IMG/VR virus record: IMGVR_UViG_3300021431_000114
Coordinates: 56,141-76,140 of that record
Reading direction: 5' to 3' (one strand)
Source: an uncultured virus (IMG/VR IMGVR_UViG_3300021431_000114)
Lineage: Duplodnaviria; Heunggongvirae; Uroviricota; Caudoviricetes
Length of the DNA: 20,000 nucleotides
Each line of letters begins with the position of its first letter. Within the stretch, counting starts at the first letter, position 1. Below are positions 1-20,000 of the stretch, in pieces. Made by a program: the position numbers and the translations under genes. The notes under the pieces are model-generated. The model was given only the letters and a program-made list of their open reading frames with translations. It was not told the DNA's origin and searched no databases.

Positions 1-936
1 TATTTCCTCACGGCTGGCAGTAATCGCGCTTGCAGCACACATGCACTGCGGATGGAAGCCGCTAAACTTGAAGTCCTTCGGGTAGTCGCCCCATAACTCG
101 TCGCAAATATCGGGTTCGGGATGCTGAGGACTGCCCCAAATGCGTATGCCAATGACAAACGGCTCGTTTTTCCAACGCTCGCAGTTCGCGTAATGGTACG
201 ACATGTTGATTTCCGTGCGCATCAAGCGGAACGTGTTGCGGTAACTGCTGCGGTACACACCCTGCCCTACTTCTTCCAGCGGTGCTTCAATAAAGCGTAC
301 TTTGCCTTCCTCGTCAATAATGCGCTTGTGCCACTTCACAACGTCCTTGGCTGCGCCGCCTTTGGTAATGACCTTGTGATGATAGCGTCTGTACATCATG
401 TCCGGCTCTTGCAGCTGCCCGTACACCTTACGGGAAAGCTCCACTGCACTTGTGCCCTTTGCAAGCCCGTCCGTAATGACGTTGCTCATAGCCATTTCAA
501 ACTCGCTTTTCGTCTGCTCCGCATAGTTCCACACACGCTGCGACAAGTTCAAGCCCTGCGGCGTATTCATGCGCTGCGCAAGGAAAGCACTTGCAGCAAG
601 GTTGCGTACCTGCATGATTGCTTCATCGTTGAGCACCGTGTAGCCTTTCAGTGTGCGTGCATCCTGCCCGAAAGCAAGCCCTACGCCCGACTGTATGCCG
701 CTTTGCGCGAGCAACAGCTGTTCGCGGACGTACTGACGGAAGATGTCGTTAAGACGCGTCTTAAGCTCTGGGAAGTTGTCAAACAGAAACAGCGCGTCCT
801 CACTAAGCTTCTGTTCAACGTTGATGCCCAGTGCTGACAGCTGCTTGATAAACTTGCCGTACAGCATGCCTATCCGTATGTTGTACTTGGCAAACAGTGC
901 CGTGAGTTCTTTTTGCTGCGCTATGTTTTGAGCCAT
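1..936 (-). CDS. Minor head / head morphogenesis protein (SPP1 gp7 / Mu F-like), runs off the window's left edge
   Basis: Not in the ORF track because it has no stop in the window. Translated by hand from ATG 936: MAQNIAQQKELTALFAKY...LNLSQRVWNY...FRLMRTEINMSY...PDICDELWGDYPKDFKFSGFHPQCMC. It has the RTE, ICD and HPxCxC motifs and lies downstream of the portal. Confidence 0.88.
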   Translation of the reverse strand, partial: MAQNIAQQKELTALFAKYNIRIGMLYGKFIKQLSALGINVEQKLSEDALFLFDNFPELKTRLNDIFRQYVREQLLLAQSGIQSGVGLAFGQDARTLKGYTVLNDEAIMQVRNLAASAFLAQRMNTPQGLNLSQRVWNYAEQTKSEFEMAMSNVITDGLAKGTSAVELSRKVYGQLQEPDMMYRRYHHKVITKGGAAKDVVKWHKRIIDEEGKVRFIEAPLEEVGQGVYRSSYRNTFRLMRTEINMSYHYANCERWKNEPFVIGIRIWGSPQHPEPDICDELWGDYPKDFKFSGFHPQCMCAASAITASREEI

Positions 937-1025
937 TTGTGCGACTTTTTTTATTTTCTACACATTGTTTTTTCTTGTCTTACGCGCACGCATACGCACG
1001 CACGTTAATTACCATTGCTTTACTG

Positions 1026-1089
1026 TTTATTATTTATTAAATATTATATTATATATATGTCCTTATCTTTAGGGGCTTCGATGGGGCTT
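1026..1089. other. 33-bp pure A/T tract (1026-1058) next to two GGGGCTT repeats at 11-bp spacing (1072, 1083); candidate origin-like element
   Basis: The tract and repeats are seen directly. The function is inferred. Confidence 0.35.
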
Positions 1090-1188
1090 AAACGTAACTT
1101 GCTGATATTCAACGCATAAAAGACGAGTAAAACCGCTGTTTTGCATTTCGTAACATTTTTGCAAGGTATTTTTGCAGTTAGCGATTAG

Positions 1189-1278
1189 GTTTTAACAAAA
1201 CCTTAACACATTTCAGCCGTTTTTGCCCTGCTTTGCTTCATCGTTTAGATTCGTTTGCTGTTTTAACACGCCCTTAAC
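1189..1278. repeat. Direct repeat GTTTTAACAnnnCCTTAAC (1189-1207 and 1260-1278)
   Basis: The two copies are 16/19 identical. Further TTAA units occur at 1309, 1319, 1332 and 1342. Confidence 0.7.
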
Positions 1279-1399
1279 TAAAAAAGTGCGCCTGCGCTGC
1301 TGTTTTCCTTAATTCCCGTTAATTACAACGGTTAATATCAGTTAATCAGCTTTACAGACGCACCGCTGTGGGCGAAATCGAACAACAGCCTACATATTA

Positions 1400-2872
1400 C
1401 TATTCATCACCAGCACTGAAGCTGTCGCCAGCCCCAAACAAGTCACGCTGCTGCTTTGCCGTTTCCGCTGCTTCTGCCTTTAGCTGCTTCAGCGTTTCCT
1501 CGGGATTGTCAACAATCGGATTCTTGCGCACACCTTCCTCTTGTGACATGGTAGCTTTGCCGCCCGTCGAAAGGTTGATGATTTCTATTTCTTCCTTCTT
1601 GTTCTTGGGCAGGTACAGCTCAAAGTGCGGCTCAACAAACGTCTGCTCTACCGTTTCCGTACCCACGCCGTCACGCTGCGCACAGCCGCCCTTTACGACG
1701 TTGAAGCGACGTTCAAAGTTCTCGCCAAAAAGCTCCTGCTTGTCGTCTGCCTTCATAAACGCATCCGTGAACATAAGGCTTATGGCAACGCCGCTTGTGT
1801 TGCTGCCTATCTCCTTCATGGACTTGAAGCTGATGTCGGGTGTCTGCGTATAGCTGAATATGACGTTGAACAGCTCCGCAAGCTCGCCCTTGATGCTTTC
1901 GGGGCTGCTGTCCCATGACAGCACCTTCATGTCCGTCTCGTTGCCCTCGCCTTGGTACACCTTGCCCTGCTCGCCCTTTTCTGCAAAGCCCTTAAGCTTG
2001 CCCTTGAAGAAGTACGAGGGAGAGCCGAAGTAGTCGTTGGTGTCGCCCCAATTCGACAGCAGCGTGTCTACGCGGTCACAAGCTGGCTGCACATCGTCCC
2101 ACTCCGTTTTCTCCTGCCTGTAGTACACAATGGGCAGGCGGTCGAAGCCGTGCGGTACGGGTGCTGTATCTACTGCGTACAGCTGTGCGCCGTTTGCTTC
2201 CGTTGCGAAGCGGTAAACAAAGCGGTCGGTGTAGATGTCGAAGTGCATGATGTACTGACCCAGCAAGTCCATCGTGCGGTAGCCGCGCCCGAAGCCGTCC
2301 ATGCGTCCGTAGTCGTCAAAGTGCGGCAGCAGCAAGTCACCACGTGACGGGCTTAACAGCTGCACGCGCATTTCACCGCTTGTCGGCTTGCCGTTCGCGT
2401 CCGGCACAAAGTACCAAAGCTCCGCTGCTTCACGCTCGCGGAACACTGTGCGGGCAAGCTTCTTGTCAAAGTACGGCATCTTGTTCTGCTCAAAGACAGT
2501 CATAACGCTGTCAAAGAGCTGCTGCGAAGCGTCGCTTGTAGCGCCTTTGCCCTTAAGCTGGTACGTGACGGGCTTGCCAAGCAAGAAGCCTGCCGTGCGC
2601 TCAACAAGCAGCTTCTGAACGGGAACAGCAACACGGCACACCTCCACGTACTTAACCTTGTAGATGGGATTGCCGTCTGCGTCGAACTTGTCCGTCTTGA
2701 CTTTCACTTGCTTGCGCTTGCGCTTCGTGCGGTCAAAGACTGCGTGACGGTACACGTCATACTCCGCTTCCGTCTCGGAAAAAGACTTGCTGAACTTGGG
2801 CTTGCAGCGTTGCAGCGAATCACGCATCTGCTCGCCGCTGCTAAGTGCCAATACTTCTTCTATCTTGCTCAT
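1400..2872 (-). CDS. Phage portal protein, SPP1 gp6-like
   Basis: 490 aa, immediately downstream of terL. Motifs include GFLLGKPVTY, PHGFDRLPIVYY, DTNDYF, TPDISF and SGVAI. Confidence 0.92.
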   Translation of the reverse strand: MSKIEEVLALSSGEQMRDSLQRCKPKFSKSFSETEAEYDVYRHAVFDRTKRKRKQVKVKTDKFDADGNPIYKVKYVEVCRVAVPVQKLLVERTAGFLLGKPVTYQLKGKGATSDASQQLFDSVMTVFEQNKMPYFDKKLARTVFREREAAELWYFVPDANGKPTSGEMRVQLLSPSRGDLLLPHFDDYGRMDGFGRGYRTMDLLGQYIMHFDIYTDRFVYRFATEANGAQLYAVDTAPVPHGFDRLPIVYYRQEKTEWDDVQPACDRVDTLLSNWGDTNDYFGSPSYFFKGKLKGFAEKGEQGKVYQGEGNETDMKVLSWDSSPESIKGELAELFNVIFSYTQTPDISFKSMKEIGSNTSGVAISLMFTDAFMKADDKQELFGENFERRFNVVKGGCAQRDGVGTETVEQTFVEPHFELYLPKNKKEEIEIINLSTGGKATMSQEEGVRKNPIVDNPEETLKQLKAEAAETAKQQRDLFGAGDSFSAGDE

Positions 2873-2875
2873 AAA

Positions 2876-4465
2876 TTACAGTATATCCAATAGTCCTTCT
2901 GCATCCAATCCCTCGCCGTTCTGTCCGAGCACTTCTTCAAGTATGACGTAGCGGATTGCGTCGATGCAGTTGTGTACAAGCAGGCCGTTGGCGTAGTACT
3001 CATGCTGTTGCGCTACTTCCAAGTCAAAGACTTGGGCCTCGCCTGCGTCCTCTGCAAAGATAGCTTTAATTTCCCGTGCTGTTTGCTCGTTGCGCTTTGT
3101 TTGTGTAAACACAACGTCGCCTGCGTGCAAACACGCGATTTTTTGCCACTTTGCAGCCGTTCTTACAAGGTGATTGGGCGTTGCCCGAACAACTATCTGC
3201 GCATCGTCAAAAACAAGCGTGTAACGCTGAATTTTGCGCTTTCCGTTCTTCCACAGCTTTGTTACGCGCTTGTAGCCTGCGCTCGTCAGCACCAAATCGT
3301 CCGTCGTGATGTTGGCAATACGCTTTGCGCCCATCGATGTTGTTACAAGCGTGTCTGCTGTGAAGCAGTGGTTGAAGGCATCTACTGGCTCGTTGAGCCA
3401 CTTGCCGTTTTTGTCTCGTCTGTACACGTAGCTTTTCAGTTCTTTTATTAGGTTGACACTGCGACGCGTCACGACAAGCTTGAACTGCTGCATCTTCTGC
3501 AAGCCAGCCTTTACGCTGCCGGGGTACTTCTTCACGCCGTGAATGTCAATGCCTGTGTTGTAAATTTCGTCTATTTCTCGCGGCTCTGCGCTGTCAGCCC
3601 ACACCTTGGGCATCCATACTTGCTGCTGCTTAAGCTCCTTGATGATGTCCTCCGTACCCATCTGCGTGCGGTAGCAAAGCTCGTCCAAGTAGATTGTCTT
3701 GCCCACAATGCTGACAAGCACAATGGCCGTCGGGTCGTTGGTGTAGCCAAAGTCCAGTCCAAGAAAGCGGTGTCGGCGTGCCTGGGGCGGCAGCTCGTCC
3801 ACGATTTCAAACGACTTGAAGATACGCCCCTCAATGATTGCACGCTGCCCAAGCCCGTACACTTGCCACAGCGAGGGCGATGTGTCCTTAAGTTCCTCAA
3901 TGCTGTCAATGACGCTTTGCTCAAGAAACGGATTGTCCTTGTATGTGCTGATGAAGAACTTCGTGCGGGAGCTGTTGTTTACTTTGGTAACTATCCAGTG
4001 GTCTTCGTCAAAGCTCGGGTTGTAGTCTATCAGTGTGAACAGCGTGGTACGGAGCTTAAGCTGCGTCCACTCGTCAAAGGACAGCTCGTTTGCTTCGTTT
4101 ACGTACAGTATCATGCGCTTACGACCACGCAAACGCTGATCATCCGTCGCAGGGAAGAACTCTATCCAGCTGCCGTTAGGAAACGTGTAAATGAAATCCG
4201 TCAGGTTCATGCACTTGTCGCTCCACTGACCCATGCGCTGCATGATGTCCTTGAAGTCGCGGAACACAGTACCTTTTAACGCAGGGCGCGTGCCACGAAC
4301 AACTGCAACAGTAGTACCGGGAAACGACAGACAGCGCACGATAAGCCAAATGACGATGGTGTACGTCTTGCTGCTTCGTGCGCTACCTTGTGCCGACACT
4401 GTGCTGTAGCCCGCGTCAAAGGCACTCTGTATAACGTTGTAAACCCTGCTGACTTGTATCTTCAC
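2876..4465 (-). CDS. terL: Terminase large subunit (PBSX-like) containing a mini-intein; likely GTG start at 4465
   Basis: Walker A-like QGSARSSKT, LRG, Walker B YVNEANE, DYNP, STYKDNPFL, nuclease GLDFGYTNDPT, ADSAEP and C-terminal NH/CIDAIRY. Confidence 0.95.
   Translation of the reverse strand: MKIQVSRVYNVIQSAFDAGYSTVSAQGSARSSKTYTIVIWLIVRCLSFPGTTVAVVRGTRPALKGTVFRDFKDIMQRMGQWSDKCMNLTDFIYTFPNGSWIEFFPATDDQRLRGRKRMILYVNEANELSFDEWTQLKLRTTLFTLIDYNPSFDEDHWIVTKVNNSSRTKFFISTYKDNPFLEQSVIDSIEELKDTSPSLWQVYGLGQRAIIEGRIFKSFEIVDELPPQARRHRFLGLDFGYTNDPTAIVLVSIVGKTIYLDELCYRTQMGTEDIIKELKQQQVWMPKVWADSAEPREIDEIYNTGIDIHGVKKYPGSVKAGLQKMQQFKLVVTRRSVNLIKELKSYVYRRDKNGKWLNEPVDAFNHCFTADTLVTTSMGAKRIANITTDDLVLTSAGYKRVTKLWKNGKRKIQRYTLVFDDAQIVVRATPNHLVRTAAKWQKIACLHAGDVVFTQTKRNEQTAREIKAIFAEDAGEAQVFDLEVAQQHEYYANGLLVHNCIDAIRYVILEEVLGQNGEGLDAEGLLDIL
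2969..3367 (-). mobile_element. Mini-intein (133 aa, Hint domain only) in TerL
   Basis: Begins CFTADTLV (block A), has ATPNH (block B TxxH) and VFDLEV (block F), and ends NGLLVHN followed by Cys+1. Removing it restores DAFNH-CIDAIRY. Confidence 0.93.
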
Positions 4466-4547
4466 GTTCCTATTCCTATATACGTGCGTATGTGCGTGCA
4501 AGCGTGCGCATCATTTTCGTGCAGTCACGAAAATGGTAGGCTGCACG

Positions 4548-5030
4548 TTACTCGTCTATGCGCTCGTCCACTTGCTCGCGCTTGTCAATGACCTCTATCG
4601 TCAACGGCTCATGCTTAAGCTTCTCGCCGCCGCTGGTAATATCCAGCTTGTCGCCGACCTTGCCAAGTGAGCGGTCAAGCATCTTTTCAGCATACTCAAA
4701 GCCTTTCTTGCTCAACAGCGACTTGATGCACAGACGCACGATAAAGGGCGTTTCCTTGTCGTTGACAAGCTGCTTCATGCGTTCCTCGCCCATGCTCATG
4801 CAGTACAAGTACACCTTGGAAACGTCCGACTTGCCAAACTCCTTGTAACCCTCTTTCTTTAGCTGCTTGCAGATACTTTGCACTGTAAGGGGCGGGCGAC
4901 CTTTTGCGTTACCCGACTGCCCTTTCTTGAACTGGAACGGCTCTATAGCTTTGTTGCTCTTTTCCCGTCCCGTCAACTCGCGCTGCCCGTCCTGCTGCTG
5001 CTCGCCTTGCATTTCTACTTCCTGTTCCAT
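4548..5030 (-). CDS. Terminase small subunit-like protein
   Basis: Has the FKKGQSGNxxGRP motif (DUF5681-type), MLDRSLGK and a C-terminal DITSGGEKL segment, and lies directly upstream of terL. Confidence 0.78.
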   Translation of the reverse strand: MEQEVEMQGEQQQDGQRELTGREKSNKAIEPFQFKKGQSGNAKGRPPLTVQSICKQLKKEGYKEFGKSDVSKVYLYCMSMGEERMKQLVNDKETPFIVRLCIKSLLSKKGFEYAEKMLDRSLGKVGDKLDITSGGEKLKHEPLTIEVIDKREQVDERIDE

Positions 5031-5090
5031 AGTTTCGCTGTTCCTCGCTGTTATTTCAGCTTGTTTCGCTTACTTTCCTCTACTTTTGGC

Positions 5091-5408
5091 TTATTTGCCG
5101 TTAATGTAGCTCACGTTGCACACCTGCGCCTTTGCAGCCGTCAAGCGTCCGCATGCCTCGTCTTGGAACTGCGCATACACTTCCATGAAGTTGTTCAGCT
5201 GGCACTCAACAAGTAACCTTGCGCTCAATGCTATGAACGCAGGGTACTTGCTTTGTGTCAGTTCCTTTAGCTTCTCGTGCGGCTGCTCCAAGAGGTACTG
5301 CATAATGAGCACTTTGTCCTTGGCGGGGAGCATTTCGCGGAACTTTACGCCCAGCTCCCTTTCAAGCTCTGTACGCACTAAATGCGTCCTTTCCCGTCGC
5401 TCTGCCAT
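5091..5408 (-). CDS. Hypothetical protein, apparent diverged paralog of the TerS core
   Basis: 105 aa. Its ATG abuts the folE stop, and it aligns by eye with the TerS middle region. Confidence 0.7.
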   Translation of the reverse strand: MAERRERTHLVRTELERELGVKFREMLPAKDKVLIMQYLLEQPHEKLKELTQSKYPAFIALSARLLVECQLNNFMEVYAQFQDEACGRLTAAKAQVCNVSYINGK

Positions 5409-6020
5409 CTACTCAATCTTAGTGTTGTTGACTAAGTTCATGAACTCGCTGCGTACAGCTGCGTCCGTGAGGAACAGCCCTTTAAGGCAGGAGTTTGACA
5501 TAATGCCCTTCTTGCGTGCTCCGCGTATTTCCTTGCACGTGTGATGGGCTTTCATTACGCAGGCAATGCCCAGCGGAGCGCACTCTGCTGGCACGTCGCT
5601 TGTCAGTGCTTCCTCAATCATATTCACTACGTCATGCACCAAACGCTCCTGTATCTGCATGCGTGCAGCACAGTAGTCCACGACGCGGGCAATCTTGCTC
5701 AAACCGAGTATCTTGCCGTTGGGGTGTGGAATGTAGGCAAAGAAGTACTGCCCCATGAAAGGCAGCACGTGGTGCTCGCACATTGAAGCAAAGTCGCCCG
5801 TGTCCGTAACCATTTGGTCGCACACAAGGTTGTCCTTGCCATTGTCAAACACTGTAATCTTGGGCTTCTGCGCCGGGTCGTAGCCGCGAAACAGCTCTTT
5901 CCACATACGCACGACACGCTCAGGCGTGCCTTGCAGCCCAGCACGGTTCGGGTCTTCACCCACATACTCCAGCAGCTCGCGCACATGCTGCTCTGCTTGT
6001 TCCTTTGTCAGCTTTGCCAT
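5409..6020 (-). CDS. folE: GTP cyclohydrolase I (start ATG 6020, MAKLTKEQ)
   Basis: GEDPNRAGLQGTPERV, SMCEHHVLPF, GLSKIARVV, QIQERL and HTCKEIRG motifs. Confidence 0.95.
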   Translation of the reverse strand: MAKLTKEQAEQHVRELLEYVGEDPNRAGLQGTPERVVRMWKELFRGYDPAQKPKITVFDNGKDNLVCDQMVTDTGDFASMCEHHVLPFMGQYFFAYIPHPNGKILGLSKIARVVDYCAARMQIQERLVHDVVNMIEEALTSDVPAECAPLGIACVMKAHHTCKEIRGARKKGIMSNSCLKGLFLTDAAVRSEFMNLVNNTKIE

Positions 6021-6024
6021 AGTG

Positions 6025-6363
6025 CTATTCCTCGTCAAGTTTGTAAGTAGCAACGTTGCTCTCGCTTTCCTGCACGTCAGCGCGGTAGCACTGCGGAATG
6101 GTGTCAACAATCCACTTTGCAATGTTCTCGGCTGTCGGGTTGAAAGGCAGCAGCTCGTTAAGGTTGCCGTGGTCGAGCTTTCCGTGTATGGCACGCTTGA
6201 TAAGCGCGAAGTCTGCAACCATGCCGTCCTTGTTCAGCTCCTTTGCCTTGCAATAGACGGTGACAATCCAGTTGTGGCCGTGCAAGTTTGCGCACTTGCT
6301 TTCGTAGGACAGCTGCAAGTGATGGCATGCAGCTATTTCCATTCTTTTCTTTACGTAGTACAT
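6025..6363 (-). CDS. queD: 6-carboxy-5,6,7,8-tetrahydropterin synthase
   Basis: CANLHGHNW (CxxxHGH), GMVADF, LDH, NPTAENIA and VQES motifs. Confidence 0.95.
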   Translation of the reverse strand: MYYVKKRMEIAACHHLQLSYESKCANLHGHNWIVTVYCKAKELNKDGMVADFALIKRAIHGKLDHGNLNELLPFNPTAENIAKWIVDTIPQCYRADVQESESNVATYKLDEE

Positions 6364-6413
6364 AGTCTTTATACTTTTACAGTTCTTTCCAATTCTTCTA
6401 ACACTTGAAAGTT

Positions 6414-7088
6414 TTACACGCCGCGCTTGTCCGCGTCCCAGATGAACTTGTGGATTTGCAGCTGCATTTTAACCCCGTTAAGGCGATTTTGAATAAGGAA
6501 CGATGCAATGTCTTGAAGCTCTATCGTTCCGAAGCATGCGCTCACTAAAACGTTGGTACGTGCAAGCAAGTTGTTTTGCTCGACAACGTACTTCATAATC
6601 TGCAAGTCGTGCAAGCTGCCCACAACAAACTTAACGCAGTCCGTCTTGTTGAGGTAGGCATAATTGCTTTGCTTCATCAGCTTTTGGTATGCGTTGCCTG
6701 CGCACTCCGTCTTGTAGTCCAGCGTTAGGCAAGGGCGATAAGACAAAGGCAGCTCCGCAAGCTCTGCAACGGACATACTGCCGTTTGTCTCTATCTCTAC
6801 CCGGTAGCCGTTGATTGCAAGCTGCAAAACAAGTTCCTTGATGTTCGCCTGCATAAGCGGCTCGCCACCTGTCAGCGTGACGTTCTTTACGTTCTGCTGC
6901 TGCACGTACTCCAGTAGCTCCTTTGCAGTCAGTTCCTCGTACTGTTCCGCTTTGTCGTAAGAATACTTGCTGTCGCAGTAGTCGCAGCGCAAGTTACAAC
7001 CGAAGAAGCGGATGAACACGGCAAGCTCGCCACTGTGCAAGCCCTCACCGTTAATGCTTACGAATTTCTCTACTACTTTGTACCGCAT
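6414..7088 (-). CDS. queE: 7-carboxy-7-deazaguanine synthase (radical SAM)
   Basis: FVSINGEG, FIRFFGCNLRCDYCDS (CxxxCxxC), TLTGGEPL, IETNGS and QLQIHK motifs. Confidence 0.95.
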   Translation of the reverse strand: MRYKVVEKFVSINGEGLHSGELAVFIRFFGCNLRCDYCDSKYSYDKAEQYEELTAKELLEYVQQQNVKNVTLTGGEPLMQANIKELVLQLAINGYRVEIETNGSMSVAELAELPLSYRPCLTLDYKTECAGNAYQKLMKQSNYAYLNKTDCVKFVVGSLHDLQIMKYVVEQNNLLARTNVLVSACFGTIELQDIASFLIQNRLNGVKMQLQIHKFIWDADKRGV

Positions 7089-7093
7089 ACAGA

Positions 7094-7762
7094 TTACTCC
7101 TTGTAAACAGTCATGTCTTCAACGCCTGCTGCGGCAAATGCAGCCTTACGGTTGCGGCAGCTGTCACACACACCACACTGGCACTCTCCGTTCTCGTAGC
7201 ACGACCACGTCTCTGCCAAGATGTCCTTGTCTTTCTCGTAGGCATACTTGATAAGGTCTGTTTTGTGCAGCCCAAGCAGCGAAGCGGTTTCAATCTTTAC
7301 GTGCTTCTCGCCACGGAACGTGCCCATATCCATTGCAAGCTCAAAGGCTTTGAAGAACGCGGGCGAGCAGTCGGGGAAAGCATACTCACCGTTGACAAGC
7401 ACGCAATCGTCCATGTGGCTTCCCAGCACGATCTTGTCAAAGCCGTTGGAATACGCGTACACCATAGCGATTTGCAGGAACATAGCATTACGCAAAGGCA
7501 CGACTACGCTTTTTTTGTAGCCCTGCTCTACTGCAACATCGTTTGTCAGCTGGTTTTCCTTGCCAAAGATGTGCTTAAGCGAGGAAATATCCATGCGCTC
7601 AAAGCCGAGGTTGTACTTGCTTGCAAGCTTCTCTACCACCTCGCTTTCCCGTTTTGCTTTCTGACCGTAGTAAAAGGTCATAAGCGTGGTGTCCTCGTTT
7701 ACGTAACGGAGTGCCATAGACACCGAATCAAGCCCTCCCGAACAAATAACTAATACTTTCAT
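7094..7762 (-). CDS. queC: 7-cyano-7-deazaguanine (preQ0) synthase
   Basis: PP-loop SGGLDS, YGQK, VPLRNAMFL, FPDC and TWSCY...CGVCDSC. There is no glutamine amidotransferase fusion. Confidence 0.95.
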   Translation of the reverse strand: MKVLVICSGGLDSVSMALRYVNEDTTLMTFYYGQKAKRESEVVEKLASKYNLGFERMDISSLKHIFGKENQLTNDVAVEQGYKKSVVVPLRNAMFLQIAMVYAYSNGFDKIVLGSHMDDCVLVNGEYAFPDCSPAFFKAFELAMDMGTFRGEKHVKIETASLLGLHKTDLIKYAYEKDKDILAETWSCYENGECQCGVCDSCRNRKAAFAAAGVEDMTVYKE

Positions 7763-7774
7763 ATTCGTTGTTTT

Positions 7775-8536
7775 CTAAAAGTTTACGTCTGCATACTTTT
7801 GGAACTTTACCCATTCAAGGAAGTTATGCGTCATAACCTCTTTGTAATTGCGTATCTTTGTTCCCTCGGGTCTGTTGCAGGTCTTTACTTTGCCTGCCTG
7901 CAAATCAAACTTGCAATACCCTCCCGATATGTTACCCATGAGCCAACTGCTGCTGTCAACGCTGTCGAAGCGGAAGTTGCCAAGCTTGGAGCTTGTATAG
8001 CCAAGCCCGTGTATCTTTGCGTTGTTCTTGTGTGCAGTAGCAATAAACCATGGAAAGTATTTCTCTATCACGCTTGACGGCAGGCCGTCAGTGAGTATGC
8101 CGCCGAAAGCCACGTATGAGTAGTTTTTGCACATCCATTCAAAGTACTGCTTGCCACGCGAGAGGTGAAACACTGGAATAGAACGCTTGCCCGTAAGGCT
8201 CTCCAGCCGTTCACGCAGTTGCTCCACCTTTTCCAGCCCGACAATGCTGTCAATGTCAAGCTCAAAGAAGTGCTTGATGTCGTATTTGTTTATGAAGTCC
8301 GCGTAGGCTTCCGTGTACTTCATCCAGTCCGTATCGTCCTTGCCCTTTACCATGTAGGTGAACGCTCCGCTGTCAAGCAGGAAATTGTCGTTAGCCGTCC
8401 AAATGCTTTCGGGAGCTTTCTTGTTGCTCAAAAGGTAGTAGTAGCTTTCGAGCAGGTACACACTGCGGAAGTCTATGTCGGAAAACTCCCGAATGTTCTT
8501 GTACTGATTTATTGCTGCTGCCAGGAATACACGCAT
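7775..8536 (-). CDS. TGT-fold (DpdA-like) guanine transglycosylase, probably acting on DNA
   Basis: LLDSGAF, FELD, IPVFH, AFGG, IHGLG and DSVDSSSW parallel the TGT catalytic motifs. It lacks the tRNA-TGT Zn-binding Cys cluster and lies next to the preQ0 genes. Confidence 0.8.
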   Translation of the reverse strand: MRVFLAAAINQYKNIREFSDIDFRSVYLLESYYYLLSNKKAPESIWTANDNFLLDSGAFTYMVKGKDDTDWMKYTEAYADFINKYDIKHFFELDIDSIVGLEKVEQLRERLESLTGKRSIPVFHLSRGKQYFEWMCKNYSYVAFGGILTDGLPSSVIEKYFPWFIATAHKNNAKIHGLGYTSSKLGNFRFDSVDSSSWLMGNISGGYCKFDLQAGKVKTCNRPEGTKIRNYKEVMTHNFLEWVKFQKYADVNF

Positions 8537-8538
8537 AC

Positions 8539-9129
8539 CTATTTCACTTTTACGTTTTCGTAGCCTGCAAGTGCAGCTTCAATGGCTGCTTTAATTTCTG
8601 CCTGCTGTTCCTCCATTTCGGGCGGGAACGTGACTTCAATCTTCAAGTCCTTTACCTTTTCCTCTTTGGGCTTTTCCTCAAAAAGCTTGTCGATGTCAAC
8701 GTCCTCGTTGCCACCAAGGAAAGAGCAGTCAAGTCCCCAATCCTGCACGTCGCCCGTGTCCCACTCATTGGCAATCAGCTCCCAATCAATGTTACCGAAA
8801 GCCACGTTGTCCTTGATGGTGTACTCGCACAGTTTTTCTACGGGCGTGTCCTGCTTGAACACATAGCAGGGCAGCTCCTTGAAGCCAAGCTCGCGGCAGG
8901 CACGCAGGCGCATGTTACCGCCAATGACTACGTAGTGCCCGTTTTGCAGCGGATAGACAAGCAGCGTGCGTGCTTCCAGCAGCTCGGGCGCGTCCTCAAT
9001 GCTCTTTTTAAGTGCTTCGTAACGCTCGTCCTTTATCCAGCGAGGATTTTTGGGCAGTCCTTCAAGCTGTCCGCTGTTAAGCTCCAGCAGACTGATGTCG
9101 AGCGTCTGATACGGAATGTTGTTACTCAT
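8539..9129 (-). CDS. ParB/Srx N-terminal domain protein (start ATG 9129, MSNNIPY)
   Basis: KNPR, LKKSI, VIGGNMRLRAC and IKDN motifs typical of phage ParB-like proteins found near terminase genes. Confidence 0.85.
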   Translation of the reverse strand: MSNNIPYQTLDISLLELNSGQLEGLPKNPRWIKDERYEALKKSIEDAPELLEARTLLVYPLQNGHYVVIGGNMRLRACRELGFKELPCYVFKQDTPVEKLCEYTIKDNVAFGNIDWELIANEWDTGDVQDWGLDCSFLGGNEDVDIDKLFEEKPKEEKVKDLKIEVTFPPEMEEQQAEIKAAIEAALAGYENVKVK

Positions 9130-9150
9130 GCGTTTTACTTGATTTTGAAA

Positions 9151-9189
9151 TAAACTACGCAAAAGTAAGCAAAACTAAGCAAAATAAGC
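9151..9189 (-). promoter_or_regulatory. Promoter of the ParB-que-packaging operon: -7 box TACTTTTG (9167-9160) embedded in about 10-bp AAAnTAAGC repeats
   Basis: Matches Bacteroidota TAnnTTTG about 30 nt upstream of ATG 9129. Plus-strand units are taaactacgc, aaaagtaagc, aaaactaagc and aaaataagc. Confidence 0.65.
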
Positions 9190-9228
9190 AGATTTTAGGC
9201 TGCTGTGTGTAAACAGTAAACACAACGA

Positions 9229-9528
9229 GGGCGCAAAGCCGTATTGCCTTGCGCCCATACCTAACCTAAATAAACATCTATATTACACCGTGGGAAAAAA
9301 GTTTCTTTGAAAGAAGCGCACACCGCTGTATGCGCTTGAAGCAGTACGTAATGCTTCTATATAGCTTTTGGATAGCTTTCTTTTGGGAGTGCAGTACCGG
9401 CTTCACAGCCAACTGCACGTGTAGTTATTTGCCTATGTTCACAATCTATGAGTTATTATTGATGAAAGGTGTTGCTTCGAAAAAGCAGCTGCGTTTCACA
9501 ACGGGGCTGCTGGTGTATGAATAAAAAG
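9229..9528 (-). ncRNA. Candidate structured sRNA array: four main hairpins separated by unique segments
   Basis: Hairpins at 9229-9256, 9314-9337, 9389-9418 and 9484-9511. G-U wobbles and GUGA tetraloops occur on the minus strand. Segment 9366-9379 is complementary to the repressor mRNA leader. Confidence 0.55.
9480..9511 (-). terminator. Terminator-like hairpin downstream of the DnaA-C-like gene
   Basis: The minus strand reads AGCAGC-CC-CGTT-GTGA-AACG-CA-GCTGCT-TTTT. Confidence 0.5.
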
Positions 9529-9873
9529 TTAATCAGTTCGTTGCTTATTACTAAGCGCGTCTTGTTTGGATTGAAGATAATCGACTATTTTGTTGTAGAG
9601 ATTTGTCGTTACAGCGTCGCGCACTTCCAGATAGCCCTTGTAGTGCTTGGCAACAGTTATAACGTTGGCACGGCTGCGCTTTATCGTTGCTGCTGCATCC
9701 GTTGGGTGTATGCCTGCCAGCTTCGTTACAGCACAGTACAGCCCGCGAGCAAGGTTTACGTCGCGTGACTTCGGTGCATAGACAAGCTGCTCGCTGCTGA
9801 TGTTGCAGACTGCACAAACAGCCTGTGCCACCTGCTCGGAGCTGCAAACAATGTCTAACTTTGGTACTGTCAT
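9529..9873 (-). CDS. HTH DNA-binding protein resembling DnaA domain IV; putative regulator
   Basis: VCAVCNISSEQL...KSRDVNLARGLYC...AATIKRSRANVI follows the Bac_DnaA_C pattern. Confidence 0.7.
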   Translation of the reverse strand: MTVPKLDIVCSSEQVAQAVCAVCNISSEQLVYAPKSRDVNLARGLYCAVTKLAGIHPTDAAATIKRSRANVITVAKHYKGYLEVRDAVTTNLYNKIVDYLQSKQDALSNKQRTD

Positions 9874-9898
9874 TTACGCGTTTTCTGTAATTTTGCGT

Positions 9899-9929
9899 CA
9901 AAGGTAAGCAAAATTAAGCGAAACTAAGC
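9899..9929 (-). promoter_or_regulatory. Promoter of the DnaA-C-like gene: -7 box TACCTTTG (9906-9899) within three 10-bp AAAnTAAGC repeats
   Basis: Plus-strand units are aaaggtaagc, aaaattaagc and gaaactaagc, the same architecture as 9151-9189. Confidence 0.65.
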
Positions 9930-9941
9930 GTAAATAAAGTA

Positions 9942-11114
9942 TTATTTAGTATCATTTAACAAATAGTCTATCACGGCACGGTTGGCTTCGTCCACCTTTT
10001 TATTGCTTGCGCGTATGTACACGCGTGTAACGTTTGCGCCCGAAGTCTGCGAATGCCCAAGCGCACGGCTGATGGTGTCGTCGGGAATATCAAGGTTGTA
10101 CGCAAACGTTGCCCACGTGTGGCGTGCCCAGTACAGCGTAAGGTTATCAATGCCTATGCGCTTGCCCATTTCGCCCAGCCAGTAGTTACATTTGTTGGCG
10201 AACATGTTGTAGCGCGAAACGCTGTCAAACCAAACAAGCAGGTGCTGTTTGCCGCGATACTTGTCAAGGAGTGCCTGCGCTTCCGGCTCAATCTTTATGT
10301 CGTACAGCTTGTGTGTCTTGCTGCGCAAATACTGCAAGCGTCCGTCCGTCGGCTCTGCGAGGTCTGCAAGGTCTGCAACGTTAATACCAATAAGGTAGAA
10401 CGTGAGCAGAAAGCAGTCCTTGTAACGCTGTTCGTGCGCTGCACAAGGCAACGACATGAAGCTGCGCATCTGCTGTAGGCTTAAGCTGCGCTTCTGCGTT
10501 TCCTCGTGCTCCATTTCAAACTTTCGGAAAGGGTAGCACGTAATGGTGTCCTGCTTGATGGCGAAGTTGAACACGGCACGCAGGTTACGGAAGTGTATGC
10601 TGCGCCCGTTGGGCTTCGGGCTGTACTTCATGAGGAACAGCTTGAAGTCATTGAGCCAGCGCACCGTCATTTCCTCAAACGTAAGGCTGTTCCAGTCCGC
10701 AAACTTGCCCACAAGGGCTGCTGTGCGTGCATAAATTCGCTGTGTGCTGCTGTTTTGCTTCAACGCGATAAACTGCTCGTAGGTGTCCCGAAACAAGTGC
10801 GGCAGCTCGTTCTCATCCTCTTTTTGCAGCATGGCTATGATCTGCTTGTCTGTCAGCGAGCGCATTTTGCCGCTTGCCTGCAACTGCAACAGCTTTGTTT
10901 CCGCGTCGCTTTGCCGCTGGCGCAAGACAGCGTTGAGCACCTTGCGGTTTGCCATGTTGACAATCTGCTGCGTCCGCTCGTTCCAGTCCTGCGGCAGCAC
11001 GTCTATCCCGACAGGCACATAGAACGTGTGCTTGCGGGCTACAGCAAGCTTCAGCGGATAAGTGCCGTCCTTGTGCTTGTAACGTGTGTCAAGCCGTACT
11101 GATACCTTTACCAT
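9942..11114 (-). CDS. int: Tyrosine integrase (Bacteroidota type, with arm-binding, SAM-like and catalytic domains)
   Basis: N-terminal LDTR..KDGTYPLKL, then FRNLRAVFN, YLRSKT, YWARHTWAT, ALGH and VTRVY. Adjacent to attP. Confidence 0.93.
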   Translation of the reverse strand: MVKVSVRLDTRYKHKDGTYPLKLAVARKHTFYVPVGIDVLPQDWNERTQQIVNMANRKVLNAVLRQRQSDAETKLLQLQASGKMRSLTDKQIIAMLQKEDENELPHLFRDTYEQFIALKQNSSTQRIYARTAALVGKFADWNSLTFEEMTVRWLNDFKLFLMKYSPKPNGRSIHFRNLRAVFNFAIKQDTITCYPFRKFEMEHEETQKRSLSLQQMRSFMSLPCAAHEQRYKDCFLLTFYLIGINVADLADLAEPTDGRLQYLRSKTHKLYDIKIEPEAQALLDKYRGKQHLLVWFDSVSRYNMFANKCNYWLGEMGKRIGIDNLTLYWARHTWATFAYNLDIPDDTISRALGHSQTSGANVTRVYIRASNKKVDEANRAVIDYLLNDTK

Positions 11115-11148
11115 AGTGTGCCGTAGTCAAAACATAAGGGGCAAATAA

Positions 11149-11175
11149 TTTGCAACTTTTTTGCAACTTTTTCGC
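11149..11175. repeat. Candidate integrase arm-type site: tandem TTGCAACTTT, 11-bp period
   Basis: TTTGCAACTTTTTTGCAACTTTTTCGC, with a near-identical copy at 11360-11385. Confidence 0.8.
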
Positions 11176-11241
11176 CCCAAACAGTCCTAAAATGTCACTC
11201 TTTGCCTGCCTTGCAGCAGCAGCGGTTTTCTTTGTAAATCG

Positions 11242-11297
11242 CGGAGAGACGGGGATTCGAACCCCGGATGCGCTTTTGACGCATACACGCTTTCCAG
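11242..11297 (-). pseudogene. 3' half of tRNA-Ser(GGA), forming the attP identity block
   Basis: The minus strand reads CTGGAAA-GCGTG-T-ATGCG tcaaaag CGCAT-C-CGGGG TTCGAAT CCCCG-TCTCTCCG: anticodon loop, long variable arm, T arm and 3' acceptor strand. The 5' anticodon stem and D arm are absent. Confidence 0.9.
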
Positions 11298-11359
11298 ACC
11301 TATCTACTCCGCTTTCTAATTGGCTGTTAATCAATAAAATAAAAATCGCTTTGCGAGCG

Positions 11360-11385
11360 TTTGCAACTTTTTTGCAACTTTTCGC
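11360..11385. repeat. Candidate integrase arm-type site, second copy
   Basis: TTTGCAACTTTTTTGCAACTTTTCGC, a direct repeat of 11149-11175 on the other side of the tRNA fragment. Confidence 0.8.
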
Positions 11386-12012
11386 TTATTTCAGTGACAT
11401 CAGCATCAGCACTCTATACCATGCGCGAATGTCCTCTTTGGCAATCGTGAAATCGTCAAAGTCGGGGTTGATGCTGCGGCACACTATACGGCTGTCATCC
11501 TCTTTGCAGGGGAACACGTTCTTTACAACTGGGCCGTTTACCGTGTCAAGCTCGTAAGTCCTGCCCCACTCGATGAACGCTGCTTCGTTGATGCGCTTGA
11601 CGAGTATCTTGCAGCCGCTTGGGTATTCGGGAGCCATGCTGTCGCCCGTTATCGTGCTGGCGTGGCTTGCATCCTTTATCGGGCTTACGACCATTTCACA
11701 TTCGTATTCGTGTACCTGTGCTTCAAAGTCCGTAGGACTGCCACCCTGCACACTGATGGGCAGCAGCGGAACATAGACTGCATCATCCTTACCAGCCGCA
11801 AACAAGTGAGCAGGCATCATTTCGCCCTCGCCCGTTTTCAGCCAGTCAGCATTGACTTGCGGGAACTGCTCACGCAGTGCTGCAAGCACCTTTGCGCTCG
11901 GCGACTTCGTATTCTGCGCGTAGGCATTGCTAACGCCGAGCTTCTTCTGTAACTGCGCAACACTTAAGCCAAGCGCATACGCGAGTTTGCTAAATCGTTC
12001 CTTAAAATCCAT
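11386..12012 (-). CDS. CI-like repressor (HTH plus S24 peptidase); likely start ATG 12012
   Basis: N-terminal HTH with VNADWLKTGEGEM, and GDSM (Ser) and VVK (Lys) S24 motifs. Divergent from the early genes. Confidence 0.9.
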   Translation of the reverse strand: MDFKERFSKLAYALGLSVAQLQKKLGVSNAYAQNTKSPSAKVLAALREQFPQVNADWLKTGEGEMMPAHLFAAGKDDAVYVPLLPISVQGGSPTDFEAQVHEYECEMVVSPIKDASHASTITGDSMAPEYPSGCKILVKRINEAAFIEWGRTYELDTVNGPVVKNVFPCKEDDSRIVCRSINPDFDDFTIAKEDIRAWYRVLMLMSLK

Positions 12013-12085
12013 AAAAAAGCTATCCAAAAATCTTAATAATATATAATTTTGTATAGTAATTTATAGGCAAATTTAGTTTTTTATA

Positions 12086-12126
12086 GTAACTTTGCCCTTG
12101 CATTACGTTTACGGGTGCAAAGTTAC
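12086..12126. promoter_or_regulatory. Face-to-face promoters of the genetic switch: TAACTTTG on plus (12087-12094) and on minus (12125-12118)
   Basis: Inverted repeat GTAACTTTGC...GCAAAGTTAC. Both halves match the Bacteroidota -7 consensus. Confidence 0.75.
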
Positions 12127-12168
12127 AAAATTATCTTCAAATTGATATACATTATTAAGTATTTTTAT

Positions 12169-12342
12169 ATGGAAATAACATCAAAACAGGAAAAGCACGA
12201 AGCTGTTTACAACAGATTCAAGCAGCTTTGCAGCGACGGGCTGACGAAAACAGCCGCGACGTACAAGGTAATGTCAGAGTTTAACATCTGCACTCCAACG
12301 ACAGTGAACAACATCCGAAAGAAGTTTGAAGGAGGGAACTAA
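12169..12342 (+). CDS. Small Cro-position HTH-like protein (57 aa, MEITSKQ)
   Basis: First gene divergent from the repressor, with an AT-rich leader and a helical basic sequence. Confidence 0.65.
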   Translation: MEITSKQEKHEAVYNRFKQLCSDGLTKTAATYKVMSEFNICTPTTVNNIRKKFEGGN

Positions 12343-12345
12343 GCT

Positions 12346-12543
12346 ATGACAAGTACAGAACCTAAAGTAAGTGATAGCGGCTGGTACGATACGGGGCAGA
12401 CGGCGCTTGCGCTGGGCGTTGACCGTCGTACTATTGCACGGCACACTGAAAAGGGCTATATCAAGTGTAAAGTAAGGAAGTGTAACAACCGACGCGTGTA
12501 CTCAGGGCGTGAGATAAAACGCTATTGGGGAGCACAGTATTAA
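12346..12543 (+). CDS. Excisionase-like / HTH_17 (MerR-like winged HTH) protein
   Basis: YDTGQTALALGVDRRTIAR...GYIKC...RRVYSGREI pattern. Confidence 0.75.
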   Translation: MTSTEPKVSDSGWYDTGQTALALGVDRRTIARHTEKGYIKCKVRKCNNRRVYSGREIKRYWGAQY

Positions 12544-12616
12544 GTACGACAACTTTATGGACGAGCAAGCAATTTACAATCTTTACAGCGTGCAATGCGC
12601 ACTAAACACAATTGAT

Positions 12617-13414
12617 ATGGCTAAGAGATTTACGGACACGGAAAAGTACAAGAAGCATTTTGTCCGTTCACTCAAAGCACCTTACAAACTGCTGTGGGAC
12701 TACATTCTTTGCGACTGTAACCACGCAGGGATATGGATTGTGGACTTTGAAGCGGCACGAATGTACTTGGGCAAGGACGTTAAGATTTGCGAGCGTGCTG
12801 CACTGGAAGCGTTCAACAAGGACGAAAAGCGCGTCATACCCATTGACTATGGCGAGAAGTGGTTTATCGTTGGCTTCATTGAATATCAGTACGGGGAGCT
12901 TAACCCGCGTAACCGCGTACATGCAAGCGTTATCAAAATGCTGGAACGCTACGGGCTGTGGAAGGACGGCAAGCTCAACGTCGATGTAAGCAACGTGCCC
13001 GTCCGTAAACTTCCGCAACAGAAGCAGCTTGCAGACGCGCAAGAGCAGCAGGAGCAGCAGGAAACGGAGGACGAGCTGCTGGCAGCGGTAACGGACGTGA
13101 AGCCAAAGGGGTACGAGCAGATGAACCTGGACTTCATCAGCGAGGACTTTAGGGACATCTTCTACACATGGCTTGACTACAAGCGTGAACGCAGGGAGCG
13201 TTACAAGACACAAAGCTCGCTGGAAACAGCGTACAAGCGCATGCTTAACTTGGGCAACAGCGACCGCCTGCAAGTACGCCTTGTCGTTGAGCAGAGCATT
13301 GGCAACAACTGGGCAGGGCTGTTTGCGCTGCGTGAAGCTCGCAAGCAGACAAGTACGACAACACACACAACGGACAAAATCAGCGAGGACTATCCAAAAT
13401 GGCAAAAGCGTTAA
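12617..13414 (+). CDS. Putative phage replication initiator (likely start MAKRFTDT; upstream ATG 12557 is possible)
   Basis: N-terminal YKLLWDYILCDCNHAGIW and C-terminal WLDYKRER...VEQSIGNNWAGLF. Overlaps the DnaC-like gene. Confidence 0.7.
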   Translation: MAKRFTDTEKYKKHFVRSLKAPYKLLWDYILCDCNHAGIWIVDFEAARMYLGKDVKICERAALEAFNKDEKRVIPIDYGEKWFIVGFIEYQYGELNPRNRVHASVIKMLERYGLWKDGKLNVDVSNVPVRKLPQQKQLADAQEQQEQQETEDELLAAVTDVKPKGYEQMNLDFISEDFRDIFYTWLDYKRERRERYKTQSSLETAYKRMLNLGNSDRLQVRLVVEQSIGNNWAGLFALREARKQTSTTTHTTDKISEDYPKWQKR

Positions 13415-13983
13415 GCGAGATATTCAACGACCTAAAGGACTTCGGCTTTCAAGTACCCGAACGCTTCTTCTTCAAAGTGCCAAACGCACGCCAAAGGCTT
13501 GCAAAGGGGTTGCAGTATTGGTTGCAGCGCGAGGGAGTGCAGCCGGAATGGCTACCAGAGTACGAACTTGTAGCGGACTGGCTTTCCGACAACAAAGGGA
13601 AAGGGCTGCTGCTTGCAGGAAGCTGTGGACGCGGCAAGACGCTGATAGCAACACGCATCCTGCCCGTGTTCTTTCACGAGTTCAAGCGCGTGTATTCCAT
13701 CTATAACAGCTACGACCTTAACAGCAAGCAGCGCGAGGTTTTTACATCGCACTTCCTTTGCATCGACGACTTGGGCGTTGAAAACGAAAGCGTGCAGTAC
13801 GGAGAGCGTCGCAACGTGTTTGTCGAGCTGATTGACAGTGTGGAAAAGAAAGGAAAGCTGCTGGTAGTGACAACGAACCTAACGCCTACTGAAATTGAAG
13901 AAAAGTACGGTACGCGCACGATTGACAGGCTGTACAGCTGCTGTACGATAGTGGAGTTCAACGGTGCAAGCCTAAGAAAGTAA
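13399..13983 (+). CDS. DnaC/IstB-like AAA+ helicase loader
   Basis: Walker A GSCGRGKT, Walker B LCIDDLG, TTNL and YGTRTIDRL. Confidence 0.88.
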   Translation: MAKALSEIFNDLKDFGFQVPERFFFKVPNARQRLAKGLQYWLQREGVQPEWLPEYELVADWLSDNKGKGLLLAGSCGRGKTLIATRILPVFFHEFKRVYSIYNSYDLNSKQREVFTSHFLCIDDLGVENESVQYGERRNVFVELIDSVEKKGKLLVVTTNLTPTEIEEKYGTRTIDRLYSCCTIVEFNGASLRK

Positions 13984-14012
13984 CATACACCTATTATATA
14001 AATATAAGTAAT

Positions 14013-15944
14013 ATGGCAAAACAAGTAATCATTCAAAAAATGCAGCTGCAAAACTTCAAGAACATTCGCAGCTTGAACTTGGAGTTTGGCACGCACACGA
14101 CAACTGTAAGCGGTACTAACGAGCAGGGCAAAAGCACTGTGTACGACGCTTACTTGTGGTGTCTGTTTGGCAACACGACGCGCAAGAACGACTGCGTGCA
14201 GCCGACGGACAAGAACAACGAGATTGTTCACAAGATTGACACGGAAGTAACCGTCGTGCTGCTTGTGGACGGAGTGGAAACTGTTCTGCGCCGACGCTTG
14301 ACGGAAAAGTGGAAAGCAGAGGGAACGGGCGAGGAAAAGTTCATCAGTGCCGCAATGGAACGCTTCTACAACGACGTGCCTTGCAGCGTGAAGGAGTTTG
14401 AAGCAAAGCTGTCTGCAATCTTTAACCTTAACGGCTGGCTCATGCTTTCCAACATTAAGACGTTCATGCAGCAGAAAATGGAGGACAGACGGCGCATCCT
14501 TGCAAGCATCACGGGCGAGCTTGACACGACGGCACTGCTTGCGGAGTTCCCGCTTGTCAAGGCAGAAGTTGACAAGGGCAAGACGCTGGAAGAACTGCTG
14601 AAACAGACGTTGAGCACGAAAAAGCGTGCGCAAAAGGAAATCGACACGATACCCAAGCAGATTGCAGCACAGGACAACTTGCGCGTTGAAGCGGACTTTG
14701 CGGCACTGCGCACGCAGAAGCAGGAACTTGACACGCAGATTGCCGACATTGAAAAGCTGTTGCAGGCTGATCCTGCGGAGCTTGAAGCAGACAAGCGCAA
14801 CAGAGCGGAGCTGCAAACGCTGGAAACGCAGTTACAGCAGGCACGTAAGAAGTGGCAGGACGAGCACTTTGCCGCATTACAAAAGCTGCGTGTGGCAGTT
14901 ATGAACGCACAAGACACGCTGGGCACTGCTGAAAAACAGCAGCGCAAGTCAGCGGACGCATACAACACGGCACGCAAGAAGCTTAAGGACTTGCAGCAGC
15001 AGTTTGACGAAAAGAAGCAGGCATGGTTTGCAAAGAACGCAGAGGAATTTACGTACACGCCCATCACCGTTTGCGCCTGCTGCGGACAGCCGCTTTCAGC
15101 GGAAGCACAGCAGCGCATGCAGGACAAGGCCGCTACGCAGTTTAACACTGACAAAGCAAACGCACTGCAACAGCTGTACAGCGAGAGCGCACAGCTTAAG
15201 GAGCAGATAGTGGTGCTTGAGAAGCAAGTGAAGCAGTACGAGCAGCAGACGCAGGCAGAGGACACGAAAGCTGTTGCAGACGCGAACACAGCTATTAAGA
15301 CAGCAAAGGATGCCGTTGCTGCGGAGGAACAGCGCACGGTTGACACTGACAACACCGTTGCCGAGATTATAAGCAAGATTGGCGTGCTGCGTGCATCCAT
15401 GCAGAAGCCCGAAATGTCCGCTTCGGAGCAGGAGCAGCATGCGAAGCTTAACGAGCTGAAAGCACAGCGCGACGACATAGTACGCCAGCTTGCAGGGGAG
15501 CAAACAAACGCTAACATCAACAAGGAAAAGGAACGTCTGAACGGTGTCGCACAGCAGCAGTCGCAGATAGTAGCGGACTGTAACGCAGTGCTGGAACAGC
15601 TGCGCAAATACAACCGCAAGGTGCTGGACGCTACGGAAAGCAAGCTGTCACAGTATTTCAAGCTTGCACGCTGGAAGTTCTCGGAACAGAACAAGACCAA
15701 CGACGACGAGCAGCAGGTGTGTACAGCTGTGTATAACGGCATTGAATACGACCGCTTGAACAATGCAGGGCAAGTCAACGTCGGTATTGACATCTGCGAC
15801 GGCATTAAGAAAGCGTTTGGCGTGGAGCTGCCGCTGTTCGTGGATAACACGGAAAGCGTGGAGCACGTGCTGGAAACGCAGTCACAAATTATCAAGCTGC
15901 GCTTTGTACCGGGCGCACAGCTGACAGTAGAAAAAGACGTGTAA
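14013..15944 (+). CDS. Rad50/SbcC-like coiled-coil ATPase
   Basis: LQNFK, Walker A GTNEQGKST, a long coiled coil with central Zn hook CACCGQ, and Walker B LFVDNTES. Confidence 0.88.
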   Translation: MAKQVIIQKMQLQNFKNIRSLNLEFGTHTTTVSGTNEQGKSTVYDAYLWCLFGNTTRKNDCVQPTDKNNEIVHKIDTEVTVVLLVDGVETVLRRRLTEKWKAEGTGEEKFISAAMERFYNDVPCSVKEFEAKLSAIFNLNGWLMLSNIKTFMQQKMEDRRRILASITGELDTTALLAEFPLVKAEVDKGKTLEELLKQTLSTKKRAQKEIDTIPKQIAAQDNLRVEADFAALRTQKQELDTQIADIEKLLQADPAELEADKRNRAELQTLETQLQQARKKWQDEHFAALQKLRVAVMNAQDTLGTAEKQQRKSADAYNTARKKLKDLQQQFDEKKQAWFAKNAEEFTYTPITVCACCGQPLSAEAQQRMQDKAATQFNTDKANALQQLYSESAQLKEQIVVLEKQVKQYEQQTQAEDTKAVADANTAIKTAKDAVAAEEQRTVDTDNTVAEIISKIGVLRASMQKPEMSASEQEQHAKLNELKAQRDDIVRQLAGEQTNANINKEKERLNGVAQQQSQIVADCNAVLEQLRKYNRKVLDATESKLSQYFKLARWKFSEQNKTNDDEQQVCTAVYNGIEYDRLNNAGQVNVGIDICDGIKKAFGVELPLFVDNTESVEHVLETQSQIIKLRFVPGAQLTVEKDV

Positions 15945-15946
15945 CT

Positions 15947-16291
15947 ATGAAAGGAATCAAGCATTTTATAACGCGAGCAATCGCAAAGTTTAACAACAAA
16001 AAAAGTACGACTATGGACGAAAAGAAAACAGAGTTTATGAAAGCAACGGAAGAAGCTTTCATTCAGTTGGCGCAAAAAGCCAAGAGTGATGAAAACAAGG
16101 CAATCGTAGTGATTGCAATCGACAAAGCGGCTGACGGCAAGAGAGGAACGATGACTGCTGTTTGCGGAACGGGCGAAAAGGTTATCGAAGGCATCTTCGA
16201 AGCCATTGAAGATGAACACGCTGGCAAGTTCTTCAAAGAAGCTTACAAACGCAGTGCGCTCGCACACTTATTGGGAGTTCTTTCAAAGTAA
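15947..16291 (+). CDS. Hypothetical protein (start may be the internal ATG at 16013)
   Basis: Fills the gap between the ATPase and RecT-like genes in the same orientation. Confidence 0.65.
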   Translation: MKGIKHFITRAIAKFNNKKSTTMDEKKTEFMKATEEAFIQLAQKAKSDENKAIVVIAIDKAADGKRGTMTAVCGTGEKVIEGIFEAIEDEHAGKFFKEAYKRSALAHLLGVLSK

Positions 16292-16322
16292 CATTATTAT
16301 TCACATCAAAACATCGTACACA

Positions 16323-17123
16323 ATGGAAAACGAGATTCAAGTAATGAAGCCTGCACAGTTGCAGTTCTTCGGCTCGTCAGAGGGCTTCGAGCTTTGCCAG
16401 CGCATGGCAAAGGTGTTTTCAACAAGTTCGCTTGTTCCTACGCAGTACCAAAACAACATGTCTAACTGCATTATTGCCATGGAAATGGCATCACGCATTG
16501 GCGCAAGCCCGCTGCAAGTGATGCAGAACCTCTACATCGTGCATGGCAATCCCGGATTCAGTGCAAAGTTCCTTATCGCCTGCATCAACGCAAGCGGCAA
16601 GTTCAGCCCGCTTCGCTACGAGTTCAAGGGCAAGGAAAACACGGACGAGTGGAGCTGCCGCGCCTACGCTGTTGACAAGGAGGGCGAAGTGCTGCACGGA
16701 GCATGGGTGTCTATCGCAATGGCAAAGAAAGAGGGCTGGTACAGCAAGCCAGGCAGCAAGTGGCAGACCATGCCGGAGCTGATGCTTCAGTACCGCGCTG
16801 CTGCTTTCTTCCAGCGCACGTATGCACCCGAAATCAGCTTGGGTATGCAGTCCGCAGAGGAACTTGCGGACGCAGTGGAGCTTGTCGACGCACCTGCACA
16901 GCCTGCCGTCAGCACTGCTTCGCCCGAAAACATAGCTGCTGAAATGGAGAAACAGGACAACGCGAACACGGAGCAGCTGGGTATGGGCGACAATGCGGAA
17001 GCAGCACAGCCAGCAGCACCAGAAGCTCCTGCGCCTGCTGCACCCGCCAACGACGGCACTGCTGCACCTGCGGGCGGTGTCAAGCCGATGGGCGCACAGC
17101 CGACACCTGACATGTTCAAGTAA
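16323..17123 (+). CDS. RecT/Redbeta-like ssDNA-annealing protein (start ATG 16323)
   Basis: LVPTQYQ, PLQVMQNLYIVHG, MAKKEGW..K.GSKWQTMPELML.YRA and PEISLG, with an Ala/Pro-rich tail. Confidence 0.8.
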   Translation: MENEIQVMKPAQLQFFGSSEGFELCQRMAKVFSTSSLVPTQYQNNMSNCIIAMEMASRIGASPLQVMQNLYIVHGNPGFSAKFLIACINASGKFSPLRYEFKGKENTDEWSCRAYAVDKEGEVLHGAWVSIAMAKKEGWYSKPGSKWQTMPELMLQYRAAAFFQRTYAPEISLGMQSAEELADAVELVDAPAQPAVSTASPENIAAEMEKQDNANTEQLGMGDNAEAAQPAAPEAPAPAAPANDGTAAPAGGVKPMGAQPTPDMFK

Positions 17124-17138
17124 TCTTCCTTGCAGCGT

Positions 17139-17864
17139 ATGAAACTGACAGTATTAGGCAGCGGCTCGGAAGCTAACGGCTACATACTACAGAATGAGAG
17201 TGAAGCAATCGTACTGGAGTGCGGTTGCTCACTCGCACGCTGCGAAGAAGCGTTGGGCTACAACATCAGCAAGGTTGCTGGCTGCTTGATAACGCACGAG
17301 CACGGCGATCATGCACGTTTTGCGGCTAAGTACGTGCAACGCATGCCGCTTTATGCGACAAAGGGCACGCTTGATGCGCTGCGCTTGCAGCAGGGAAGCA
17401 ACGCTACAGCACTGGAGCTTAAGCGCACAGTGCAGATAGGCAGCTTCAAGGTCATGCCCTTTGCGACACAACACGACGCTGCACAGCCATGTGGTTTCCT
17501 TATCAAGCATCCCGACTTTGGGCTGCTGCTGTTTGCCACTGACACGTATTACCTGCGCTACACGTTTGCAGGGCTAAACTACGTCATGCTGGAGTGCAAC
17601 TATGACAAGCGCATACTTGACGAGAACACGCGCAACGGCGTTGTTCCTATGGTGGTACGCGAGCGTGTGCTGCGTAGCCACATGAGCGTCGTTGACTGCA
17701 TAAAGACGCTGAAAGCAAACGACCTGTCACAAGTACGCGCAATCGTACTGCTGCACCTTTCAAGCAGCAACAGCAACGCGGACAACTTCTTGGAGCGCGT
17801 CAAGCGCAATACGGGCAAGCATACTGTTGTGGCACAAAAAGGCGTAGAACTGGAATTGTTATAG
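17139..17864 (+). CDS. MBL-fold metallo-hydrolase (probable nuclease)
   Basis: LGSGSEAN, THEHGDH (HxHxDH), HDA, ATDT, ECNY, SHMS and LHLS motifs. Confidence 0.9.
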   Translation: MKLTVLGSGSEANGYILQNESEAIVLECGCSLARCEEALGYNISKVAGCLITHEHGDHARFAAKYVQRMPLYATKGTLDALRLQQGSNATALELKRTVQIGSFKVMPFATQHDAAQPCGFLIKHPDFGLLLFATDTYYLRYTFAGLNYVMLECNYDKRILDENTRNGVVPMVVRERVLRSHMSVVDCIKTLKANDLSQVRAIVLLHLSSSNSNADNFLERVKRNTGKHTVVAQKGVELELL

Positions 17865-17874
17865 ACAAAAAAGT

Positions 17875-18471
17875 ATGGACTACACATTGAATGTTGATAT
17901 AGACAGAGAAAACAGCTATGTAAAGCAGGCATACGAAACGGCCTGCACGCATGGCTTTCACAACGAGCACCGCAGTGACGCGCACTGGCTGATGCTTGTT
18001 ATTACAGAAGTGTCGGAAGCAGTGGAAGCCGACCGCAAGCTGCGCTTCGCACAGCTGGAAATGTTTAAGCGTGAGAGCTGTACGCCACAAGCGGAAGCTC
18101 ACAAGGAAAAGCATTGGCAGTTCTGCTTCGAGCAGTTTATCAAGGACACTGTTGCTGACGAGTTCGCCGACATCTGCATACGCCTTTACGACTTCTTGGG
18201 CGTGCTTGGCGGCAAGCTACAGCAGAAGCCTTCCACCGACAGCTTTGTGCTTTGGCTTGACGTGTACGGGAACTTCACTTTTGCTGAATGCGCGTATGAG
18301 CTTTGCACCATGCTTGCAGAAAAAAGAAACAACGTCGAGAGTGCAATCGCTGCCGCATTGAGCTTTACGCGCTGCTGGGCAAAGCATCTGGGCGTGGATT
18401 TGCAGCAGCACATTGAGCTGAAAATGCAGTATAACGCTATGCGTGCTCCTTTGCACGGAAAACAATACTAA
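17875..18471 (+). CDS. MazG-like nucleotide pyrophosphohydrolase
   Basis: LVITEVSEAVEADR, DEFADICIR and KMQYNAMR..LHGKQY. Confidence 0.8.
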   Translation: MDYTLNVDIDRENSYVKQAYETACTHGFHNEHRSDAHWLMLVITEVSEAVEADRKLRFAQLEMFKRESCTPQAEAHKEKHWQFCFEQFIKDTVADEFADICIRLYDFLGVLGGKLQQKPSTDSFVLWLDVYGNFTFAECAYELCTMLAEKRNNVESAIAAALSFTRCWAKHLGVDLQQHIELKMQYNAMRAPLHGKQY

Positions 18472-18492
18472 ACGTAAAAAGAACAGAGAATT

Positions 18493-18897
18493 ATGATGCA
18501 GTATAACGACTTTGTGCAGCTCGTAAGCAGAATGCGCGACGCACAGAAAGCATATTTTAGAGGACGCACGTCAATGGACTTGTCACGCAGTAAGCAGCTT
18601 GAAAAGCAAGTTGACGCAGAGCTTTCACAGTACACAACAGCAAACGGCAAGCTCGTTGCACAGCCAAGCTTGTTTGACGAGCAGCCAGCACAGCAGCAAG
18701 AAAAGCCCTACAAGCCCGTGCTTGTCATGCGCTGCAAGCACTGCAAGGCAGCGTTTCTGATGCACGCGCTCGCCTACCCAATGGACGGAGAGACTGCACA
18801 GGCGTTTGCACGTGCCGTGCAAAGCGGCGACGAAGTGTTTGTTGCCAACGCGGACGAAGTACATTTGCAGCAGTGTACTTGCAAACCGCATCCATAA
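18493..18897 (+). CDS. Hypothetical protein with QPSLF motif and C-terminal Cys cluster
   Basis: 134 aa in operon orientation, with CKHC...CTC. Confidence 0.7.
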   Translation: MMQYNDFVQLVSRMRDAQKAYFRGRTSMDLSRSKQLEKQVDAELSQYTTANGKLVAQPSLFDEQPAQQQEKPYKPVLVMRCKHCKAAFLMHALAYPMDGETAQAFARAVQSGDEVFVANADEVHLQQCTCKPHP

Positions 18898-18903
18898 AGC
18901 TGC

Positions 18904-18954
18904 TGTACAGGCGCAGACGCGACGCACAAGAGCGTTTTGCGCTGCGCCTGCACA
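18904..18954. other. Long GC-rich intergenic hairpin
   Basis: TGTACAGGCGCAG (18904-18916) pairs with CTGCGCCTGCACA (18942-18954), with an inner ACGC/GCGT stem. Confidence 0.55.
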
Positions 18955-19011
18955 CTTTATCGGGCGTGCTTTCAAAAAGCTCTTAAAACGAACATATAAT
19001 AACCAAAAGCA

Positions 19012-20000
19012 ATGAATAAAGACGTTGACGGACAAATAGTAGCGTGGAATGACGGCAGGACAATAGCCGTGCTGGAAACGGAAAACTGGTTTTACGTAGC
19101 ACTGAACTACCGGGACAAAGAGGACGAGCAAGACAGACTTTGGGTGCTTGACCCTGCACCCGCAGGCGAGTACCGCCCTGCAACTTACGACGAGCGCGTG
19201 CGCTTCCTTAAGGAGCTGCCGCGTGAGTGCAAGTTTAGGATTGACAATCGCGGGCGTGTCGTTGACATCGTTTTCTTGGATATGCTGGAGCAGGACAAGA
19301 AAGAAGTGCTGCCACCGCTGCAAAGCAAGCAACCAGAGCAGGAGCAAAGGCAGCAGCCCGTAAACACTTATGAGCGGCTGGGGCTTGCGTTCCTGCCGTA
19401 CTTGGATGGCAGCAAGCCTTACGACAAGGACTTTCCAAAGTTCTTTGACGAGGACTTCGCGGACTGTAACTACTTGCAGCTCGTAGGGGCTACAATAGGA
19501 TATTTCAACAAGGCTGTACGCAGGAACGCGCACGCCTTCATTCTAAGCCAGGAATACGAGCGTAACCTTGTCAATCTTGGCGCACAGCTTGCAAACATTG
19601 ACTTTTCCGAGCTGATGCGCGACAATATGCAGCACTTGTACAGCGGACTGCTTTGCTTAAGCAACGGCAGCGGCTACAACGCGCTGCTATGGAAAACGGA
19701 AAAGGACGCTAAGACTATGAGCGCGGTTTTCCTTTTCGACTGCTGCAAAATAGGAGCAGTTGCAACGTACAATAATAAGGGCAAGCAGGAAACGGTACTT
19801 GTCAGCAGACGTATTGGCAACGCTGAAAGCATAGCATACAGTATGTTCCGTATGCTGTACTTGTTCCTTTACGCAGAGAAGCACGGCAAGGTGCGCGAAG
19901 TGGAGTACGGAGAAGATGCACGCACAAAGTGGCTGTCCGTGCGCAACCTTGCGCCCAACCCTCTTGTGGAGTACCGCAACAGCACGTACTACACGACTAT
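19012..20000 (+). CDS. Hypothetical protein, runs off the window's right edge
   Basis: Not in the ORF track. Translated by hand from ATG 19012 (MNKDVDGQIVAW...EYRNSTYYTT), open with no stop to the window end, after an A-rich leader. Confidence 0.8.
   Translation, partial: MNKDVDGQIVAWNDGRTIAVLETENWFYVALNYRDKEDEQDRLWVLDPAPAGEYRPATYDERVRFLKELPRECKFRIDNRGRVVDIVFLDMLEQDKKEVLPPLQSKQPEQEQRQQPVNTYERLGLAFLPYLDGSKPYDKDFPKFFDEDFADCNYLQLVGATIGYFNKAVRRNAHAFILSQEYERNLVNLGAQLANIDFSELMRDNMQHLYSGLLCLSNGSGYNALLWKTEKDAKTMSAVFLFDCCKIGAVATYNNKGKQETVLVSRRIGNAESIAYSMFRMLYLFLYAEKHGKVREVEYGEDARTKWLSVRNLAPNPLVEYRNSTYYTT

Follow-up and report, generated by a model that had tools for sequence, protein, structure and literature searches.

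We found that the non-coding gap at positions 9130-9528 of a phage genome looks like a structured minus-strand RNA. It appears likely that this interval is a composite, and that its central part encodes an antisense regulatory RNA silencing translation of the phage's own repressor. The gap lies within a window of 20 kb, the whole stretch of DNA that was analyzed, with which a virus record of 76,140 bp (referred to as G000) ends. An initial annotation of this interval had proposed a multi-guide array in which hairpins alternate with antisense segments, and this reading was partly supported overall.

The gene content of the window (an integrase, a CI-like repressor and rightward early-type genes) indicates that the source phage is therefore temperate. 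The minus strand is the coding strand for all genes from position 1 to approximately 12,030, and the early-type genes run rightward from 12115. The gap separates an ORF of 114 aa (9529-9873), located directly upstream, from a downstream late operon encoding a ParB-N-like protein (8539-9129), a DpdA-like transglycosylase (7775-8536), the 7-deazaguanine genes FolE, QueE-like radical-SAM protein and QueC, and the portal, large terminase and DUF5681 proteins. A tyrosine integrase (9942-11114) and an S24/CI-like repressor (11386-12012; Peptidase_S24, phrog_4, CI-like family) are encoded on the same minus strand. The phage is a virus of ruminant gut bacteria; the public runs that contained its sequence were labelled gut metagenomes, and for several of these runs the source was goat, sheep or cattle. 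Its promoter-like motifs fit the Bacteroidota -7 consensus. A search of bacterial genomes with the integrase returned one irrelevant locus, and an integrated copy was not found in them. The earlier description of the interval as non-coding agrees with the absence of any conserved ORF in the gap, where the longest gene-strand ORF is 46 aa and begins with GTG, and where a 64-aa plus-strand ORF is not preserved in the relative L043.

To characterize the relatives of the gap, 59 loci were compared. The whole gap recurred at 99% identity in one 86-kb contig (G002, also listed as L002, L003 and L042), and the single further match among these loci was a partial one of 126 nt at 77% identity in L043 (G001), an 87-kb complete record. 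A metagenome scan added L062, L063 and L064. It was noted that L062 has 98% identity in the 114-aa protein, that the gap of L064 is identical to that of L043, and that L063, whose 114-aa protein has 59% identity, adds a third lineage. The comparisons thus rest on three lineages and four distinct sequences. Among 39 ParB-related loci, of which the upstream regions of 37 were inspected, the arrangement was found only in L003 (G002), the sole contig of that set with a BLAST match to the gap. A scan of viral contigs with the H4 hairpin pattern and with profiles of the 114-aa and repressor proteins returned the same two relatives only.

The 400-nt gap folds well as minus-strand RNA (z = -4.27; 0/100 shuffles as good), compared to z = -2.55 with 2/100 shuffles as good for the plus strand. 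All four hairpins that the initial annotation had placed at 9484-9511, 9389-9418, 9314-9337 and 9229-9256 (H1 to H4) were predicted there on the minus strand. The stop codon of the 114-aa gene is immediately followed on its 3' side by the U-rich element S0 (9512-9528; TTTTT(A)TTCATAC in all three lineages) and H1. In the H1 hairpin (9484-9511; -13.0 kcal/mol) a C.C mismatch is conserved and the basal stem covaries, and the hairpin loop is GUGA, GCGA or GAGA across the lineages, always of the GNRA type; a U5 tail follows H1 in the window clade only and two of the three lineages are without a U tail. The H2 hairpin (9389-9418; -16.4 kcal/mol), which lies immediately 5' of the antisense segment, has a GUGA loop in every lineage and a U tail in none. 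GUGA loops above an internal loop, previously described for two hairpins, were recovered in the window in H1 and H2 (as an internal loop or bulge). At 9399, within H2, a G-C to G-U variant is present in L003, L062 and RNA contigs. The S2 spacer (9338-9388) lies between H2 and H3, carries both of the seeds described below, and in the window clade can form a small hairpin, Hx (9338-9357; -5.7 kcal/mol), which is absent in L043 and L063.

The two distal hairpins have the appearance of terminators. H3 (9314-9337; -14.2 kcal/mol) is a terminator-like site that, together with the U-rich tail that follows it in all three lineages, spans 9295-9337, and it is a candidate terminator of the antisense-bearing RNA. 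H4 (9229-9256; -20.9 kcal/mol), an 11-bp GC-rich stem with an invariant AAUACG loop, was also flagged as terminator-like and has a U-rich tail in all three lineages. We regard H4 as a terminator that insulates the late promoter, and at the structural operon a comparable hairpin, there with a T-run, stands ahead of a promoter of the same type. A GC-rich hairpin followed by a U run, as in intrinsic terminators, was found in H3, in H4 and, for the window clade only, in H1. Because the terminator scan of the window region gave five terminator-like sites compared to 3.0 expected in shuffles, the scan alone is weak evidence. S0 and a block of 12 nt in S3, ATATAGATGTTT, have stayed conserved although the gaps have otherwise diverged, which argues that they have some function.

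The hairpins recurred as one series in an unchanged order when the gaps of the relatives were folded one by one. Since MAFFT misaligned the gaps, the hairpins were aligned by position after individual folding. Of 35 hairpin pairs, 18 were invariant, two changed on one side and 15 changed on both sides, so that the covariation expected in related phages was observed in two diverged relatives; one pair was broken in one clade. In H1, both-side changes affected 8 of 11 pairs and 95.5% of cells were paired by pair-counting; its covariation score was reached by 0/500 shuffles and collapsed in slid controls. The apical pairs of H2 changed on both sides between clades in four of five cases, and H3 showed two both-side changes and one single-side change among eight pairs. 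The apical part of H1 is conserved in sequence while its base covaries. The covariation, together with the kept loops (GNRA in H1, GUGA in H2 and AAUACG in H4), demonstrates that these structures are under selection. Read in the minus sense, G-U pairs occupied 15 of 175 cells (6 pair-by-lineage cases) compared to three A.C cells (1 case), and the G-U pairs specific to the minus strand that had been pointed out before were located in H2, H3 and H4. As far as sequence comparison can indicate, this bias suggests that the RNA is read in the sense of the gene strand.

Known RNA families were not recognized in this region. The Rfam 15 search proposed earlier gave no family match, with 0 hits at the gathering score in the whole window and only two miRNA-model matches (E about 4) in 9050-9650, and neither tRNA nor tmRNA was found. 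The idea of a repeated segment-plus-hairpin cassette did not hold either. The hairpins are not copies of one another, H4 is terminator-like, and H5 and the repeats downstream of H4 are DNA elements. A repeat search recovered no family common to the four hairpins, the only repeats being 10-bp promoter repeats, and like repeats between variable guides were not found in the gap.

We then examined complementarity between the gap and the phage messages. When the gap was compared to the whole phage by short-word BLAST, one match stood out, in which plus-strand positions 9366-9379 equal minus-strand positions 12029-12016, and this agrees with the earlier statement that one segment has a target in the window, here S2 with the start of the CI-like repressor. 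The core of this segment, seed A (9366-9385, minus strand; core 9366-9379), reads AAAGCUAUCCAAAA in the gene-strand RNA and is the exact complement of the repressor mRNA from -17 to -4, with 14/14 Watson-Crick pairs. Extended to 9385, seed A comes as far as the AUG. The target site (12010-12035, minus strand; core 12016-12029) comprises approximately 20 nt of the end of the 5'UTR together with the AUG (12010-12012), and the two core sites are about 2.5-2.6 kb apart. No longer match of the non-promoter part of the gap (9196-9528) than this 14-mer was found anywhere in the 76-kb genome.

This complementarity is preserved among the relatives by different sequences. The longest Watson-Crick helix between the cognate gap and leader was 14 nt in G000, G001 and G002 and 15 nt in L063, compared to 7-10 nt for non-cognate gap/leader combinations, and across lineages the helix covers 14-15 nt within -21 to -4 of the repressor AUG. 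Dinucleotide shuffles of the gap reached the observed length in 2/5000, 0/5000, 2/5000 and 1/5000 cases for G000, G001, G002 and L063, respectively. The repressor mRNA sites themselves differ by lineage (TTTTGGATAGCTTT, GCATTTTTGAATAG and GCGTTTTTGAATAAA, the second being that of G001) with complementarity kept. Two leader substitutions between L043 and L063 are matched by two in the gap, and one core substitution between the window and L043 is likewise matched, with the helix extended on a different side in each lineage. In the window clade the duplex continues to the AUG and uses a G-U pair in its extended part; in G002, a single base change in the gap mends the sole mismatch of this extended duplex, giving approximately 24 pairs across the AUG. 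Local duplex energies of seed A with its own leader were -27.9 kcal/mol for the window, -32.2 for G002, -18.6 for G001 and -19.6 for L063, compared to -8.4 to -15.5 kcal/mol for non-cognate duplexes. The seeds have a mean unpaired probability of 0.51-0.91 and sit between hairpins conserved by compensatory change. Start-region seed complementarity, covariation of seed and target, and an intrinsic terminator at the predicted 3' end, as in trans-acting sRNAs, were all present. As a separate observation, a sliding duplex-energy scan of S2 against whole genomes was uninformative, being dominated by long, loop-rich duplexes with GC-rich coding sequence, although the repressor site ranked second in G001.

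A second target was identified outside the window. Seed B (9363-9374, minus strand), a 12-nt segment that overlaps seed A, is complementary in G000 to positions -11 to +1 of a 114-aa ORF at genome positions 48811-49155 (target site G000:C1:49155-49166, minus strand). This ORF comes with a -7-type box of its own, and a gene for a 78-aa membrane protein lies behind it. In G001, a different 12-mer located directly after seed A is complementary to -18 to -7 of the orthologous gene. The orthologs of G000 and G001 are 62% identical and each pairs over 12 nt with its own S2. The G001 site of this second target is TAATTAAACTTT, and it and the G001 repressor site match adjacent parts of S2. Seed B is common to L043 and L063. 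The G001 duplex of seed B is weak, at -13.6 kcal/mol compared to -12.3 for a non-cognate pair; the seeds are AU-rich. The protein of the second target matched no Pfam or PHROG family, and a fold search returned weak prefoldin-like rows only (E of 0.24 or more).

Matches of 12 nt occur approximately eight times per genome by chance. In an unbiased, ortholog-aware scan, each of 923 G000/G001 pairs of candidate starts was scored by the minimum perfect helix between a genome's own gap RNA and its own start. The repressor scored 14 and the second target 12, and every other pair scored 9 or less. In the non-promoter gap, S0, S1, S3 and the hairpins had no complement of at least 11 nt at a credible phage gene start. 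The same applied to the plus-strand spots that had been noted as resembling translation starts (9517; 9435, 9448 and 9462; 9290), none of which had such a complement at any phage gene start. Thus, the proposal that the spacers are antisense to starts stood for S2, which pairs with two phage genes and beats shuffles, and failed for S0, S1 and S3, for which no phage target could be identified.

RNA contigs from four metatranscriptomes of four studies (X15, X17, X19 and X20) were examined; such contigs carry no strand, ends or level. Contigs at 9422-9875, 9516-9872 and 9508-9871, found in three runs out of four, overlie the 114-aa gene, and their right ends (9871-9875) fall near the tandem repeats at 9899-9933. 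The first of these, from X15, bridges H1, and the two others stop at H1 (9516 and 9508). X15 also contained a contig at 8733-9251 and a further one over 9399, and an X20 contig covered 9290-9440 in the middle of the gap. No run had any depth over the body of the integrase (10117-11019), a pattern that favours RNA over simple carry-over of DNA. The repressor region was without contig cover in X15, X17 and X19, and missing cover is uninformative by itself. Because two contigs stop at H1 and the window clade has the U5 tail there, much transcription may end before S2. A promoter motif between H1 and H2 was not seen when the sequences were inspected by eye.

The remaining parts of the interval appear to serve the late promoter as DNA. 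Tandem 10-bp repeats of the GCTTAnnTTTG type (family D1) occur upstream of the 114-aa gene (9899-9933, minus strand), where they are a candidate promoter of the antisense-bearing transcript, and again in a promoter-like region of the late operon (9150-9194, minus strand), where three such repeats lie downstream of H4. On this strand of the 76-kb genome the tandem motif was found in only three places (four overlapping matches), the third being the structural operon at genome position 34,303, where it follows the T-run hairpin mentioned above and two TGTTTACAC boxes. The H5 inverted or direct repeat (9202-9226, assigned to neither strand) also holds a TGTTTACAC box at 9207-9215. This box occurred seven times in G000 compared to 1.13 expected, on the late-gene strand every time, and nine times in G001 compared to 1.37 expected; the boxes are often paired, 22-23 bp apart, upstream of the tandem promoters. 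H5 probably acts as DNA, as a site for a late-gene regulator, rather than as an RNA hairpin, and we infer that H5 and the 10-bp repeats constitute late-promoter DNA.

The 114-aa protein upstream of the gap offers a putative regulator for these sites. Its AF2 model (pLDDT 90.7) is all-helical, and Foldseek placed DnaA DNA-binding domains on top, led by 3pvp_A (TM 0.76/0.89, rmsd 1.5 Å, 96 columns) and followed by 1j1v_A. On the predicted model, the protein is a stand-alone DnaA-domain-IV-like DNA-binding protein. An L7Ae-like lead (E 0.12-0.9) was rejected, as the all-helical model matches DnaA domain IV. The TGTTTACAC box resembles the DnaA-box consensus, and the protein may act on the H5 and late-promoter sites.

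An attachment site in the gap was also considered and rejected. A host-like segment lies at 11241-11297, between the integrase and the repressor, with arm repeats, two copies of TTGCAACTTTT on each side, so that segment and repeats fall within 11150-11385, and nothing comparable was found in 9130-9528. By reading, the segment in reverse complement appears to match part of a tRNA, comprising its T-arm, variable arm and acceptor end. RNA contigs from three runs covered it at a depth of up to 22.7 and had foreign flanks on both sides.

From these observations, a mechanism can be proposed in which the strand, ends and origin of the RNA, together with the direction and timing of the regulation, are as we infer them. 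Minus-strand transcription would start at the tandem-repeat promoter of the DnaA-domain-IV-like gene, run past H1 and through H2 and the single-stranded S2, and end at H3 or H4. With this start and read-through past H1, the RNA would be either a long structured 3'UTR of the 114-aa gene or an sRNA cut from it. Seed A would pair over 14-25 nt immediately before and across the repressor AUG, seed B would pair with the start region of a second gene, which has its own promoter, encodes a protein of 114 aa and precedes the gene of a small membrane protein, and pairing over these initiation regions would block translation. A transcript from a late-type promoter would in this way stop new repressor synthesis once lytic transcription had begun and so contribute to lytic commitment, while H4 would terminate the RNA and H5 and the 10-bp repeats would serve as DNA control sites of the late promoter. 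Since the two loci come to lie at opposite ends of the prophage after integration, the RNA must act in trans. The covarying complementarity of each phage RNA to its own leader suggests an RNA switch between dormancy and killing, as judged from the sequences.

Several other explanations were weighed against an antisense RNA directed at the repressor. It is unlikely that the 14-15-bp matches act as DNA, that is, as inverted protein-binding or recombination sites, whether as distal and proximal operators looping approximately 2.6 kb or as the ends of an invertible segment with the repressor, integrase and 114-aa genes. The same sequence does occur in opposite orientation approximately 2.6 kb apart (9366-9379 and 12016-12029) with a tyrosine recombinase between both sites, and covarying copies would be expected for operators or recombination sites. 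However, by reading the sites are not palindromic, both targets fall exactly at start regions on the mRNA-sense strand, and the extended duplex of the window clade includes a G-U pair. The two G001 target sites, GCATTTTTGAATAG and TAATTAAACTTT, differ from one another and match adjacent parts of S2, which misfits a single protein site. All four independent contigs with both sites (G000, G001, G002 and L063) had one and the same orientation, no joints were seen in the RNA contigs, and attP and its arm repeats lie elsewhere. It is similarly doubtful that S0, S1, S2 and S3 are all guides, released at the hairpins and directed at further targets in the host. S2 behaves as a guide, and the conservation of S0 and the S3 block between diverged gaps would suit this view, but outside S2 there is no complement of at least 11 nt at a credible phage gene start, no orthologous start pair besides the two S2 targets exceeds 9 nt, the hairpins are not repeats of one unit, and terminator and promoter DNA accounts for H4, H5 and the repeats.

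A processive-antitermination or insulator leader, in which S0 and H1, as a linear box with a GNRA hairpin like that of a nut site, modify the polymerase so that it passes H3 and H4 into the late operon, or in which the hairpins insulate the late genes from upstream transcription, would account for three terminator-like hairpins arranged serially before a long late operon, for the conserved S0 and apical H1 above a covarying base, and for X15 contigs that jointly cover most of the gap. Such a leader could coexist with an antisense function, but it leaves the two covarying start-region complementarities of S2 unexplained, no antiterminator protein was identified, and promoter-like repeats belonging to the late operon itself lie downstream of H4; as a full account we consider it quite improbable. 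The probability is slighter still for an ordinary intergenic region with terminators and a promoter, in which the complementarities are chance matches of AT-rich sequence. Terminator-like and promoter-like sites are indeed present, and 12-nt matches do arise by chance at the frequency given above. However, only 0-2 of 5000 shuffles in each of the four sequences reached the observed pairing, pairing was cognate-only in three lineages with different sequences, and the same two orthologous genes alone stood out among the 923 start pairs. The chance-match reading is strongly disfavoured.

An antisense RNA of the phage acting on its own repressor message can be compared to several known systems. 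The c4 antisense RNA of P1 and P7, reportedly the subject of work by Citron and Schuster in 1990, is a structured phage RNA in which short segments pair with the start of a regulatory message and block its translation, and small sequence differences between relatives set its specificity. The gap RNA would resemble it as a structured phage ncRNA with short exposed segments complementary to the start of a regulatory message. However, c4 targets an antirepressor operon and maintains lysogeny, whereas the predicted targets of the gap RNA are the CI-like repressor and a distant second gene; and c4 is cut from its own operon transcript upstream of its targets, whereas here the repressor lies approximately 2.5 kb upstream and, after integration, at the other end of the prophage. 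No sequence or Rfam relation between the gap RNA and c4 was found. The CI RNA of P4, a small processed RNA that governs the lysis-lysogeny state, similarly uses a single seed region, to which two sites in phage messages are complementary. This RNA acts by premature transcription termination in its own operon and replaces a protein repressor, whereas in the phage examined here a protein repressor is present and is itself the predicted target, at its translation start.

Other phage RNAs differ in their geometry or their host. OOP of lambda and sar of P22 are antisense RNAs that tune the lysis-lysogeny regulators cII and ant, and they are cis-antisense, encoded on the opposite strand of their target with full complementarity (PMC12197685). 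The gap RNA would instead be encoded elsewhere on the same strand, with seeds of 12-25 nt. The accessible portions of two sources describe VpdS of VP882 as a phage trans-acting sRNA (PMC12197685) and CisR as acting on cep of CTXphi (PMC13250501). As far as those portions extend, VpdS and CisR share with the gap RNA a trans-acting seed at or after the 3' end of a gene, followed by a terminator hairpin, and the regulation of phage messages; they act with Hfq in Vibrio, and neither is reported there to bind the repressor start of a CI type in its own phage, whereas the gap RNA belongs to a Bacteroidota-type phage and its evidence is entirely comparative. In the literature searched, as far as its text was accessible, we found no phage RNA described as binding in trans where translation of the same phage's CI-type repressor begins. 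Judged by its sequence, the gap RNA would be a phage antisense regulator of a kind already known, and the wiring to its own CI-type repressor start would be new.

To our knowledge, lysis-lysogeny control has hardly been explored in the phages that infect Bacteroidota of the gut and rumen, and we know of no counterpart in this host phylum to the enterobacterial machinery and RNA chaperones behind most sRNA paradigms. We tentatively raise the possibility, which we hold to be less probable than the silencing of the repressor itself, of a commitment and specificity module of Bacteroidota temperate phages, in which two rapidly evolving seeds in the structured 3'UTR of the message for a DnaA-domain-IV-like late regulator silence in trans both the repressor and a second, maintenance-type gene. 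As the seed-target pair diverges between relatives in the manner of immunity specificity, the RNA of each phage would pair fully only with its own leader. The natural compensatory variants of the three lineages provide ready material for swaps, and covarying own-leader complementarity offers a simple comparative signature for such RNAs in metagenomic phages. If confirmed, the finding would represent a new switch wiring, in which an RNA of the phage binds directly to the message of that phage's CI-type repressor, at its start.

Two linear blocks of the non-coding gap at 9130-9528, which holds the minus-strand candidate antisense RNA, were found to be conserved although the spacers have otherwise diverged. 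The first, TTTTT(A)TTCATAC, lies at 9512-9528 of the window, after the stop codon, and was kept in all three lineages, while the second, ATATAGATGTTT (about 9262-9285, in the spacer S3), was common to the window and to L043, the corresponding locus of the 87-kb relative G001. No phage target was found for either block.

The second gene whose start is complementary to a gap spacer belongs to a minus-strand cassette at 1578-2155 of locus L086 (G000:C1:48578-49155), in which the gene for a 114-aa protein overlaps that for a 78-aa membrane protein. The cassette possesses its own promoter-like box, is neighbored by oppositely oriented genes, and was represented by eight homolog clusters in public data. 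No known family was matched by its 114-aa protein; the structural model comprised a helix, a beta-hairpin and a helix (pLDDT 87.3), and the fold search returned only weak prefoldin-like matches. It was noted that the divergent control region beside this cassette (L086, about 2303-2320) shares the 12-mer ATTACTATACAA with the leader region of the CI-like S24 repressor gene (window 12051-12062). With one mismatch, the 12-mer was encountered once more, and four occurrences of the one-mismatch form were present in G001. ATTACTATACAA may be an operator.

The region at 11150-11385 of the window, with a 57-nt core at 11241-11297, is a probable attP. When reverse-complemented, the core reads by eye like the 3' portion of a tRNA that has a long variable arm, and two copies of TTGCAACTTTT lie on each side of it. 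RNA contigs from three metatranscriptome runs covered the core at up to 22.7-fold depth and carried foreign flanks. No whole tRNA was identified by ARAGORN.

The large terminase ORF (2876-4501, minus strand) contains a mini-intein-like insert at about 2968-3346, for which the Hint-type Pfam matches all fell under their cut-offs; on inspection, its translation opens with a Cys and closes with His-Asn, the next residue being a Cys. At 3314-3332, the intein-coding part also carries a 19/20 match to the first half of H4, the terminator-like hairpin of the gap, and at 3100-3133 it holds two TGTTTRCAC boxes with a spacing of 22 bp. In G001, a box pair of equal spacing was found at a comparable distance downstream of the gap.

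At 5409-9129, the late operon carries a ParB-N-like gene and, behind it, a 7-deazaguanine DNA-modification cluster (FolE, QueE-like, QueC and DpdA-like). The 10-bp-phased tandem repeat GCTTAnnTTTG is the mark of a small promoter class, and was located at 9150-9194 and 9899-9933 of the window and at about 34354-34380 and 42797 of G000:C1, the whole phage genome. A phage-specific late-gene activator system is suggested by this repeat in combination with two other features: TGTTTRCAC boxes, which are over-represented, and the 114-aa protein encoded directly upstream of the gap (9529-9873, minus strand), which is DnaA-domain-IV-like.

Follow-up and report, generated by a model that had tools for sequence, protein, structure and literature searches.

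Why does a short non-coding segment of a temperate phage genome carry the exact reverse complement of a sequence lying just ahead of the start codon of the phage's own repressor gene, 2.6 kb away? Antisense RNAs have long been known in phage lysis-lysogeny circuits. Their textbook targets are the antirepressor, cII and Q, and they are encoded at or next to those targets. At the present locus the two complementary sites are far apart and the gene concerned is the main repressor, so that RNA pairing has to be weighed against a shared DNA site, an invertible segment and chance.

Results

Gene setting of the two sites

The window, i.e. the whole 20,000-nucleotide stretch that was analysed, takes up the final 20 kb of a 76-kb virus record, and its gene content, as seen with Pfam and PHROG, is of the temperate phage type. 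It is probably a phage of Bacteroidota from animal guts, a group that has been little studied. The landmarks used below are the following.

Minus strand: portal and large terminase genes (Pfam/PHROG).
8539-9129, minus strand: ParB-N-like gene (Pfam/PHROG).
9529-9873, minus strand: gene of a 114-aa stand-alone DnaA-domain-IV-like protein (fold match), called here the small gene; the non-coding region behind it would be its 3' UTR.
9899-9933, minus strand: putative small-gene promoter region, with 10-bp-phased GCTTAnnTTTn repeats and a TACCTTTG box at 9899-9906 (repeat search).
9942-11114, minus strand: tyrosine integrase (Pfam).
11241-11297, minus strand: attP core, identical in sequence to the 3' part of a host tRNA (tRNA-Ser/Arg DNA match; RNA cover).
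11386-12012, minus strand: CI-like repressor gene, HTH plus S24 peptidase (Pfam Peptidase_S24; PHROG transcriptional repressor).
12068-12075, minus strand: TAAATTTG box, putative promoter -7 element, 56-63 nt upstream of the repressor ATG and identical in all lineages.
From 12115, plus strand: early genes, in the opposite direction (Pfam/PHROG).

A sigma-70 promoter scan is ill-suited to this type of host. We take TAnnTTTG to be the Bacteroidota -7 promoter element, and with the TAAATTTG box in that role the leader sequence complementary to the distant segment would fall inside a 5' UTR of about 50 nt of the repressor mRNA. Translation in Bacteroidota depends on an open, A/U-rich start region.

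The 10-bp-phased GCTTAnnTTTn repeats lie over the putative promoters of both the ParB-like and the DnaA-domain-IV-like genes (9150-9190 and 9899-9933, minus strand); elsewhere in the 76-kb genome, tandem copies are limited to a single place. They may be a shared operator, or else a stack of promoter boxes.

Two further features of the minus-strand genes were seen in passing. A 7-deazaguanine synthesis set occupies 5409-8536, with GTP cyclohydrolase I, a radical-SAM QueE-like protein, QueC and a queuine tRNA-ribosyltransferase-like protein (Pfam/PHROG), and this gene content suggests that the phage modifies its own DNA. In the large terminase (2876-4501), Hint/intein-type matches, all below the Pfam cut-offs, cover approximately residues 379-511; this stretch may be an intein or an intein remnant.

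The attP core is situated between the two complementary sites (9366-9379 and 12016-12029). RNA cover over it is very deep, confined to 11241-11297 and with loose ends on both sides, and no complete tRNA gene was found in the window. An integrated copy of a 94%-identical phage was available (contig L006, 1-5186): its likeness to the window stops at the attP core, about 150 nt beyond the stop codon of the repressor, and gives way to G+C-rich host DNA. Either side of the core there are 23-nt perfect direct repeats (11149-11171 and 11360-11382), each made of two 11-nt units of TTTGCAACTTT and present too in the relatives L002 and L007; these are likely arm-type integrase sites.

The complementary pair and its chance level

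The sequence-only reading of this locus had pointed to an exact 14-nt complement, and the window sequence bears this out: TTTTGGATAGCTTT (9366-9379) is the exact reverse complement of AAAGCTATCCAAAA (12016-12029). The second 14-mer does end 3 nt before the repressor ATG, the repressor ORF starting at 12012 on the minus strand. The same reading had proposed an RNA pairing of about 22 nt that covers the AUG, with one mismatch and G-U pairs, and RNAduplex returned the same duplex, at -30.0 kcal/mol. By a repeat search of the window, the extended inverted repeat measures 21 nt at 90% (9366-9386 / 12009-12029). The two sites are described as follows.

9365-9386, minus strand: proposed antisense segment (the seed), with its exact core at 9366-9379; the flanks lengthen the pairing over the repressor AUG.
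12009-12030, minus strand: target, i.e. the repressor 5' leader and start codon; the core 12016-12029 corresponds to -17 to -4, the ATG to 12012-12010.

Across lineages (see below) the target spans -20 to -4, and in lineage A it reaches +4. Because the sites are inverted while both genes lie on the same strand, their transcripts are complementary rather than identical.

One element of the earlier description had to be abandoned. The seed was said to belong to an array, and Tandem Repeats Finder reported no repeat over 9365-9386; the segment lies among four different hairpins, and the repeats nearest to it are 10-nt repeats at 9152-9190 and 9905-9930.

How far the match exceeds chance depends on the space that is searched. 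The window holds four distinct long-range exact inverted repeats of at least 14 nt, this pair included, and 80 of 100 dinucleotide-shuffled windows had at least one such 14-mer (mean 2.1 k-mer pairs). At the window level the 14-mer alone is therefore not beyond chance. When the comparison was restricted to the leader (-50 to +6) and the approximately 400-nt non-coding region, none of 2000 shuffles attained 14 nt. Significance against shuffled sequence, which had been suggested as a check, is thus obtained for the specific pair of regions and not window-wide.

A longer inverted repeat, of 16 exact nt (6455-6470 / 14037-14052), joins two coding regions 7.6 kb apart and contains a GCAGCTGC palindrome. 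It is probably due to chance.

Seed and target co-vary in three lineages

Records that carry both sites form three lineages: A (the window and L001), B (L002, which equals L009, and L008) and C (L007). Identity to the window is 99% for L001, 77% for lineage B and 78% for L007. Viral contigs were scanned with the repressor, the small protein, the integrase and the hairpin pattern, and gave the same two contigs each time and none further. A metagenome scan yielded L005 to L009, among which L005 and L006 carry the repressor side only. Genome-contig scans produced one match, on the high-GC contig L012, which was dropped as chance.

The small gene and what lies downstream of it are, in B and C, far more diverged than their flanks: the protein is 56-60% identical and blastn fails to align the small-gene stretch. 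Each lineage carries an exact same-strand complement of its own leader, 14 nt long in A, 14 nt in B and 15 nt in C. Its position is homologous in all three, with the seed just 3' of a hairpin (H2, below) and the target just upstream of the ATG, and the complementary sequences are different in each lineage. In shuffles of the non-coding regions, the observed length was attained 0, 0, 0 and 1 times out of 2000.

Three compensatory double changes were counted, a G-C to A-U change between A and B/C, and one A-U to G-C plus one G-C to A-U change between B and C. No disrupting change was found inside the exact cores. Between L002 and L007, the last 100 nt through the ATG show 2 differences only; each of them falls in the target and has its compensating change in the seed, and in the non-coding region 68 of 264 alignment columns differ. 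The target patch is the quickest-changing stretch of an otherwise conserved repressor leader. The earlier proposal that segment and leader should co-vary across related phages was accordingly upheld, with a 14-15 nt own complement in each of three lineages. Different sequences, each exactly complementary and with compensatory changes, bring chance close to exclusion.

The complementarity was also lineage-specific. The longest exact pairing is 14-15 nt for cognate pairs versus 7-10 nt for non-cognate ones. Cognate duplexes come to -30.0, -23.3 and -23.1 kcal/mol, and combinations across lineages A, B and C to -16.6 to -21.0 kcal/mol; in B and C, the cognate energy was equalled by 8 of 500 shuffled RNAs. 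In L001, one flank base differs and the window's only mismatch is gone, so that 20 of 22 positions are identical, including the start-codon complement; the same base is present in an RNA contig (X1, below). Beyond the shared 10-nt core, the extra identity runs toward the ATG in A and away from it in B and C. Such a lineage-dependent direction is allowed by a duplex and is not predicted by a fixed protein footprint. In the L006 leader the first base of the 14-mer is not that of the window, and the partner site is off the contig.

Among 80 loci with integrases approximately 40% identical, the small gene was found only in the 2 relatives already known. Five of these distant loci have an upstream HTH gene (three distinct leaders), and there the best leader complement is 9-10 nt, which is the background level. 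These loci therefore give no support for generality of the seed-target match among more distant phages.

A folded non-coding region behind the small gene

On the minus strand, the three lineages share a common layout: small-gene stop, H1, H2, an open linker with the complementary segment, H3, H4 and the ParB-like promoter region.

9484-9511, minus strand: hairpin H1, inner stem and GNRA tetraloop, just behind the small-gene stop (co-variation).
9389-9418, minus strand: hairpin H2, immediately 5' of the seed, with a GUGA tetraloop; shared by the three lineages, the stem varying in length.
9338-9357, minus strand: small hairpin 3' of the seed (MFE structure; lineage A only).
9290-9337, minus strand: H3 (9314-9337), then a U-rich tail and a U6 tract (co-variation; U6-7 across lineages).
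9229-9256, minus strand: strong hairpin H4 and U-rich tail, kept also in L002 and L007, where one pair is compensated.

Co-variation of the hairpins was scored on separate ungapped alignments, the whole-region MAFFT alignment having misaligned H1. The stems of H1 are wholly different and yet paired: 8 of 11 pairs are double-changed, 32 of 33 cells are paired, and none of 500 shuffles scored as high. The H1 loops read GUGA, GCGA and GAGA in the three lineages, and the loops of H1 and H2 together are GNRA in six cases out of six, which can be read so only on the minus strand. For H3, all 24 cells are paired and 2 of 8 pairs are double-changed, a weak test since 52 of 500 shuffles scored as high. 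H3 and its U tail are likely an intrinsic terminator and the 3' end of the RNA, and H4 is proposed as a second terminator ahead of the ParB-like gene promoter. Co-varying stems, GNRA loops and U tails together argue for selection on a folded minus-strand RNA, and the minus strand is the one that the pairing requires. In single-sequence folds, openness of the seed is moderate, with P(unpaired) of 0.51-0.62 versus 0.46-0.51 overall.

H1 (9484-9511; 7605-7632 in L002, 7545-7572 in L007) has an identical inner stem and flanks, YGTTG-N-GAAAC-R-C, and its outer stem is replaced in each lineage. A U run follows it in lineage A only. By this pattern H1 itself appears to be a specific recognition element.

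No conserved ORF was found over the region: a 64-aa frame (9330-9524, plus strand) has no Pfam match, and the L002 non-coding region has no frame of at least 60 aa. A search of 8500-12600 against Rfam 15, with E up to 1, gave two sub-threshold matches only, both over the tRNA-like attP core, and on this comparison the non-coding region is a member of no described RNA family. Between H1 and the seed no promoter box was seen that could serve a separate small RNA, and the simplest view is therefore that the RNA would be the small gene's own 3' UTR, whole or as a processed fragment. The layout is that of a 3'-UTR-derived small RNA, with a stop codon upstream on the same strand (9529) and the terminator-like hairpin H3 (9290-9337) at the end.

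Contigs from RNA libraries

RNA evidence consisted of unstranded contigs, taken from metatranscriptomes of animal guts in different studies, a type of library in which DNA can also be present. No joints were reported for these contigs. X1 is a single 471-nt contig at depth 12 (9289-9759), which runs from the ORF into the non-coding region and is not proof of a single transcript. X5, a variant approximately 92% alike in which the 14-nt core is kept, covers about 9276-9505, 9536-9687 and 9724-9878, and X4 covers 9516-9872. The repressor ORF is partly covered by X3 and X5. Contigs of two studies end at 9289 and at about 9276-9293, within some 15 nt of each other and just past the H3 tail. Cover is absent over the integrase body, the ParB-like gene start and 12012-12115, gaps that carry no evidential weight. 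The contigs show that sequences of the non-coding region and of the repressor are present in RNA libraries, and nothing more.

The small protein has a predicted DnaA domain IV fold

A model of the 114-aa protein reached a pLDDT of 90.7. Its top fold match was the DNA-binding domain of M. tuberculosis DnaA (3pvp_A, TM 0.89 on target, rmsd 1.5, 96 columns), and ranks 1-10 were all DnaA chains, 3pvp_A and 1j1v_A among them, with identities to DnaA of 10-18%. Pfam Bac_DnaA_C scored 17.9 bits, below the 31.5 cut-off, which leaves the protein outside that family by the Pfam measure. A profile search of PDB sequences with it found no DnaA, and noise only. The protein family is tiny, with 7 clusters among 5.8 billion proteins; six of these (P0002-P0007) represent further lineages of the small protein, at 58-75% identity. 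From the model we are confident that the protein has the DnaA domain IV fold. A DnaA DNA-binding domain carried alone by a phage, if the model holds, could compete for host DnaA boxes.

Discussion

A candidate antisense RNA on the repressor start

The reading that we favour, with a probability of roughly 0.55, is that an antisense RNA borne by the 3' UTR of the small gene pairs with the translation start of the repressor mRNA and lowers repressor synthesis. Approximately 240 nt behind the small gene (9528 to about 9290, minus strand) would be made as RNA, either as the 3' UTR or as a small RNA cut from it. This RNA would fold into H1, H2, an open linker, and the terminator hairpin H3 with its U tail. 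The linker (9386-9365) would pair in trans with the CI-like repressor mRNA, from about -20 to +4; this mRNA is produced 2.6 kb away, from the same strand and on the other side of attP. The duplex would cover the place where the ribosome binds, and less repressor would be made, each phage lineage having its own matched seed and target. We infer the strand of the RNA, the position of the target inside the repressor mRNA, the meeting of both RNAs and the sign of the effect.

The trans-encoded anti-repressor RNA of the sequence-only reading is therefore retained in part: complementarity, co-variation and the RNA features of the minus strand speak for it, the array does not survive, the coupling between RNAs is a deduction, and the DNA operator offered as its alternative still stands. 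Against RNA pairing, it should be kept in mind that both sites are present in only three lineages, and that any constraint keeping two DNA sites identical gives the same co-variation. As to its role, the RNA could possibly commit the phage to lysis or defeat immunity. The RNA contigs seen for both partners in gut samples would equally fit a steady damping, or fine-tuning, of the repressor level in lysogens.

A more speculative extension, which we regard as improbable, is that the seed-target pair acts as a lineage-specific address, each RNA silencing its own type of repressor only, so that the pair would determine immunity specificity at the level of RNA. As long as the phage DNA is circular, transcription of the repressor gene that continues past attP and int would yield a message with the antisense segment in cis; after integration, regulator and target would be tens of kb apart and would meet only in trans. 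As the two are on opposite sides of attP, the circuit could report the integration state, a sib-like logic applied to the repressor.

Other explanations of the two sites

The principal rival is that both sites are copies of a DNA site for the 114-aa protein or for host DnaA, whose binding would block repressor transcription or alter the local DNA, with no RNA pairing at all. We hold this to be unlikely, though it draws on real features. A protein with the predicted fold of a DnaA DNA-binding domain is encoded next to one of the sites, and its putative recognition stretch varies slightly by lineage (RSRANV, RSRAHV, RSRVNV). The core common to the lineages, (C/T)TAT(C/T)CAAA, matches the DnaA box consensus TTATnCACA, as given in an excerpt of its source (PMC5742627), at 6, 6 and 7 of the 8 specified positions, and one of the between-lineage differences coincides with the 'n' of the box. 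The likeness to DnaA ends there, this being a stand-alone domain with a sub-threshold Pfam match and no DnaA returned by the PDB-sequence profile search. The identity between the two sites also goes well beyond a 9-bp box, which cannot account for 14-15 exact nt (20 of 22 in L001) or for the lineage-dependent side of the extra identity. The co-varying positions are the free position 5 of the box, its first position and one 3 nt past it, and these should drift independently. An exact 11-mer occurs at only two places in the 76-kb genome, and likewise at two each in L002 and L007, which leaves a DNA-site explanation without a regulon; nor would it explain the conserved RNA hairpins around one of the copies. 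Should it be true nonetheless, a stand-alone DnaA DNA-binding domain would be acting as a phage regulator of the phage's own repressor, a case that full-text literature searches did not turn up.

It could also be that the pairing is real and that its roles or sign are reversed, the leader acting on the 3' UTR (on its stability, or on read-through of H3 and H4 into the ParB-like gene and those after it), or the duplex raising repressor synthesis by opening a leader hairpin. The seed does lie just upstream of two terminator-like hairpins; the predicted leader folds of L002 and L007 (-15.3 and -12.9 kcal/mol) place the target at the top of a hairpin with the AUG in its stem, and the duplex of lineages B and C stops 5-7 nt short of the AUG. 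The window leader hairpin, however, is weak and different (-7.7 kcal/mol), so that an AUG-holding hairpin is not conserved, and the lineage A duplex spans the AUG itself; we think a reversal very unlikely. Still less weight is given to the sites being inverted repeats of an invertible 2.6-kb segment, comprising the small gene, the integrase, attP and the repressor, whose flip would cut the repressor from its promoter. Invertible promoters are common in Bacteroidales, the repeats are inverted with one of them between the putative repressor promoter and the ATG, and identity kept by recombination would yield the same co-variation. Yet all five records spanning both sites (the window, L001, L002=L009, L007 and L008) are collinear and none is inverted, X1 and X5 run through the 9366-9386 site in that same order, and Pfam finds no recombinase in the window besides the arm-binding tyrosine integrase beside a tRNA-type attP. 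The repeats are not palindromic themselves, and inversion would leave the RNA hairpins unexplained. Least credible of all is a functionless match, arisen by chance or left over from a short duplication. The sequences are A/T-rich, inverted 14-mers are found in 80 of 100 shuffled windows, and three other pairs exist in this one; but in three lineages different sequences, each exactly complementary, sit at homologous places with compensatory changes.

Comparison with known systems

Among known systems, c4 (immI) of P1 and P7 is the nearest to the proposed antisense RNA in logic. This phage RNA base-pairs at the site where ribosomes bind the mRNA of a lysis-lysogeny gene, and RNA and target differ in matched fashion among related phages. 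c4 is processed out of the very transcript on which its targets lie, and it blocks the antirepressor operon, thereby supporting immunity. The likeness lies in an RNA directed at a ribosome-binding region and in lineage-matched pairs; here, in contrast, the target would be the main repressor, the RNA is encoded 2.6 kb away across attP, and there is no relation to c4 in sequence or Rfam. With respect to placement across attP, the nearest system is sib of lambda, where the regulatory element and int lie on opposite sides of attP and integration changes their linkage. sib acts in cis as an RNase III site on the read-through int mRNA, whereas the present element complements the repressor leader and has its own promoter-bearing gene upstream.

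The excerpts of a 2025 review of phage small RNAs, which covers sar, OOP, aQ, 24B_1, VpdS, PreS and others (PMC12197685), describe P22 sar as a small antisense RNA by which translation of an immunity regulator is stopped at initiation, and lambda OOP and aQ as phage antisense RNAs that tip the decision between lysis and lysogeny. The sar RNA is transcribed opposite ant, its target, and favours lysogeny, whereas the candidate RNA comes from a separate locus and its match is short, at 14-22 nt. OOP and aQ are encoded opposite cII and Q, and neither acts on the cI translation start, the counterpart of which would be the target here. As to its origin in the 3' end of a coding transcript and its action on a phage mRNA, the candidate resembles CisR, a small RNA which, in the excerpted account (PMC13250501), comes from the prtV 3' UTR, ends at the gene terminator and acts on the cep mRNA of the CTX phage. 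CisR is host-encoded, Hfq-linked and from a proteobacterium; the present case would be a phage RNA acting on a phage repressor, probably in a Bacteroidota host. No phage small RNA aimed at the start of the main repressor appears in the excerpts of the review (PMC12197685) or was found in full-text literature searches. Antisense control in phages is known, and to judge from these comparisons a distant 3'-UTR RNA acting on the main repressor start would be a new form of it.

The natural seed and target variants of the three lineages provide ready-made compensatory mutants. If the antisense RNA is real, it would be a direct post-transcriptional input to the central lysis-lysogeny switch, by which a distant, structured 3'-UTR RNA acts on the start of the main repressor.
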